Translations under genes and position numbers: made by a program
Part shown: one piece after another, positions 1 to 64,000 of the stretch
Layout: every line of letters begins with the position of its first letter
Position numbering within the stretch: the first letter of the stretch is position 1
Notes under the pieces: generated by a model
What the model saw: only the letters and a program-made list of their open reading frames with translations
Told to the model about the DNA's origin: nothing
Database searches by the model: none
DNA from: Promethearchaeota archaeon
GTDB taxonomy: Archaea; Asgardarchaeota; Lokiarchaeia; Sigyniarchaeales; SOKP01
DNA length: 64,000 nt
Assembly (NCBI GenBank): GCA_019894975.1
Contig: JAGXNO010000007.1
Coordinates: forward strand, 30,270-94,269
Reading direction: 5' to 3'

Positions 1-2280
1 GAGTTTAATAGGCGATGCAGTCAATTAATACTTACATTCAAAGAGGGTAGCAGTATCTATGATCTTAGGGATTTGGAAGGTACAAAATCGATTGTTAAAG
101 ATATAGCAAGTGATATTCAAGTCGCTATTGGAATTAAGGAGTATAATATTGATTTACCAAAATTACGAGTTTTAGGAAGGGCAGAGTTTGTGAGTGTATT
201 AATTGTTATCGTTTTTATTTTTGTATCTATTGTAGCAATGCTCATCTCTGGAGTTTTAATTAACGGAATTTTAAAAACCTCAGTAGAAGAGAAAATAAGA
301 GAATATGGTATATTTCGCACACTAGGTGCAAATAAGAAATATAGCCTAGCAATTGTCTTAATGCAAGGATTTTTGTTATGCAATTTAGGCACAATATCAG
401 GAATAGTTGTTGCAGACTTGATATCTAGGTTTGTAATAATACCATTTGCAAATACAGTAGTATCAACATCCACAATAGGTTTTACTAGAATATCATTTTC
501 ATTTAGTTTAACTTCAATATTAATATCTTACGCAATGGGAATAGGTGTTGGAATGATTGTGAGCATATCTCCAGCCTTGAAGGCAATGCGACTTCAACTA
601 ATTGAATCAATTCATCCGTATCGCCATGAAGATACGTTATATCGTTTACAAAAAAGAAGTTCAGTTAACTATAAAATAATTCTTGTTGGTATTATTCTAG
701 CAATAAATGGGGGTTTTGTTTTTTATTTCATTCCGAGGTTATTAATTTCTAATGATTCAAATCTATTTGCAGGAGTATTAATCGCTGTATTATTGCTATT
801 TAACATAGGTTTGACTTTAGCTGGTTTAGGTTTGATACCAATTGTTTTAAGATTTGTGATACAAGTCTTTAGACCTCTTGCAGGGAGGTTACATAACGTA
901 ATTAAAATTTTCGTATTTCGATATCAGAGAAGAAATTCAAGTACAGTAATGATTTTTGCATTATCTTTTTCTTTTGTAATTTTTACATCTACTTTAATAA
1001 ATACTCTTTCAGCACAATCAGCAGCAAATACTCAATTAACATATGGTTCAGATTTAGTTATAGAAACCTCCGGTTGGGAAGAACCTGACGAATCATATAT
1101 GGGAGGATTAGGGGGGGGTCCCTTTTTTCCTCTGTCTATCAATGATGGAGATTTAAGAACTAATGATCTACAAATTCAACAAATATCTATAAATATTGAT
1201 AAAGTTATGACGATAGAATTTGAGGAACAATTACTTTCAATTGATGGAATTGAAAAAGTGTCTTGTGTTATTGCAAAACCTTATCAGTTAACTCAAATCT
1301 ATTCTGAAACTGATAAAGAGTTCAGTGCGGAAATAGAAGATTATACTACAAGTCAAGAAATTACCCTTATTGGAATTGATGAGGAATATCTATACACTGT
1401 TAAAAGGCAATATATTGAAATGACTTCAGGAAGTGTAGAAAGTGCATTTAATAATTTATTTAATGATGAAGATGAGTATACCTGTATTATTTCTGAAGCA
1501 ATTGCAACCGGACTTAATTTACGAATAAGAGATTCAATTAGAATAGTAATCCACAGAGGAGATGAATTAGAAGTTTACTTATTTACGATTGTTGGGATTG
1601 CTAAAAGTATTCCAGGATTTCCTTTTGAATTTGGAGTATCGAATATGCAAGCAATAATGAGTGGTGTTTTAATTTCCCAGAACACATATTTAGAAGTTTT
1701 AGATATACCCCCAATACCATATGTTGATAGAATATTTATTAAATTACGAGAAGATGGTATTGTTTCCCCTTATTATATTGAGGAAATTATTAATGAACTT
1801 TATATAGCAGACTACAACTATAATTTATATAATCTCGAAAGACTAATAACTCAACAGCAATCTGCTTTTTTTATAATAGATACTTTATTTACCTTGATCA
1901 CGATGACTACTGTTTTTATTTGTATTTTTGGATTACTTTCTTCATCCTATTCAACAATAATTGAAAGGAAAAAGGAAGTTGGTATTATAAGAACACTAGG
2001 GTTAAAAGGGAGGGAAATAAATCGTTTGTTCATAATTGAATCATTAATAATAATGTTAAGTAGTGGAACGATAGGAATAATTGTTGGATGGCTTTCTGCG
2101 TGGATAGTAACCTCAAATTTAAGCGTATTAACGGGTGAGCCAAACGTAATATATGTTCCGTGGTTTAATATAATTTTAATATATTTTATTTCAATATTTA
2201 TGATACTAATAGGAATGAAATTACTTTTACGTAAAGTCCGAAAAAAAAAAATAGTAGATATCTATAGAGAGACGATGTGA
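1..2280 (+). CDS. FtsX/MacB-type ABC transporter permease (5'-partial)
   Basis: Frame is open from base 1. Two FtsX-like C-terminal motifs (SVEEKIREYGIFRTLGA; IIERKKEVGIIRTLGL), multiple TM helices and a large extracytoplasmic loop. Confidence 0.9.
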   Translation, partial: EFNRRCSQLILTFKEGSSIYDLRDLEGTKSIVKDIASDIQVAIGIKEYNIDLPKLRVLGRAEFVSVLIVIVFIFVSIVAMLISGVLINGILKTSVEEKIREYGIFRTLGANKKYSLAIVLMQGFLLCNLGTISGIVVADLISRFVIIPFANTVVSTSTIGFTRISFSFSLTSILISYAMGIGVGMIVSISPALKAMRLQLIESIHPYRHEDTLYRLQKRSSVNYKIILVGIILAINGGFVFYFIPRLLISNDSNLFAGVLIAVLLLFNIGLTLAGLGLIPIVLRFVIQVFRPLAGRLHNVIKIFVFRYQRRNSSTVMIFALSFSFVIFTSTLINTLSAQSAANTQLTYGSDLVIETSGWEEPDESYMGGLGGGPFFPLSINDGDLRTNDLQIQQISINIDKVMTIEFEEQLLSIDGIEKVSCVIAKPYQLTQIYSETDKEFSAEIEDYTTSQEITLIGIDEEYLYTVKRQYIEMTSGSVESAFNNLFNDEDEYTCIISEAIATGLNLRIRDSIRIVIHRGDELEVYLFTIVGIAKSIPGFPFEFGVSNMQAIMSGVLISQNTYLEVLDIPPIPYVDRIFIKLREDGIVSPYYIEEIINELYIADYNYNLYNLERLITQQQSAFFIIDTLFTLITMTTVFICIFGLLSSSYSTIIERKKEVGIIRTLGLKGREINRLFIIESLIIMLSSGTIGIIVGWLSAWIVTSNLSVLTGEPNVIYVPWFNIILIYFISIFMILIGMKLLLRKVRKKKIVDIYRETM

Positions 2281-2284
2281 GGTT

Positions 2285-5200
2285 ATGTTAACTATGAAAA
2301 CATTAAAAAGATCAATCAAAATTATTCTAATTCTCATAATCCTCATTGCCCCCTTATATTTCAATATTAATTTAATAAAGTTGAAGTCTAAAGGAATAGA
2401 TGAAAATAAAAATGATTTCTTAAGATCTACGGATATTGCTGGAACAGATCTTTATGCTGAGCAAATTGAAGTATATGTAGCGGGAAACAAATCTATCATC
2501 AAGCAATCCCTCTTTTCAAATGACACTAATATTTTTTCTCAATTCGATTTAAATGATCCTGCTTTCTATAAATGTAATGTATTAATTAGTGCTTCAAACA
2601 CTCTCAAACCAGATATATTCCCAATTCCTTTAACAGAAAGTATGATCCCTGATCAGTTTGCTTCAGGATTCAATAGATTTGTGGGATTCTTATATTATGA
2701 TGATGAAGTTATTTCAAGTGATGCAAATTCAAGAGCTGAAAGGGCATTAGAGATTATTCGTAGGAAATTTCAAATTGACCTTATCATAGTTAATGTATCT
2801 GAACCCAATTTTTTTCCTTTTGTAGGAGATTATCCTGATTGGGCTCTTTTACTTAATGAACTTACTAATAATCTACCAATGGATGGATATTGGAAAGCCT
2901 TAGATCTTTCTCGCTTAACTAGTGAAGAATATTTCAATAACCATCATTTATCCTCTACATTTATAATTTTAAATTCTTTAAACTTTTTCGAAGGTGATTT
3001 CGAGATTACTACTTCTCAATTAGACTTTAGTATTAATTCCCTTGATTTATCTTTCTTGGAGAATATAGAAAATAATGAACTCATTGAACAATTTAATAAT
3101 ATTTTAGATAATTATGGTGAGATACTCAATGCTACTATTTCAGAGGATGAATTGGAGCAATTTTTTGAAATTCTAAATTCATTTACTTTATTGAATAATT
3201 CTCATTATACTAATTTAGTAATACAATATGAGGGATTGCCCGAGGGAATATCTGAAATAAAGGAAAATCAGTATAGGTTTGATCTATGGGATGCCATTGG
3301 TTATCATGGTGAACCTCTTGCACCCAGTGAGAAAATTTATATTGCTCTTGTAGGTGCTTTTATGACAGATATTGAGATTAATATATTATGTACTGAAATT
3401 GTAGACACAACCCCGGTTAATTTCGAATTTTATGATTATCTTTTGGAGCAAATTGGACTAATTTTTTATCTTGCTGGTATTGAATTCGATATACAAGCGC
3501 TTAAAGAATATTCATTTGAATTGTATTGGGTAAATGAAGAGGGGTTCAAGAATACTTATATTAAACCTGTTAATGTAGGTGATCCTTATGATATAGTTAA
3601 TTTACTCCAACAGTTAGGTTTTAAAGGTTTTTCTTATATTCCTACTGGAATCGTAAATCCGTTTGAAGATTTTTCAATTACTTATAATATTTCGAATTCA
3701 GAACCCAATTTATTACTTCGAAAAGAACTTGTCGGAGATAATGCTTCCTATGGAGCATTTCGAGATTTCTCGTATTATATATCTGCTGAAAATGTAGGAA
3801 ACACTACTAGTTGGGGATATCCAACCCCAATTCCTCTAGAACTTAACGATTTCTTTTTACTTTTAACATTAGGTAATCAACCATTAGCAGATGAATTAAA
3901 TAGTGTACTTTGGGATGTAATTCGCATTGAATACCCTAATCAATATAGTTCCTTGGAGGATTTTTTTAACTTTGATGAAGATCCTCTTATTTTTTATTTT
4001 GATTCTCTAGGTACAGGAGTTTACGATACATTTTTTCCAGATATATTGGATTTTACCAATTTATGGCCTTACAACGATAAAATAGAGAATATTATTGATA
4101 TAATTGTGGTAGGTTATCCGCAATTAATTAGCACCTTAGCAATATTAGGTTTATCTACTGAAGACCTTAGGAATATATTTACTAATAATAATAGTATATG
4201 GAATGATGAAAACTGGAAAATAGAGCCAGGAAATAATATTTCTTACTATCTCCACAATGTTTCAATCAGCGAAATAGATTCTTTTACTCCAATATTTTCT
4301 AATAATTTTACCATAGGAACTGACCCTCAGACTCCTGAGATAATTTATGGAACATCAATTAATGGAACTATCCCTGAAATGGCACTCTCGATGGATACAG
4401 AAAAATGGGTTATAGAATCGGTTGAAAGGCTTTTAAATCAAAGAATTGAACTAAATTTCGTTTTTAGAAATGATACTTTACTGGATTTAAAGAAGGATCC
4501 TTTAGAAATGGTTTCAATCATTATTAATTTTAGTGCCCCAGATTCGTTAGATTCATTAGATTTTGAAATTTATAATTTTGAGCTTGAGGAATTTGAAAAT
4601 TTGGAGCCTTATTTAACGTCTTTTGAAAATAACTCATGGAAATTCTCAATTGTTAACAATAATAATAGCTTAGATTGGTTATTTTATCCATTAGAACAAG
4701 ATAATCATACTATGCTTTTCAAACTTAGAGGAATTGATTCTGATAATTTTAATATATCTATTAATGACCTTGATGTAGAATTTTCAACACGTGATATAAA
4801 TATTAATGAAGATTCAGGTTCAAGAGTTGTTTACGGCTCTAGTACAGGTAATGTTCAATATGAAAGAAGATCTAATTCCATATCATTGAGCAATTATGAT
4901 ATGGCATCAATTATCCTCACTTCTTCTCTAGATAGTTATAGTTCAAAAGAAGGAGATCTTAATAATTATCATCTTAATCTCAAAAATATTGGTTCTAGAC
5001 CTGCTGAGAATATTTCAATTTCTTTAAAAATTCCAGGGATAGTAGGAAATACCGGCAATTTCATACTTGAAAATGGTAATTTAACACATTTTATATCAAA
5101 GTTGGAGCCATTTGAAAATAGAACAATTAATTTTTCTTTTTACGTGCCGAATACAAGGACCATTAGTGAAATATCAATAACGTATAATAACCCTAAAAAC

Positions 5201-6205
5201 GTTCAGGGAGGAATTTCGTCTGAAATTGTTACCTTAACCAATGAAGTTTATGTATCAGCACCACTAGATTATGAGAATAAATTTCCTTTTGTAAGATTAT
5301 TAGAAATCAAATGTGATTATGACAATACCTTGCTTAATCAAAGTTTGTTTAACTTTACTTATAGTCTAAAAAGTTTTAATCCTAATGGAATTAAAACACC
5401 AGATATTAACATATCTATATATGACCAGATCGGAGATCTTAGGAGAGTAGATACTAATGACTTATATTTTGAAGACTTAGAATTTAATGAAACAATTTCA
5501 TTTAATATAACAATTAGTAAAACTGGATGGAGAGGATATTACTATCCTGCAATAAATTATATTGAAAGTTCAGAAGCTAAAACTATTCAAATCTTAAGCT
5601 CCTCATCAAGTATACTCGGAGTAATTAATTTTTCAATAACTAAATATGTAGATAAAGAGCATATTAGAATTGGGGAAGAAATAACTGTATTCATCGAAGT
5701 CAAAAATACAGGTACCTTAAAAGTAGAAGATATCACGGTCAGAGATACAACTAGTTATTCCCAATCAGATTTTATGTTAATTAACGGCAAATTAATTAAT
5801 CTTATAAATAGCTTAGAACCTGGAGAAATTGTCTCAATAAATTATACAATTCGAGCAAGGAAACAAGGTATAGTCACTTTAAAACCAGCTTTCCTTGAAT
5901 TTTATTATTTATATAAATTAGAGTTATTTTCTAATAATGTTTTCATCAAAGTCAACTCATCTCCATTTGATCAATCTGTCTATATTATAGTCGCTGGAAT
6001 TGTGGCTATCACTATTCTTTTAATATATTATAGTCAAAATTCTAGATATAAAAAGAGTAAAGATAAGTTAGAAAGAAGAGAAAAGCTTATATTAAAGATG
6101 GATTCAAGAGAAGCAATTATGGGAACAAAACCCACCTTAAGAGACCAATTAAGATTTTTATCGAGATCTACCAAAGAAAAAAATGATGTGGGGAGGAAAT
6201 TATGA
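2285..6205 (+). CDS. Large secreted, membrane-anchored surface protein with C-terminal CARDB/BatD/DUF11-like beta domains
   Basis: N-terminal signal/TM segment; many N-x-S/T sequons; Ig-like motifs (LNLKNIGSRPAENISI; IEVKNTGTLKVEDITVRD); C-terminal TM followed by a basic tail. Confidence 0.7.
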   Translation: MLTMKTLKRSIKIILILIILIAPLYFNINLIKLKSKGIDENKNDFLRSTDIAGTDLYAEQIEVYVAGNKSIIKQSLFSNDTNIFSQFDLNDPAFYKCNVLISASNTLKPDIFPIPLTESMIPDQFASGFNRFVGFLYYDDEVISSDANSRAERALEIIRRKFQIDLIIVNVSEPNFFPFVGDYPDWALLLNELTNNLPMDGYWKALDLSRLTSEEYFNNHHLSSTFIILNSLNFFEGDFEITTSQLDFSINSLDLSFLENIENNELIEQFNNILDNYGEILNATISEDELEQFFEILNSFTLLNNSHYTNLVIQYEGLPEGISEIKENQYRFDLWDAIGYHGEPLAPSEKIYIALVGAFMTDIEINILCTEIVDTTPVNFEFYDYLLEQIGLIFYLAGIEFDIQALKEYSFELYWVNEEGFKNTYIKPVNVGDPYDIVNLLQQLGFKGFSYIPTGIVNPFEDFSITYNISNSEPNLLLRKELVGDNASYGAFRDFSYYISAENVGNTTSWGYPTPIPLELNDFFLLLTLGNQPLADELNSVLWDVIRIEYPNQYSSLEDFFNFDEDPLIFYFDSLGTGVYDTFFPDILDFTNLWPYNDKIENIIDIIVVGYPQLISTLAILGLSTEDLRNIFTNNNSIWNDENWKIEPGNNISYYLHNVSISEIDSFTPIFSNNFTIGTDPQTPEIIYGTSINGTIPEMALSMDTEKWVIESVERLLNQRIELNFVFRNDTLLDLKKDPLEMVSIIINFSAPDSLDSLDFEIYNFELEEFENLEPYLTSFENNSWKFSIVNNNNSLDWLFYPLEQDNHTMLFKLRGIDSDNFNISINDLDVEFSTRDININEDSGSRVVYGSSTGNVQYERRSNSISLSNYDMASIILTSSLDSYSSKEGDLNNYHLNLKNIGSRPAENISISLKIPGIVGNTGNFILENGNLTHFISKLEPFENRTINFSFYVPNTRTISEISITYNNPKNVQGGISSEIVTLTNEVYVSAPLDYENKFPFVRLLEIKCDYDNTLLNQSLFNFTYSLKSFNPNGIKTPDINISIYDQIGDLRRVDTNDLYFEDLEFNETISFNITISKTGWRGYYYPAINYIESSEAKTIQILSSSSSILGVINFSITKYVDKEHIRIGEEITVFIEVKNTGTLKVEDITVRDTTSYSQSDFMLINGKLINLINSLEPGEIVSINYTIRARKQGIVTLKPAFLEFYYLYKLELFSNNVFIKVNSSPFDQSVYIIVAGIVAITILLIYYSQNSRYKKSKDKLERREKLILKMDSREAIMGTKPTLRDQLRFLSRSTKEKNDVGRKL

Positions 6206-9200
6206 TGCCAAATAAACGATCAAAAGCACTACTTATAGTTTTTAGTCTATTAGCCACATTTTTCTACTCGAACTTATTGGTTTTTCAATTATCTCAAAGT
6301 TCTTCTAGTGCTCCAGAATTTGATTTTAAAAATGATTATATTTCATCCTCAAGTAGTTTTCAAAAAGAAATTATTGTGTACTTCAATAAATCTACATACA
6401 ACAACTCTGTCATTTCAAAATTTAATTACTATGGAGGAACAATTCAAGATGAATGGAATAATTTATTTTCTTCTTTTTCTGGCTTTGCGGGGATTATTCC
6501 TTCAGAACAAAATAAGACACTATTCCATAATGAATTCCTTGATGCCCAAATAGAAAATAATGAGATTTTGGAAACTTTAATGAATTATGCTTCGATTCAA
6601 TCAGGAGCAATCAATTCCAGTTGGTTTTTAAATGGATACAAAGGGGAAACAAATTGTTCCATTGCCGTGTTAGATACAGGGATTAATCCAACTCATACTT
6701 TTTTTCCAAATGGATATGACCATACTGATCTCAGAGGAGATATTGTTGGTTGGGAGAATCTAATTAATCCTAATCCTATATCTGATGAAAATGGTCATGG
6801 AACATATATATCTTCAATAATTTCTGGTACTGGTAATTATGAATATAATTCAACTAATCCTATATCGTTAAAAATTAACGGAAACTATTCTCATACAGAG
6901 CTGTTTGAAGAATCCTCTCCTGCGAAAAATTATAGTCTAAAAATTCTTTCATTTAATGCTAGCACTCCTGATTCAGAGATTTTAGTAAATTCGTCATGGA
7001 ATTTGCAAAGCAGTGGAATAGATGATCTATGGTTCGAATTGTTTTATGAAAATAATTTGGTAGGATATTCTCATAACCTAAACACAGATGTAAATTATAT
7101 TATAAATTATACAATTCCTCAAAATGAGATTGGGATCTATGATTTATATATAAAATACCATAAACAATTTCAAAAAATTCCTGTATTTTCGTTTAGGACC
7201 TCAACACGCTATTATCCTGAATTTTTTATCAAGGATTATAGATACAACACTGGAATAGCAAATGGAACAAAGATAGCTTCCTATAAAATTCTTAATCAGT
7301 CTGGAATGGGATATTCTTCAGATTTAATCTCTGCTTTAGCTCATGTTATCAAAAATAGAACTGCATATCACATTATTAGTGTTTGTTTGAGTATCGGTAC
7401 AATAGGGGATGATGTGGGAGCAATTAATAATGCAATAAATGAGGTTATTAAAAATGGTGTTTTGGTTGTTATTGCTGCAGGAAATTCAGGGATTGAAACG
7501 TCGGATGCTTTGAATAAATTAGCAACAAACGAAAATGCAATTGTAGTTGGAGCAATAAATGACAAAGATCAAGTTGCTTCTTTTAGTAGCATGGGGAAAA
7601 TAGCAGGAAATACTCTTAAACCTGATATTGTTGCTCCAGGGGGTAGTCTATTATCTGGACACCGAACTATAAACTCTGCTGGTGAAGAATCAAATGAAAT
7701 AACAACAGGTTATGGTACTTCTATTGCTGCAGCTATAGTATCAGGAGCAATAAATTTACTGATTGAGGCTAAATGGGTAAATTGGAATCAATGGGATCAA
7801 ATGAACATTTCTGAATCGGTTAAATATCTTAAAGCAATCTTATTAATGACTGCTTCAGAAACGGGTATGCTAAGAGAAGATGACCCAAATACGATAGAGG
7901 ATGAAAGTACTTATTCACCAACAACATCTTTTGCTCCTTTTACTTATGGTTTAAAAGATATTCATGAAGGATATGGAAGAGTAAATATTCAGGCGGCTAT
8001 TGATGCAATTTCTAAAACTTTTGAAGTTAATACATCTGTTAATGGGAATCTGATGAACTCTCAAGAAGATCCGATAGGTTCTCACGTGTTTGCTCGTAAA
8101 ATAGAACTAATAGAAGGTTACCAGTATCTCTTTAATCTCTCTGATGTAGATGCAGAGGATGATTTTGATTTATATTTATTTTCAAATACATCAAATCAAT
8201 ATGGAGAACCTATTTTACTAGAGTCTTCAAGAAAATGGTATGGGGATTTTGATTATTTTTATTTTACCCCAAAAAATAATCAAACAAACTGTATCATCAC
8301 GATTAAAGCAATTGAAGGAAATTCTCAGTTTTCTTTGAATGTCTCAGTGGTTGAAAATCTTTTTGAACCTGAATTAAGAATTCCAGAAATTAATTATTTT
8401 GGTGGTGTTAAAAACACAACAATAATGAGCTTTCAGGAATTTTTTGGAAATGAGCCGAATAAAAATTACAGCATTGATAGCTATAGATTTTATATTGAAT
8501 ATTATGACAATGACACCTCAAACATTCCACCTCAGGAGGTTTATGTATCAATTATGGGGATTTCCACAAACTATACCTTAACAAAGTTTAATCCTCTTGA
8601 TAATAATTTTACCAACGGAGCGCTCTACATAAGTGACTATATATCTTTCCCAAGATCTGGTTTGTTTCAATATTTTTTTATCACAAGTGATGGGAAATTT
8701 ATTACTAGGTATCCAAAAATGGGTTTTTTTAATATCACAATTGAATTTCCAACAGATAGTGTCCAATTTCCTTTTGAACATGATTTCGACGATGGCTTGG
8801 GTAATTGGACATATACTGGAACGGGTTGGAATGTATTGAATCAGTCCAATAATAAAGATAATCGATCAAGAATTTATCAAGATTCTTGGAATTCATTATA
8901 TTTTGGTACTCATCATAATTTTCCAGAAAATTATACTTATCAACCAATTAGAATAACAGAAGACCCTTCCCTAAATGGATCTTTAATTAGCCCTCTTTAT
9001 AATTTGACTCAAATTAATGAGAATAAAACACAACCATTTGCTAAATTTGGTTTAAGAGTTAGTATCAATTCAGGTGATTTCGTAAATTTACAAATAAATT
9101 TAAATTGGACCGGATGGTTGACACTCAGGACTTACACTGATGAAGAAAGCGATTGGTCTATGGAAGAAATTAACCTTACGGATTACATTGGTTATTTTGT

Positions 9201-11034
9201 TCAATTTAAATTTGAAACTAATTTAGATAATACATTTGACCCCATAAATTATAAAGGATTCATCCTAGATTATTTTTCCATAACGAATTATACCAATCAT
9301 CACTCACCTTTAATTAAATTCAATTTAGATAAAAATATACCAATTACACATGAATCTAAATTTCATCAATTTGTAGTTTCATGCGAATATTTTGATTTAG
9401 ATAATAACTATCCCGAATACATCTATCTTGAAATGGATACCAAAAATTACACTATGTATAATATTTATGGAGATTGGAACGCTAACTCCTCTCAAGTAGA
9501 AGATTATGGTATCTTATTCTTAAGATCCTTAATATTTGAAGAAATTGTAAACCAATCTTTCCGTTTTCATATTTCAGATGGTAAATTTATGAACACTACA
9601 CATTGGTATAATTTAAATAACTCTATTTTTCAATTTATTGAACCTATTCCGTTAGAATTTAATGTAATGCAAGATCAAAAGTTTATAGGATATGAGTTTT
9701 CAAGTAGTAATTTGTCAGATTATTATGTATTGGGTGTTCCTTTACCAAAAGAATTCAATGCTTGGTTAGGAGGGGATAACTCCTGGCATCCATTTGTACG
9801 TTTAGGAGAACACTTTATCTATGGGGGACTAGGACAAACTTATGGGAGTATTAATCAAGGTTATGGAAATAACTGGAATGCAAAATTAGTTACAAGAGTT
9901 CTTAGTTTAAAGAGCGAGTACAACATTTACCTTGAATTTAATCAGGAAATTTCGTTACAAAATGAATTCTTTCAACCCGATGATCAATTAGATCGATGTA
10001 TCGTGTCAATTTCAAAAGACTTTGGTTCCTCTTGGGAGATGCTCAAGGAATACACATACGATACAGAATCCCTTTTTGGAATAGAAAAGATTGACATAAC
10101 TGCATATTCAGGAGAGGATATAATGATTATGTTTACTCTAAACTCAAATAATGTAGTAATGGGTATAGGGTATGGTTGGTTAATAAATAACATATATATT
10201 GGTTATGATAAGACAACAGATTTTATCTCCCCTGAAGTAGAAATCATCAATCCTACAAACGAGACTACAGTTAAATCCCTCATTTCAATAAGAGCAAAAT
10301 TAACTGATGATATTGAAATAGATGAATCGAGAATATATGTGTTTCTCAATGATAAAAGTATTGACAGATCAAAGCTCATATTTAATAGTACAACGAATAT
10401 TTTAGAGTTTACTTGGAATACCAACAATGTTAAAGACGGTAGAGTTGAAATTAGAGTTGTAGTCTATGATAAAGCAGGAAATATTGCTGAAAATACTATT
10501 ATAGTGAGGGTAACTAATGGAAGATGGTGGAACCTGTGGGGACCGTATATAATTTTGGTAAGTTGTGTTATTGTTCTTAGCATTGGGTTATATCTTATCG
10601 CTGAAAAAAAAGGGAAATTCTGGGTAGAAAAAATAAAAGAAGGACGAGTAGAAAAAATTAGATTGGGTGACATAGACAAAGATCAGGCAATTAAAAGAAT
10701 AGAGCTTCTTGAACCAGATGAAGAATTGAAAAAGTCTTTAACACTCTATTGTAAATATTGCCGTTCGTGGTTTACTGCAGAAAAATTTGATATAATTTGT
10801 CCAAAGTGCAACCATGACCAAATTTACGCTGCCTATAATTGTTTAAATTGTGGGAGATGGTGGTGGAAAGATGAACCGGGTGAAAATTTTTACTGTAAAA
10901 GTAAGGGTTGTAAAGGAATCAGATTAATCAGGAGAGATAAAAAGGATGTTCAAGAGCTTTTAGCTCAAAAAGGTAAAATTTTAAGAAAATTTGATAGTGA
11001 AAAAAAAAAATTTAGTATTCTGAATGGTGATTGA
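6202..11034 (+). CDS. S8 (subtilisin-like) serine protease, membrane-anchored, with cytoplasmic Zn-ribbon tail
   Basis: Catalytic motifs VLDTG (Asp), NGHGTYIS (His), AAGNSG (oxyanion Asn) and GTSIAA (Ser); signal peptide and propeptide-like region; C-terminal TM followed by CKYC, CPKC, CLNC, CKSKGC. ATGA overlap with the upstream gene. Confidence 0.9.
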   Translation: MMPNKRSKALLIVFSLLATFFYSNLLVFQLSQSSSSAPEFDFKNDYISSSSSFQKEIIVYFNKSTYNNSVISKFNYYGGTIQDEWNNLFSSFSGFAGIIPSEQNKTLFHNEFLDAQIENNEILETLMNYASIQSGAINSSWFLNGYKGETNCSIAVLDTGINPTHTFFPNGYDHTDLRGDIVGWENLINPNPISDENGHGTYISSIISGTGNYEYNSTNPISLKINGNYSHTELFEESSPAKNYSLKILSFNASTPDSEILVNSSWNLQSSGIDDLWFELFYENNLVGYSHNLNTDVNYIINYTIPQNEIGIYDLYIKYHKQFQKIPVFSFRTSTRYYPEFFIKDYRYNTGIANGTKIASYKILNQSGMGYSSDLISALAHVIKNRTAYHIISVCLSIGTIGDDVGAINNAINEVIKNGVLVVIAAGNSGIETSDALNKLATNENAIVVGAINDKDQVASFSSMGKIAGNTLKPDIVAPGGSLLSGHRTINSAGEESNEITTGYGTSIAAAIVSGAINLLIEAKWVNWNQWDQMNISESVKYLKAILLMTASETGMLREDDPNTIEDESTYSPTTSFAPFTYGLKDIHEGYGRVNIQAAIDAISKTFEVNTSVNGNLMNSQEDPIGSHVFARKIELIEGYQYLFNLSDVDAEDDFDLYLFSNTSNQYGEPILLESSRKWYGDFDYFYFTPKNNQTNCIITIKAIEGNSQFSLNVSVVENLFEPELRIPEINYFGGVKNTTIMSFQEFFGNEPNKNYSIDSYRFYIEYYDNDTSNIPPQEVYVSIMGISTNYTLTKFNPLDNNFTNGALYISDYISFPRSGLFQYFFITSDGKFITRYPKMGFFNITIEFPTDSVQFPFEHDFDDGLGNWTYTGTGWNVLNQSNNKDNRSRIYQDSWNSLYFGTHHNFPENYTYQPIRITEDPSLNGSLISPLYNLTQINENKTQPFAKFGLRVSINSGDFVNLQINLNWTGWLTLRTYTDEESDWSMEEINLTDYIGYFVQFKFETNLDNTFDPINYKGFILDYFSITNYTNHHSPLIKFNLDKNIPITHESKFHQFVVSCEYFDLDNNYPEYIYLEMDTKNYTMYNIYGDWNANSSQVEDYGILFLRSLIFEEIVNQSFRFHISDGKFMNTTHWYNLNNSIFQFIEPIPLEFNVMQDQKFIGYEFSSSNLSDYYVLGVPLPKEFNAWLGGDNSWHPFVRLGEHFIYGGLGQTYGSINQGYGNNWNAKLVTRVLSLKSEYNIYLEFNQEISLQNEFFQPDDQLDRCIVSISKDFGSSWEMLKEYTYDTESLFGIEKIDITAYSGEDIMIMFTLNSNNVVMGIGYGWLINNIYIGYDKTTDFISPEVEIINPTNETTVKSLISIRAKLTDDIEIDESRIYVFLNDKSIDRSKLIFNSTTNILEFTWNTNNVKDGRVEIRVVVYDKAGNIAENTIIVRVTNGRWWNLWGPYIILVSCVIVLSIGLYLIAEKKGKFWVEKIKEGRVEKIRLGDIDKDQAIKRIELLEPDEELKKSLTLYCKYCRSWFTAEKFDIICPKCNHDQIYAAYNCLNCGRWWWKDEPGENFYCKSKGCKGIRLIRRDKKDVQELLAQKGKILRKFDSEKKKFSILNGD

Positions 11035-11066
11035 AAAAATGATATTGCGGTGAGAAAAGCATAGAA

Positions 11067-14033
11067 TTGAAATTATTCTTTTATAGACTCCAAAGACATA
11101 TAAATCTACAATTTTTCAAGCATTCTTGGCTTGATCTAAAACGTGATAAAAATAAAGCAATATTCGGGGTATCAGGAATAGCAATTTCTTTATTTTTATT
11201 AACTGTTATAGGAATGCTTAATGATACAGTTAATTATAATTATTTGTTATATGTAACTTCTACTACGGGGAAAGCAGATATAATGATTACTAAAACCATT
11301 CAAACGGATTTAACATTTAATCCCTTTTTTGAAGAAGATATGATAGAAGATGATCTTAATAATATCGATGGTGTGGAAGAATTTTTTCCACGTATTATGA
11401 TGTTAGTAAAAACATCTTCAGATTTTACTACTTTAAGTGGTTTCCTTCAATTATATGGAATTGATTTTGAAAAAGAAGCAGAAAATGGTAAGATTGGAGA
11501 TTTAATAATTGTTGATAATTATGGAGAGGAGATAGGAGAAAATTACAATGATAAACCAAATATAGGAGAGTGTGTAATCCTGTGGAATGTGGCTGAGATT
11601 TTGAATGTAACTAGGGGAGATGATATTTATATTGAATATCAGAATGAGCAATTAAGTTTAACTGTTATTGAAATATGCATTCAAGATTTAAAATTCATGC
11701 AATTTGAAAATTCGCTCCTTCTAGTTAACTTAATAGAAGCTCAGTCATTTCTAAACAAACCTGGCCAAATCAATTTTATTGTAGGGACAATTCAAAATCC
11801 AAAGAGTATTTATGATGCTAGTAACATAGATCGTACAACGCGAAGATTAAGGAGAATTAGTGCTAACATACAAGATAACCTTAATATTAATGAATTTAGC
11901 ATAACTCTTCCGAAATTAGAAGAACTTGAGGGAGGAGAATTCTTATTAATGACAGTTACCATAATCTTTTGGTTTATTACCATTCTTTCGATGATTATTA
12001 CAGCCATTTTAATAAATAGTATCCTTTCAACCTCTGTTGAAGAAAGAGTTCGAGAATTCGGGATTGTTCGTGTAGTAGGTGGGAAAAAATTATATACCTT
12101 GAAAATGGTACTCTTTGAAGGATTGATGTTAGGCTTTATAGGATCAGTAATAGGTATGATTCTCGGTGTTTCTTTTATTAGACCAATAGCCCAAAGTCTA
12201 CTAAAATTATACAATTTTAATTTTAGCTTTTCTGATATAGATTGGGTAATAAAACCTCAAACCATTTATATAACATTTGCAATTGGAACAGGAGTTTCTT
12301 TAATCGTTGCATTATTGCCTGCTCTAAAAACAGCAAAAATAAACTTGATTAAATCAATTTCTCCTTTTAGAGCAAAAGAAGAAGGTTGGGAAATTAAAAA
12401 AGAAGGTAGTGTCAATGTGAAGAGTTTCCTTGTAGGGATAGCTATATCTACAATCGGAATGATTGTTTTTATATTAATTCCAAATATATTCGTCACAGGC
12501 GATTTTATGTTAACGTCTTCGTTATTTGTAGGCTTACTGGGAGCAGTATTACTGGGTTTGGTTTTTGCTTCTATAGGAATAGTTCCATTAGTTCAAAAAA
12601 TCTTTCTAGGTCTTTTTTCTCCATTTATTAAGAAATATAAAAATATTATCGGTATCTCCCTTAAAAGATATAGAAGGCGTAATACAAGCACTGTTCTTAT
12701 GTTTGCTATAAGTTTCTCATTTATTTTCTTCATTACAAGTGTAACAGAGATGGAATCTGAAAATATGGCATTAAACTTAAAATTTCAATATGGTTCAGAT
12801 TTAGTTTTATTAAATCAGGAATTATATGATGAGGAAAGTGCTTTAACTTTAGAAATGATTGATGAGCTCAGAAGTTTACCTGGAATCGATGAGGTTGCAA
12901 TGTCGCTTCATAATACATTTGATTTTCAAGCCGCATTATCGGCAATTTTCGATATAAGTGAAGGGCAGGTTGGGTTTAGTGGAGGAGGTGCAGAAGAAAT
13001 TTTGATGAATCTTTTTGAATTTTATGCTTCTCAAGAAGAAATGAAAATTAAAACAACTGCTGGAGACATGATGGATTTTGATGTAGTAAACGCGGGATTT
13101 ATAGGAATCAACGATGATTTTGTTGATATAATTGATCCCAACCTACTTATTTGGAAAAGTGATGGAAGTAGTACAGGGTATTCCTTTAACCAACTGTTTT
13201 CCCGAAATGATACTTGTATAATAGCGAAATCAATTGCAAGTGTAGTTGGAATTAGTGAAGTTGGGCAAAAAATACGTATTACATTTTATGATCCTGCGAA
13301 TCCTGAAAATAGTGGGTTACCATATAATTTAACTGTAGTAGGAATCTCTGGGGGAATTCCAGGTTTTTTTAATTTCAGATCCAATGAAAATTCTGCTGAA
13401 GGAGGGGGAGTTATGGTTTCATTAGACAACTATATGCGTTTAATGAAGGTTGAGAATCCTGGAGAGCCTAATATGATTGTAGACAAAGTTTTTATAAACC
13501 TACTTGATAAAACTGAAGAAAGTATTGAAGAAACAAAAGAAGACATCCGACTAATGTATCAAGATAAAGATATAACAATTGATGACGCAGTTTCTAAAAT
13601 TAATTTTATGGAAGAAATGACTGAGAGACAATCTTTCCTTATGGAGCTTATTTTATCATTCACCATAATGATAAGTATTTTTGGATTAGTAAGTAACATG
13701 TATGCAATTATGTTGGAAAGGAAATTTGAGATCGGAATACTCCGTTCGATGGGTATGAAAACTCGGAACGTAAGAAATATGTTTTTAGTTGAAAGTTTAA
13801 TTATTTTACTGAGTTCAGGTATTTTGGGCACTGTGATTGGAACATATGTTGGTTATTTACTTGAAACAAACATGGCCTTAATGACAGAAATGCCCGTAAT
13901 ATTCAAAATCCCTATAGATACTTTATTGAGAGTGTTTATAATATCCATTTCAGTAGGTATTTTGGGAATCTATTTAATTCTTATAAAATTATCAAGGCAA
14001 TCAATAATGGATATCTTTCGACAAACATTTTAG
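11067..14033 (+). CDS. FtsX/MacB-type ABC transporter permease
   Basis: SVEERVREFGIVRVVGG and MLERKFEIGILRSMGM motifs. Paralog of the first ORF (shared RYxRRNxSTV..FA.SFSF and YGSDLV motifs). Confidence 0.9.
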   Translation: MKLFFYRLQRHINLQFFKHSWLDLKRDKNKAIFGVSGIAISLFLLTVIGMLNDTVNYNYLLYVTSTTGKADIMITKTIQTDLTFNPFFEEDMIEDDLNNIDGVEEFFPRIMMLVKTSSDFTTLSGFLQLYGIDFEKEAENGKIGDLIIVDNYGEEIGENYNDKPNIGECVILWNVAEILNVTRGDDIYIEYQNEQLSLTVIEICIQDLKFMQFENSLLLVNLIEAQSFLNKPGQINFIVGTIQNPKSIYDASNIDRTTRRLRRISANIQDNLNINEFSITLPKLEELEGGEFLLMTVTIIFWFITILSMIITAILINSILSTSVEERVREFGIVRVVGGKKLYTLKMVLFEGLMLGFIGSVIGMILGVSFIRPIAQSLLKLYNFNFSFSDIDWVIKPQTIYITFAIGTGVSLIVALLPALKTAKINLIKSISPFRAKEEGWEIKKEGSVNVKSFLVGIAISTIGMIVFILIPNIFVTGDFMLTSSLFVGLLGAVLLGLVFASIGIVPLVQKIFLGLFSPFIKKYKNIIGISLKRYRRRNTSTVLMFAISFSFIFFITSVTEMESENMALNLKFQYGSDLVLLNQELYDEESALTLEMIDELRSLPGIDEVAMSLHNTFDFQAALSAIFDISEGQVGFSGGGAEEILMNLFEFYASQEEMKIKTTAGDMMDFDVVNAGFIGINDDFVDIIDPNLLIWKSDGSSTGYSFNQLFSRNDTCIIAKSIASVVGISEVGQKIRITFYDPANPENSGLPYNLTVVGISGGIPGFFNFRSNENSAEGGGVMVSLDNYMRLMKVENPGEPNMIVDKVFINLLDKTEESIEETKEDIRLMYQDKDITIDDAVSKINFMEEMTERQSFLMELILSFTIMISIFGLVSNMYAIMLERKFEIGILRSMGMKTRNVRNMFLVESLIILLSSGILGTVIGTYVGYLLETNMALMTEMPVIFKIPIDTLLRVFIISISVGILGIYLILIKLSRQSIMDIFRQTF

Positions 14034-14059
14034 GATTATTTAGTTTTATAAAATTTCTT

Positions 14060-14644
14060 CTATTTCTTTTCTAGGTAATCCAATAATTTAGTAAATGCTT
14101 GTCCTCTATGAGAAATTTTATTCTTCTCTTCAGCGGATAATTCAGCAAATGTTTTATCAGGTAAAATATTAGGGATAAAAATTGGATCAAAACCAAATCC
14201 TCCTTTACCTCTGATTGTATTGGATACCCTACCTTCAACATTTCCTTCAAAAAATAGAATTTTATCAATAAATTTATGGTAAAATGCAATGATAGCTGAA
14301 AAATGAGCTTTAGATAACTCAAAATCATCAATCAATTTAAGAATTCCCTCGTTTCCTATAGTTTTTAATACATACGAGGAATAAACTCCAGGAAAACCTT
14401 TGAGTGGGGAATCAATAAAAAATCCAGCATCCTCTATGAAAAAAGAGCCATCTATACTGTTTTTTACACTATTCAATTTAAATAGTGCCACTTCCCTTAA
14501 AGAATGTGCTTGAATTTCTGTTGTTTTAATATCCCTTTGTTTTAAATCGTATTTCATATTTTTATCCTTAAAAATTTCTGATACTTCTTGGAATTTGAAT
14601 TTATTCCCAGTAACAAAGTAAACTGTGTTTTCATCATTGTTCAT
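14060..14644 (-). CDS. rdgB: Non-canonical purine NTP pyrophosphatase (HAM1/RdgB)
   Basis: VTGNKFK, EDAG, GFPGVYS, GFGFDPIF and KNKISHRG motifs. Confidence 0.95.
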   Translation of the reverse strand: MNNDENTVYFVTGNKFKFQEVSEIFKDKNMKYDLKQRDIKTTEIQAHSLREVALFKLNSVKNSIDGSFFIEDAGFFIDSPLKGFPGVYSSYVLKTIGNEGILKLIDDFELSKAHFSAIIAFYHKFIDKILFFEGNVEGRVSNTIRGKGGFGFDPIFIPNILPDKTFAELSAEEKNKISHRGQAFTKLLDYLEKK

Positions 14645-14851
14645 AATTACTATAATTAAGCTGTGTTTTTAGTTATTTTCCAACGCAATTTATTTGGATT
14701 AAATTTTAAGGAATAAAAAACTATTTAATTGTAAGTATTGAATCTAGCACTTTTCCGTAGCTTTAACCAAAACTTTATTTTGTATATTTCTTTATTTAAG
14801 GTATAATAATATTTTAAAATTCTGTAAAGTTATTGTCCAGTTGAGCGAAAA

Positions 14852-15310
14852 ATGGCGCGGATGCACTCTCGTAAGAAAGGTAAATCAGGTAGTACACGTC
14901 CTGCAAGATTAGAGAAACCCGTATGGGTTGAGTTATCACCTGATGAAGTTGAGAATGAAGTTGTTAAGCTTGCTAGAAAAGGTAATTCAAAATCGATGAT
15001 AGGAACTATTATGAGAGATTCTCGTGGAGTACCTTTAGTCAAAATAGTAGCAGGTAAGAAAATTAGTCAAATTCTTGAAGCAAATGATATTAAAGGCCCA
15101 CTTCCAGAAGATTTAGCCAATTTGGTTAGAAAGGCATTAACCATTAGAACGCATCTTGAAGATAATCATAAAGATTTAGAAGGAAAGAAAGGACTTAATC
15201 GGACTGAATCTAAAATTTATCGACTGATTAAATATTATAAAAAGAAAAAAGTGTTAGCTACTGATTTTAAATATGATCCTGAGAAAATTAGAACGCTAGT
15301 CGCAAGATAA
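14852..15310 (+). CDS. rps15: 30S ribosomal protein uS15 (S15/S13e)
   Basis: MARMHSRKKGKSGS N-terminus, LPEDL and ESKIYRLIKYYK. Confidence 0.97.
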   Translation: MARMHSRKKGKSGSTRPARLEKPVWVELSPDEVENEVVKLARKGNSKSMIGTIMRDSRGVPLVKIVAGKKISQILEANDIKGPLPEDLANLVRKALTIRTHLEDNHKDLEGKKGLNRTESKIYRLIKYYKKKKVLATDFKYDPEKIRTLVAR

Positions 15311-15324
15311 GGGGAGGATCTAAA

Positions 15325-16134
15325 TTGAGCTCGAAAGCAAGAAAGAAAAAACCTAAAATAAAAAAAGTTACTTTTAAAGATAAATCATGGTTCCAGATTG
15401 TAACTCCAAAAATCTTTAATTTTAAACCAATTGGTGAAATTATAGGTCTCGAAGATACTATTATGGGAAGGACCATTGAAACTCTTCTTTTTGACTTCAC
15501 TCATAAATATTCTGATATTAGTTTGAAGCTAAAGTTTCGTGTGAATGAAGTCAATAATGGAGCAAAAAAGTGTAGTACTATTTTTATTGGGCATCAGTAT
15601 ACTACCGATTTCATACGTTCATTAATTGGAAGAGGTAGTTCAAAGATACAGATTATATTAAATTTAACTACTAAAGATGGCTTCACTTTTCGATTAACTA
15701 CCATCTGTACAACTTTAAAGAGAGCTAGAAATTCTCAGATTGTGTTAATAAGAAAAATTATGCGTGAGATTCTTCAAGAATTTGCCAAATCTCTCAATCA
15801 TGAGAAATTTATTGCAGGAATTATTTATGGAGAATTTCAAAACCAAATTCAGCGAGTAGCTAAAACTATATATCCATTAACAAATTGTACCGTTGTCAAA
15901 AGTAAGCTTGTAAACATACCTGAAGGTGGGGAAGACCAAGAAATCCCTGATGATCAATTCGAGATTGTTGAAGTAGAAGTAAAGAGATCTCGAAAATCAG
16001 AGATAAGGAGGTCTGAGCGAATAAATGTCAAAAATTTAAACCAAACCAAAACTAGACGAACCCCTTCAGAACCAAAGCAAGTAGTAAAAGCAACAGAACA
16101 GGATGATGATAAACCAGAAGAAGATTCGTCCTAA
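15325..16134 (+). CDS. rps3ae: 30S ribosomal protein eS1 (S3Ae)
   Basis: FKDKSWFQIVTPKIF, GRTIETLL, DFIRSLI and KTIYPL motifs; follows rps15; TTG start with GGGGAGG upstream. Confidence 0.92.
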   Translation: MSSKARKKKPKIKKVTFKDKSWFQIVTPKIFNFKPIGEIIGLEDTIMGRTIETLLFDFTHKYSDISLKLKFRVNEVNNGAKKCSTIFIGHQYTTDFIRSLIGRGSSKIQIILNLTTKDGFTFRLTTICTTLKRARNSQIVLIRKIMREILQEFAKSLNHEKFIAGIIYGEFQNQIQRVAKTIYPLTNCTVVKSKLVNIPEGGEDQEIPDDQFEIVEVEVKRSRKSEIRRSERINVKNLNQTKTRRTPSEPKQVVKATEQDDDKPEEDSS

Positions 16135-16283
16135 TTCTATATTACTTATATTTTAAACTCCTGTTTAATATTGATTAAAAAATTTTTTAGAGTAAACAAA
16201 TTTAACCTTTAGATCATAATAAAATATTAATTCTAACTATTATTTTTATACTTCTTTAAAATAAGAGGAAATGTGTAAAAACT

Positions 16284-18029
16284 ATGTCAAATCAAGAGGG
16301 AAATCGAGATAATCAATATAATTTTGATGACTATTTGTTTGTAAGAGATAATTTCAATTATTATACGGACGATGAATTCTTACAAGCATTAGTACAAAAA
16401 TATACTGGAATTGAGTTTGAAAAAATAGATAGAGACCTTAGAGCTCTTTCTGACTATGTTTCTTTTAGATTTAAAAATCTAGCTGATAAAGCTAATGAGC
16501 TAGAAAATAGAATAAAAGTCACTAAACTCAAACACTTCGACGCTCATAATCATAGAATAGATAGAATCGAACGTTGTACGGAGACTGAGATTTTAGAACA
16601 AGAAGTGTTTAGCCTTGGTCTTTACGACCCTGCAAGGAATACTCCTTGGAGTAGATTTACGAAAATGTTTTTACTTTATGAAAATGGAGAATCAGGTGTT
16701 ATGTGCCCTGTGGCGTGTTCACATGGAGCTGTTGAACTTCTGCAGAAGTATGAGAATGAATTGGATCCAGAAGCATTAGAGATTCTCAACTATATCAGAG
16801 ATGGAAAAAAAGGAGAATATGCTAAAGGTGCTCAATTCGTAAGTGAGATTCAAGGCGGAAGTGATGTCCCTGCCAATCTTGTAGAAGCAATTTTCCAAAA
16901 AGAAGAGGGTCCTGATGGAATTTCAAACTGTTGGAGATTATATGGCCAGAAATTTTTCTGCTCCGCAACTCACGCGGATTATGCGGTTGTTACTGCAAAA
17001 CCTAAAGGAGTAGAATCATCCACTAAAGTTGCTGCATTTGTAGTTCCTTCATGGCTTCCGGGAAATAAAGAAAAAGAAACTAGAAATTCTTTCACTATTG
17101 ATAGGTTGAAACAAAAATTGGGAACTGCAGAATTACCAACAGCCGAAATCACATATAATGGTGCTGTTGCATTTCCCGTAGGTCCACTCGAAAAAGGGCT
17201 TGCGGATATCGTTGGAACTGTTCTTTCACTTTCTAGACTTCATGTAGCTTTTGGAATGGCTTCTGGTGCTTTACGTGTTGCACGAGAAGCATTATTATAT
17301 TCACAATTTAGAACTGCTTTTGGTATTCCAATTTCTTCCTTCCCATTAATGATAAATCAAATAAATGAATTGGATCATTATTCTAAAAGAAGTGCAGCAG
17401 GAGCATTTAAAGTATATTCAGAATACATTAATTTTGGGGAAGACTTAATTAGTGGCATAAGGCAACTGGAAAAAATAGATGATATTGAAGAACGTAAACG
17501 TCGTTTCAGATTAATGGAATTAATTATGTTACAAAAAATCGTTGTTGCTGATGAAGCCCCAGCGATGATACGTAAAGCAATCTCATTTTTTGGGGGTCAT
17601 GGAATTATGGAAGATTTCTTATCTCTTCCGCGTTTACACCGTGATTCTATGATAATGGAATTATGGGAGGGTCCAAGAAACGTTCTTCTCACTCAAATCC
17701 ATCGAGATCTTGGAAGAGTTAAAGACTGGTATCCTTTAGAAACCTTTTGTAGAGATTTACTGAAGGGAGCTGACTCAGATCAACTTGAAGAATACGTATC
17801 TGAATTCATTAGAATAATGTCTCATGATAGTCTTCTAAGAAATGATCCAGAAACCTTGGCAATTTGCCATGATTGGGAGTTATTTTCTACTAAATTATTT
17901 ATTGCGTATCAAGAGCAAGCTCTAAGTGAACTGAACTATGAGGGAAAAGAACTAAAGTTCTCAAAATTATTACGTGAACTGAAGAAACGTAAAAAATCAG
18001 TCAAACAGATGCAACCAGTAATACAATAG
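16284..18029 (+). CDS. Acyl-CoA dehydrogenase family protein (AidB-like)
   Basis: SEIQGGSDV, LYGQKFFCS, RLKQKLGT, FGGHGIME and WEGPRNV motifs. Confidence 0.9.
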   Translation: MSNQEGNRDNQYNFDDYLFVRDNFNYYTDDEFLQALVQKYTGIEFEKIDRDLRALSDYVSFRFKNLADKANELENRIKVTKLKHFDAHNHRIDRIERCTETEILEQEVFSLGLYDPARNTPWSRFTKMFLLYENGESGVMCPVACSHGAVELLQKYENELDPEALEILNYIRDGKKGEYAKGAQFVSEIQGGSDVPANLVEAIFQKEEGPDGISNCWRLYGQKFFCSATHADYAVVTAKPKGVESSTKVAAFVVPSWLPGNKEKETRNSFTIDRLKQKLGTAELPTAEITYNGAVAFPVGPLEKGLADIVGTVLSLSRLHVAFGMASGALRVAREALLYSQFRTAFGIPISSFPLMINQINELDHYSKRSAAGAFKVYSEYINFGEDLISGIRQLEKIDDIEERKRRFRLMELIMLQKIVVADEAPAMIRKAISFFGGHGIMEDFLSLPRLHRDSMIMELWEGPRNVLLTQIHRDLGRVKDWYPLETFCRDLLKGADSDQLEEYVSEFIRIMSHDSLLRNDPETLAICHDWELFSTKLFIAYQEQALSELNYEGKELKFSKLLRELKKRKKSVKQMQPVIQ

Positions 18030-18038
18030 TATGGATAG

Positions 18039-19331
18039 TTAGAAGGGATTAGGTTTTTTTACATTTTTTCCACCAGATTCTTGATAGTACAACGTATTTG
18101 GTGGAATATTTTCATTTACTATCGTGTGGGCTCCAATAACAGAATTGTTTCCTATGATTTTTCCACACATGATACTTGCATTGATTCCTGTTTGAGAATT
18201 TGGACCTATGATTGCCCCTAATTTTCTAAGTCCAGAATCAATTAAGGATCCATTGATATTCATAGTAACATTTTGATTATCAAAACGTAGGTTAGAAATT
18301 TTTGTACCCGCACCGAGATTAACATCTTCACATATGATTGAATCCCCTATATAATTAAAGTGTGGAATAGCAGAATTCGAAAATATTATTGAATTCTTGA
18401 TTTCGCTCATTCCTATGTGACAGTTATCATTTATAGATGTATATGGTCGAATAAATGCGTTTGGTCCTATTAAACACTTATTACCAATGTAGCACGGTCC
18501 CTGAATGTAGGATCCTGATTTGATAATTGAATCTTTTCCAATATATACATTTCCTGTTATAGTTACGTTTTCTTCTACAATACCTAAATTTTTAGATTCT
18601 AATTTGTCTAAAATATGATGATTTACTTCAAATAGTTGCCAAGGAAGACCTATGTCATTCCAATAATAATCTTTGATAATATATCCTTTTATTTTTACCC
18701 CAAATTCTTCAATTAAAATCTCCATTGAGTCGGTTATCTCATACTCATTTCGAATTGATTTCTCTGTTTTTTCAATAGCTTTGAATATTAAAGGGTTAAA
18801 AATATATATTCCAGCATTGGCTAGATTTCCTAATTTCAATTTTGAAGATGGTTTTTCTGTAATTTTTTCCACGAAACCATTGGAATTCAATGAAATTACT
18901 CCAAAATTTTCAGGATTTTCCACTTCAAATAAAGTTATATATCCTTCACTTGGATTTTTTTTATATTCTTGGACTAATTCCTTAAGAATTTCTGCATCGA
19001 CAAAGATATCTCCATTTAGTATTAGAAAGGGTTCTTCTCTCATAGAATTTTTTACTTGAGCTACGGCGTGAGCGGTTCCTAAAAATTCTTTTTGAGTTAT
19101 ATATTCAATTTCTAAATTAAATTCTTTAGAAAATTTGTCAAAATGGTAACGTATTGTTTCTTCTTTATAACCAACAATCAGTATGATATGGTTAATTCCT
19201 GCTTCTTTTAAACCAATAATGGTATGTTCCAAAAGAGGTTTACCAATTAGAGGAATCATAGGTTTGGGTCTTGAAGTAGTAATTGGCCGTAACCTCTTTC
19301 CCTCACCTGCAGTTAATATGATTGCTCTCAT
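18039..19331 (-). CDS. Bifunctional sugar-1-phosphate nucleotidylyltransferase/acetyltransferase (GlmU-like)
   Basis: AGEGKRLRPIT..RPKPM N-terminus and a C-terminal hexapeptide left-handed beta-helix (HFNYIGDS, GAGT). Confidence 0.9.
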   Translation of the reverse strand: MRAIILTAGEGKRLRPITTSRPKPMIPLIGKPLLEHTIIGLKEAGINHIILIVGYKEETIRYHFDKFSKEFNLEIEYITQKEFLGTAHAVAQVKNSMREEPFLILNGDIFVDAEILKELVQEYKKNPSEGYITLFEVENPENFGVISLNSNGFVEKITEKPSSKLKLGNLANAGIYIFNPLIFKAIEKTEKSIRNEYEITDSMEILIEEFGVKIKGYIIKDYYWNDIGLPWQLFEVNHHILDKLESKNLGIVEENVTITGNVYIGKDSIIKSGSYIQGPCYIGNKCLIGPNAFIRPYTSINDNCHIGMSEIKNSIIFSNSAIPHFNYIGDSIICEDVNLGAGTKISNLRFDNQNVTMNINGSLIDSGLRKLGAIIGPNSQTGINASIMCGKIIGNNSVIGAHTIVNENIPPNTLYYQESGGKNVKKPNPF

Positions 19332-19358
19332 AGGTGAAATTTAAGAAATTTATTTTTA

Positions 19359-20252
19359 TTAATCGTCAAAATCTTTGACTATTTCATTAAGTTGTTGATT
19401 TAAATGATTAAAGGGTTTTAGATTCCCCGCGAATTCCTTCTGAAAAATAGTGTCTAATATCATTTTAGCTTTAAACTGCTTAAAGATATTTTTAATTTTA
19501 TAGAAATTTCCTGAAGCAATAAAATCTAATGAATAGTCTTTAATACTTCCAAATAATATTATCATCTTGTTTTTGGAGCCCTCGGTATCAATAAAATGAA
19601 TTTCTTTTATCCCTGTCTTTGCTCGAATTTGTGTATTCATTGAAATTGTTTCTAATTTAGCAGAAAGATCTGAAGTGAATAGCTCAATATTTTCTATAGT
19701 GTTTTCTTTTGCTAAATTCAGAAGAAGATTTATATCAAAAAGTTGAGAGATTATAGGTAATCCTTGGGATGATATTCCCGCATAAAGAATAGCATTTTTC
19801 ACATTATTTTCATTTTCATCAAAAATGATTTCTTCTTCTAAAGGTTCTGTATACTTTTCTTTCAGATAATTAACAATTAAAGATACAACATCATTGAAAG
19901 TGGATTCTTCAGAGGCATTTTTTAATTCAGCCAGATTCTTGTAATGCAAATTAACTTGTTTGCTAAATTCATTTACAATCTTAAAGGTCTCCTCTGATCC
20001 TACCTCAAAATCGCCGATTATGCAGAAAAATAGATTCTGTAATTTTTTTGTCACTATGTGCTTTACGATTATTCTTTCTCGTCCTATCTTATGATCCTTT
20101 AAACAAATTTTTTTTAAACGCCAAGTATTTCTGGGATTTATACTTCGAAGTAGCTTTTCCAAAAAAAGGATTATCTCAAAAGAGCTATATTTTTTGTTGT
20201 TTGAACAATACAAAACATCCTCTTCTAAAATAATTGTAAAACCATTAATCAT
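19359..20252 (-). CDS. Hypothetical protein, possible tandem longin/roadblock-like domains
   Basis: Two beta-hairpin+helix units (MINGFTIILEEDVLY; ILYAGISSQGLPIISQLF). Confidence 0.5.
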   Translation of the reverse strand: MINGFTIILEEDVLYCSNNKKYSSFEIILFLEKLLRSINPRNTWRLKKICLKDHKIGRERIIVKHIVTKKLQNLFFCIIGDFEVGSEETFKIVNEFSKQVNLHYKNLAELKNASEESTFNDVVSLIVNYLKEKYTEPLEEEIIFDENENNVKNAILYAGISSQGLPIISQLFDINLLLNLAKENTIENIELFTSDLSAKLETISMNTQIRAKTGIKEIHFIDTEGSKNKMIILFGSIKDYSLDFIASGNFYKIKNIFKQFKAKMILDTIFQKEFAGNLKPFNHLNQQLNEIVKDFDD

Positions 20253-20442
20253 CGAAAAAACTCTTAGAACTTAAAAAAGTCATTAGTGAGCTCTTATATT
20301 GGTAATAACTTTTAAGGAATTTAATTTTATTTAATTTTGTAAAACCATCGAATTTCTTTTACTAAATTTGTATATATAAGTTTATTAGCTATATAACTCT
20401 TAAAAAAAATAATTATTTGAAGTTGCTTTATATAAATCACAA

Positions 20443-21249
20443 ATGGAAACTTTAACTTCATCTCAAAAAGAAAATATTAAGATAGCTGCAGAGATATTAC
20501 TAAATTCAAAGCATTCAATTGTATTAACTGGAGCGGGAATTTCAACTGGATCGGGTATACCTGATTTTAGGGGAGCGGGTGGAATTTGGGAAAAATATAA
20601 ACCAAAAATTTATGGAAATATTGAATCTTTTTTAAAAGATCCTTCTAAATTCTGGAAAATGGCTGAAGAAATTGCTCCAACATTGTTTAATGCTGAACCT
20701 AATCCAGGTCATTCTGCCCTTGCAGAACTTGAAAAAAAGAAAATTATTAAAGCAATTATAACTCAGAATATAGATGAGCTGCATCAAAAAGCCGGTGCTG
20801 TTATAGTCTATGAAGTTCATGGAAATATCAACAGATTTACTTGCCTTGGGTGCAGAGCGAGTTATACTAAAGAACAGGTTTTAAGCAAAATAAAAAGAAT
20901 TAAAAAATCAGCACCACTCTGTGATTATTGTGGAGCACCTTTAAAACCTTCAGTGGTACTTTTTGGAGAAGATCTTCCAAAATTTGAAAAATATATGTCT
21001 ATCGATTTAGCAAAGAAAGCAGATGTTATGTTAATTGCTGGATCATCATTAACTGTAGCTCCAATTTGTGATTTACCTGTATATACATTAAGTGGAGCGG
21101 GTAAATTAATAATTGTAAATGACCAGCCTACACATTTAGATGATAAAGCTGAAATTGTGATTAATCATAAAACTGAAGTCATTTTACCTTTAATTGTTGA
21201 AGAAATCAAAAAAATTAAAATTAAACGTGAATCTGAACTAAGCATATAG
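20443..21249 (+). CDS. cobB: NAD-dependent protein deacylase (Sir2 family)
   Basis: TGAGISTGSGIPDFRG, TQNID, HG, two CxxC pairs and GSSL. Confidence 0.95.
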   Translation: METLTSSQKENIKIAAEILLNSKHSIVLTGAGISTGSGIPDFRGAGGIWEKYKPKIYGNIESFLKDPSKFWKMAEEIAPTLFNAEPNPGHSALAELEKKKIIKAIITQNIDELHQKAGAVIVYEVHGNINRFTCLGCRASYTKEQVLSKIKRIKKSAPLCDYCGAPLKPSVVLFGEDLPKFEKYMSIDLAKKADVMLIAGSSLTVAPICDLPVYTLSGAGKLIIVNDQPTHLDDKAEIVINHKTEVILPLIVEEIKKIKIKRESELSI

Positions 21250-22833
21250 ATGTCTTCTGAAAATTTAATTATTAAGGATTGGCGTACAATAGACTTTTCT
21301 TTTGGATTAATATATCCTAATGTATACAAGATTGGGATGTCATCCTACTCTATCAGACTACTTTATCATTTAATTAATACTTATGAAAATATCGCTTGTG
21401 AACGTATATTCTTACCGGAAAGGATAAAATACCCCGCATCAACTGATTTTTCTTCAGAAGGAACTCTACGTTCCATTGAAAATAAAATATTACCGCGAGA
21501 TTTCGATATACTAGGATTTTCACTCCATTTTGAAAATGATTATAAGAATGTTCTTTGGATTCTAGAGAAAGCCAAGATTCCTTTGACCTATCAGAAAAGA
21601 CAGGAATTAATGTCTGAAAGAAATGATGTGTTTCCTTTAATCATAGGCGGTGGTCCAGTAATTACTTCCAATCCTATATCATTTAGTAATATATTTGATC
21701 TTTTCTTTATTGGGGATGCTGAGCCTAATGTTGAACCATTTTTCAATTTATTTAGCGAATATAAGTTTCAGAAGATCTCCTTTCAGGAGTTTATAACTCA
21801 AGCAAAAGAAATCGATGGTATATTCATACCTTCATTAAATAATAATCCAAAGAGAGAAGTTTTAAAAAATTTAGATGATTCTCCTATTCCCATTTATCAA
21901 TTAAGCTCAAAAGTATCTAAAGACACCCCTATTTTTGAGAATAACTTTTTTATTGAAACTAACCGAGGTTGTCCTTATCAATGTAAGTTTTGTATATCAT
22001 CGTTTCATAATTCTCCCTTTAGAAACAGAAGTTATGAAAATATTATTGAAGCTGTGGATAAAGCCATACAAAACTCAAAATTTTCTGCGATTAGTCTTAT
22101 TGGTTCCTGTGTCTCTTCACATCCCAAATTTAAACAAATCTGTGAATATATAATAGAAAAAAGAAAAAGATTAACTTTACCTTCATTACGAATTGATCAT
22201 TTAACTCCAGAAATAATTCAAATTCTTGAATCTGGTGATATTAAGACTGTTACTATAGCCCCTGAAGCAGGATCAGAAAAATTAAGGCACTCCTTAGGAA
22301 AAAATTTTACAAATGAGAAAATAATATCCGTTTTATCTCAAATTCGGGCTTCAAAGATAAAAAATGTTAAATTCTATTTTTTAATTGGATTACCTAATGA
22401 AGATGAAGAAGACATTAATGAAATCATTACATTACTAAAATCTATTGATAATTTAGGATTTAATAATAAGTCACTAAGAGTAAACATAAATCCTTTTATC
22501 CCAAAATTGAATACTCCTTATGAGAGAGAGGTAAACTTTTACTTTAAAGAAGAAATAAACAATTTTGCAAGAAAATACAAAAAGATTGAACGAGAGCTTA
22601 AGAACATACCATCTATAAAATTAAAATCTATGAACTTCAAAGCAATAATTAAAAATGCGCGTCTCCAGACAATGATTTCTTTAGGAAATATTTTGGTTTC
22701 GGATCTCCTATTGAACTATTATATAAATGGTGGTAATTTTGGGGCTCTTAAAAAAGCTGAAGGAGATCTACATTTCTCATTTGAACAATATTTATTAAAA
22801 ATTAAGGAAGGGTATAGTCCCTGGAAATTATAA
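21250..22833 (+). CDS. Radical SAM protein
   Basis: RGCPYQCKFC (CxxxCxxC), IAPEAGSE and YFLIGLP; abuts the sir2 stop codon. Confidence 0.9.
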   Translation: MSSENLIIKDWRTIDFSFGLIYPNVYKIGMSSYSIRLLYHLINTYENIACERIFLPERIKYPASTDFSSEGTLRSIENKILPRDFDILGFSLHFENDYKNVLWILEKAKIPLTYQKRQELMSERNDVFPLIIGGGPVITSNPISFSNIFDLFFIGDAEPNVEPFFNLFSEYKFQKISFQEFITQAKEIDGIFIPSLNNNPKREVLKNLDDSPIPIYQLSSKVSKDTPIFENNFFIETNRGCPYQCKFCISSFHNSPFRNRSYENIIEAVDKAIQNSKFSAISLIGSCVSSHPKFKQICEYIIEKRKRLTLPSLRIDHLTPEIIQILESGDIKTVTIAPEAGSEKLRHSLGKNFTNEKIISVLSQIRASKIKNVKFYFLIGLPNEDEEDINEIITLLKSIDNLGFNNKSLRVNINPFIPKLNTPYEREVNFYFKEEINNFARKYKKIERELKNIPSIKLKSMNFKAIIKNARLQTMISLGNILVSDLLLNYYINGGNFGALKKAEGDLHFSFEQYLLKIKEGYSPWKL

Positions 22834-22845
22834 AAAAAAAATTAG

Positions 22846-23358
22846 TTAATCAATTTTTTGAAAAACTTTTTTAACCGCCCCGCAAACTGGACATTTATCT
22901 GGTGGCTCTCCTTCATGGGTATATCCGCAGACAGGACAAATATAAATATCATTTTTCTCTAAATCTTTACCATCCTCAACAGCTTTAAGAGCACTTTCGT
23001 ATAGTTTATGATGTATTTTTTCTACTTCATTAGCATAAGTAAATGTACGATTTGCACCTTTATTTTCTTCAGCTTTAGCTTCTTCAATAAACTCAGGATA
23101 CATCTTCGTAAATTCATGATGTTCTCCTTCTACAGCAGCCTGTAAATTTTCCTTGGTTGATTTTATGCCACCAAGTACCCTTAGATGGCTATGAGCGTGA
23201 ACGGTTTCAGCAGCAGCAGCAGCTCTGAAGAGTTTTGCCACTTGAGGAAACCCATCTTTATCTGCTTTTTCTGCAAAAGCTAAATATTTACGATTTGCTT
23301 GGGATTCACCCGCAAATGCAGCCATTAAATTTTCTTCTGATTTTGTCATTTCCTTCAC
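22846..23358 (-). CDS. rbr: Rubrerythrin
   Basis: AFAGESQA, ExxH di-iron motifs and C-terminal CPVCG..CPVCG; likely true start is the ATG at 23349. Confidence 0.95.
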   Translation of the reverse strand: MKEMTKSEENLMAAFAGESQANRKYLAFAEKADKDGFPQVAKLFRAAAAAETVHAHSHLRVLGGIKSTKENLQAAVEGEHHEFTKMYPEFIEEAKAEENKGANRTFTYANEVEKIHHKLYESALKAVEDGKDLEKNDIYICPVCGYTHEGEPPDKCPVCGAVKKVFQKID

Positions 23359-23519
23359 ATTTATGAGATAAAATTTAATTCTAAATTATATTAATAGATT
23401 TTTTAATTTGGCTTTTATAATTAATAAATTGATCTCTAATATTTAGAATTCTTCTCTGAAAGAAATATTACGATATTTAAAAATGCATGGTTATTTCGGA
23501 TGGTAGTTTTTATCCTACA

Positions 23520-24320
23520 TTAATCTGCTACTGTGGTTTTAATTTTATTCACAACCTTAGTCAAATAATGTTCAGCCAATCCAAATTTTATATTTGAACC
23601 AAAAACTAGAATAATAAAATAAGTATCAAGCACATACTCCGAAAAAATAAATTTTTCGTCTTTGAATGTATAAAAAAGCTTTAAAATTGAATTATTATAT
23701 ATTTTCACACGAAAATCAACTTCTTTTAAGAATTTCTTTAAATCCAAATTATTATAAGAAGAATATATTGCTTTTCCCCTGTCAGTTAATAGAATTATTC
23801 CATCAATATCATCTTTGGAGATTAGTTCCTTCAGATAAGCAACAACTTCCATCTCTTTTTGCGTTCCAAATTCATGGCTCAACGCAATAGTTATAACTTC
23901 CTCTATTGCTTCATTTAATTCTGGGTCATATATTATTTCGGCATTTATATTAACATTTTTCTTAATAAGATAAGAGGTAATCCTTTGGTGTATTTTTAAG
24001 ATAATATCCTCTAATATTGTCATATTTTCAACCATGTCACATAAAATTCCATAATATAACGAATTCTTTTCAAAAATTACTATTTTGACATCTTCCATTT
24101 CTATAATCTTAAACTTCTTTCCAATCATCTCCTTTGCAAATGACATAAGAGCAGATATAAAAGGGGAAATTAAATTTTTCTCAACTTTAATATAATCCGT
24201 AAAATTTCGACCATAAAAACAAATACCAGATTTATTAAAAACAAACAGATTATGTATTAATGAACATTCAGTATGTTTCTTTATTTTAGAGGGAAATGCG
24301 GCTTGATCTTGTATAATCAT
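23520..24320 (-). CDS. Longin-like plus roadblock/profilin-like domain protein
   Basis: IHNLFVFNKSGICFYGRNF..LISPFISALMSFAKE is longin-like; second domain begins IDGIILLTDRGKAIYS. Confidence 0.6.
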   Translation of the reverse strand: MIIQDQAAFPSKIKKHTECSLIHNLFVFNKSGICFYGRNFTDYIKVEKNLISPFISALMSFAKEMIGKKFKIIEMEDVKIVIFEKNSLYYGILCDMVENMTILEDIILKIHQRITSYLIKKNVNINAEIIYDPELNEAIEEVITIALSHEFGTQKEMEVVAYLKELISKDDIDGIILLTDRGKAIYSSYNNLDLKKFLKEVDFRVKIYNNSILKLFYTFKDEKFIFSEYVLDTYFIILVFGSNIKFGLAEHYLTKVVNKIKTTVAD

Positions 24321-24887
24321 ATAGATGTTTTAAATCTAGACTATAAAAAGGACATAGTTTTACCCAAAAATATTCTTAGGGAAAGTCAGAGATTATCCTT
24401 AACAATTTAGGATTGAACACTCGTAAAATCAAGCTTAATAGGTTGTGTTTGAACACAATTCTTACATTTATGATTTAAATAATCTAATTAATTTTCAATT
24501 TATTTCAAATAATATACAAATTCACTTCAATTATATAATTCTCATATTTATCGTAAATATTTGAGATCTTATACTAAGAAAGAATATAGAAAAATTGCTC
24601 TACACCATTATATTCCTAATTTCTACGAAGAAAAGTAGCTTTTAACCGAAAACTACTCTCTTATAGTTTAGACATTTTATGATCTCATTGAGAATTAGAA
24701 AATAATGCTGATTTTATGATTAATTTATAAACCCGTCCCAGATTTTATAGATTATCGAAATTACAAATTTTGTATTTAGAGCATTGTTATTCATCGTTTA
24801 AGATGATCAGATCTTAAAGTTTAAAAATAAGAACGATAGATTAATATTTAAAATAGAATTTTTTTAAAACAGTTTTAAACTAATAAT

Positions 24888-24893
24888 AGGAGG
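24888..24893 (+). promoter_or_regulatory. Shine-Dalgarno sequence of the histone gene
   Basis: AGGAGG 9 nt upstream of the ATG at 24903. Confidence 0.75.
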
Positions 24894-24902
24894 AATAATA
24901 AA

Positions 24903-25100
24903 ATGGCTAAAAAAGCAGCAGTAGAGGCTCTTTTTGTAAAAAGTAAAGTTCGAGAGTATATCAAGGGTAAAGGATGCAATACAAGCGGCGACCTTATAGA
25001 CGGTCCAGCACTTAACGATGCTATCATTGATGTCCTTGATAAAGCGATCGGAAGAGCCAAAGCTAATAATAGGAAAACCGTTCAAGAAAAAGATTTGTAG
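24903..25100 (+). CDS. Histone-fold protein, alpha3-truncated type
   Basis: LFVKSKVREYIK helix 1, NTSGD loop and RAKANNRKTVQEKDL C-terminal histone motif; strong RBS and a downstream T-tract. Confidence 0.88.
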   Translation: MAKKAAVEALFVKSKVREYIKGKGCNTSGDLIDGPALNDAIIDVLDKAIGRAKANNRKTVQEKDL

Positions 25101-25321
25101 ATTTCTTGTCAATATTTTTAAATTTAAGTTTTTTTTTTAATCTAATTTTTTGATAATTAATAAAATTATCACAAATTTCAGAGTGTATTTAACTTTAAAT
25201 TGATAAAATTGTACTTTTTAATTTAACTACACACACAACCAAAAATAAATAAGGAATAAAAATTCCTTCCCAAATCGCCTTATACCTTGGACTCTTTCTC
25301 AAGAAAAGGAATTTAATATTC

Positions 25322-25867
25322 TTATTTTTCCTCTTTCTCTAATTTATGAGTAGATCCTTTATCAATTATAAAAAATCCAACTGAGAGTACACTTTTTAAG
25401 CGTTGCAAGCGATCTCTAAGAGTCTTTACACGATTGTATGGACCTGAAACAGCGATTATTTCTAAGCATTTTCCATATTCTAAATGAACATGCATAGTAG
25501 ATATGATTATATCAAAGAAATGATGTTGAATGTCGATCTTTAATATTTCATCTGTTTGTTGGACACTTGCATACATTGTATGAGAACTATAATCATGCTC
25601 ATGGTCAGCGGTGTGAGAAGAATCATGGGAATGATCATCTTGTTTTATATCTGGATGTTCATGAGCCATAATGATAGTTATGCACCCCACAACATTTCCA
25701 TGGCTTATAGAAATGTTTTCTTCGCTAATCATAAAAGTATGCATAGCTTTTCGAATTGCATCCGATCTTGATACGCCTAACTTATTCCTAAAAACTTCAA
25801 ATTGTTCATATAGTTTTTCAGGTAGAGAAACTGTGAATCGCTTATATTCTTCCATTTTAGCTAACAA
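25322..25867 (-). CDS. nikR: Nickel-responsive regulator NikR family with His-rich insertion
   Basis: Ribbon-helix-helix RFTVSLP..SRSDAIRKA and C-terminal QH..STMHVHL..CLE. Confidence 0.85.
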   Translation of the reverse strand: MLAKMEEYKRFTVSLPEKLYEQFEVFRNKLGVSRSDAIRKAMHTFMISEENISISHGNVVGCITIIMAHEHPDIKQDDHSHDSSHTADHEHDYSSHTMYASVQQTDEILKIDIQHHFFDIIISTMHVHLEYGKCLEIIAVSGPYNRVKTLRDRLQRLKSVLSVGFFIIDKGSTHKLEKEEK

Positions 25868-25896
25868 CTTATTTTTTTCTTAGAAAAAGGTAAAAA

Positions 25897-26634
25897 TCAT
25901 TTTCTTATAAAGATTGCGATGGGTACACTTGCTTCACGCCACTGGGCAATTTTCCCAGAATATTCAAGGTTTAACTTACTTCTACCATGATCTCCAATGA
26001 TAATCATAAGTGAATTCTTCCTCAATTGCTTATAATTACTTAAGATCCACTTGTCCGTTCGATTAATTAATTTTTCTATTAAATCTTCAGGAGTTCTCTG
26101 TTTTAATTGTTGTTGTTGTTTATGCAGGTTCTCAAAATCTAGGTAATGCATCCAAGAGAGATCATGATTATTGATAGCTTTTGCTGATTCCACCCAGGTA
26201 CTCATGTCAGAATCTTTTGGGATAGACTTAGTACCCCCATCATAACGTTCTAGGTCTTTCTTCCGACCAATAAAACAGGACGACTTTTCATTATCATTCA
26301 GGTATTTCAAGAGATGAAATCCATTAGGCTCCACATCAAAACCACCATATATTAATTGATGTAAAACACCGAGAGTATAAGGATTTCTCGTACTCAGTAA
26401 TAACATCACTTCAGAATTACTAATCATGAACTGAGGCTTCATATAGGTTATTTCGAAGAGCCCCATGTTGTCAATTAAATTGATGCTAATTCTTTCTATA
26501 TTTCCATATAGATCTAGAACATCTTGAATGGGATTAGGAAGTATTTTTTGAGGTGGATCAACTTTTAAAATTTTTAAAATTGTTGCTGGTAGTTGGTTCA
26601 TGTAACATTTTAATGTTTGGAGTTCTGAGCTCAT
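25897..26634 (-). CDS. Degenerate alkaline-phosphatase-superfamily protein
   Basis: LPATIL, LIDNMG, IIGDHG and VPIAIF motifs. Confidence 0.55.
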   Translation of the reverse strand: MSSELQTLKCYMNQLPATILKILKVDPPQKILPNPIQDVLDLYGNIERISINLIDNMGLFEITYMKPQFMISNSEVMLLLSTRNPYTLGVLHQLIYGGFDVEPNGFHLLKYLNDNEKSSCFIGRKKDLERYDGGTKSIPKDSDMSTWVESAKAINNHDLSWMHYLDFENLHKQQQQLKQRTPEDLIEKLINRTDKWILSNYKQLRKNSLMIIIGDHGRSKLNLEYSGKIAQWREASVPIAIFIRK

Positions 26635-26773
26635 ATCTGTGTCCTATATTTGAATATCGATTTAATTATAATAATTTACAATATTAATAAATAGATAATA
26701 TACTTATAAAATTGTTATCACTTTAATTCTCGCCATTTGTATCAACTGGATTAGAACAGAAAAAATAAAAAAA

Positions 26774-27235
26774 TTAATCGTTGATTATAGATTTGTCTTT
26801 AATCTTTCTTATAATAATTATAAAATATCCAGCCGGAACTGATATGATAAAACCCCATAGAGGAGATTTAAAGATTAGTAATATACTACCAATAGGGTAA
26901 AGAATTCGAGATGAGAATTTTATTATACGATTTGTTAGTGATTTCCGTCTAGCTATCTGAATCGAATACTGTACAATTGATGGGAGCCAACATATTAAGA
27001 AAAAGATCAAAACTGATGGGAAGCTAATGAAATTTACAATATAATTATAAAATAAATTACCGACTGTCAGAGCAATGATAGTTCCTAATACAAATGCAAA
27101 GCACCCTATACAAATGGCATACTTAAATATATAAAAAACATGATCATCAAAATCTTCGCGATTTGGATTGTGATACGCTAGCCAATTTACTATAACTTTT
27201 TCATCTTTTAAATTGATCTCTTTATGGCTAGGCAT
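26774..27235 (-). CDS. Membrane protein (possibly DUF2085-like)
   Basis: H..H..CIGC motif followed by 3-4 TM helices. Confidence 0.5.
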   Translation of the reverse strand: MPSHKEINLKDEKVIVNWLAYHNPNREDFDDHVFYIFKYAICIGCFAFVLGTIIALTVGNLFYNYIVNFISFPSVLIFFLICWLPSIVQYSIQIARRKSLTNRIIKFSSRILYPIGSILLIFKSPLWGFIISVPAGYFIIIIRKIKDKSIIND

Positions 27236-27281
27236 TTTCTTACTTTATTCATAAAAATAAAATTAAATATATTTTTTTAGT

Positions 27282-27782
27282 CTAAAATCTAACAATCACA
27301 ATCACCACATCCATCACAAACTGCAGCAATTTAGTAGGTGATGTCCACATTTCGCGTTCTTGTGGTCTTGTTTTTGGTTCAACAAGTTCTCTAGTCTCTA
27401 CTTTAACTTTAATTGGAAAGACAATCGGTTCACCAGTGTCAGATCTTAAATCTACGGTTAAATTAAAATCACCGAGTTCCTCAGGCAATATCGTAAAGAA
27501 AACATTTTTTGTTTGATTCCTCCCGATTACTCGAATTTTTTTAGATGATATCAACATAGTAAATTCAGGTGGACCATAAAGGCGTAGATCTACATTGTAT
27601 ATAGGTAAATTTGAATTATTTTGAAGTATTACGTGAAATCTTGCACGTACGTTTGGGAGAAGGACCAAAGTATCAACACCACCACTAAGAGAAATAGAAA
27701 AGCCTTCCTTTCGTCCATCACTACAAAATGGGCAATATTTTGCCTTGTTAGGTATTTCTGAACCACATTTAGGACAAAACAT
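27282..27782 (-). CDS. Zinc-ribbon plus Ig-like domain protein
   Basis: MFCPKCG..YCPFC, then a CARDB-like beta domain and a hydrophobic C-terminus. Confidence 0.65.
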   Translation of the reverse strand: MFCPKCGSEIPNKAKYCPFCSDGRKEGFSISLSGGVDTLVLLPNVRARFHVILQNNSNLPIYNVDLRLYGPPEFTMLISSKKIRVIGRNQTKNVFFTILPEELGDFNLTVDLRSDTGEPIVFPIKVKVETRELVEPKTRPQEREMWTSPTKLLQFVMDVVIVIVRF

Positions 27783-27936
27783 TTGAATAATCTACTTATT
27801 TTGAATTCCATTTAATTATAATAAATTATAAAATAAGGGAAGTAACCTTTTGTTATAAATATGTTTTAATACAACTATGAATGATTTTTAATTCATTGTT
27901 ATTAATATTATCGCAAAAATTGATAAGAAGAGTAAA

Positions 27937-29214
27937 ATGAAAATATTATATCTCGAACTGCATAACTCTGGCATCTCTGGAGATATGCTTCTAGCATCTC
28001 TTTTGGGGATAGTTCCTGAACCAGAATTAGTTTTAGAAGAATTATGTAAATTAAAAGACTATTTATCAGGAGTATCTCAATTAAATATACGTTTAATAAA
28101 ATTACCCCGATCAGGAATTCAACTGAATCAATTACATATTGAAATTAAAGAGAATAGAGATCATAGATCTGCAGAAACACTTGTAAATTCACTAAATAAA
28201 TATTTGAATGATAATTCTTTTTCTAATTCAGCTCAAAGGTTTGCTAATGATGTTTTAAACTCTTTAATTCAAGCAGAAGCAGAAGTACATGGTAAATTAG
28301 CTAGTAAAGTCCATTTACACGAGCTCAGTTCAATTGATACTTTAATAGATATTCTTGGTGTAACTAGTGTTCTAGATAAACTTAATGCTTTTGATAAAGA
28401 GTTTAAGTTTTATTGCAGTAAAATTCCTTTGGGAGGGGGAACAATTAAAACTGCTCACGGAATTCTATCTGTTCCCGCTCCAGCTACTTTAAAGATTTTA
28501 GAAAGGTCTAATCTAATTACTTTTGGTGGACCAATAGAATCTGAATTAGTAACTCCTACGGGAATTGCTCTACTGGCAAATTTGAAACCTGAATTTCTAG
28601 AATTCCCTCCTGAAATGACGATTAAACAATCTGTCTATAGCACTGGCCAGAAAAAATTTAAAGAGTTTCAGAATATCTTACGGTTATTTTATGGTGAGTA
28701 CAGTGAAATTAAACCTTATAATTCAACTCACCCATTGAGAAAATATGTTGAAAAAGTATCGATTTTAGAAACTAATGTAGATGATGTTTCAGGAGAAATA
28801 ATTGGTAATTTTTTCAACGAATTTAATAACGAAAAAGTCTTGGATTTGCAAGTAATCCCAAGCTTTTCAAAAAAAAATCGACCTAGTTATGCCATTAAAG
28901 TATTGTGCTATCCAAAAGATACGTTTGAATTAATTGAAAAAATGATACATGAGTTAGGTACTCTAGGTGTAAGATATTGTATAAACAACCGTGTATGTAT
29001 AGATAGAATTATTGAAAAGAAAGTTATTGAAATTGAAAGTAAAGAATATGAAGTAAATTTTAAGATTTCCTATATTAGCTTAGAAAACGGAAAAGAAATT
29101 GTAAATATTAAACCAGAGTATGAGGATATTAAAAAAATTAGTGAAAAATCAGGAATTCCCGCAAGAAGGATTCAATTCATACTAAATGCTAAGCTAAATG
29201 AACTTTATTATTGA
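27937..29214 (+). CDS. larC: Nickel pincer cofactor biosynthesis protein LarC
   Basis: SGISGDM, AEAEVHG..VHLHE, HG..VPAPAT, ELVTPTG, LETNVDD and KPEYED. Confidence 0.95.
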   Translation: MKILYLELHNSGISGDMLLASLLGIVPEPELVLEELCKLKDYLSGVSQLNIRLIKLPRSGIQLNQLHIEIKENRDHRSAETLVNSLNKYLNDNSFSNSAQRFANDVLNSLIQAEAEVHGKLASKVHLHELSSIDTLIDILGVTSVLDKLNAFDKEFKFYCSKIPLGGGTIKTAHGILSVPAPATLKILERSNLITFGGPIESELVTPTGIALLANLKPEFLEFPPEMTIKQSVYSTGQKKFKEFQNILRLFYGEYSEIKPYNSTHPLRKYVEKVSILETNVDDVSGEIIGNFFNEFNNEKVLDLQVIPSFSKKNRPSYAIKVLCYPKDTFELIEKMIHELGTLGVRYCINNRVCIDRIIEKKVIEIESKEYEVNFKISYISLENGKEIVNIKPEYEDIKKISEKSGIPARRIQFILNAKLNELYY

Positions 29215-29288
29215 TGGAATTTAGTTGTTCGGATATATAAAAAGAGAAAAAAAATTGGTTGTTAAATAAATTGTGACTCAATCCTACA

Positions 29289-29861
29289 TTAATACTTATC
29301 TACGTTAAACTTGTGTAATAGGTACTCATCTTCAACCATTTCTTTGATAAATTCTTTTAACCGATTGATTTCCTTTGTAATGTCTTTTACTTTTTTTAGT
29401 TTTCCTAAATCTTGAAAAATTTCTGAGGCTTCTTGAAAAGTCTCCACAGTGCTGTCATAGTTCCCAGAAACTTCAAGATCTTCAGCTAAAAATACTAACC
29501 CTTCAGCAGTCTCAACTTTTTTACCTAATTTCTTTTGAATCTTTAGTGATTGATAATGACATTTCATACTTTCAGTGTGATTTTTGAATATAGAATAAGT
29601 TCTTCCTAATGCTCTCAACACTAAAGCTTCTTGCTCGGGGAAGCTATTTTCTCTACAATATTCTAAAATAGCCTCTAAAAAGTTGATGTAATCTGATTTG
29701 TTTGTGATTTTTGTCCGATCCAGCCTTTCAATTGCCTTTTCATAGTGATCTATGGTGTTATCGAGATCTTTATCTTCAAAAAATTTCTTAGATTTCTCGA
29801 ATAGTTCTTGATGATCAATAGATGTGACCATAGGGGTCTCAACTAATCTTTTGTTCTTCAC
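29289..29861 (-). CDS. Tetratricopeptide-repeat protein
   Basis: Helical TPR-like repeats (EALVLRALGRTY..YQSLKI; FQEASEIFQDLG). Confidence 0.75.
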   Translation of the reverse strand: MKNKRLVETPMVTSIDHQELFEKSKKFFEDKDLDNTIDHYEKAIERLDRTKITNKSDYINFLEAILEYCRENSFPEQEALVLRALGRTYSIFKNHTESMKCHYQSLKIQKKLGKKVETAEGLVFLAEDLEVSGNYDSTVETFQEASEIFQDLGKLKKVKDITKEINRLKEFIKEMVEDEYLLHKFNVDKY

Positions 29862-30027
29862 GAATTTTAGTTTTTATTTAGATAAAAATAAGTTCAATAT
29901 TTATTATATTAATTTTAATATAAATACTTATCTAGGTTAAATTTTATAACTAAAAATATTGAAAAGGGGTAAATATTTGGAATTTGTCCAATGGAGAATG
30001 GAAAATTCGAAAAAAAAAAATGAAAAA

Positions 30028-30690
30028 TTAAAAATTAATTATTCCCGCTACACCTAGTGGTAAGAAGATAATTAGTAAACCAATCCCTATACCATATATT
30101 ATCCCAACTACTCGAACTTTAGATTTTCTATCGGGTAAGTCATATACATAAAATGCTCCAACAAAGAAATGAAAATACCCCATTAAAAAAATCAGAACTG
30201 GATTATACCAATGCCACCAAACATATTCCCAGATTAAATAATCTCCTCGATTCAATAAGATTTCAACAAAAACAGAAAAAATTGTGAAACCAATTGCCAT
30301 CGCCCAGCGATTTGGTAAACCTAGAATTTTTTTACTTTTATCCTCGGGTAAAAACTTTGCAAATACAATCCCTGCAATAGAGAACATAAAAGCAATTTCT
30401 ATATTCCAGCCAATTAGGATTATATAGGCACTCGCACCAGGTGTCGTCCAGAAAGCAGAATGATCAGAAAAAGCAAAAATCAAACCATTCCAGATTTCAT
30501 TTATCAGATCTAAACCAAATAGAGTTAATCCCGCAAATATTGTGCTCCAATTTCCTGTATCTCTTGCACTTTTGATCTCCACTCCATAGATATATAAGAC
30601 AAGTACAAGAAAGAGGACCACATACCAACCAAATTCAGGATTTAACTCTCGAAGTTTAGATAATGCTTCAAGTGAAGCTGCAGTTGCCAT
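30028..30690 (-). CDS. Integral membrane protein of unknown function
   Basis: About six TM segments; long ORF with normal codon usage. Confidence 0.7.
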   Translation of the reverse strand: MATAASLEALSKLRELNPEFGWYVVLFLVLVLYIYGVEIKSARDTGNWSTIFAGLTLFGLDLINEIWNGLIFAFSDHSAFWTTPGASAYIILIGWNIEIAFMFSIAGIVFAKFLPEDKSKKILGLPNRWAMAIGFTIFSVFVEILLNRGDYLIWEYVWWHWYNPVLIFLMGYFHFFVGAFYVYDLPDRKSKVRVVGIIYGIGIGLLIIFLPLGVAGIINF

Positions 30691-30841
30691 CTATTTCACT
30701 CAGATTTATTAGTAGTATTTTTTAATTAAATATGTGAAAATTAAACGTAAATCCTTATATAATTTTACTAATAAATTTTGGACTAAAAGGAGATGACTAA
30801 GGTCTCTTGAATTTTAAACTATCCGTAGAATTAGCAGGTAA

Positions 30842-31621
30842 TTATTCTGCTATTTTATTTGAAATTATAGCTGCAGAAGCACCCGCACCGAATCCATTAT
30901 CAATATTTACTACTAATAAACCAGGAGAGCATGATTGTAGCATAGTAATCAGTGCCCCCTTTCCCTTTTCTCCCATGCCATATCCACTTGATATTGGAAC
31001 ACCTATAACTGGAACATCGACAAGAGCAGCAACCAATCCAGGTAGAGTCCCTTCCATCCCTGCGCATACAATTATTACATGTACTCCCCGTTTTATCATT
31101 TCACTCAAGGGTGAAAATATGCGGTGGATGCCTGCAATACCTACGTCATAAGTAGTAATAACCTTGCATCCCATAACTTTAGCTATAACTTCAGCTTCAA
31201 CAGCTATTGGTATATCTGAGCTTCCAGCAGTAATAATGCCTACGATCCCTTTCATCACGGGAAATTCATAAGATTTTTCTTTAATCACTAAAATCTTTCC
31301 AAGTTCACTAATATCTATTATATAATCTTCAGATTTCCCAAAAGTTTTATCAAGAAGGATCTTTTGGGCTTCATTGTATCGAGAGATTATAGCATATTGT
31401 TTACTCTGTAAGAACTTTCTAGTGATTTCAAGTACCATTTGGGTATCTTTATTTGGAGCGAATATGACTTCTGGCGTCCCCGTTCTTGTTCTACGGAAAA
31501 TGTCCAACTTTGCTAAATCCCCTACTTCTTCTATATGATTAGCTCTAAGTAACTTTTCAGCTTCTTCTATAGAGATTTTTTTTTCAAGTAATTTCGTAAG
31601 AGTATCTTTAATGTTAGTCAT
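30842..31621 (-). CDS. larB: Nickel pincer cofactor biosynthesis protein LarB
   Basis: RTGTPEVIF, AGSSD, DVGIAGIHR, AGMEG, VIGVP.S.GYG and VVNIDNGFGA. Confidence 0.95.
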   Translation of the reverse strand: MTNIKDTLTKLLEKKISIEEAEKLLRANHIEEVGDLAKLDIFRRTRTGTPEVIFAPNKDTQMVLEITRKFLQSKQYAIISRYNEAQKILLDKTFGKSEDYIIDISELGKILVIKEKSYEFPVMKGIVGIITAGSSDIPIAVEAEVIAKVMGCKVITTYDVGIAGIHRIFSPLSEMIKRGVHVIIVCAGMEGTLPGLVAALVDVPVIGVPISSGYGMGEKGKGALITMLQSCSPGLLVVNIDNGFGAGASAAIISNKIAE

Positions 31622-31802
31622 AATTTATTTCAACAATTATTCATATTAAGAAAAGGTATACTATTTCGTATAATTAAGAGTCCTTCTATTTTGTATTTTT
31701 CTAAAATATGCCATCTAATTAGTTCCTAGTTTTTAAAAAAAGATAATAAGAAGTCAAAATAAATATTTCATGTTACTTTCTAAATAATAATCCTAAACTA
31801 AT

Positions 31803-33038
31803 GTGATGAAACAAATGAAAATAGATTATACATCTTATAAGGATGTGGACTTAAAGGGAAAAAAGATATTAATGCGTGTTGACATCAATTCTAATATTGA
31901 CACAGATAAGATGGAAATAACAGATTCTCCTCGAATTCGAGTCCTTGCATCTGCTTTGAATAAACATTTCAAAAAAAGTGCTGTAATTATTTTAGCGCAT
32001 CAATCACGTCCAGGAAGCGATGATTTTACGGATTTGGATATACATGCAAAGGAAATTGAAAAATATCTTGGACGTCCTGTAAAGTTTGTTAAAGATATTT
32101 ATGGTGAGCAAGCAATCCAAGCCATTAAAGATCTCAAAAAAGGGGAAGTTTTGGTTCTAAACAATGTAAGGAAATTTGAAGGAGAAATGAAAAATTATAA
32201 AGATTTTTCCGAAGCTGAAAATACTGAAATGGTTAAGGCGCTGTTTCCTGTTGTTGATTATGTTATTGTTGATGCTTTTGGAGCAGCACATCGAGCTCAC
32301 GCATCTATTGTAGGATGGCCCAAGATGCTGGCTGGACCAATAACCGATAAAGAATTAGATGCTTTGAAGAAGATTATGATGGAACCGGAAAAACCAATGG
32401 CTATGTTAATCGGAGGAGCGAAAGCTATAGATAAATTTAAAGCTATGAAGTATAACTTCGATAATGAAAAGCTCGATTATGCTTTATGCTCGGGATTAAC
32501 AGCTATTCTTATTTTTGAAGCGTTAGGGAAGAACATGGGAGAACCAAACCATAAAATAATAGCTGAAGATCTGGAAGCTAATAAAGAGATGATTATGGAA
32601 ACATACCAAAAATATATGAATCAAATCATTCTTCCGGAAGATTTAATCATTGATGACAATGGAAATAGAAAAGTAATTGGAATTGATGAAGCTGGCACTT
32701 ATAATACCACAACAGGAGATATAGGCCCTAAAACGGTAGATAAATTCAACGAAATTCTGATGAAGTGTAAAACAATTATTGCAAACGGTCCGCCAGGTAT
32801 ATTTGAAAAGGAAGTGTTTAGAAAATCGACAAATGAAATTATCGGTACAATGGTTACTGCTACAAAGAAGAATAAAGCCCTTACCATTATAGGCGGCGGT
32901 GAAATGGGTGCTGCTGCTTCAATGGCCGGAAAAGCTGATGATGTATCTTTCATCTCCACAGCCGGAGGAGCCATGTTAGAAATTCTTTCTGGAAAAGATT
33001 TACCCATGATTAGAGCCTTACGAGAAAAGAAAGTCTAA
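31803..33038 (+). CDS. pgk: Phosphoglycerate kinase
   Basis: RVDINS, AHQSRP, DAFGAAHRAHAS, GGAK, NGPPGIFE and STAGGA. Confidence 0.97.
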   Translation: MMKQMKIDYTSYKDVDLKGKKILMRVDINSNIDTDKMEITDSPRIRVLASALNKHFKKSAVIILAHQSRPGSDDFTDLDIHAKEIEKYLGRPVKFVKDIYGEQAIQAIKDLKKGEVLVLNNVRKFEGEMKNYKDFSEAENTEMVKALFPVVDYVIVDAFGAAHRAHASIVGWPKMLAGPITDKELDALKKIMMEPEKPMAMLIGGAKAIDKFKAMKYNFDNEKLDYALCSGLTAILIFEALGKNMGEPNHKIIAEDLEANKEMIMETYQKYMNQIILPEDLIIDDNGNRKVIGIDEAGTYNTTTGDIGPKTVDKFNEILMKCKTIIANGPPGIFEKEVFRKSTNEIIGTMVTATKKNKALTIIGGGEMGAAASMAGKADDVSFISTAGGAMLEILSGKDLPMIRALREKKV

Positions 33039-33176
33039 TTTCCTTAATTTTTTTTATTTTTTTAGATTCTATCAATTTCTCTGAAATTGGAATTTAAAAA
33101 CACGATTTTTAATAAAATATTTATTTTTTGATGAAATAATTTATATAACTATTTAATTCAATATTTTTTGAATTAA

Positions 33177-33250
33177 GGGCCCGTGGTCTAGCCTGGTATG
33201 ACGTCCGCTTGACGTGCGGAAGGTCGCGCGTTCAAACCGCGCCGGGCCCA
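33177..33250 (+). tRNA. tRNA-Val(GAC), intronless, CCA not encoded
   Basis: Acceptor stem GGGCCCG/CGGGCCC; anticodon arm TCCGC-TTGACGT-GCGGA (GAC at 33211-33213); T arm GCGCG-TTCAAAC-CGCGC; TATA-like TTTATATA about 35 nt upstream. Confidence 0.97.
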
Positions 33251-33278
33251 CTAAATAATTAAAAAAAGTAAGAAGAAG

Positions 33279-33758
33279 ATGCCAATAAGAGTACGGTGGA
33301 GATCAAAGGAATATATAGGGATTGGATTATTATTGTTTGGTATGTGTGCTGTTCTACAGTTATTTTTAATAATTATTGGGCAGTACGCTTTAGGAATTGG
33401 TAATTATTTCGTGGTAATTTTAATTCCTATAGGGATGACGCTAGCAATATTCTATGCTGCAATGATTATTTTTGAAAGCTATGCTCAAGTCGAGAGAAGA
33501 GAAAAATTAAGAAGCCAATTTCGTAAATCAAAAGTAGACGTGTCAGGATTAAACCAATTTTTAAATTTTCCAATAACTAAACCATTAATTATCATATTTT
33601 TGGTATTCCTCCCTGTTTTCTTTATAAGTTTTTATATTTGTACTCTTTTTATGAATTCTACAATATCCTTTTTAACCGCTGAAAATATTAGCACTATAAT
33701 TTGCCTTCTCATTGCTAATTTAATTGAAAAAAGTTATGGGAAAGTTCAAAGGTATTGA
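33279..33758 (+). CDS. Four-TM membrane protein
   Basis: Hydrophobic segments; starts 28 nt after the tRNA. Confidence 0.7.
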   Translation: MPIRVRWRSKEYIGIGLLLFGMCAVLQLFLIIIGQYALGIGNYFVVILIPIGMTLAIFYAAMIIFESYAQVERREKLRSQFRKSKVDVSGLNQFLNFPITKPLIIIFLVFLPVFFISFYICTLFMNSTISFLTAENISTIICLLIANLIEKSYGKVQRY

Positions 33759-33908
33759 GTTTACAATCAATTTGGATGAATTGATAATATTATCGTAAAC
33801 TTATATATTGGTATTACAACATTTATTAAATAGATAAGGAAGATTTCATAATAGAAAATCTACACACTTTAAATACAAATTCACTTACTAAAATGATTTA
33901 GGTAAAGT

Positions 33909-34748
33909 ATGGCTAAAATCGAAGTTAGATGTCCGGTCTGTACTAAATGGGAGAACATCGAAATTTCAGATGATGCTACAGCGAATACTACAAAAGGACT
34001 TTTAGCCGTAAACATAGAAGCTGGAATGATATGTGATCACACTTTTATTGCTTATGTAGATAAAAACCTCACCGTAAGAGATTGTTTAATAGCAGATTTT
34101 GAAATTGAAGTATCATCATCCCCAGAAACAGAGGATGGTATTGCAAATGTAGCTGAATCGATTAACCATGATCTAATAAGATTGAATATTCCTGAAATCT
34201 TAATGGCGTCTATTTTTAAGGCAATTTTCTCAGGCAAGAACGTTATCATAATATCCGATGATGAATTTATCGCAAGTCACATTATACAATTTTTTAAGTA
34301 CGCTATGCAAAACCTATTTCATAATGATATCATCACGATGTCAAAAGCAGAGTTTAAAAATAGTAATGACCAATATGAGAATCATATTGTATTTGATAAA
34401 ATTGAAGTAATTCAAGATAGATATAATACTGTTGATCCTAAAACATTATTGATTGAAAAAAGTATTGCTCGAAAATTTTTGGAAGAATATAATTTGGTTA
34501 CTGGATTAATTATATTAAGAAATGAAATTCAAAAAGCATTTGAATTCTCGAAAACGTTATCGGAATTCATAAAAGATGCTGATGAAAAAGCATTAACTGC
34601 AAAAATTCTCAATAACCATATTAAAGAAGTCTATAACGAGAAAATACAGATCAATTATCTCAATTTTTTATTAAATATTTTAAAACAATATTTTAATCTT
34701 GTATTGCCCGACATAAAGGGTTTACAAAACTTCTTAAGGGTTTTTTGA
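33909..34748 (+). CDS. Zn-ribbon protein of a Lokiarchaeia-type family
   Basis: CPVC..CDHTFIAYVDKNLTVR N-terminal motif. Confidence 0.65.
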   Translation: MAKIEVRCPVCTKWENIEISDDATANTTKGLLAVNIEAGMICDHTFIAYVDKNLTVRDCLIADFEIEVSSSPETEDGIANVAESINHDLIRLNIPEILMASIFKAIFSGKNVIIISDDEFIASHIIQFFKYAMQNLFHNDIITMSKAEFKNSNDQYENHIVFDKIEVIQDRYNTVDPKTLLIEKSIARKFLEEYNLVTGLIILRNEIQKAFEFSKTLSEFIKDADEKALTAKILNNHIKEVYNEKIQINYLNFLLNILKQYFNLVLPDIKGLQNFLRVF

Positions 34749-34788
34749 TTAAAAGTTCATTTCATAAAACCTGCGGGTTGATTTTAAT

Positions 34789-35247
34789 ATGAAGCAAATT
34801 GATACTGAAGAGATTGCTAAACTTTGGTTTGAAAATATGTGGAGTATACCAGATTTAACTATTGCAGATAAAATAGTTGATCCAAATTATAATCCTAGCT
34901 GGATTTATATAGATAAGAAGGGTCCTGCTCAGGTGAAGCATGAAATCAATTATTTTCGAACAATTTTTCCGGATTTACACTACGAAATTGTTGAAATGAG
35001 AGGAGAAAAGGACAAGGTTTGGATTCGTTATAATGCTCGTGGCACACACTTAGGAGATGGTTGGGGATTTAAAGCGACTAACAAAACAGTTGAATTTGAA
35101 GGTGCCACTATTTTATATCTTAATCCCGAGGGAAAAGTTATTGATCAATGGGGTGCATTTTGTTTCTATGATCTCTTTTACGAGTTAGGAGTTGTTCCTC
35201 CTTTCTGGGAGTTACATAAATACTTAGATGGAAATTTCCATGAATAA
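34789..35247 (+). CDS. SnoaL-like/ester cyclase (NTF2-like) protein
   Basis: FPDL, GTHLG..ATNKTVEFEG and GKVID motifs. Confidence 0.85.
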   Translation: MKQIDTEEIAKLWFENMWSIPDLTIADKIVDPNYNPSWIYIDKKGPAQVKHEINYFRTIFPDLHYEIVEMRGEKDKVWIRYNARGTHLGDGWGFKATNKTVEFEGATILYLNPEGKVIDQWGAFCFYDLFYELGVVPPFWELHKYLDGNFHE

Positions 35248-35253
35248 CAATAA

Positions 35254-36120
35254 TTAACTTTTTGCCGGAGATGCATAACAATAACCACAGTTATGTTTGC
35301 ATCGAAAGATCCCTGAATATCCTCCAATATCTTTTGATTTGAAACAACCGCAATCTTTCCTTTGACCTGTATCTCTTATTATCGGAATCTTCTCATTAAT
35401 AATTCCTCCAATTTTTTTTGCATCGATACAGTGTGCTTGTTCAATACCTTCAATGCCCAATAACTCAGGTTGACAACAGGCATTCATTTGAATATCATAA
35501 TCATTACAGATCTTGATTAATCTTAATAAAATTTCCCTTTTTTCTTGTAAAGGCAGATCAACCGGGATATATCCTCTTGCTTTCATCCTGTTTTTAACCT
35601 TAGGATATAGCGTTGCGAAGGAAAATATAAGGTTCTTAATTCCAAGATTAGATACACCCTTGATTATATATTCAAATTCATCAAGATTATTTTGAATTTT
35701 GGTTGAACCCATTCTTTTGTAAAAGATTATAGGATCATATCTATAATTTATATTTGATACTCCAAATTCATTTATTAACCATTCTAACTGATGGAATCGT
35801 TCTCCAATTGAGACATTTAAGTTCTTTTCTAATTCTGATGGAGAATTGATTGTAAATTGAAAAAAGTGTCCCTTATATGATTGGAATAGTGCTTTATTCT
35901 CAAGGTATTGCTTAATCCATTCTTTAAAATTTTTACTCCACCATACAAAGCATCTTACCATTTTGGGTTCTAATGAAACTCTAGAAATCTGTTTACGATT
36001 AAATGGATTAACTACATCAACATGCTTCGCCTTAATCCTTTCAATTATCCAATCCATTAAAAAAGCGGGAATATCTGTTCTACGCGAACATGATATAATT
36101 GAAGGTTCAACAATATTCAT
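35254..36120 (-). CDS. DUF1848 family protein
   Basis: IISCSRRTDIPAF, RYDPI, CID, GQRKDCGC..SKDIG.Y and C.H.C.YCYA. Confidence 0.9.
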   Translation of the reverse strand: MNIVEPSIISCSRRTDIPAFLMDWIIERIKAKHVDVVNPFNRKQISRVSLEPKMVRCFVWWSKNFKEWIKQYLENKALFQSYKGHFFQFTINSPSELEKNLNVSIGERFHQLEWLINEFGVSNINYRYDPIIFYKRMGSTKIQNNLDEFEYIIKGVSNLGIKNLIFSFATLYPKVKNRMKARGYIPVDLPLQEKREILLRLIKICNDYDIQMNACCQPELLGIEGIEQAHCIDAKKIGGIINEKIPIIRDTGQRKDCGCFKSKDIGGYSGIFRCKHNCGYCYASPAKS

Positions 36121-36177
36121 TAAAATTTTGCATATATTATTTAATACCTAATTGAATATATCTTCAAATAAATTCTT

Positions 36178-37047
36178 TTAAATTAATACTCCTATGAGAT
36201 AAGAAATTGTGCCAAATTGCATTATTATAAAAACACGGTTTCTTAATTGTAATATATTTCTACTTGTTTGATTTGTTAGAAGGGATCTTGAAAGGAAAAT
36301 ATACAATATTACTGGAATTAATATCAAGAATAAAAAGATATAATCTAAGTATAATTTTTGATCAATTCTTAAAAAATAAGGCAAGGGATCTAAAACCATT
36401 ATAATAACATAAAGAATTGTAGAGATTTCAGCAGCTCTCTTAACTCCAAACTCTGTAGGAATCGTTTTTATACCTTTTTCTTTATCTCCTTTTACATCAG
36501 CTATGTCAAACATAATTTCATTTGCCAATCCAACAATAAAACCCATAATAGCAAAATAGATTATTAAAGGTTCAAGATGTGAATCTATAATTAATGCTCC
36601 TAAGAAAATAGTGCTTGAGTATGATAAAGCAATTAATATATTCTTAATAAATAATCTTTTCTTCAAAACCACACTATATATATAATAAATTGTTATATTT
36701 ATGTAAATCAAAATTAGTGAAATAAGATTTAGGAGAGTGCTCAATAAGATAACAATTATTAACGACACTATTGCCGTAATTAAAGCGGTTTTTCTCGATA
36801 TTAACCCAATGACTATAGGGCGATCTTGTCTGTTATTGATTTTATCTACCTCAGAATCAAAATAGTCATTAATAACAAATGCACCTGAACCAGATATAAG
36901 TACAATTAGAAAAGCTATTAAGTATTCGAATTGAAATCCTTTCAGATCACCTGCAAGGATTCCTGATACAAGCAAGCTAATGCACCCAAATAAAGAAACA
37001 CCTAATCGAGTGAGTTTTAAAAATCCTAAAATTCTCTCTTTAAACAT
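36178..37047 (-). CDS. UbiA-family prenyltransferase (DGGGP synthase-like)
   Basis: NDYFDSEVDKIN..RP and DIADVKGD Asp-rich motifs; multiple TM helices. Confidence 0.88.
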   Translation of the reverse strand: MFKERILGFLKLTRLGVSLFGCISLLVSGILAGDLKGFQFEYLIAFLIVLISGSGAFVINDYFDSEVDKINNRQDRPIVIGLISRKTALITAIVSLIIVILLSTLLNLISLILIYINITIYYIYSVVLKKRLFIKNILIALSYSSTIFLGALIIDSHLEPLIIYFAIMGFIVGLANEIMFDIADVKGDKEKGIKTIPTEFGVKRAAEISTILYVIIMVLDPLPYFLRIDQKLYLDYIFLFLILIPVILYIFLSRSLLTNQTSRNILQLRNRVFIIMQFGTISYLIGVLI

Positions 37048-37167
37048 TTATGGTCATTTTAATATTGATGTAGACTAAATTAAAAATTAAAAAAAGGGAA
37101 TTAAATCTTTCTTATATTTTTTATAATCCCCATTTAATTTTTTAAATTATGAAACATTTTAATCATT

Positions 37168-38190
37168 ATGATCCCGTCAATCATATGGACTTCTGAAGAT
37201 AAAGTGAAGATGATAGATCAGACTCTTTTGCCCCAGAAACTTGAATTCTTAGAGTTTGATGACTATAGAGAAGTTGCCACATCAATAAAAGTAATGAATA
37301 TTCGTGGTGCTCCTGCAATAGGAGTTGCTGCAGCAATGGGAATGGCTCTAGCAACGATAGAATATAAAAATTTACCAAAAGAAAAGTTTTTAGAAGCAAT
37401 GGAAGAAGCTGCTAATGTTCTTAGGAATACTAGACCAACAGCTTCGAATTTATTTTGGGCTATAGACAGGATTTGGAAGATAATCGATACTTACCCCGAT
37501 AATCCGGAAAATCTTTCTGAACTTATTATAGAAGAAGCGAAACTTATGGCTCAAGAAGATATCATAGTCAATAAAAGTATTGGTAAAAATGGAGCAGAAT
37601 TATTAGAAGATGGAGATGTTGTATTAACACATTGTAATGCTGGATCTCTAGCTACAGTTCAATATGGTACAGCCCTAGCTCCAATTAGAACCGCAATTGA
37701 GCAAGGAAAAAAAATCGAAGTTATTGCTGATGAAACACGCCCACGATTACAAGGTGCAAGATTAACAGCTTATGAGTTACAGTATGATAAAATCCCTGTA
37801 AATGTTATTTCAGATACTTCTTCTGGATTGCTTATGAGGTTAGGAAAAATCAACAAAGTAATTGTTGGTACTGATCGTGTGACTTCTGATGCTGTATTTA
37901 ATAAGATTGGTACTTATTTGGTAGCTTTAGCAGCAAAGGATAATAATATTCCCTTTTATGTAGCAGCTCCAACATCAAGTTTATCTCTTGGAGAAACTAT
38001 CAAAGATGTCACGATTGAACAACGAGATAGTAGTGAGGTAAGTAATGTCTTAGGGAAAGTGCGGATTGTTCCAGAAGGAGTAGAGTGTTTGAATTATGCT
38101 TTTGATATGACTCCTTTCAGATTAGTTACTGGTATTATTACGGAGGATGGTGTTTTTACCCATAAAGAGCTATTGAATAGGTACTTATAA
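37168..38190 (+). CDS. mtnA: S-methyl-5-thioribose-1-phosphate isomerase
   Basis: DQTLLP, IRGAPAIG, RPTASNL, THCNAGSLAT, ETRPRLQGARLT and NKIGTY. Confidence 0.92.
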   Translation: MIPSIIWTSEDKVKMIDQTLLPQKLEFLEFDDYREVATSIKVMNIRGAPAIGVAAAMGMALATIEYKNLPKEKFLEAMEEAANVLRNTRPTASNLFWAIDRIWKIIDTYPDNPENLSELIIEEAKLMAQEDIIVNKSIGKNGAELLEDGDVVLTHCNAGSLATVQYGTALAPIRTAIEQGKKIEVIADETRPRLQGARLTAYELQYDKIPVNVISDTSSGLLMRLGKINKVIVGTDRVTSDAVFNKIGTYLVALAAKDNNIPFYVAAPTSSLSLGETIKDVTIEQRDSSEVSNVLGKVRIVPEGVECLNYAFDMTPFRLVTGIITEDGVFTHKELLNRYL

Positions 38191-38207
38191 GCTAATCCAT
38201 AAATCTC

Positions 38208-39197
38208 TTACGAGTTAGAAAAGTTATCTAAAGTTATTCTTAATTGCTTAAGTGTTCTCACTTTACTTAATTTTCTTCGAAAGAGTGTGGAATTTTCAAT
38301 ATCTTTTGTTAACCAGATTGCATTTCTCTTTAATTCCATTAATTTAAATTCCTCATTCCCATGAGGTGCTAAGGTATTAGATAAAAAATCGTCTACTATA
38401 TTCTCGTAAATATTCAAGTATTCCCTCATTAAAGATAAATTGTTTTTAAAAATGTGTACTTTGTTTTCAGTCAAATAGAGATGTATATGTTGAAAAATTT
38501 TAGGATTTCCCATAGATTCTCTTCCAATCATTAACGCATCAACATTAGTGTAATCAATAAAATATTTAGCATTTTTTGGATCAGTGATATTACCATTCCC
38601 TACTAGAGGAATTGAAAGTTTGTGTTTTAATCTTCTTACAGTCTCTAAATCCAATGTTCCATCATTATATTTGCTTTTAACTGTTCTTGCATGGATAATT
38701 AAGAAAGATATTCCTGAATTATTAACAATATTAGCCAAGCTGTCTAAATCGACAGGCTTACTAAATCCCGTTCTAATTTTTAAAGAAATTGGTTTCGAAC
38801 AATTTTTTACGACTACATGAATAATGTTTGTTAATAATTCTAAATCTTTCATTAAATAACCTCCTTCTTTAGCGTTAATAGCTCTACGAGACGGACATCC
38901 TGCATTTATGTCTAAAACGTCATATTTATAACTTTCAAGACAATCTATTGACTTTTTAAGAGCATCTAGATCAGATCCTATCAATTGTATGCTAATTGGT
39001 TTTTCTTTTTCTATTTTAGATAACTCAAATTCTAAAAATTTTGGATTTTTTGCTATTCTCTTGGCATAAATCATTGGAACACTAACCAACCCAATTTTAT
39101 GGAAATTTCTACAAAATCTTCTATAAGGTCCAGTAGTCACATTTTGCATAGGCGCTAAAATGTATCTATTTGCTAATTCAAGTGTTCCTAATTTCAT
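38208..39197 (-). CDS. dus: tRNA-dihydrouridine synthase
   Basis: LAPM, QLIG, DINAGCP, KIRTG, HART, GNGNI and MIGR. Confidence 0.9.
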   Translation of the reverse strand: MKLGTLELANRYILAPMQNVTTGPYRRFCRNFHKIGLVSVPMIYAKRIAKNPKFLEFELSKIEKEKPISIQLIGSDLDALKKSIDCLESYKYDVLDINAGCPSRRAINAKEGGYLMKDLELLTNIIHVVVKNCSKPISLKIRTGFSKPVDLDSLANIVNNSGISFLIIHARTVKSKYNDGTLDLETVRRLKHKLSIPLVGNGNITDPKNAKYFIDYTNVDALMIGRESMGNPKIFQHIHLYLTENKVHIFKNNLSLMREYLNIYENIVDDFLSNTLAPHGNEEFKLMELKRNAIWLTKDIENSTLFRRKLSKVRTLKQLRITLDNFSNS

Positions 39198-39293
39198 GAT
39201 TTCCTTAGTATCACTTATAGTCTAAAATAATGAAACTTTTTTACTAATTCAAATTTTTTATAATTAAATAAATCTATTCAGATAACATTTAAA

Positions 39294-39791
39294 ATGTCAA
39301 ATAACCTCATAGAATTCACGTTTAAAAGTCCTCCTAAAATGTTTACCTATATAGAGGGAGAACCATTAAAAATAACAGAATATTATGATTTTTTTCATAA
39401 TAAAAGCAAAATAAGAAAGAGTCTTATTCAGCTCCAATATCTCTTTAAATCTTATACTAAAACTCCTCTTTTAGCATCGGGAATTCGCGATACTTATCTT
39501 AAAGAGGAATATAGTGAGCACTATCTAATGATTTTATTTACAACACCAGATATTATAAAGGATGCAAATAAGATTATAGAAATATACTCTAATTTCGAAT
39601 TTACCATAGGCAAATTTTTACTAATAACAACTCAAGATTATTTGTTGTTGCTCGCTAAAGATATAGGTGCCATAAATTCAGGAGTTGAATATATGGAGGA
39701 AATCTTAAAACAAATTTTAGAAGATTATTTTGCCAAAAAAGATTTTGAAGATTTTATAAAAGTCCGTCAGTTTAGTTTATCTAATTTTTAA
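39294..39791 (+). CDS. Hypothetical protein
   Basis: 165-aa ORF; C-terminus weakly resembles GH20 domain 2. Confidence 0.55.
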   Translation: MSNNLIEFTFKSPPKMFTYIEGEPLKITEYYDFFHNKSKIRKSLIQLQYLFKSYTKTPLLASGIRDTYLKEEYSEHYLMILFTTPDIIKDANKIIEIYSNFEFTIGKFLLITTQDYLLLLAKDIGAINSGVEYMEEILKQILEDYFAKKDFEDFIKVRQFSLSNF

Positions 39792-39808
39792 AAGATTTAA
39801 AAATCTTA

Positions 39809-41527
39809 TCACTCGAATTTCCAAGGTTTTTGTTTTTTAAGTCTATAAGCTTTTTCGGCATATTGTAACATCATACGGTGGGTGTTAAAATAAGCTGCCA
39901 ATGAGATTGCATTTATCTGCCTAAAAATCCATTCATCATGATTCATGTAAGTTGGGATAACCTCATTTTCTAGTATCTCATACAGTGCATTGGCATCTAA
40001 ATCCCAATCATTTGATACACCAGGATCTTCTGGATTTGAATCATCAGGTCCGATCCCCCAACCAGCTAAATGGTTCATTTTATATCCTTCTAACCACCAA
40101 CCATCTTGAACCGATAAATTTAAAACACCATTAAGTGCTGCCTTCATCCCACTTGTACCGCTAGCTTCACGATATCTCTCTGGAGTATTTAACCAAATAT
40201 CTACTCCCGAAACTAACATATGAGCTAGGTCCATGTTATAATTCTCCATCATTACAACTTTCACACCGTAATTGTCATATAGATACTCACCGGCTTCATG
40301 GATTTTTTGAATATACTCTTTTCCCATTTGGTCTTTTGGATGAGCTTTTCCCGCAAAGATAAATTGTATATTATTTTTGCAGATTTTACCTATTCTATCA
40401 ATATCATGAAAGATTAGTGTAGCTCTTTTATATGTCGCAAACCTTCGTGCAAAACCAATAGTAATCATTTCCTCATCTAATAAATTCCAGGAATGTCCTT
40501 TTTGATAGGATATTAAGTTGAATTTATTTTTGATGTGTGCATCGAAGATATCTAATGGATCTAACACCACCGCATTTTCCAAAATCGAAGGATTTGCTCT
40601 CCAATTGGGCCATTTTCTGCCAAAGACCTTACGAATTGGTTTAGAAACCCAAAAAGGTAAATGAATTCCATTAGTTATATGATCGATTTCATATTGTGGA
40701 AACATTTTCCTTGAGATATCACCATGTTTCTTAGCAACTCCATTTCTATATCTGGAGAGAGCCATTCCAAGAAAAGTCATATTAAATTCTCCTTTATCGT
40801 CGGCAAGTTTCTTAATTTCAGCAGGCATTCTATTTTCAAAGACTTTATCGACTAACTCTTGTTTAAAACGATCATGACCGGCAGGTACAGGAGTATGGGT
40901 TGTAAATACTACTTTTTCTTTTACCTTCTCAATATCACCATTTAACATGTTATAAAGCTCAACCATAGCGAATGAACCATGTCCTTCATTAAGGTGATAA
41001 GTTTGAATGTTATCATAACCTAAAGATTTCAATAGTTTAACTCCCCCAATTCCTAATATCATTTCCTGAACTATTCTATTCCATCTTGAAGTAGAATCAT
41101 AAAGAGAGCCAGTCATTTTCTTCACCCAATCTTCATTTACCTCGATATCAGTGGTTAATAAATATATAGGCAAAACATGACCAGATTGACCAATTACATT
41201 ATATTGCCAGGCTGAAACTTTTACGTCCTTATTTTCTATCTTCATGCTAATTGGTCGAGGAATCCTATCGAATTCATAAAAAAAATTCCATTCAATCTCT
41301 CTTTCTTTCTGTTCGCCAAACTCATTAAAAAATTGGTAAAAATAGCCAGAACTATAGCATAAGCAGATCCCCACCATAGGAAGTTCTAAGTCTGCAGAGG
41401 ATCTAATAGTATCCCCCGATAACACACCTAGACCACCACTATATGTAGGGATATTACTATCGACACCTATCTCCATTGAGATATACGCTACAGTAGTATT
41501 TTTTTTTAGATCTTCATCAACATTCAT
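39809..41527 (-). CDS. glgP: Alpha-glucan (glycogen) phosphorylase
   Basis: YSGGLGVL, HLNEGH, FTTHTP, ARRFATYKR, GKAHP and EASGTSGMK. Confidence 0.95.
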   Translation of the reverse strand: MNVDEDLKKNTTVAYISMEIGVDSNIPTYSGGLGVLSGDTIRSSADLELPMVGICLCYSSGYFYQFFNEFGEQKEREIEWNFFYEFDRIPRPISMKIENKDVKVSAWQYNVIGQSGHVLPIYLLTTDIEVNEDWVKKMTGSLYDSTSRWNRIVQEMILGIGGVKLLKSLGYDNIQTYHLNEGHGSFAMVELYNMLNGDIEKVKEKVVFTTHTPVPAGHDRFKQELVDKVFENRMPAEIKKLADDKGEFNMTFLGMALSRYRNGVAKKHGDISRKMFPQYEIDHITNGIHLPFWVSKPIRKVFGRKWPNWRANPSILENAVVLDPLDIFDAHIKNKFNLISYQKGHSWNLLDEEMITIGFARRFATYKRATLIFHDIDRIGKICKNNIQFIFAGKAHPKDQMGKEYIQKIHEAGEYLYDNYGVKVVMMENYNMDLAHMLVSGVDIWLNTPERYREASGTSGMKAALNGVLNLSVQDGWWLEGYKMNHLAGWGIGPDDSNPEDPGVSNDWDLDANALYEILENEVIPTYMNHDEWIFRQINAISLAAYFNTHRMMLQYAEKAYRLKKQKPWKFE

Positions 41528-41661
41528 TTAGTTTCACAATCCTAATGTTATTAATTTGATTTCCTGCAATTAAATAGAAATTTTATATATTATGTTTAAA
41601 AACCATGGTTTAAAATCTTAACTTAAATAAAAAATTGAAAGTGTTAATAAAAAAATAGAAT

Positions 41662-42546
41662 TTATTTCATTCTAGCAATTTCTTCGTTGATTTTTCGTCG
41701 ATTTTCTTCCAGATCTTCAATTCCTAAACCCTTTGCCATAGTTTCCCATTGTTCTGTATTTTGGCCCCACATCCTTCCCCCTATTAAACCTCCATCAACA
41801 ACTAGTGGGTGTCCGCTAACAAATGTTGATTCCTCACTTGCTAGCCATAGAGCTGCTTTAGCAATATCCTCTGGAAGCCCTGATCGGTTTATTGGTTGAA
41901 GTCCAGAAAGAAACATCTTTGCTAATTCTTTGAATCTTTCTGCTTTAACTTGGTCTAAACCAAGACCTTTCCCGAAAATGGCAGTTGCTATTCCCCCGGG
42001 ACATATACAATTTACACGGATATTAAATTCTCCTAATTCCATAGCAACTGTACGAGTTAGGTGAATAATTGCAGCTTTAGCTGCGCTATAAACATGACCA
42101 CCCATCCCTGTTCGAAGGCCTGCTACGCTTGCTGTGCTGATAATGCTTCCTGAACCTTGTTGCTTCATTATAGGAGCAGCATGTTTCATACCCAGAAAAA
42201 CACTTCGGAATTGAATTTCCATACTCACGTCAAATCCATCTGTGGGAGTTTCATCAATTGGACCTCCTACACATGGAAATCCTGCATTATTAAACATACA
42301 ATCAAGACGACCGAATTTTTCAACAGCAAGATCAATTAGTGCTTTTATTTCAGATTCATTTCGAACATTAGCATGCGAATATATAGCATTTGGGCCAAGT
42401 TCTTCAGCAAGAGCTTCCCCTAATTCGTCTTGAATATCCCCAAATACAACTTGAGCACCTTCCTCAACAAATAGCCTCACAGAGGCATTCCCAATACCAC
42501 TAGATCCGCCTGTTATTACAACTACTTTTCCATCAAGTTTACCCAT
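41662..42546 (-). CDS. Short-chain dehydrogenase/reductase
   Basis: TGGSSGIG, NNAG and YSAAK motifs. Confidence 0.95.
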   Translation of the reverse strand: MGKLDGKVVVITGGSSGIGNASVRLFVEEGAQVVFGDIQDELGEALAEELGPNAIYSHANVRNESEIKALIDLAVEKFGRLDCMFNNAGFPCVGGPIDETPTDGFDVSMEIQFRSVFLGMKHAAPIMKQQGSGSIISTASVAGLRTGMGGHVYSAAKAAIIHLTRTVAMELGEFNIRVNCICPGGIATAIFGKGLGLDQVKAERFKELAKMFLSGLQPINRSGLPEDIAKAALWLASEESTFVSGHPLVVDGGLIGGRMWGQNTEQWETMAKGLGIEDLEENRRKINEEIARMK

Positions 42547-42573
42547 TTTTTTTCTCCCTTAAATTTTTTTTAT

Positions 42574-43497
42574 TTAGCGATTAGCTTTTCCTGTTTGCTC
42601 TACTGTCTCCAGAAAATCTAAGATTTCGGCAATAAATTGTTTAGGATCTTCAATAGCAGTCATATGGCCAAGACCAGGCATAATTACGTGTCGAACATCG
42701 GGAATCTCCTTTGTCATTATTTCACTAGGTTTTAAAAAGACAACATCAAATTCACCGAGTAACACAAGCGTGGGACACTTAACCTGCCGAAGTTCTTTTA
42801 TGCGGGGATCAGGATCTGTATAAAACCTTGTCATGAATTCTATTATTGCCCGACGATCTTGTCGTCTCAAAAATCCTTCATAGATTTTCAGCATCTTTTC
42901 GCTTTCTGGATGTGCTGCCATCTTAAATAAATAAGGTCCGGGTTCTTGTCTAATAGCATTCATTCTATCTTCAACTGATGCATTCTTCTCCATTGCGATC
43001 CACATTTCCCTCATTTTTGCTCTTTCTTCTTCACTTGCCTTCTCATAAGCTTCAGCTTGTTGAGTTCTCGCCTTTTTTTCCTCCTCTGTAAATTCTCTAT
43101 AATCAGGGATCTCTATCTGAGTATTTGAACTTGTATCTGTTAAGATTGAGCTTAGTAAACGATCAGACCTTCTCATAGTATAGCGTGCACCGACCATCCC
43201 TCCCGTTGCATGAGTTAATAGATGGAATTTGTCAATACCCAAATAATCAGCAAGATCATCAAAATCTTGAGCCATTGTATCAGGATCATAACCATAAGGT
43301 TCTCCATCTACTACTGTTCGACCATGTCCTCTCATATCAATTGAGATCATTCTATATTTTTTAGATAACGCCGCGGTTACACCTGTATCGCTCCAATAAT
43401 TCCCATCCTCAGATAATCCATGATTTGCAATAATAGCATCTCCTTTCCCAACATCTTCATAATACAATCGTAAATTTCCTTTTTCAAAATAAGGCAT
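42574..43497 (-). CDS. Alpha/beta-hydrolase fold protein lacking the nucleophilic Ser
   Basis: NHG, DMRGHG, THATGG elbow, GEFD and GH; start moved to the ATG at 43497. Confidence 0.85.
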   Translation of the reverse strand: MPYFEKGNLRLYYEDVGKGDAIIANHGLSEDGNYWSDTGVTAALSKKYRMISIDMRGHGRTVVDGEPYGYDPDTMAQDFDDLADYLGIDKFHLLTHATGGMVGARYTMRRSDRLLSSILTDTSSNTQIEIPDYREFTEEEKKARTQQAEAYEKASEEERAKMREMWIAMEKNASVEDRMNAIRQEPGPYLFKMAAHPESEKMLKIYEGFLRRQDRRAIIEFMTRFYTDPDPRIKELRQVKCPTLVLLGEFDVVFLKPSEIMTKEIPDVRHVIMPGLGHMTAIEDPKQFIAEILDFLETVEQTGKANR

Positions 43498-43657
43498 AAT
43501 TTTCTCATTAAATTTTATTTTTTTTATTAAATCATAATGGGATTTTACTAATTTTATAGATTTCTTTTTTTTACAGATATCGTTTTTAATCTTCAAATTA
43601 ATAAATTCTTTAAAAAATAGAAAGGAAAAATAGACAATAAAAAAATAGGATTAGAAA

Positions 43658-44320
43658 TTATACTTTTAGGACTTTATCTGCTAATATTTCAACTTTTATG
43701 TTAGGATCCTTTTCATTTAGGAGTTTTTTGAATTCATTTAAATCTTTATCCCAATTATGCATCGGAACAGCGATTTCAGGCTGAATATCCACAGCACAAT
43801 CAGTGGCCTCATCGAAATCCATGGTGTATGTACCTCCACAAGGAAGTAATGCGACAGTAATGTTCTTATTTGCTAAATCTTTCATTTCAGGAATTCTTTC
43901 CGTGTCGCCTGCATGATAGACACTTTTTCCCCCCGATCTCACGATTGTGCCAGCCCATCCGCTTGATTTAGGATGGTTTGGCTTCTTTATATTGTATGAA
44001 GGGATAAGTTCTATCGAAAGATCCTTGTAATCGAAAGAATCCCCCAATTTAATTGGTTTGCCATTAAATTCCTTTAGATTACTTGCGATGCTTTCTGGAC
44101 CTAATACAATAGTGTCATCTTTCATCAATTTCTTTATAGAATCACTATGAAAATGATCAAAATGACTGTGACTACTCACAATTATATCAGCTTTTTCTTC
44201 ACCCTCTTTTAGCTGATAGGGATCCAAATAAATAACCCTTCCACTACCGGTCTTCACTCTAAACGCTGCATGTCCTAACCATTCAATTTGAAGTTGATAA
44301 TCTTCTCCCAATAGTTTCAC
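43658..44320 (-). CDS. MBL-fold metallo-hydrolase
   Basis: WLGHA, SHSHFDH, HAGDT and PMH. Confidence 0.92.
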   Translation of the reverse strand: MKLLGEDYQLQIEWLGHAAFRVKTGSGRVIYLDPYQLKEGEEKADIIVSSHSHFDHFHSDSIKKLMKDDTIVLGPESIASNLKEFNGKPIKLGDSFDYKDLSIELIPSYNIKKPNHPKSSGWAGTIVRSGGKSVYHAGDTERIPEMKDLANKNITVALLPCGGTYTMDFDEATDCAVDIQPEIAVPMHNWDKDLNEFKKLLNEKDPNIKVEILADKVLKV

Positions 44321-44433
44321 CTCTTACTATTTTGAAAACTTGTTATAATTTATTATTATGATTTAATCCTTTAAATTACTAACGTAAAAGGGATAGAGTG
44401 AATTGAGATTTATCGTGATCTTCTAAACAAATC

Positions 44434-44802
44434 TTAGTCTTCTTCTTCAAATTGCCATTCAGGTTTCTCGAGTTGAATTTTTTTGCTAATCCCAAAATTA
44501 TCATCTTTAGATATATCTAATTCTTGAAATCTGTCTCTTAGCAATTGATTTTCAAAATTTGGGATTTCATTGATGAGAAAGGGTTTTTGTATGGGATTAA
44601 CGGGATGTGTTATAGTTTTGAATCTTTTAGGGAGTAATTCTTCAGCAATTTGACTATTAATCCGAGTTTTCTGATTAAAAAATGGACTTCCGATTTTTAT
44701 ATCAGGTGTTTTTATGTTACTGAGAGAATTATTTGGTAAAGTAGACTTTATAGATCTACATGTTGGACAATTTATCTCATCTAAACCATGTATACAAGGC
44801 AT
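44434..44802 (-). CDS. Small hypothetical protein with Cys/His N-terminus
   Basis: MPCIHGLDEINCPTC; likely ATG at 44802. Confidence 0.6.
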   Translation of the reverse strand: MPCIHGLDEINCPTCRSIKSTLPNNSLSNIKTPDIKIGSPFFNQKTRINSQIAEELLPKRFKTITHPVNPIQKPFLINEIPNFENQLLRDRFQELDISKDDNFGISKKIQLEKPEWQFEEED

Positions 44803-45018
44803 TTTTTTCAATATCAATTATTTATTTGAAATCTATGTATTTCGAATTATTTGTATCTTTTATTCTTTTTTATTATAATTTCTTTAAGAACAATTAAACC
44901 TAAATTAAGAGATATTATTTTTTATAAACTTTATAAATTTAAACCAATTTTACTTAATATTTAAAATACATATTAATAATTTGTAATCTAATAATAAAAG
45001 AAATCTAAAGTGTAAAAA

Positions 45019-46785
45019 ATGGCAGATTGGCAAGTTGACCAAAGTAAACCTTGGTTTAAGAAATGGTGGCCAAAAGATACCCCTAAAAGTTATGATTTTG
45101 AAAAAATTTCAATGGGAGAGTTCTTTGAAAGACAAAGAAAGAAATATGCTGATGAAAAAATGATGTGGTTCATCGAATCGTGGATGACTTATGAGGAAGC
45201 AGGTCAAGCTATCGATTCTTTAGCTACAGCACTTCATAATTTAGGGGTAAAGAAAGGGGATGTCGTTGCATTCTTAATGCCGAATAGTTTTCAATATGTA
45301 ATTAGTTTCTATGCTACTGTAAAACTTGGGGCAATTGCAACAGGTATCAATCCTACTTATAAACCATTAGAAGTACTTCATCATCTTAAAATAACCAGTG
45401 CAACTATATTAATTACGTTGGATGCATTGTATGGGGAATTAATCCGACCAGTTGTTAGTCAATCAAAAATTGAGATGGTAATCTATACAAATATAGCAGA
45501 TTTAGCATCAGGATTATCAGGTTTGAAAAAAGGGCTAGGAAAATTGATAGGAAAGATACCCAAAGGAAAAGTAGAGTTTCCTGGTGCAATTAATTTTTTG
45601 GATCTTCTTGAGACAAAACCGGATCTTCCAAAAGTAGAGTTTGACCCATATGAGCATACAGCTACATTTATAATGACCGGAGGAACAACAGGAGTTCCTA
45701 AAGCTACTATTTTATCCCATTTCAATTTAGTTTCTAATGCAATCCAAGCAGCTTTATGGGTAGGTGGAGAAGATCCCGGAGTAGGAGATATTGGAGCTCT
45801 TCCACTTTTCCACTCGTTTGCTATGACCGCAGTTATGAATGTCTCTATTGCAATGGGTGGGTGGATGATGTTATTCCCAAGACCACCCCCAACAGAAGAA
45901 TTCCTGAAAGAAATTACACATATTGATGCTCCAAAGGGTCTTTTCTATGCTGGAGCAGAAATATTGTTTAAAAGAATTGCAGATTTTCCTAAACTTGAGA
46001 AATTTCCAAATTTAACAGGTAGATTAAGACTGTGCATCTCAGGTGCGGGACCTTTACATGCTCCTGTACAAAAAGCATTTCAAGAGAATACTGGTGGAAG
46101 AATTGTAGAGGGATACGGTTTATCAGAGGCAAGTCCAGTTGTTAGTGGGGGGAATCTTTTTGGTGAGAGTCCAGTTGGAACTATCGGTATGCCTTTCCCT
46201 GGTACAGATTGGGGAATTTTTGATGCAGATGACTTTTTTAAAGGTCCAATAGCAGATGGGTTAAGTGGATCGAAATATGGGGAGGAAAATACAGGAGAAT
46301 TATGTGTATGCGGACCTCAGGTTATGAAGGGATATTTAAACCAGCCCGACGAAACTAAAGACACTTTAAAAACTTGGGACGGGAGAACTTGGCTACTTAC
46401 AGGTGATATAGGTTTTATGAACGAGGATGGAACCGTTGCTCTTAGAGACAGAAAGAAACAATTAATTAAAGTAGCAGGGCATTCAGTCTTTCCTGCTGAA
46501 GTCGAAACTATGCTTATGAGTAATGAAGCAGTTTCAGAGGCAGCTGTAGCAGGCCTTCCTGATCCAAAAGGGAAAGTTGGAGAAATAACAAAAGCATGGG
46601 TTGCATTGAAACCTGAATATCAGGGAAAAATTACCGCTGAAGAGTTAATAGCTTGGACACAAAAGAACATGACTAAGTGGAAATGCCCAGCTATCATTGA
46701 ATTTATTGACGAAGTTCCTAAAAATATTCTCGGTAAGATCCAAAGGCGCCTTTTGCAAGAAGCAGATCCATTATATAAGAAATAA
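45019..46785 (+). CDS. Long-chain acyl-CoA ligase (AMP-binding)
   Basis: TGGTTGVPK, EGYGLSE, TGDIG and GKI motifs. Confidence 0.93.
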   Translation: MADWQVDQSKPWFKKWWPKDTPKSYDFEKISMGEFFERQRKKYADEKMMWFIESWMTYEEAGQAIDSLATALHNLGVKKGDVVAFLMPNSFQYVISFYATVKLGAIATGINPTYKPLEVLHHLKITSATILITLDALYGELIRPVVSQSKIEMVIYTNIADLASGLSGLKKGLGKLIGKIPKGKVEFPGAINFLDLLETKPDLPKVEFDPYEHTATFIMTGGTTGVPKATILSHFNLVSNAIQAALWVGGEDPGVGDIGALPLFHSFAMTAVMNVSIAMGGWMMLFPRPPPTEEFLKEITHIDAPKGLFYAGAEILFKRIADFPKLEKFPNLTGRLRLCISGAGPLHAPVQKAFQENTGGRIVEGYGLSEASPVVSGGNLFGESPVGTIGMPFPGTDWGIFDADDFFKGPIADGLSGSKYGEENTGELCVCGPQVMKGYLNQPDETKDTLKTWDGRTWLLTGDIGFMNEDGTVALRDRKKQLIKVAGHSVFPAEVETMLMSNEAVSEAAVAGLPDPKGKVGEITKAWVALKPEYQGKITAEELIAWTQKNMTKWKCPAIIEFIDEVPKNILGKIQRRLLQEADPLYKK

Positions 46786-46871
46786 AATCTTTTATTTATC
46801 TTTTTTTAGTAAGTGTAATATTTCCAATCTAATTTCATAAACTTTTGAAATAAATTTTAATTAAATATATC

Positions 46872-48137
46872 ATGGAAACCGAAGCCACCAAACATACGCA
46901 ACGGAATTATCTAATTTTTTGGGGTGGTCAATTATTTTCATTATTAGGTTCTTCTATAATACAGTTTGTTATAATTTGGTGGATTGCAGCAGGGACAAAA
47001 AGCCCAATTTACGTTTCAATTGCTTTTTTCTTAGGATCACTACCAATGGTTATCATTCCCCCTATTGTGGGAGTATTTATTGATAGGTGGAATAGAAAAC
47101 TTACTATAGCATTAGTAGACTCACTTCAAGCATTCATAACTTTCTTAATTATAATGTTTTTTCTTTTTGACATTGCTAATATTTGGCTAGTAATGACTAT
47201 GAACTTTTTTAGAGGAATTTGCCAGGCAATTCATTTTCCTACTGTAAATGTGATTATTCCTTTGATGATACCGAAGAAAAATTTAAGTAGAATGAATGCA
47301 ATTAACTACCTTTTCACAGGTGTTATACGTGTAATTGGACCATTGGTTGCTGGCTTTTTATTATATTTTTTCACGATAGAGCAAATATTATGGGCTGACA
47401 TCATTACTTTTTTTATTGCAATCATTCCGTTATTAAAGATTAAGATTCCATCAATAAAAACACAAAAGGATCAAATAAAGAAGAAGTCATTTCTAAAAGA
47501 TTTTAAATCAGGTATTAAGGTCCTGAAATCTGTAAGAAGTTTACTAATTTTAATAGTTTTTATATCTGTTATTAATCTGTTAAATATGCCATTTGCAACC
47601 TTAATGTCGTTATATGTAATTCTAAACCATTCAGGTGCAGAGCAACAATTTGCTATGGTAAGTGCATTTTTGCAGGGTGGTATTGTAATAGGTGCTATAA
47701 TTGCCTTGTCTAAAAAAAGTTGGAAACATAAAGAATTAATAATATTATATTCTGTAATTATTGGAATTGCTGGATATTCTTTGACTACTTTTGCTCCAAA
47801 AGGTAACTTTCTTATGATCGGGATTGGGGCACTAATTCATGCCTCTATGATCCCTATAGCAAATACTATGTTTCTTACTATGTTCCAAACAAAAGTGCCC
47901 CCAGAATCTCAAGGTCGAGTTTTTTCATTTATCGCTAGCATAGCAGCAGCCGTTACACCACTTGGAATGCTTATTTCTGGACCATTAGCAGAGGGTTTCG
48001 GGATCGTAATTCTCTTTATTTTCAGTTTATATTTGCAATTTGCTGTTCTTGTTTTAACTTGGTTCTTTACAAGCATTAAAAGTGTAATAGAAAATGAGAA
48101 ACTTATTGAAGCAACAAATAAGGGAGAAGAAATATAA
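46872..48137 (+). CDS. MFS transporter
   Basis: About 12 TM helices; GQLFSLLGS, DRWNRK and QGRVFS. Confidence 0.92.
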   Translation: METEATKHTQRNYLIFWGGQLFSLLGSSIIQFVIIWWIAAGTKSPIYVSIAFFLGSLPMVIIPPIVGVFIDRWNRKLTIALVDSLQAFITFLIIMFFLFDIANIWLVMTMNFFRGICQAIHFPTVNVIIPLMIPKKNLSRMNAINYLFTGVIRVIGPLVAGFLLYFFTIEQILWADIITFFIAIIPLLKIKIPSIKTQKDQIKKKSFLKDFKSGIKVLKSVRSLLILIVFISVINLLNMPFATLMSLYVILNHSGAEQQFAMVSAFLQGGIVIGAIIALSKKSWKHKELIILYSVIIGIAGYSLTTFAPKGNFLMIGIGALIHASMIPIANTMFLTMFQTKVPPESQGRVFSFIASIAAAVTPLGMLISGPLAEGFGIVILFIFSLYLQFAVLVLTWFFTSIKSVIENEKLIEATNKGEEI

Positions 48138-48261
48138 TTGAATTTAGAATAAGTTAAATTTTGTATTTTTACATTTTTAAATAAATTTTAATTTCTGATT
48201 TAATTATATTTCAATATCCTAAGATTAACTATAATTTTAACGGGATTTTAGCACTCGAATA

Positions 48262-49404
48262 ATGACAAAAGGAATTATAATCTCTGGTGGTTTTGGTACA
48301 CGCTTAAGACCTTTAACATGTACTATTCCTAAACCTCTTATCCCAATAGTCAACAAACCAGTGATAGAAAGACAAATTGATCTACTAAGATCTGCGGGAG
48401 TGAAGGATATAACTCTGGCTGTCAGTGTTATGGCTGACGTTTTAAAGAATTATTTTCACGATGGTAAGGATTTTGGAGTAAAAATTCAATATACCAGTGA
48501 AAGAACACCTATGGGAACTGCTGGTGCTATTAAACTAGCGGAGGATCATTTAAAAGATGAAAATTTCTTTATGTTGAATGGTGATGTGATTTTAAATTTT
48601 GATTTTAAGCAAATGCTCAAAAGTCATGAGAGTTATAAGGGGATGGGATCAATTGCCAGTAAGATTGTAGAAGACCCCTCCCGTTATGGTGTTTTGATTG
48701 TTGATAATGAATCAGGTAAAATAAATAATTTTCTTGAAAAGAATGAATATCATCCTCCTGGTGGTAAATACGTTCCAATGCCTATTAATGCAGGTGTGTA
48801 TCTCTTAGAACCTGATATTTTTAATTACATTCAACCGGGAAAGAAAGTATCTATTGAAAGAGAAATTTTTCCCAAACTTGCTGAAGAAGGAAATCTATAC
48901 AATTTCCCGATAAGTGGAATCTGGAAAGATATTGGAAAACCCGAAGAATTACTAGAAGGAAATATTCAGTTGATGTTAGATATTTTAAAAGATGTAAACA
49001 ACCAACAAAAAAACATTATTGATGAAAGCCTTGATATTGATGGTAAAGCATTGATATATCCTCCTATTGCTATAGGAGAAAATGTTGTAATTGGAAAAAA
49101 CTGTGAGATAGGTCCTAATGTAATAATTGGAGATAATGTGTTTATCGATGATAACACTATAATTAAGGAAACACTAATTTATAACAAAGCTTATATCTCA
49201 AAAGATGTAAAAATCGAAAAAGGGATAATTTCTGATAACTGCTTAATAGGGAATGGGGTAGAATTAAAAGGGAATAACCAAAATTTAGTTATATTAGCCT
49301 CGTATGTAGAAGTTTCAGAACAAGTAAGGTTAATTGCACCTTCAAATGGATCTATTACAATCTGTCATCATGAAGTCGTAAGAGAAGATATAGGAACGTA
49401 CTAA
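48262..49404 (+). CDS. NDP-sugar synthase (mannose-1-phosphate guanylyltransferase-like)
   Basis: GGFGTRLRPLT..PKP, GTAG and WKDIG; C-terminal hexapeptide repeats. Confidence 0.9.
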   Translation: MTKGIIISGGFGTRLRPLTCTIPKPLIPIVNKPVIERQIDLLRSAGVKDITLAVSVMADVLKNYFHDGKDFGVKIQYTSERTPMGTAGAIKLAEDHLKDENFFMLNGDVILNFDFKQMLKSHESYKGMGSIASKIVEDPSRYGVLIVDNESGKINNFLEKNEYHPPGGKYVPMPINAGVYLLEPDIFNYIQPGKKVSIEREIFPKLAEEGNLYNFPISGIWKDIGKPEELLEGNIQLMLDILKDVNNQQKNIIDESLDIDGKALIYPPIAIGENVVIGKNCEIGPNVIIGDNVFIDDNTIIKETLIYNKAYISKDVKIEKGIISDNCLIGNGVELKGNNQNLVILASYVEVSEQVRLIAPSNGSITICHHEVVREDIGTY

Positions 49405-50774
49405 ATTTCTTCACGTAACCTAATTATTTTTTTTTTAAGTTTTTTTATCCTGGAATCAGAAACATTGAAAATCAAAAAGCCTTCAAGGATTTTTAGAGCC
49501 TTCTGATAATAATTAATACTGTTTAGATAATCCTCATTCTTTTCAGCATTTTCACCAGCTTCTATAGCAAAATCCAATTCTAACTGCTTCTCCTTTTTTT
49601 CTAGATCTAATACCATCTGTGAAATTTTATTTATATCTTCTTTTATATTGAATTCCCTTGCAATATAATGAGCTTTTTTGTATTCTTTTTCAGCTATTTG
49701 ATACGCTAAGGTTTTTTCAGCGTTTTTACCTTTTTTTACGAACTCCCTTATCATTTTACTTGCTGATAAAATATTCATATCATCGAAATTGATCTGCAAA
49801 TCTTCAATTCCAGAATTACTTGAAAGAATAGAAGATATCGGCTTAAATTTAGCAACTTTCTCTGAAATAGTTTCTTCTCTCATTTCCAAATTGCTTGCAA
49901 CGATTTCAAGGTTTGTAGAAACAAAAACATTGTTTTCGACCATCTGATGAATCTCATAAAGGATGATATTTGCCTCAAGATTTACAATTTTCTTAACTCT
50001 GTTGAGTAGATTGTTAACAAAGAAAAATGGTTTAGATACTAGAAGTTCTTTAGCCAAGTTAAATATAGCTTTTGGAATTTGGTTTTGATTTATTTTTTCC
50101 AATATATTTGGAGCAATACTGTGAGCTAAGGTTAATGGGAACACTAATTTAACATTAAAAGAATCAATTAAGTACTCAATCATATTTTCAACATTGAAAA
50201 TTCCAGATTTTTTGAAGTTTGTAATCTCATCATGAAATAATTCCTCGTATTCTAATAAAAATTGCTTTACGTCTGTCCTCATGTTATCTGAAGCATTTTG
50301 GTCAAGAATTAAGCAAATCCTTACAAATTCTCCATTTTTTAACAGAATGTTAAAATTTTGGTATTGGAATTCATAGAATTGATTATCTTTATTGTAGATA
50401 GAATCATTAGGGGAAACTGTGTCTGATTCTGAGAATGTTATATTTGCCTGTATAAAACCTGTTAACAAGTCTGCATCAATTTCTGCACCTGAAATCGAAT
50501 AATTTAAAAGTTTCAAACCTGATTCTTTATCCATTATTATTATATGTCTAATATTCAATACATCAACAAATTTTTGCCAGATGATTTCTCGCTCCACTTG
50601 AAGATGTCGTTCGTATGAATCTAATTCAAATACCTCTAAATTTGAATCCGCCTCAAATCCTAGTTCCTTTAATTTCTTTTTGAGACACGACATACAATAT
50701 TTAGGATATTTTGGACACTTTGATTTTCTAGTTCCACAATTAAATCCTAAATGATTGATTTCAAAGTATACCAT
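49401..50774 (-). CDS. Cys-rich N-terminus, longin-like domain and helical (TPR/MIT-like) C-terminus
   Basis: IRHIIIMDKESGLKLLNY..DADLLTGFIQANITFS; C-terminal helical repeats. Confidence 0.6.
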   Translation of the reverse strand: MVYFEINHLGFNCGTRKSKCPKYPKYCMSCLKKKLKELGFEADSNLEVFELDSYERHLQVEREIIWQKFVDVLNIRHIIIMDKESGLKLLNYSISGAEIDADLLTGFIQANITFSESDTVSPNDSIYNKDNQFYEFQYQNFNILLKNGEFVRICLILDQNASDNMRTDVKQFLLEYEELFHDEITNFKKSGIFNVENMIEYLIDSFNVKLVFPLTLAHSIAPNILEKINQNQIPKAIFNLAKELLVSKPFFFVNNLLNRVKKIVNLEANIILYEIHQMVENNVFVSTNLEIVASNLEMREETISEKVAKFKPISSILSSNSGIEDLQINFDDMNILSASKMIREFVKKGKNAEKTLAYQIAEKEYKKAHYIAREFNIKEDINKISQMVLDLEKKEKQLELDFAIEAGENAEKNEDYLNSINYYQKALKILEGFLIFNVSDSRIKKLKKKIIRLREEI

Positions 50775-51019
50775 ACCAAATCCCTACGTGTCCAGATACA
50801 AACTAATTACTACTTTTTTTCCTATAATGAAATAACTGGGTTTAAGCCATTTAAAATTGAGTACTAAAAATTTTATCATTCTTTAATAATCTGAAATGCT
50901 TATGATTTTGACTTATGTCTTATTGGTTACATAGAAATGTGAAATTATTCTTAATAGATAAAAATTTTAAAAGCTTTCAATAATAGCAATTATTAATTAT
51001 AAATTCAATTGGAAGTATA

Positions 51020-52501
51020 ATGACTGATTATAAAATTAATGATGATTGGATATTAAACCGAATTTCTTCACAAAGTACTAGTTTTAATCAATGGATTACG
51101 AATCTAGTAAAAAATGTAGAGAAAACCTTAGAACAAATTCCTCCAGACATTCTTGATAAATCTAAAGTAGATAAAGAATTAGCTAATATAAAGGATATAA
51201 ATATGGACATGGTTAATTTTGATAGGGAAATGGCAAATTTGGGTTCTTTTGGGAAAAGAATCTCCAATTTTACCCTCAAAATGATGAATAAGATCCAAAA
51301 ACCAATTGAAATGGGACTTAAATCTTCTCTTAAGGATTTAGACATTGATGGAGATATCAACTTAGATTTTATAACTGGCAAACGAAAGAATCTATCATCT
51401 GCCCTTTACGATGTGTCAAAAGAACGAGGTATCGAATCCGAGGGATTATTATATCTTATAAAGGCTTTACCAGATCTCGAAGCTTTTCTTTATAGCACCA
51501 GTGTTAAGAAATATTATAGAGATCACACAGAACATGCTCTTCGAGTAGCAGTATTAGGGGATTTTCTTTTAGAACAAGATCTTGGACAAGGTACGTTAGA
51601 AGGGATGATTTCTGAAATATTAGATTTAGACAAGAGATTATTAAAAGATAAATTTTGGTGGATTACTGGTTTACTTCATGATATTGGATATCCTTTGGGA
51701 AAAATGACTACTGCAATAAACTACTCTTTAATTAATCAGTTGTTAAAATGTTATCCCACACTGGATTTAGAATTTTCCCCGTTCGAAATAAGTTTAACTT
51801 GGAAAGGACATCAAGAAGATTATCTAAAAATTATTGAAGAAGGCTTATCTAAAGAAGCAAAGAAATTGGTAAGAGAAGGATCGGGATACTATAATGAAGG
51901 AACACTAAAACAGAATCTCCAAACGTATTTAGCAAAGCCAGAAGGGCATCCAGAATATGATTTTAATAGCCCTGTAAAATTAGATCATGGTGTTATTTCT
52001 TCACTCTCCTTATTAAAAGGGCTAGGCACTCCTGAAGAGATTAAATCAAATGATGAATTCGATGGTTATATCAAAGTAGCTCAAGCTATAGCTCTTCATA
52101 ATTTTAAGGCTAATCTTAAGGATTATGGGTTTGACAGTCAACCGTTAGCATTTTTCTTAATGCTCATTGACGAGCTACAAGAGTGGGGAAGACCCATTCC
52201 TATTCAAGTAAGAGATTCATATTTCACAACAGAATTAAAAAAAGTAAATTTACTAGAGGAACTTAGGCTTAATTTGGATGAATTTAATTGGTTGATGCAG
52301 TTTAAGAATCAACAAGCTAAAGAACTTATGAATTTTGATTTTCAATTTTTCTCTAAGGAAAAGAAAAAAACTTTCGGAAGATTACATAGTGATGAAAATT
52401 TTCCTAAGACAACAATAAACCTTCAAGATATTAAAGTAGCTACACAAAAAGGAAAAAATAAAGAAGATATTATAGCACAAGAGGTTATAGTTATAGGGTG
52501 A
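51020..52501 (+). CDS. HD-superfamily metal-dependent phosphohydrolase
   Basis: RDHTEHALRV, LLHDIGYP, DHG, ALHN and IDELQEWGR. Confidence 0.8.
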   Translation: MTDYKINDDWILNRISSQSTSFNQWITNLVKNVEKTLEQIPPDILDKSKVDKELANIKDINMDMVNFDREMANLGSFGKRISNFTLKMMNKIQKPIEMGLKSSLKDLDIDGDINLDFITGKRKNLSSALYDVSKERGIESEGLLYLIKALPDLEAFLYSTSVKKYYRDHTEHALRVAVLGDFLLEQDLGQGTLEGMISEILDLDKRLLKDKFWWITGLLHDIGYPLGKMTTAINYSLINQLLKCYPTLDLEFSPFEISLTWKGHQEDYLKIIEEGLSKEAKKLVREGSGYYNEGTLKQNLQTYLAKPEGHPEYDFNSPVKLDHGVISSLSLLKGLGTPEEIKSNDEFDGYIKVAQAIALHNFKANLKDYGFDSQPLAFFLMLIDELQEWGRPIPIQVRDSYFTTELKKVNLLEELRLNLDEFNWLMQFKNQQAKELMNFDFQFFSKEKKKTFGRLHSDENFPKTTINLQDIKVATQKGKNKEDIIAQEVIVIG

Positions 52502-52800
52502 TTCTAACAATGGAGGATCTGGAGAAAAGAGGATTGAAAATATATACCGCTATATTTGAGAGAAAAAAAAATGTTGAGATTGAAGAGATCGAGTATCCAA
52601 TTAAAAAATTTTCGAGTGGGATAAAATACGTTGATTTGTTTGGATATAGATTTATAGAGCAAAACCGTAATAAAAAATCTGAATGGGGGAAAAAGGCAAG
52701 AGAAGGTCATAAAATCATGTGGATCATTAAAGGAAGAAGGTATATAGCACAAATTATGGATGGGGAATACAGTGATTTGAAAACTCGTCTTGATGAATGA
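52498..52800 (+). CDS. Small hypothetical protein coupled to the HD gene
   Basis: GTGA start/stop overlap; FIEQN..K.SEW motif. Confidence 0.65.
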   Translation: MILTMEDLEKRGLKIYTAIFERKKNVEIEEIEYPIKKFSSGIKYVDLFGYRFIEQNRNKKSEWGKKAREGHKIMWIIKGRRYIAQIMDGEYSDLKTRLDE

Positions 52801-52856
52801 TCTAAATTAAAAATCGGACTCCAAATTATTTTTATTGCAATTTCTATGAATTTTAA

Positions 52857-53465
52857 TTAAGGTTTTTCCTTTTCCATTTCCTTTTTTTTTAAAATCAATT
52901 CTAAGTATGATATTGTAATTGAGTCTCTCTTTTGAATTCCTATTGAAGTCAAAAAATCAAATAATAGGTTTCGAGTTCTTTCAATTTCTTCCTTAGTTTC
53001 TGATAAATACTCAACTTCAAGAAAATGTTGATGTAAAACAGGGATATAGTCAATTAAGGCTTCAAATTTATTATTTTTAAATTCCAGCTCAAATAGATCT
53101 CTCTCTTTATTCACAGTTAATACTTCTTGAAACCCAAGGAGATTAAGCAATTTTCCCATCTTAACATTATCCTCTATTTGTATGTCTATTTCTTCCCGAG
53201 TTTTAGAGACGGAATCAATTTTCTCTCCTTTATATGTTAAATAATATTCAATTTTCTTAGTAATCTCCTCGTTTTTATCAAATCTAATTGACTTTCTAAG
53301 TCTTAGCGCTTCATCTGTTTGCTTGAAATCTCTCAAACCTTTAGGCATATTATAATAAGTATCTTCATGTATCAGTGAAAATTTGTAAGATCCTTGATTT
53401 TTTTCAAGTTTTTTTCTTATCAAGTCAGGATCCAAAATTCTTACTTTTATTTCAACTTCAATCAA
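52857..53465 (-). CDS. cyaB: CYTH-domain protein (class IV adenylate cyclase family)
   Basis: EVEIK, DTYY, ALRLR, TYKG, REE, KER and FLEVE; likely TTG start at 53465. Confidence 0.9.
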   Translation of the reverse strand: MIEVEIKVRILDPDLIRKKLEKNQGSYKFSLIHEDTYYNMPKGLRDFKQTDEALRLRKSIRFDKNEEITKKIEYYLTYKGEKIDSVSKTREEIDIQIEDNVKMGKLLNLLGFQEVLTVNKERDLFELEFKNNKFEALIDYIPVLHQHFLEVEYLSETKEEIERTRNLLFDFLTSIGIQKRDSITISYLELILKKKEMEKEKP

Positions 53466-53546
53466 GCTAATTTCTCTTCTTTTCAGATAACAATTATAAT
53501 TCATTATTTTTTATTAAGTATTAATAATTAAATGTAGAAATAACCG

Positions 53547-54512
53547 ATGTCACAAAATCAAGAATTAGCCCAAAATCTTGCTAAAGAATATGGATATTTA
53601 CCTTATATGATTGAGAGATATTTACAGTTCTTAGGGGTAGATGGAACCATTGATCTACTAAAAGCAAATGAAATCCCCCTAATACCTTCCATTAGGGTTA
53701 ATACTCTTAAGATTAAAACGCCAGATTTAAAAATACGAATGGAACAAAAGGGTTTTGAATTGTCACCAATTGATTGGATTCCTTATGCATATAACGTTAT
53801 CAAGGAGTCCTTTAATCTTGGCTCTACTCATGAATTTCTCCAAGGTTATTATTACATTCAAAATTTAGCATCAATGCTCGCAGCAGTAATTCTTAACCCA
53901 AAACCAGGTGACGTCGTAATCGATATGTGTGCAGCACCAGGAAGCAAAGCAACTCATTTAGCACAATTAATGAAAAATGAAGGGACACTCATTTTAATTG
54001 ATAGGAATAAAGCAAGAATCCCCGCCTTAGAAATTAATTTGCGAAGATTGGGAATTATTAATTCTATTGTTATAAATATGGATGCGGTCAACTTGTCTAA
54101 TTTAAATATCAAGGCAGATAAGATTTTATTAGATGCCCCATGTACAGGAGAAGGCTTAATACGACAAGATCCTAATAGGAAAAAAAGTCGGAAAGCTAGG
54201 GATATTGAAAAAATGGCTTCAATTCAAAAAAAGCTACTCAAAGCAGGATTGAAATCTTTGAAACCAGAAGGTGAACTCCTCTATAGTACATGTTCAATCG
54301 CTCCAGAAGAAAATGAATTAGTCATATATGATGTTTTGGAAGAAAAAAGTAGCTTTAAAATTTCTGAAATTTCAAAAACATACGGTGTGAGTGGATTAAC
54401 AGAAGTGTTTGGAAAGAATCTTAGAGAAGATTTGGGATATTCCCAACGATTATATCCCCATCTTCATGATACGATTGGTTTTTATTTATGCCTACTTGAG
54501 CGAACCAATTAA
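53547..54512 (+). CDS. RsmB/NOP2 family RNA cytosine-C5 methyltransferase
   Basis: RVNTLK, DMCAAPGSK, DAPCTG and YSTCS..EENE. Confidence 0.95.
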   Translation: MSQNQELAQNLAKEYGYLPYMIERYLQFLGVDGTIDLLKANEIPLIPSIRVNTLKIKTPDLKIRMEQKGFELSPIDWIPYAYNVIKESFNLGSTHEFLQGYYYIQNLASMLAAVILNPKPGDVVIDMCAAPGSKATHLAQLMKNEGTLILIDRNKARIPALEINLRRLGIINSIVINMDAVNLSNLNIKADKILLDAPCTGEGLIRQDPNRKKSRKARDIEKMASIQKKLLKAGLKSLKPEGELLYSTCSIAPEENELVIYDVLEEKSSFKISEISKTYGVSGLTEVFGKNLREDLGYSQRLYPHLHDTIGFYLCLLERTN

Positions 54513-54605
54513 TATTGAATTTTCAGATAATTTAGTAAGGATTATCATAAATCTCTATTCTAAATTGGACTTGATTTTAGACATAATTTTTTTAGGATTT
54601 TGTTG

Positions 54606-54631
54606 AAAATTGGTCTTTATACCTTTATAGG
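54606..54631 (+). promoter_or_regulatory. Module promoter copy 1 (GGTC-N8-TATA)
   Basis: AAAATTGGTC-TTTATACC-TTTATAGG, about 40 nt upstream of ORF 54670; same spacing as three other copies. Confidence 0.55.
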
Positions 54632-54669
54632 AGTGGATTGATTATTCTTATTCCGAAGATAGTTTTTAA

Positions 54670-55140
54670 TTGTGTGAAAGAATTTTGGATAAGAGCTCCC
54701 TGATTTACAGTACCTTAGTTAATTTCATTATTGGTAAATTACCTAATTTCATACTTCTTCCAGTTTTAGATATAATATATCATTTTTATAGAATTAAATT
54801 TATTAAAAGGCAGATTAACAAAAGAATCGGTACCTTAGAGTTAATAGAATCAATCGTCCTAACTTATGACAGGATAGCAATCAAGAGAAATGACGCAAAC
54901 TTAAACTTATTAAATTTTCATCGAAATTTTAATAAAAAGGTAAATCGCTCATTATTAAAAGATAATTTACAATTATATTTATTAAGAAACTTGCTTTATA
55001 GAATTCTTAATAAGTGTCTAACTCAAGACAAAATTAGGAAATTAGTAAAAATGGAAATCCTGAAAGCACCGGAGAAGACCTTCTCAGATTTTATAGATCT
55101 TTTTAATGAATTGAGAAGGGAATTAAAGACTATAAACTAA
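54670..55140 (+). CDS. Hypothetical protein
   Basis: 156-aa ORF with a non-ATG start, directly downstream of the promoter motif and upstream of the wHTH gene; no recognisable motifs. Confidence 0.45.
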   Translation: MCERILDKSSLIYSTLVNFIIGKLPNFILLPVLDIIYHFYRIKFIKRQINKRIGTLELIESIVLTYDRIAIKRNDANLNLLNFHRNFNKKVNRSLLKDNLQLYLLRNLLYRILNKCLTQDKIRKLVKMEILKAPEKTFSDFIDLFNELRRELKTIN

Positions 55141-55191
55141 TAAGGTTGTTAAGAGAGTTATAGACACATAGATTGAAGAGATTATTCTGCT

Positions 55192-55932
55192 ATGAAAACT
55201 GAGTTTTTTTTTGAACCAATTGGAGAGGATCATCCAAGTGTTAAAAATGTTTTAGAAATAGCAGAAGAAATCATGAATAAAAACAAGGTATTAAATGTTG
55301 AAAACCTTTATAATATAGCCAAAAAACGATTGAAACTACCCCGAAATGGGCTTTTATCAATAATCCAATTTTTAATTAATAAAAAACTATTGATCGAAGG
55401 TTCGAAGTTTTCTAGAGAATCGGTTCTTTCAAATCACATTCGGAATGGAATTTTAAACTATATTAATAAGCATCCAGGAGTTCATTTTTCGGATTTGAGA
55501 AAAAGGGCTTTACCTGAGGAGATGGGAAGCTCAGGACAATTAGTATGGCATCTAGAAATGCTCCTTAAATTTAATTATATTAATAAGATTAAGGTTGGCA
55601 ATTATACCGTCTTTCTTCCGTACGATATGGATGAGGCCGAAGGAAGAACTATGTTTATGCTAAGAGATCGGATTAATTTCAAAGTAATTGAACTGCTTCT
55701 TAAGGAGAATACTGAAGCAAAATCTGAGATTTATAAAGCAATCAATGAAAAAAGAGAAGATGTCTATTATCGAATTAATAATTTATTAGATCTAAGAATC
55801 ATAATTGAAAATCCTAAATCAGTTAAAGAATTATGCATTAATCCAAATTTCAAGGAAAAAATTAGTGAATTATTCGAAACAACAAAATTATATATTGAGA
55901 AGAATTTATCTAGCAAAGAGGAAGAGGTTTAA
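55192..55932 (+). CDS. Multi-winged-helix transcriptional regulator
   Basis: RNGILNYINKHPGVHFSDL..GQLVWHLEML tandem wHTH pattern and a second VYYRINNL unit. Confidence 0.8.
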   Translation: MKTEFFFEPIGEDHPSVKNVLEIAEEIMNKNKVLNVENLYNIAKKRLKLPRNGLLSIIQFLINKKLLIEGSKFSRESVLSNHIRNGILNYINKHPGVHFSDLRKRALPEEMGSSGQLVWHLEMLLKFNYINKIKVGNYTVFLPYDMDEAEGRTMFMLRDRINFKVIELLLKENTEAKSEIYKAINEKREDVYYRINNLLDLRIIIENPKSVKELCINPNFKEKISELFETTKLYIEKNLSSKEEEV

Positions 55933-55934
55933 GG

Positions 55935-57251
55935 ATGGTATTAAATTGGAATATCGAGGTAATTTTAGATTTTATTTTTTCATTTATAATCTTAATTACT
56001 GCCTTCGTAAGTTTTATAGCCCCTAAGACTAAGAAAATCACATCCTTGTTTTATTTTCGATTAGTATTTTTAGCTTTTAGCGTTTTCTTTGTTTTTGATG
56101 GTTTGTCAATTCTTTTTATAAGCCCTTTCTTTTCTCGAATTAGCGGTATAATTCTGTTACCTCTTACTTTACTCGTTATTATAAGTATAAATTACACTTT
56201 TAGAGAAGATTATTACTCGCTAGGGCTAATAATATTTTGTGGTTTAGGAGTTTTATTAGTCTATGTAGGATTACAACCAGATTCTGTTGGAGTCTCCACA
56301 TATCTTGGTTACCCTAGAATCGATTGGAGAGGTTTGTTTAACATACTGGGAATATTGTTCAGCGGTGTAGTTTCATTTTATTTATTATATTGGGGAACAA
56401 AAACTTATTTAAAAGCTCCATTTTTAATTAAAAAGGATGCAACCATACTATTTTTAGGTATTTTATTTGCGTCAGTACTAGGAATGTTGTTTTATTTTTT
56501 GTATGTCTTTGAACCAGTTTATATTTTATTTTCCAATCTTTCAATAATCATAGGTCTTGTAGTTTTTACGATAGCTATAATAAGAGAGCCAAAACTTTTA
56601 TATATACTTCCTTTCACGGTCTTCAGAATTGTAGTAAAAGATCGTGAAGGTCGTCCTCTGTTTGATCATGATTGGTCTGAATCTAATATTAGTGAAAGGA
56701 TATTCACAGGTTTCTTAAATGCAGTACAACTCATGAGTGAAGAGGTAATGCATATTGGGGGATTATTAGATATTAACTTAGAGGAAGGAATTTTAATTTT
56801 AAAAGAATCTGATAAAACAACAGTTGGATTAGTTGCTTCAAAATCTTCAAAACTATTAAGAGATTCAGTAGTAAGTTTTACAACTGCTTTCGAAAAAAAA
56901 TTCGATCGAGAATTAAAAGCATCTGTCTCTGATATGTCCGCATATGAACCGGCGTATGAACTCATTGAAAAATATTTCTCTAATTTTCCATATAAAATAA
57001 TTAAGAATAAAAAACAACCACTTCTTCTATCAGGTAAATATCTTAGAATTCCCCCAGAGTTAGATAATAAACTTAGAAGTGTGATTACAGATGAGAAAGA
57101 ATATGAAGCTATAAAAGCAGAATTAATAAAATCTCCCCTCTCAATGCCCTCTGATTTCTTTAAATCTTATTCTGAAATGAAAGAAGAATTAGAGCAAATT
57201 TCTGGAAAGGAAACAAAATATTTAGATACAGATTCTAATGAAGATAAGTGA
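55935..57251 (+). CDS. Seven-TM membrane protein with cytoplasmic longin-like domain
   Basis: About seven hydrophobic helices ending at IIREPKLLYILPF, then RIVVKDREGRPLFDHDW..IFTGFLNAVQLMSEEV. Confidence 0.7.
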   Translation: MVLNWNIEVILDFIFSFIILITAFVSFIAPKTKKITSLFYFRLVFLAFSVFFVFDGLSILFISPFFSRISGIILLPLTLLVIISINYTFREDYYSLGLIIFCGLGVLLVYVGLQPDSVGVSTYLGYPRIDWRGLFNILGILFSGVVSFYLLYWGTKTYLKAPFLIKKDATILFLGILFASVLGMLFYFLYVFEPVYILFSNLSIIIGLVVFTIAIIREPKLLYILPFTVFRIVVKDREGRPLFDHDWSESNISERIFTGFLNAVQLMSEEVMHIGGLLDINLEEGILILKESDKTTVGLVASKSSKLLRDSVVSFTTAFEKKFDRELKASVSDMSAYEPAYELIEKYFSNFPYKIIKNKKQPLLLSGKYLRIPPELDNKLRSVITDEKEYEAIKAELIKSPLSMPSDFFKSYSEMKEELEQISGKETKYLDTDSNEDK

Positions 57252-57323
57252 TCTTTATTCAATTATGATGTTTTAAATTAAATCCTCATATTTGAAATCT
57301 TTAGGAAACTGAAAAAAATTGTA

Positions 57324-57540
57324 AAAATTTGGTCCTAATTCATTTAAATATACTGAAGATATAATGAATAATATCATAGTTTTATGATTATTTATTGGGA
57401 GAATTGTGCGAAGTCTAATGTTTTCAAAAAGATAAGTGGGAATTCTAGAAAGGTAGTCAAATTATTTCCCGTTTCTAGGGTTTAATTTGTATCTCACTTT
57501 TTTTGAAGAACAAGTTAATTAATTAGTTTCATTCATATAA
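57324..57540 (+). ncRNA. Non-coding repeat copy A: promoter plus candidate structured RNA
   Basis: Promoter at 57324-57350 followed by nested stems; homologous to 60813-61026 with compensatory changes. Confidence 0.6.
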
Positions 57541-57585
57541 GAAATCCAGAGATTGAGCCCAATTAAGTTTATAATTCAATTTGTT

Positions 57586-57612
57586 AAAATTTGGTCCTAG
57601 TCAATTTATAAA
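57586..57612 (+). promoter_or_regulatory. Module promoter copy 3, upstream of the tail-fibre-like gene
   Basis: AAAATTTGGTC-CTAGTCAA-TTTATAAA, 57 nt upstream of the ATG at 57670. Confidence 0.65.
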
Positions 57613-57669
57613 GACTAAAATGTTAGTAATTTTAAAATCTAATTTAAAAAAATAAAAAGTGATATAACA

Positions 57670-60600
57670 ATGTATAAAAACAAAATGAATAATAAGAAAT
57701 TTCTAAGCATATTGATACTTTGTCTCTTATTCTTTCCCCTTACCTTCTGGATGAATCCTGGATTTATTCGTAAAGACATAAACAATAATCTAAGAACTAG
57801 TCAATATGAATCAGATGGTCTAATTGCATTGTGGTCTGGACCCTTAAATACAATCCCAGCGGGGTGGAAACTGTGTAATGGTACCGATGGCACCATAGAC
57901 ACAACTAATCTTTTTGCTTATAGTACTGATAGTGGAGAAGCACCTGGAGACACAGGTGGTGATACAACACATAGTCATATTTACGAAACGGTACCTAGCC
58001 ACGATCATGGTGTAACTGGTACAACATATACTCCACACAGTCACACCTATCTACGACCACTTACTTACTGGCACATGGGCACGACATTATGGCCATACAA
58101 CGCTTTAGGTACTGGCACCAGCTCTACTGGTGCTGATTCTGCATCGCATAATCATGGTGGGTATACCAGCTATACAGGTCCCACACCACCTCTTTATACG
58201 GCTGAAGAAGAAAATATCCCACCCTATTACGAGATGGCATTTATCGAGAAGGAAGCAGATGATACTGCTATTCCTAGTGACCTGATTGTAATGTGGGGAG
58301 GTGATATAAGTTCTATTCCTGCAGGGTGGGAACTTTGCAATGGATCGAACGGTACACCTGATCTTCGAGATAAATTCATTCGGGGAGCCCCTCCAGGGGA
58401 AGATCCTGGAACGTTAGGTGGAACTATAGCCCATGATCACACATATACCCAAATTCCTCGACATAGACATACTATTGATTCTGGAGGTTCCTCTCATAGC
58501 CATGGAGGAGTTGCAGTGAACTCTCGCGCAGTGGGTGCTCTGATATGGACGGGAGCGACTTATATTAGAGGTTCTGGCTATACTAATTATGGTGGTTATA
58601 CTCACACACATTCTGTACCCACAATTGGGTTAACGACTAGCACAACTGCGAATACAAACAACCAACCCCCCTACTTCAAGGTTGCGTTCATAATGAATAC
58701 AGTAGTAACCGAGAATTTACCGTTGGGAGCTATTAGTATGTGGGGAGATTCAATAGCGAACATACCCTCAGGTTGGAATCAATGCACTGGAACAAGTGGT
58801 ACACCTAACATGCTTGAAAGATTTCCAAAAGGTGTAGCAACTGGAGAACAACCTGGACTTATTGGTGGAAACCCCACTCATCGTCATACCTATACGGCGG
58901 TTCCCCTACATACACACACTATTCCAACTGATCCGATGAATCATCGACACAGCATATATAGAGTAGGCGGTACAGAAACTTCACCCGATGGGTCTTTAGA
59001 CTGTTGGTGGCGTGATGATGGATATACTTCCACAACAGCTTCTAGTAATCCTTCTCATAATCATGACATAAATCCTTTCGGTTCTACACCATGTTATACT
59101 GCGTATGATAATAGTCTTCCCTCATATGTTAAGCTCATTTATATACAAAAGGGTCAATCTACAGGGAATCCAACTCCTGCAAATGGAGCTACAGATATCA
59201 ACTATAACCCTACATTATCTGTGTTTGTAATTGACTTAGAAGGAGATGATTTAACCGTGTCATTTTATGATGCTTCTGATGATAGCCTAATAGGCTCAGA
59301 CATTGTTACAGGTGGGAATGGCACAGCTTCAGAAATCTGGTCGGACCTCTCAAGTGATACGGTCTATTCGTGGTATATAAAAACTGACGATGGGGGACCT
59401 TTAGTTCAATCTGCTACATGGTCATTTACTACAAATTACGAGCCTGATGCCCCCACAAACCCAACTCCTAATGATGGGGCTACAGATATTAATTTCAACC
59501 CTACATTAAGCGTGGACGTATTTGATAACGACGGAGATATTATGAACGTGTCGTTTTATGATGCTTCTGATGATAGCCTAATAGGATGGGAATATATTTT
59601 TGGAGGTAGCGGTACAGCTTCAGCAACCTGGTCGGGACTCACAAATGATACGATCTTTTCATGGTATGCAAAATCCGATGATGGGTTAAGTATAGTTCAA
59701 TCTGCTACATGGTCATTTACTACAAATTACGCGCCCGATGTTCCCATAAATCCAACTCCTAGTGATGGGGCTATTGATGTTAATTACAGCCCTACATTAA
59801 GCGTGGATGTATTTGATAATGATGGAGATGATTTGACTGTGTCATTTTATAATGCTTCTGATGATAGTCTAATTGATTCTGAGCTTGTTATTGGAGGGAA
59901 CGGTACCGCCTATGTATTGTGGTCAGGATTATTGCCGGGAAACATCCATTCATGGTATACTACAGCTTATGATGGGTTAAACATAGGACAATCTGCTACA
60001 TGGTCATTTACTACAAATTACGAGCCTGATGCCCCCACAAACCCAACTCCTAATGATGGGGCTACTGATATTAGTGACGACCCTACCCTAAGCGTGGACG
60101 TATTTGATTTCGACGGAGATATTATGAACGTGTCGTTTTATGATGCTTCTGATGATAGCTTAATTGATTCTGAGCTTATTTTAGGAGGGAGCGGTACCGC
60201 TTCGGTAACCTGGACGGGACTCTCAAGTATTACGCCCTATTCATGGTACGCAATATCCGATGATGGGTTAAGTGCAATTCAATCTGCTACATGGTCATTT
60301 ACTACTGGGGAATGGATAGAAAATCACCTGCCACAAGTGACAAACCCAACTCCTAATAATGGGGCTACTGATATTGGTGACGACCCTACCCTAAGCGTGG
60401 ACGTATTTGATGAAGACGGGGATACCGTAACAGTAACATTTTATAATGCATCCGATAATAGTGAAATAGGCTCAGACATTGTTACAGGCGGGAGTGGAAC
60501 AGCTTCAGTAACCTGGTCGGGAGTAACAAGTGATATGGTCTGTCAATGGTATGTTAGAGCTAATGATGGGAAGGGTGCAACAGAATCTGCAACATGGACA

Positions 60601-60732
60601 TTTTTAACTACTGTTACTAGTACACCTCCTGGTATTCCACTACTCGGTTTAGTTCCATTAGGCTTAATCGTAATCGGAACAACAGGGATACTATCTGTGA
60701 TAACTTATCTGAGACGCAAAAGACTAGAGTGA
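57670..60732 (+). CDS. Cell-surface protein: signal peptide, three phage tail-collar/fibre domains, five Ig/FN3-like repeats and a C-terminal sorting/TM anchor
   Basis: Three copies of I.MW.G....IP.GW..C.G..GTP.L...F..G with HxH motifs and a PPY...FI closing motif; five ~97-aa repeats; PGIP-hydrophobic-RRKR tail. Confidence 0.85.
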   Translation: MYKNKMNNKKFLSILILCLLFFPLTFWMNPGFIRKDINNNLRTSQYESDGLIALWSGPLNTIPAGWKLCNGTDGTIDTTNLFAYSTDSGEAPGDTGGDTTHSHIYETVPSHDHGVTGTTYTPHSHTYLRPLTYWHMGTTLWPYNALGTGTSSTGADSASHNHGGYTSYTGPTPPLYTAEEENIPPYYEMAFIEKEADDTAIPSDLIVMWGGDISSIPAGWELCNGSNGTPDLRDKFIRGAPPGEDPGTLGGTIAHDHTYTQIPRHRHTIDSGGSSHSHGGVAVNSRAVGALIWTGATYIRGSGYTNYGGYTHTHSVPTIGLTTSTTANTNNQPPYFKVAFIMNTVVTENLPLGAISMWGDSIANIPSGWNQCTGTSGTPNMLERFPKGVATGEQPGLIGGNPTHRHTYTAVPLHTHTIPTDPMNHRHSIYRVGGTETSPDGSLDCWWRDDGYTSTTASSNPSHNHDINPFGSTPCYTAYDNSLPSYVKLIYIQKGQSTGNPTPANGATDINYNPTLSVFVIDLEGDDLTVSFYDASDDSLIGSDIVTGGNGTASEIWSDLSSDTVYSWYIKTDDGGPLVQSATWSFTTNYEPDAPTNPTPNDGATDINFNPTLSVDVFDNDGDIMNVSFYDASDDSLIGWEYIFGGSGTASATWSGLTNDTIFSWYAKSDDGLSIVQSATWSFTTNYAPDVPINPTPSDGAIDVNYSPTLSVDVFDNDGDDLTVSFYNASDDSLIDSELVIGGNGTAYVLWSGLLPGNIHSWYTTAYDGLNIGQSATWSFTTNYEPDAPTNPTPNDGATDISDDPTLSVDVFDFDGDIMNVSFYDASDDSLIDSELILGGSGTASVTWTGLSSITPYSWYAISDDGLSAIQSATWSFTTGEWIENHLPQVTNPTPNNGATDIGDDPTLSVDVFDEDGDTVTVTFYNASDNSEIGSDIVTGGSGTASVTWSGVTSDMVCQWYVRANDGKGATESATWTFLTTVTSTPPGIPLLGLVPLGLIVIGTTGILSVITYLRRKRLE
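59167..60612 (+). repeat. Five tandem intragenic repeats of about 291 bp
   Basis: CCAACTCCT anchors at 59170, 59461, 59752, 60043 and 60346 (spacings 291, 291, 291, 303). Confidence 0.92.
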
Positions 60733-60750
60733 AAATATTTTATCTAAATA

Positions 60751-60790
60751 ATTTTTTTTCTTTTTTTTATATTTCTCTTTAAATTTTTTG
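60751..60790 (+). terminator. Oligo-T archaeal terminator
   Basis: ATTTTTTTTCTTTTTTTTATATTTCTCTTT shortly after the stop at 60732. Confidence 0.6.
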
Positions 60791-60812
60791 ATAATATAAA
60801 ATTGAGATGTTT

Positions 60813-61026
60813 AAAATTGGTCCTAATGACTTTAAATATACTGAAGATATAGGGAATTATATAACAATAAATTAATATTTATTGGGAGAATTGAGCGAAA
60901 TCTAATGTTTTCAAAAATTAATGAGGAAATAAAGGAAAAATAGTAGGTATATTTCAATATTTTATTTATTATCTAATCCTCATATTTTTTGAAGAACAAG
61001 CGAATTATCTAGTTCAATTTCTATAA
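60813..61026 (+). ncRNA. Non-coding repeat copy B: promoter plus candidate structured RNA
   Basis: Promoter at 60813-60838 with the same conserved blocks and stems as copy A; no + strand gene follows it. Confidence 0.6.
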
Positions 61027-61084
61027 TTCTTATGTATTTTAACCGTAAAGAGTAACCATAAACAATTTCTATTTTTTTTTTTAC

Positions 61085-61666
61085 TTATTGTATCTTTCTC
61101 AAATAATAACCCATATCTACTAAGTTTAAAGCAATTATTTCTCCGGGGTTAAGACTTGCTAGGTCTTGTTTGTTTATCAACGACTGTGCTATTGCACAGA
61201 TTTCATTCTTCTCATTATTAATTACTAAAAAGTCATTTTTCCTTAAGTGGAAAGGGATATTTATCGCGTTGCCTTTTTTAATATCATTCCCATAAAGAAC
61301 AGATTTTTCCCCATCGATATCAATAACTAGAATATGATCCTGGATTAAGAGTTCCCTATTTAAGAGAAATTCTGCTCCTTCAAGGCTTAAACGAAAACTT
61401 TCCTTATTAAAAAAACCAAAATATAACCCAATGGAGGTAATTTGGATGTCTTTATCAAATTTTTCAATAATTTTTGGATGTTCTGGGGATAATAAAAAAA
61501 TTGAGGGATTTAAACCTCTAGAACTAGTCTTATCAAAAGAAATGTATAATCTCTCTTGATAATTTTTTATGAATATAGCAGAATTTTGACAAATTTTGTC
61601 TAGAGAATTCAATATAATAGATTTTTCGAACTCATTTAGGATTCTGAAGTCATTCCGTTCTGTCAT
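61085..61666 (-). CDS. NIP7-like pre-PUA/PUA ribosome biogenesis protein
   Basis: GLYFG..FRLSLEG, EKSVLYGNDI and NLVDMGYYLR. Confidence 0.85.
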   Translation of the reverse strand: MTERNDFRILNEFEKSIILNSLDKICQNSAIFIKNYQERLYISFDKTSSRGLNPSIFLLSPEHPKIIEKFDKDIQITSIGLYFGFFNKESFRLSLEGAEFLLNRELLIQDHILVIDIDGEKSVLYGNDIKKGNAINIPFHLRKNDFLVINNEKNEICAIAQSLINKQDLASLNPGEIIALNLVDMGYYLRKIQ

Positions 61667-61743
61667 AATTACGTAAAATAAAAAGAATTAAGAGCTTTTA
61701 TTATTATTAATCAATAAAGGTATTAAATAATAGTGTTAAAAAA

Positions 61744-62457
61744 ATGGGGATCCGAAAGATAGAAGATGAGATTGATTTAAAGGAAGCGATGAAAAAGAAA
61801 GCTGCCGAATTGAAAATGAAAGAAATGGAGTCGAAAGCTTCAGTCGAAAAATTTACAAAAGATCAATTACGTGAGCTCGCAAAAAAGCACGGAGTCTTAC
61901 TCGCCTTAACTCCAGAATTAAGAGAGGAAGTAAAAGAATTACAAAAGAAATATAATATCCCATCTTCAAAGATTATCACAGAACAGATAACCGAACATGA
62001 TGTATTGCGTAAGTTTTCTAAAATTGATCATGAAAAATTAGGAATGCTTGCATATCAAAGAGTTTTAATGAGTAAAGAAGAAACTGGTGGTATAATACCA
62101 TTATCAGAAGTGTTTGAATTAATAAATACGGGCATATTAAAAGGGAATGTTGAGGTAAAAGATGTTGACAAAGCTTTAAAGATTTTAAATAAGTCAAAAG
62201 TTATTGAAGAGATTATTCAATTAGAATCTGGTGCTACAATAGTAAGATTCTTTCCAATTCAGTATACGGGGGATGAATCTAAAGTTGTTGAATTAGCAAA
62301 AGAAAAAGGCATACTCACTCTAGAAGTTGTATGCACAGGATTGGAGTGGTCCCAAGATCGTGCTCTTCACGCTTTAGAATCACTCGAAAAGAGTGGAGTT
62401 GCAAAGTATAGAGAAAGTATCTTAACAGGGAAACAATGGTATTTTCCATCGTTATAA
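61744..62457 (+). CDS. ESCRT-II Vps22/Vps36-like (EAP30 domain) protein
   Basis: MGIRKI N-terminal basic helix, ETGGIIPLSEV and LEWSQDRALHALESL winged helices; next to Vps25 and Vps4. Confidence 0.85.
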   Translation: MGIRKIEDEIDLKEAMKKKAAELKMKEMESKASVEKFTKDQLRELAKKHGVLLALTPELREEVKELQKKYNIPSSKIITEQITEHDVLRKFSKIDHEKLGMLAYQRVLMSKEETGGIIPLSEVFELINTGILKGNVEVKDVDKALKILNKSKVIEEIIQLESGATIVRFFPIQYTGDESKVVELAKEKGILTLEVVCTGLEWSQDRALHALESLEKSGVAKYRESILTGKQWYFPSL

Positions 62458-62470
62458 CGACAAAAAAGTT

Positions 62471-63355
62471 TTATTCTAATTTTATTTTAAAAGCAAGTTG
62501 TCCGTTTTCTAATTTAAGAACTTTGGCTCTACGATTTTTGGCTAAGATTTTAAAAATTTCTTCTAAATCCTCTAATGGTAGATTACTAAAATCTTCTTGC
62601 TCTGCCTCCCTTAGTTCATATATCATAATAGGCTCAAGTTTTCCATTATCGTAAGCCCATTTATATATTTCATCAGACCAGACTTCAAGTGTTTTCCAGT
62701 ATACTCTCAACTTTTCCTTCTTCTTGGAGAGCCATGCCCCTTGTTTTTGACTAATTAATTCTTCAGCAAGTTCTAGAATATATTTTTCACGTTTGGTAAA
62801 ATTTGAAAATGGTTTTTCTGAATTTAATTCTCTTATATATATTATATGAAGAACAGCAAATCGCGCATAATCAAAGAGGACTTTTGCCCATTCTGTTTTC
62901 CATGAGGTGTAATCATTCTTCTGTTTATTCTTATCAGGCATAGTATACATAAATTTTTTGCGCTCTTCTTCTAACCAAGGATAAGCATTTAACAATTTTT
63001 CGTAAGAGCTTAACTTTTTTTCTAATAATCCCTTTTCTCCTATTATTTCTTTTTCAAGTTCTTGTAGATCGGCTTCAATTTGATCAGCATGCTGTTTGTA
63101 CAATTTGCTATCTATTTCCCCTGCTTGAGAACTTAAAACATTTTCAAGTTTATCAAATTCTTCCTCGATATAGGTTAAATCTGCAATTTTAAAATCTGAT
63201 TCATCTATAATTTGCCTTTCTAATGCTTCTTTCTCAAGGTCTTCTTTTTCTTTTTTTATTTCTCTTAATCGTGCTAGTTCTTTTCTTAATTCTTCTAAAT
63301 CTTTCGTTGCATTTTCTTTAGTTGAATTTTCTCGTTGTCTTTCCATGTCGATCAT
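62471..63355 (-). CDS. ESCRT-II Vps25-like protein with N-terminal coiled coil
   Basis: YTMP..SWKTEWAKVL and YWKTLEVWSDEIYKWAYDNG match the Vps25 pattern. Confidence 0.8.
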   Translation of the reverse strand: MIDMERQRENSTKENATKDLEELRKELARLREIKKEKEDLEKEALERQIIDESDFKIADLTYIEEEFDKLENVLSSQAGEIDSKLYKQHADQIEADLQELEKEIIGEKGLLEKKLSSYEKLLNAYPWLEEERKKFMYTMPDKNKQKNDYTSWKTEWAKVLFDYARFAVLHIIYIRELNSEKPFSNFTKREKYILELAEELISQKQGAWLSKKKEKLRVYWKTLEVWSDEIYKWAYDNGKLEPIMIYELREAEQEDFSNLPLEDLEEIFKILAKNRRAKVLKLENGQLAFKIKLE

Positions 63356-63364
63356 TCTCGTTCT

Positions 63365-64000
63365 TTATATTTCCCCGAATTCTTCAGCCCAATCATCATA
63401 TTGTTTTATAAAAGCGGCGTTAGTCATAGGTTTTACTTTTTTTAATGTTTTTATAAAATCTTTTAATGTAATGTCTCGGACAATCACTTCTTTATCAGAA
63501 CTATCCAAAAGACCACTCATATCTAATTCTCTAATTGGAAGCATAATAACTTCGCGACAAACGTTAGCAATATCTCTACCAGAATATCCATCAGATCTAA
63601 CAGCTAATTCAATATAATCTTCATCTGATAATTCTGTATTTACCCCTTCAGTATGAATTTTAAAGATTCCTGCCCGAGCTTTCATGTCTGGAAGAGGAAC
63701 ATGAACTCTTTTTTCGAATCTACTCAACATTGCATTATCAATATCCCATGGACGATTTGTTGCTCCTAATACCAATAAGGGTTTGTCGTGAGTAGATTTT
63801 AATCCTTGAATCTCACTCAATAGCTGGGTTTTAACTCTTCGTTCCCCTCCACTCTCACTTCCTTCCCCTCGTTTTGTAGCTATAGAATCTATCTCATCCA
63901 TAAAAATTAGACTCGGTGCTTTTAATCTCGCAACTTTAAATAATGAACTAATTAATTTTTCACTTTCACCTAACCATTTACTCAACAAGTCAGCAGAAGA
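63365..64000 (-). CDS. vps4: Vps4-like AAA+ ATPase (5'-partial)
   Basis: LLSKWLGESEK, Walker B FMDEID, GATNRPWDID, SRFEKR, GYSGRDI and C-terminal WAEEFG. Confidence 0.92.
   Translation of the reverse strand, partial: SSADLLSKWLGESEKLISSLFKVARLKAPSLIFMDEIDSIATKRGEGSESGGERRVKTQLLSEIQGLKSTHDKPLLVLGATNRPWDIDNAMLSRFEKRVHVPLPDMKARAGIFKIHTEGVNTELSDEDYIELAVRSDGYSGRDIANVCREVIMLPIRELDMSGLLDSSDKEVIVRDITLKDFIKTLKKVKPMTNAAFIKQYDDWAEEFGEI

Follow-up and report, generated by a model that had tools for sequence, protein, structure and literature searches.

Four promoters within a few kilobases of an archaeal genome carry the same sequence in front of their TATA box. Is this sequence a private operator that ties the genes behind it into one regulon, or a generic promoter element, and which protein might read it? 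The question arises in a window (the whole stretch of DNA that was analysed) of 64,000 nt from Promethearchaeota archaeon (GCA_019894975.1, contig JAGXNO010000007.1, positions 30,270-94,269 of the forward strand); all coordinates below are those of the window. A first-pass annotation of this DNA had described the motif GGTC followed at a fixed spacing of 8 nt by a TATA box. It had proposed a self-contained regulon that comprises a sensor, two RNA copies and an adhesin and is possibly governed by a winged-helix protein of the first operon.

Results

The four sites lie where they had been placed. AAAATTGGTC begins at 54606 and at 60813, AAAATTTGGTC at 57324 and at 57586. The spacing is indeed exactly 8 nt at every site, followed by TTTATA or TTTAAA, which matches the usual TATA form of the organism; the genome shows an enrichment of TTTAWA at about 30 and about 55 nt in front of long ORFs. 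The targets also agree with the annotation. They are an operon coding for ORF156, a winged-helix protein and a 7TM protein, a short transcript A, a surface protein of 1020 aa and a second short transcript B. The common sequence, however, is longer than had been noted. It forms a 29-nt box, which reads TGTWNAAAWTTGGTCYTWRT-N3-TTTAWA at the four sites and starts with TGT at 54601, 57320, 57582 and 60808. Three classes can be distinguished, all on the + strand. The operon promoter (54601..54629, TGTTGAAAATTGGTCTTTATACCTTTATA, 40.6 bits) belongs to class a, with the variant GGTCT and a conserved GG after the TATA box. Class b comprises the promoters of transcript A (57320..57348, TGTAAAAATTTGGTCCTAATTCATTTAAA, 33.9 bits) and transcript B (60808..60836, TGTTTAAAATTGGTCCTAATGACTTTAAA, 29.0 bits), and class c the promoter of the surface-protein gene (57582..57610, TGTTAAAATTTGGTCCTAGTCAATTTATA, 32.9 bits).

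Each promoter thus combines two parts, an archaeal TATA box (TTTAWA) and, in front of it, an upstream element of 20 nt, TGTAGAAATTTGGTCCTAAT, with the imperfect inverted repeat ATTWGG-T-CCWAAT as its core. If the TATA box is centred 26/27 nt before the start, the upstream element would lie at about -53 to -34. In this predicted register it abuts the BRE on the upstream side and partly overlaps it. The conserved element stops 3 nt short of the TATA box and reaches about 23-24 nt upstream of it, so that most of it would lie beyond the 6-7-nt BRE. In the predicted register it has the upstream placement of activator sites of the EarA, TFB-RF1 and Ptr2 kind. In generic promoters of this genome the bases before the TATA box are only mildly biased to A (A 0.37-0.48); the boxed promoters carry CTWAT-N3 there.

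The first-pass annotation had noticed the motif at no other intergenic region of the window, and the genome shows it to be rare. In a scan of the 3.9-Mb assembly with a matrix built from 39 sites (the four of the window included) six sites score at least 22.7 bits, and the next best reaches 18.0 bits. Among 362 generic TATA candidates in front of long ORFs, none has GGTC at -12. Within the window GGTC-N8-TTTAWA is observed 6 times with 0.67 expected (sd 0.88; none of 100 shuffles reach 6); the two extra matches, at 40862 (- strand, inside a 572-aa ORF) and 30801 (+ strand, intergenic), are without the upstream half. Genome-wide the bare motif is found 34 times and AAWTTGGTC-N8-TTTAWA 4 times, all four at this locus. 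The spacing of 8 nt is the commonest for TTGGTC-Nx-TTTAWA, with 11 matches against 1 to 7 at the spacings from 4 to 13.

The idea of a self-contained regulon holds insofar as the element is essentially confined to the locus, but two of the six high-scoring sites lie elsewhere, on contig C35. This contig of 1368 bp opens with the 3' end of a 7TM-like gene and continues into an LVIVD surface-protein gene; because the contamination of the assembly is estimated at 8.55%, it may belong to a co-binned relative. No box of at least 12 bits was found near three distant winged-helix paralogs (contigs C151, C85 and C11). A paralog of the surface gene on contig C94 (50% identical) has no box upstream either. 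The box thus goes with the locus and not with the gene family.

The association with the winged-helix/7TM gene pair extends to other species. Among 51 loci with a gene for a relative of the triple winged-helix protein, 49 have at least one site of at least 18 bits and two have none, but the matrix was trained partly on the same species, so that locus-level recovery in those species is partly circular. Together these loci contain 92 sites in 474 kb. All but three sit at stereotyped positions relative to the winged-helix gene, namely at -609 to -296 and at +2040 to +2485 on the gene strand and, in paralog loci, at -271 to -99 on the opposite strand. At the orthologous loci of congeners the 29-nt box is informative, whereas the intergenic flanks carry almost no information. 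The classes a (GGTCT) and b/c (GGTCC) remain distinct across species. The class-a consensus, GGTCT.TAT and TTTATAGG, is kept in 15 orthologous loci, and a class-b site follows 60-100 nt after the 7TM stop codon in 14 of the 15 fetched congener loci. A count of the strict pattern over 37 congeners yields 52 matches, with 31 for the reversed control; this excess is explained by the 29 matches that lie at operon loci.

Variant boxes (TCAGTCC, TTAGTCC, TCGTTCC) accompany the paralogous winged-helix/7TM pairs. They lie in the divergent promoter of adjacent genes, whose products include a solute-binding protein, a TIM-barrel enzyme and beta-propeller proteins. The GTCC core is kept in most of the family, and some paralog boxes have ATCC or TTCC instead. 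A metagenome scan was run with the 20-nt core only. Among the matches listed, the upstream half is present in 3 of 80 loci (L058, L096, L119), and the remaining 77 match by chance, in unrelated DNA. These loci served as a control for the leader block described below, which is flagged in two of the three and, again among the matches listed, in none of the 77. The box is a conserved, locus-private cis-element and not a generic promoter: it is absent from generic promoters and conserved at orthologous positions where the flanks are not.

The first gene of the operon (54670..55140, + strand) codes for a protein of 156 aa which belongs to no Pfam family. Its C-terminal part of about 55 aa is conserved; some species have it in one polypeptide with the winged-helix protein (fused forms of 308-372 aa). 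The second gene (55192..55932, + strand) encodes the candidate regulator, a triple winged-helix protein of 246 aa. Its residues 82-152 match PF24266 (HTH_HVO_0163_N; E 6.6e-9, 36.2 bits with a cut-off of 31), and the same family is precomputed on most of its homologs. The AF2 model (pLDDT 85.4) has three tandem winged helices. With Foldseek this model gave only weak matches to multi-winged-helix proteins (E 1.6e-3 and weaker, TM 0.2-0.3), which include DNA binders, the RNA binder SelB and, as protein scaffolds, ESCRT-II Vps22 and cullins. As a generic triple array, the fold is also similar to arrays that bind protein or RNA. The putative recognition helix SSGQL[VI]WHL is kept in all 22 rows compared. 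This invariance makes covariation between regulator and operator across the paralogs uninformative. We infer from the linkage described above that the adjacent winged-helix protein would bind the box.

The third gene (55935..57251, + strand) codes for a 7TM membrane protein of 438 aa with a cytoplasmic tail of about 215 aa, the candidate sensor. AF2 predicts seven confident helices in residues 1-220. A search of Pfam with the whole protein found no family up to E 10. The structural comparison (VIA) gave Z 14.4 to ACER3 (rmsd 3.8, 195 aligned) and Z of about 12 to adhesion GPCRs and Ste2, both within helical-bundle noise; values under about 13 are common for helical bundles. The tail is modelled with pLDDT below 50, and the order of its elements, bb-a-bbb-a, fits a Roadblock/longin domain. 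No Roadblock or longin family was found for the tail in Pfam, only scattered unrelated matches (E of at least 0.009, in at most 3 of 20 members), and a 20-sequence profile of the tail had no match in the PDB. A weak lead came from the ESM Atlas, with 0.81 to a cluster named Roadblock/LAMTOR2; Fuz_longin_1 is annotated on 22% of its members.

Co-folding of the tail (residues 222-438) with the winged-helix protein reached 0.56 against 0.26 for the best control. This counts as weak support: 116 of 157 solved complexes attained the mark, and among 215 mismatches 2 did so; the range up to 0.60 holds only 18 of the 157 complexes and both passing mismatches. At least 54% of the contacts were common to the runs, and the partner pLDDT was at least 74.

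Downstream of the 7TM gene follows the predicted short transcript A of about 130 nt (57373..57504, + strand), with the start deduced from a TATA centre 26/27 nt upstream and the end placed at the T7 run 57498-57504. It contains a leader block, GGGAGAAT-TGT-GCGAAGTC, and then an ATG that opens a mini-ORF of 5 codons (MFSKR*), together at 57397..57435 (+ strand). The predicted transcript B (60861..60990, + strand) is a diverged duplicate of A, with its own leader block (60884-60902) and mini-ORF (60905-60943, MFSKINEEIKEK*). Identity between the two copies is 75-84% in the direct repeats D3, D4 and D6. No copy B was found in the closest relative among the fetched loci (G025). Of 17 class-b sequences, 15 have the block GGGAGAAT..GYGAAATC at a fixed distance of 87-93 nt, counted from the start of the box; in this genome it exists in only three copies (A, B and the one on contig C35).

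The first-pass annotation had called A and B RNA copies. Both are present and share the promoter type, but what they carry is leader-like, a block resembling a ribosome binding site with a mini-ORF, and not a conserved fold. RNAalifold, applied to 29 leader sequences, yielded no consensus structure (0 pairs), and single-sequence folds and stems drawn by eye differ from clade to clade. Rfam had no match in 57300-57600 or 60800-61100, at the gathering score or at E up to 5. Four weak Rfam matches elsewhere (E 1.7-4.5) were put down to chance. The promoter and leader occur without any downstream gene in 20 of 33 species. The short leader-like transcript appears to be the most conserved target of the box.

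The surface protein (57670..60732, + strand; 1020 aa) has an N-terminal signal or anchor, phage-tail-collar-like repeats, five repeats of about 97 aa and a C-terminal TM anchor. It matches PF07484 (Collar; 31.6 bits with a cut-off of 24, E 1.6e-7), and the repeat families of the gene have a period of 291 nt. The ATG lies 60 nt after the TATA box and is preceded by an SD-like GTGAT. Contigs from RNA libraries (four metatranscriptome runs of three studies, 90-99% likeness) cover only 57696-60781, within the surface-gene region, and none lies on the operon or on transcripts A and B; they are assembled and cannot show transcription starts. The adhesin had been seen as a co-regulated output. It does have a box at its promoter, but across the loci compared it is optional, exchangeable cargo and not the conserved output.

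Discussion

On balance we are inclined to regard the four sites as the promoters of one small locus-private regulon, which is likely read by the triple winged-helix protein of the operon. We suggest that regulation could proceed as follows. The winged-helix protein, made from the operon that the first box drives, would bind the upstream element. As it is encoded in this very operon, the operon would be autoregulated. The bound protein would activate by helping TFB/TBP onto the promoter. The position of the box just upstream of BRE/TATA fits an activator, and we give activation a slight preference over repression. The likely input would be the co-transcribed 7TM protein, the cytoplasmic tail of which could act on the winged-helix protein. 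There would be three outputs. One is the operon itself through its distinct GGTCT box, the second is the short leader-like transcript with its conserved block and mini-ORF, and the third is whichever secreted or surface gene fills the slot behind the leader, here the collar/Ig-repeat surface protein.

Taken to its full extent, this proposal would describe a kinase-free route from membrane to gene in Promethearchaeota (Loki-type Asgard archaea). A 7TM receptor with a small Roadblock/longin-like tail would directly control a triple winged-helix factor that reads a private 29-bp box. The most conserved product would be a leader-like transcript of about 130 nt, pointing at the NIP7 and ESCRT-II genes, and not the adhesin, the slot behind it would be exchangeable for surface proteins, and paralogs would drive transporter and sugar-enzyme genes. 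As a whole we consider this picture tentative and rather doubtful.

The box might also be real and conserved but read by another factor, either a regulator encoded elsewhere or a TFB paralog on an extended BRE. The winged-helix protein would then be a scaffold or an RNA binder, for example together with the 7TM protein or the products of the ESCRT-II genes. The genome encodes eight TFB paralogs, which could read special promoters, and the fold of the winged-helix protein is as near to Vps22, cullins and SelB as to DNA binders. Its gene lies beside ESCRT-II genes, which follow 0.8-2.6 kb downstream, so a role other than DNA binding is conceivable. Yet the element extends far past a BRE of the usual length, the box accompanies the winged-helix/7TM pair even at paralog loci away from ESCRT genes, and the winged-helix protein scores above the cut-off of an HTH family. 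We think that a different reader is unlikely.

Only a little less probable is that the same winged-helix protein acts as a repressor. It would sit on the BRE-proximal half-site, block TFB and be released when the 7TM protein senses a signal. The right half, CCTAAT, does lie at the expected BRE position, and the operon's own box is the systematically weaker variant GGTCT. Many negatively autoregulated operons have such a weaker operator of their own. Two observations on the promoters speak against repression. The conserved element ends before the TATA box and the start region, as the logo shows, and most of it lies upstream of the BRE, which in the part of the source considered is the usual place of archaeal activators (PMC5512572).

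Finally, it is highly improbable that the four sites are locally duplicated promoter copies without a dedicated regulator, alike for historical and not for functional reasons: A and B are clear duplicates that also have about 200 nt downstream in common, and class-c sites resemble class-b duplicates, but the box is kept where the 7TM proteins are only 42-70% identical and the adjacent intergenic bases are not, the operon promoter has nothing but the box in common with the others, and with the element kept in nearly all of the loci this conservation pattern comes close to a refutation.

The reading that we prefer, an autoregulated regulon read by its own winged-helix protein, has counterparts in known systems. 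The ECF sigma/anti-sigma pairs of bacteria are encoded in autoregulated operons that combine a promoter-specificity protein with a membrane sensor; their signature promoter is confined to the operon and a few nearby targets. The two systems are alike in logic only, and we claim no homology. To our knowledge archaea have no sigma factor. In the locus described here the signature is followed by an ordinary TATA box, and the protein would be an accessory factor and not a subunit of the polymerase.

Closer parallels exist among archaeal activators. EarA of Methanococcus maripaludis is an HTH activator of the fla (archaellum) promoter with sites immediately upstream of BRE/TATA (PMC5512572). As far as the portion of that source considered here goes, the likeness lies in the position of the activator site, in the control of surface-structure genes and in the logic of helping TFB onto a needy promoter (PMC5512572). 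The same portion describes four 6-bp boxes, a protein of another family from Euryarchaeota and no linked membrane sensor (PMC5512572). Here, in contrast, there is a single 20-nt element with an inverted-repeat core and a fixed TATA spacing, which recurs at three or four promoters within one locus. TFB-RF1 (PF1088) of Pyrococcus furiosus is encoded beside its target operon; it binds immediately in front of a weak BRE and brings in TFB (PMC5937170, PMC5512572). According to the same parts of these sources, the regulator adjoins its target and the target is an ABC transporter, which resembles the paralog loci of the present family (PMC5937170, PMC5512572). TFB-RF1 belongs to another family, has no 7TM partner and no leader transcript in the sections considered, and its binding and mechanism have been demonstrated, while here both are deduced. 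Roadblock/longin domains of Asgard archaea fused to two-component domains were reported by Liu et al. 2020 (bioRxiv 10.1101/2020.10.19.343400). In the parts covered, these fusions are likewise lineage-specific Asgard architectures which join small eukaryote-like domains to prokaryotic regulators, but neither a pairing of 7TM and winged-helix proteins nor a promoter motif is mentioned there. Our search of the literature found no description of the present module and no Asgard paper on start sites, promoter motifs or this regulator.

Asgard archaea are the closest known archaeal relatives of eukaryotes, and gene regulation in them is almost unexplored. The locus offers a sharply defined test case, a 29-bp box and a candidate factor that are linked in about 50 species. 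The conserved promoter and leader without a gene behind them are an unexplained object in their own right. If the 7TM protein controls the factor, the locus would encode a signalling architecture that lacks a histidine kinase, and such signalling would govern surface proteins, the molecules by which syntrophic cells make contact with their partners.

The promoter box and its occurrence in the genome

Reading of positions 54400-61200 confirmed the four GGTC-N8-TATA sites proposed in the first-pass annotation: AAAATTGGTC is present from 54606 and from 60813, AAAATTTGGTC from 57324 and from 57586. The proposed fixed spacing is borne out as well, as 8 nt followed by TTTATA or TTTAAA are found at all four sites. 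Repeat finding and alignment reveal that the shared signature is wider than first described: it comprises 29 nt, TGTWNAAAWTTGGTCYTWRT-N3-TTTAWA, with the initial TGT at 54601, 57320, 57582 and 60808. We call this signature the box, and distinguish box a (operon), box b (short transcripts A and B) and box c (surface-protein gene). Its core is an imperfect inverted repeat, ATTWGG-T-CCWAAT, as would be read by a dimer or by two like domains. In the window GGTC-N8-TTTAWA is present six times against 0.67 expected, and six matches were reached in none of 100 shuffles. The two additional matches, one within a 572-aa open reading frame and the other intergenic, lack the upstream half.

We then searched the whole assembly (3.93 Mb, 31.6% G+C, 175 contigs). 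The bare pattern has 34 matches, and the form preceded by AAWTT has four, all at this locus. With a matrix built on the four window sites, these sites score 35.0-37.7 bits; the next site, on contig C35 of the same assembly, scores 27.4 and the following one 18.4. When the matrix is instead built on 39 orthologous sites, six sites reach at least 22.7 bits, the four described here and two on C35, and the next value is 18.0. Long open reading frames show an excess of TTTAWA about 30 and about 55 nt upstream, which identifies it as the TATA box of the organism. GGTC at -12 was found at none of the 362 candidate TATA boxes upstream of long open reading frames, the upstream bases being merely A/T-rich. 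Thus, the genome scan proposed in the first-pass annotation shows that the box is not a generic promoter feature. The regulon had also been called self-contained, which agrees with four sites at a single locus but not with the two sites on C35. In addition to the 3′ end of a 7TM-like gene, this contig (L001, 1-1368; 1368 bp) has two boxes (156 and, weaker, 301), a hairpin-type leader and a gene for an LVIVD-repeat surface protein. It is either a second module of the organism or a piece of a co-binned relative's genome; the estimated contamination of the assembly is 8.55%, and the C35 leader belongs to a class found in other species.

Conservation and linkage to the winged-helix and 7TM genes

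Orthologs of the 7TM protein were found in 17 of the 36 congeneric genomes searched (E = 3.0e-108 or better). The 15 orthologous loci fetched with wide flanks have a common gene order: CYTH(-), RsmB-type methyltransferase, box a, small open reading frame, winged-helix protein, 7TM protein, box b, short spacer, box c, a large gene or nothing, NIP7(-), ESCRT-II EAP30, Vps25(-) and Vps4(-). The box stands at the identical three places in the orthologous loci. In the logo of the 39 sites the flanks are nearly without information, which is high across TTTGTAGAAATTTGGTC[C/T]T[A/T]AT-N3-TTTATA. At the operon, these loci consistently carry a variant box, GGTCT.TAT and then TTTATAGG, and the downstream boxes read GGTCCTWAT. 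The ESCRT cluster directly adjoins the module, and this neighbourhood is kept in the related genomes examined. In the window it consists of a NIP7-like PUA protein (61085-61666, minus strand), an EAP30/Vps22-36-like protein (61744-62457, plus strand), an ESCRT-II Vps25-like protein (62471-63355, minus strand) and Vps4 (63365 to the window end at 64000, minus strand). These ESCRT-II, Vps25 and Vps4 genes, together with the names of homologous records, assign the genome to the Promethearchaeota (Loki-type Asgard archaea).

With each species represented by a single genome, the search for winged-helix protein relatives yielded 51 loci, almost all from records titled Promethearchaeota. Of these, 49 have one or more sites scoring 18 bits or above, a recovery which is not fully independent as the 39-site matrix was trained partly on the surveyed species. 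These loci hold 92 sites in 474 kb, all except three at stereotyped positions. These positions are upstream of the operon, directly behind the 7TM gene and, for paralog loci, on the opposite strand some 100-270 nt upstream of the winged-helix gene, with the box facing a divergent gene. Outside these loci the 18-bit threshold is met only once in the 3.9 Mb of the window's own genome. A fixed-pattern search of 37 congeneric genomes, independent of the matrix, gave 52 matches, compared with 31 when the pattern was reversed as a control. Operon loci account for 29 of the 52 matches, and the other 23 correspond to the background level. Most box variants keep the GTCC core, which is ATCC or TTCC in some paralog boxes. 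The boxes in paralog loci face genes that encode solute-binding proteins together with ABC permeases, a xylose-isomerase-like enzyme, or beta-propeller proteins.

The proteins of the operon

The winged-helix protein (55192-55932) matches PF24266 (HTH_HVO_0163_N) with a score over the cut-off and is confidently modelled as three tandem winged helices (pLDDT 85.4). Structure comparison gave weak matches of mixed kinds (Pol III Rpc34, ESCRT-II Vps22, SelB WH2-4, ScpB, MarR, SarS), and we therefore regard DNA binding as no more than likely. All 22 sequences compared retain SSGQL[VI]WHL, a helix of the second domain. In several species (L023, L025, L026, L027, L036) the small first open reading frame (54670-55140) and the winged-helix protein form one frame of 308-372 aa, and winged-helix homologs of 305-380 aa (P0053-P0120) were noted beside these fused forms. 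The fusion suggests that the two products act as one regulator in the window.

The model of the 7TM protein (55935-57251) has seven confident helices and a poorly modelled tail; fold matches to the ceramidase and GPCR 7TM bundles lie inside helical-bundle noise. The order of secondary structure elements and a weak language-model lead hint at a Roadblock/longin tail, an assignment for which Pfam and PDB profile searches gave no support. Co-folding of the tail with the winged-helix protein scored 0.56 versus 0.26 for the best control, with at least 54% of contacts in common between runs and a partner pLDDT of at least 74. In the calibration, 116 of 157 solved complexes passed the mark, as did 2 of 215 mismatches; among the passes at 0.60 or below were only 18 of the 157 complexes, but both of the mismatches. 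The co-fold thus lends weak support to a binding of the tail to the winged-helix protein.

Short transcripts and leader block

The first-pass annotation had proposed two RNAs; we predict the transcripts at 57373-57504 (A) and 60861-60990 (B). They are indeed diverged duplicates behind boxes, but they resemble leaders, with a ribosome-binding-type block and mini-ORF; neither matches an Rfam family and no consensus RNA structure was found among 29 leader sequences. The closest of the relatives fetched showed no copy B. The block, GGGAGAWT-N3-6-G[CT]GAAATC[CT], lies 87-93 nt from the start of box b in 15 of 17 sequences, and the bases in between are unconserved. The window's genome contains three copies only (A, B and C35). 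The surface gene of two near-identical species and of one metagenome contig has the block itself as its ribosome-binding region and start codon. At other loci it is followed by a mini-ORF of 5 to 43 codons starting MFS/MFI, or VFS/VFA where the start is GTG. In a second leader class the block is closed into a GGGAG...CTCCC hairpin followed by Ts, with no start codon. We read A and B as leader-like transcripts whose conserved part the ribosome or a protein would recognise by its sequence.

The operon-promoter leaders of many species (L164, L176, L177, L187, L188 and others) carry a block GGAATCCTC[CT] 8-30 nt before the start of the first open reading frame. As it resembles GAAATCCTCCC of the hairpin-type leaders, one leader element may be common to all promoter classes.

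The short transcripts point to the convergent NIP7 gene and, beyond it, to the same-strand ESCRT-II gene. A T11 run on the plus strand (61064-61074), directly before the stop of NIP7, argues against read-through here and might serve as terminator for transcript B or for any read-through coming from the surface gene.

Proposed mechanism

PMC5512572 states that the TATA box is centred 26/27 nt upstream of the transcription start. On this assumption, the conserved element would lie at about -53 to -34, upstream of and partly over the BRE. The same text names EarA, TFB-RF1 and Ptr2 as archaeal activators which bind there and recruit TFB or TBP; the likeness is in the site position relative to the BRE, here in a predicted promoter register. 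The simplest and most likely model is an autoregulated operon. Its winged-helix product would read the box at its own promoter and also at two or three neighbouring promoters, and the 7TM protein could supply the signal to this regulator. Alternatively, the winged-helix protein could be a repressor acting at the BRE-proximal half of the element. Or another factor might read the box, for example one of the eight TFB paralogs, as TFIIB cyclin-repeat matches number 16 in the genome and fall into eight open frames of 296-323 aa (C87, C98, C104, C164, C100, C135, C11). Eight is a large set for an archaeon. That the boxes are alike by mere duplication is nearly excluded by their conservation pattern. 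In the literature searched on HVO_0163, Asgard start sites and TATA boxes, and Lokiarchaeota winged-helix promoters, the module and the motif are undescribed; the supplementary tables of Liu et al. 2020 might list the families.

The exchangeable gene

The surface protein behind box c (1020 aa) consists of a signal/anchor, collar-like repeats (PF07484, over cut-off), five repeats of about 97 aa and a C-terminal anchor. The repeats are encoded by five tandem units of 291-303 nt (59164-60603) with 72-86% identity. RNA-library contigs match the surface gene only; one connects 59251 to 59543 and omits exactly 291 nt, so the repeat number differs among environmental relatives. A paralog on C94 (37323-39185; 50% identity over 597 aa) has no box upstream.

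The gene in the slot between the 7TM gene and NIP7 varies by species (L022-L036, L162-L201): fn3, Ig-like, CARDB/Kre9, CBM, beta-helix, LVIVD, unassigned, or missing. All its products have signal-like N-termini. An open reading frame follows the b-position site in 13 of 33 loci (11 of surface type, one cut by the contig end, one 7TM paralog). In the other 20 no frame of at least 60 aa opens within 375 nt; box b is retained in all 20, as is the leader block on visual inspection. Therefore the predicted short transcript, and not the adhesin, is the conserved output, and promoter and leader together resemble a fixed site of expression for exchangeable cargo.

Follow-up and report, generated by a model that had tools for sequence, protein, structure and literature searches.

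Paired repeats beside a surface-fibre gene of a Lokiarchaeial genome: candidate genes for decoy RNAs complementary to a multicopy small RNA

The locus

The window, i.e., the whole stretch of 64,000 nucleotides that was analysed, comes from a contig of a Promethearchaeota archaeon. The locus of interest is Lokiarchaeial, and its genes run in the order RsmB-type methyltransferase, small ORF, tandem winged-helix protein, 438-residue membrane protein, repeat copy A, surface fibre, repeat copy B, NIP7 and ESCRT-II/Vps4. The features discussed here are as follows.

54600-54631, plus strand: operator-plus-TATA promoter before the operon of the small ORF, the winged-helix protein and the 7TM protein (matrix match, 22.7 bits)
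55192-55932, plus strand: tandem winged-helix protein (PF24266), putative reader of the operator
55935-57251, plus strand: multi-pass membrane protein of 438 aa with a soluble C-terminal domain, putative sensor
57319-57350, plus strand: promoter of copy A, with an operator-like motif (57319-57342) and a TATA box (57343-57350); top match of the matrix built from relatives alone, conserved in position
57373-57514, plus strand: predicted RNA of copy A, about 140 nt; start placed 30 nt past the TATA box from TATA spacing, end at the T-tract 57498-57504 or slightly beyond
57397-57422, plus strand: conserved core of copy A, from duplex and cofold predictions and the genome count; segment 1 (57397-57402) is predicted to form 6 bp with loop 2 of the partner RNA, and segment 2 (57408-57422) 15 bp with loop 1
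57421-57509, plus strand: long 3' hairpin of copy A (z -3.1 against 300 dinucleotide shuffles), missing from many homologues
57581-57612, plus strand: operator-plus-TATA promoter before the fibre gene (matrix match, 31.8 bits; repeat family D3)
57670-60732, plus strand: surface fibre protein of 1020 aa, with a signal peptide, three tail-collar-like modules, five 97-aa repeats and a C-terminal anchor
60807-60838, plus strand: promoter of copy B, with an operator-like motif (60807-60830) and a TATA box (60831-60838) (matrix match, 34.2 bits)
60861-61001, plus strand: predicted RNA of copy B, about 140 nt, placed by TATA spacing and directed towards the NIP7-like gene at its 3' end
60884-60909, plus strand: core of copy B, predicted to pair with the partner RNA over 60884-60889 (6 bp) and 60895-60909 (15 bp)
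60908-60995, plus strand: long 3' hairpin of copy B (z -2.5 against 300 shuffles)

The initial annotation had described A and B as two same-orientation repeats of about 200 bp, and this description holds in detail. All shared blocks lie where they had been placed, with TATA at 57343 and 60831, and the distance from TATA to the 3' block is 162 nt in copy A and 160 nt in copy B. The two copies are 73% identical over 218 nt (BLASTN, E 5e-29). A profile built from A and B finds these two and no further copy in the assembly; a wider model adds one, on the 1.4-kb contig C35, which also holds the terminal part of another 7TM orthologue and probably belongs to a contaminating relative. In a rough tree of copies A and B are sisters; they probably arose by local duplication. 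The membrane protein has no match in Pfam or NCBIfam. The fibre gene is exchangeable cargo of the slot, in which relatives hold other cargo or none. Four sediment metatranscriptomes, consisting of assembled contigs of other strains in which a short diverged RNA is easily missed, cover relatives of the fibre gene and not A or B.

Conservation of the unit and its predicted fold

Our sequence model matches 57 of the 131 genomes of one Lokiarchaeial family, some of them by the promoter only, and none of 19 genomes from three other families. Copies that bear the core number 51, in 45 genomes of the family; a search for the exact core pattern in genome contigs returned 0 matches. Two blocks are kept. 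One is the operator motif with its TATA box; the other, which lies about 25-50 nt past the inferred start, is a purine-rich core in two segments. The second core segment begins 63-70 nt past TATA in 42 of 50 copies and is followed by a short T-run, and the spacer between the segments (1-9 nt) and all sequence 3' of the core drift. Most copies, in most genomes, lie directly 3' of the membrane-protein gene. About 25 point at the end of NIP7 and precede no gene, some stand in front of the winged-helix operon, and in one genome the order is unit-cargo-unit-cargo. A MITE or the end of an insertion sequence, for which one would expect scattered copies with terminal repeats close to a transposase or moved by one, was rejected, as there are two syntenic copies that occupy the same slot across genomes.

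No conserved reading frame was found in the units; a start codon follows the core in 21 of the 51 copies, opening frames of 2-43 codons, and a conserved small peptide was rejected. The proposal that A and B are promoter-driven, non-coding, stand-alone elements read from the plus strand is supported; they fall outside all Rfam families and are kept in relatives.

The structural part of the initial annotation fared less evenly. The arms of the middle stem are present at 57434/57492 and 60921/60977, as are the inner arms of copy A at 57441/57472; pair probabilities in the middle stem are mostly 0.8-1.0 in both copies, and the long hairpins are stable when taken alone. The entire 160-nt elements are not unusually stable (z -0.87 and -1.53). 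For a small 5' hairpin, which had also been proposed, the pair probability stays under 0.05 in the single-sequence ensembles of both copies, and RNAalifold, run on the sequence alignment, finds no pair with two-sided change, so that the claimed covariation of the stems depends on a register chosen by hand in two sequences. Nor does the long stem define a family of structured RNAs, being present as a significant hairpin after the core in only 8 of 23 comparable homologues; it is missing in G005 and G023, the nearest homologues whose 3' part can still be recognised, and in G025, G034, G085 and G117. Another 23 copies form a short hairpin and end about 15 nt past the core. Judged by this distribution, the long 3' hairpin is lineage-specific, and it probably serves as a stabiliser or terminator. 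A fold common to the cores was sought; the consensus came out empty, and the mean z of the cores was -0.6.

These observations bear on the possibility that the units encode a stand-alone structured RNA acting by its own fold or by protein binding, with the core as a module like a T-loop or a uL1 site. Stable hairpins occur in A, B and six other copies of differing sequence, and the core has what we take to be a resemblance to recurring T-loop motifs and to the L1 stalk of 23S rRNA. Against this, there is no shared fold, pairing registers around the core differ among subgroups, and the match to partner variants described below is left unexplained. In a uL1-binding site an asymmetric loop is flanked by two helices, each of which has invariant G-C pairs; in the units the second helix is missing, since it finds no pairing partner in the 1-9 nt spacer, and this assignment was rejected. 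We regard a structured RNA of this kind as quite improbable. From the comparison of copies, the conserved feature is not the long hairpin but a single-stranded sequence complementary to another RNA.

Promoter and putative regulator

The operator motif is common to the units, the winged-helix/7TM operon and the fibre gene. In the whole genome, the top six matches of a promoter matrix built from relatives alone are the four promoters of the locus and two on the contaminant contig with the orthologue. The same matrix marks promoters beside seven of ten other winged-helix (wHTH) loci examined, where they drive surface proteins or ABC transporters; fibre homologues that occur apart from the regulator have no operator promoter beside them. 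In the matrix scans the motif is confined to wHTH loci, and three genomes (G015, G020 and G111) keep the unit with no winged-helix gene nearby. On this distribution the winged-helix protein is the putative reader of the operator.

The near-constant distance between TATA and core would also suit a DNA element, either an additional operator located past the promoter or a site at which cargo is swapped by recombination, and cargo does differ among genomes, up to the arrangement with two alternating units and cargoes. Against such an element stand the variable spacer of 1-9 nt between the segments and the strand-asymmetric substitution pattern described below, and no integrase or transposase was seen in the loci that were read. 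The complementary R''/R' boxes that close the bottom-strand hairpin of an integron attC site are absent by inspection, and the hairpin is not conserved; attC was rejected, and the alternative of the initial annotation, a single-stranded DNA recombination site, found no support. We consider a DNA element very unlikely.

A partner small RNA

When the genome was scanned with the core, the top matches were intergenic and included an RNA with nested stems on another contig.

Contig C120 of the same assembly (G000:C120:97745-97879), minus strand: partner small RNA, 135 nt

Homologs of this RNA occur in 99 of the 131 family genomes, often in multiple copies, and in 42 of the 45 genomes that bear units; it was not found in the unit-bearing G020, G103 and G123 (88-100% complete). 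Its architecture is two C/U-rich loops flanking an apical hairpin, and the family loop is near-invariant, with one variant in about 85 copies. All six inserts found in partner genes form an exact bulge-helix-bulge, as in tRNA-type introns, that restores the loop on the C-rich strand only, and a TATA box stands at -28 to -31 on this strand. Introns and TATA box fix the partner as the C-rich strand, so that the predicted plus-strand transcripts of A and B are complementary to both of its loops. The operator promoter is found at none of 66 partner copies. A search for the partner pattern in viral contigs gave 0 matches, and the Rfam 15 covariance models gave chance-level matches elsewhere and none on the partner. 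RNase P was rejected as a reading, because it is located elsewhere.

Complementarity between the core and the partner

Duplex and cofold predictions give, for A and B each, 15 contiguous pairs with loop 1 and six with loop 2. The duplex with loop 1 has -22.4 kcal/mol for both copies, in the top 0.01% of genome windows, and loop 1 taken alone has about 25 other genomic sites scoring equal to A and B. A duplex of -19 or better is predicted for 46 of the 51 copies. For full-length molecules the predicted binding is about -9 (A) and -8 (B), compared with -2.5 for shuffled cores. In 7.85 Mb, four sites match the 15-nt wobble complement of the loop (1.7 expected): A, B, the partner gene and a site attributable to chance; across the 131 genomes the pattern has 126 matches, nearly all of them in partner genes and units, and the reversed control has six.

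Since likeness to the core is what led to the partner, raw complementarity is partly built in; common descent predicts it likewise. For this reason more weight falls on three tests, those of substitutions, of cognate variants and of a paralogous locus. Mapped on the tree, core substitutions comprise 22 C>T events at three sites against three G>A at three sites (binomial about 2e-4, overstated by tree error), and 12 A>G at five sites against three T>C at four. At the CG step the counts are 11 and 0, an imbalance that a mutation bias acting equally on both strands could not produce. The favoured substitutions are those that G-U wobble would tolerate were the plus strand paired with a partner that does not vary. 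The unit variant matches the partner variant of its own genome, clearly so in G085, G087, G113 and G144 and also in G152; for segment 2, cognate pairs beat permuted genomes with p 0.0002, and within one genus with p 0.001-0.006, values that overstate the significance because the tree is rough and the genomes are kin. Finally, the promoter matrix by itself led to a remote paralogous locus in G029; there, a complementary site of different sequence stands at an equal distance (-21.2, top 0.03%).

An alternative is that A and B themselves belong to the partner family, as decayed minus-strand copies or as the fossil remains of such copies. The best match of the partner-family profile in the window is in fact copy B (E 0.42), the units of G063 and G152 have longer stretches in common with partner genes, and both A and B have a TATA-like word on the minus strand about 26 nt beyond the 3' block. 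However, the units have neither the closing stems nor the apical hairpin of the family, and they vary in a direction that preserves pairing for the plus strand only, while the family loop is invariant. The stop codon of NIP7 lies 9-12 nt after the core in G061 and G065, leaving no room for a minus-strand promoter, and in six of eight cases the plus-strand hairpin is the more stable one. We hold this reading of the present units to be improbable.

Proposed function

We consider it somewhat probable that A and B are genes for regulator-controlled decoy (sponge) RNAs, similar to RosA and QrrX. Sponge RNAs are well documented for both bacteria and eukaryotes. As would be expected of them, computation finds in the units an own promoter, no conserved frame, and extended complementarity that is kept on both sides.

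The following scheme may account for the data. The membrane protein probably controls the adjacent winged-helix regulator, which would bind the motif just upstream of the four TATA boxes in the locus and, to judge by the distribution of this motif, activate the operon that encodes it, together with the fibre gene and both RNAs. We infer that A and B are transcribed under this control and that the exposed purine-rich core pairs with both C/U-rich loops of the partner, bridging the apical hairpin (15 + 6 bp). Binding of the core would block the loop that the partner needs for its own targets, and these targets would be released. The unit itself was probably derived from an inverted fragment of a small-RNA gene, or from a duplicated promoter-plus-target leader, with the long hairpin as a later addition.

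In another reading, the present units are 5' leaders with a target site of the partner, and A and B are functionless leaders, orphaned when cargo genes were lost after duplication. Units do lead the winged-helix operon in G085, G117, G113 and G083; a decayed core lies inside a cargo or operon leader in G003, G035 and G017; several cargo start regions resemble the 3' half of the core; and a pairing site of -14 or better accompanies 14 of 34 other operator promoters, against 2.7 expected. On the other hand, the core is best kept in the approximately 25 copies with no downstream gene, where the neighbouring protein is only 52-70% identical, and 23 copies, which terminate in a hairpin and T-tract, lack a start codon. 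Roleless leaders are, in our estimate, unlikely, and decoy RNAs are the preferred explanation.

Candidate targets of the partner

Targets of the partner may be sought among the ribosome-binding regions of slot cargo genes, which are candidates on the strength of predicted pairing: the energies computed for slot-cargo starts often fall between -14 and -17, and the median for ordinary Shine-Dalgarno genes is -10.1. The start of the fibre gene in the window pairs weakly (-10.0, rank 551 of 2976). No mRNA target conserved across the family was found. Genome-wide, start regions are 2.7-fold enriched at -18, and two of four shuffled loops reach about half that rate; surface proteins as a class show no enrichment among paired starts (p 0.32), and TFB start regions gave no clear match. 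tRNAs and RNase P RNA were rejected as targets because of weak pairing.

The 16S rRNA has two 12-bp matches to the partner (-23.3 and -20.1; -26.5 in a second genus), involving both partner loops and neighbouring stretches near helices 21-23, and as a target it is unproven, because 23S rRNA gives a chance match of -27.8 and there is no covariation. That the partner acts on the ribosome, with A and B as receptor-controlled masks carrying a membrane signal to general translation or ribosome assembly, is a very doubtful extension.

Should the decoy model be true, the closest prokaryotic relatives of eukaryotes would own a layered circuit made of a membrane sensor, a regulator, a decoy and a multicopy small RNA, and the uncatalogued partner would gain its first concrete, predicted, binding partner. 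The predicted duplex is exact and testable, with natural compensatory variants at hand. In our literature search we found no report of an archaeal sponge RNA, nothing on small-RNA regulation in Lokiarchaeia, and nothing on the units or the partner.

Comparison with known systems

The Rfam 15 covariance models gave chance-level matches elsewhere and none on A or B. Guide RNAs of the box C/D and H/ACA types were rejected, there being no conserved C/D, ACA or K-turn positions. With respect to the partner family, the core of A and B is the opposite strand of its two loops; unlike that family, A and B have none of its stems, a different promoter and the opposite direction, which makes them a partner of the family, not a member.

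The nearest functional counterparts are bacterial. RosA of Bacillus subtilis is a sponge against RoxS and FsrA that is under the control of CcpA; its two G-rich regions pair with C-rich regions of the small RNAs, as established by cross-linking and genetics (PMC8216469). A and B likewise appear to be stand-alone RNAs with two purine-rich segments under putative transcription-factor control. They differ in that the host is an Asgard archaeon, that the partner can carry tRNA-type introns, and that the whole system is deduced computationally; sequence relation between RosA and A/B is not expected. In Vibrio cholerae, one sponge, QrrX, pairs with the conserved sequence by which a multicopy set of small RNAs binds its targets; its gene adjoins that of its activating regulator QrrT, a LysR-type protein, and it works with Hfq and RNase E (PMC9732341). 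A and B resemble QrrX as a predicted sponge for a multicopy small RNA, encoded beside its putative regulator, which here is a winged-helix/7TM pair instead of a LysR-type protein.

Proposed partner RNA and other sites matching its loops

The partner of the proposed sponge-RNA genes (copies A and B, the two repeats that flank the fibre gene) is a small RNA with two C/U-rich loops complementary to the purine-rich core of both copies. It is present in 99 of the 131 family genomes, and the same partner loop is kept by divergent forms in three further genera; introns occur at two positions in this loop. In the source assembly (G000) the gene is located as follows.

C120, 97745-97879, minus strand: partner RNA, a 135-nt nested-stem RNA

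Three further intergenic elements in this assembly include sequence that either resembles the partner loop or is complementary to it, and those on C91 and C109 are alike (pairing energies in kcal/mol).

C91, ~35290-35420: intergenic element, partner-loop match -28.0
C109, ~11700-11800: intergenic element, partner-loop match -23.3
C59, ~960: intergenic element, partner-loop match -25.9

An additional operator-type promoter (operator-like motif and TATA) is found on contig C113, at ~18865 on the minus strand; its leader has at its end a partial partner-loop match, followed by a small Cys-motif ORF. On C86, two large surface-protein genes (1155 and 1142 aa) start near RNase P RNA, and the start regions of both are among the best partner-loop matches (ranks 16 and 32 of 2976). 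In the 16S rRNA of two relatives (G098 and G141), two adjacent stretches near helices 21-23 could each form a duplex of 12-15 bp with the partner loop.

Within the window, a small ORF includes 11 consecutive nt that match partner loop 2 exactly. This ORF is similar to the tail of the 438-aa membrane protein, and in relatives it is frame-shifted or fused to the winged-helix gene.

54670-55140: small ORF preceding the winged-helix gene

Variable cargo and the fibre gene

The interval between the 438-aa membrane-protein gene and NIP7 (window 57251-61085) was compared with its equivalents in G025, G005, G023, G003, G035, G017, G030 and G156. Its content differs by genome, being either unrelated surface proteins, each preceded by the same promoter motif, or none. 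Contig C35 (1368 bp) of the source assembly, the contamination of which is 8.6%, carries the orthologous locus, where the unit is of the short type and the cargo is different; the contig probably derives from a contaminating relative.

57670-60732: fibre gene

A paralogue of this gene is found at C94:37434 of the same assembly. In three studies, contigs from RNA runs that belong to relatives span the fibre gene at 85-99% likeness, and depart from it in short segments (~58050-58175, 58475-58601 and 58869-59035) between conserved scaffolds. This pattern, differing stretches set within conserved scaffolds, resembles that of variable fibre tips.
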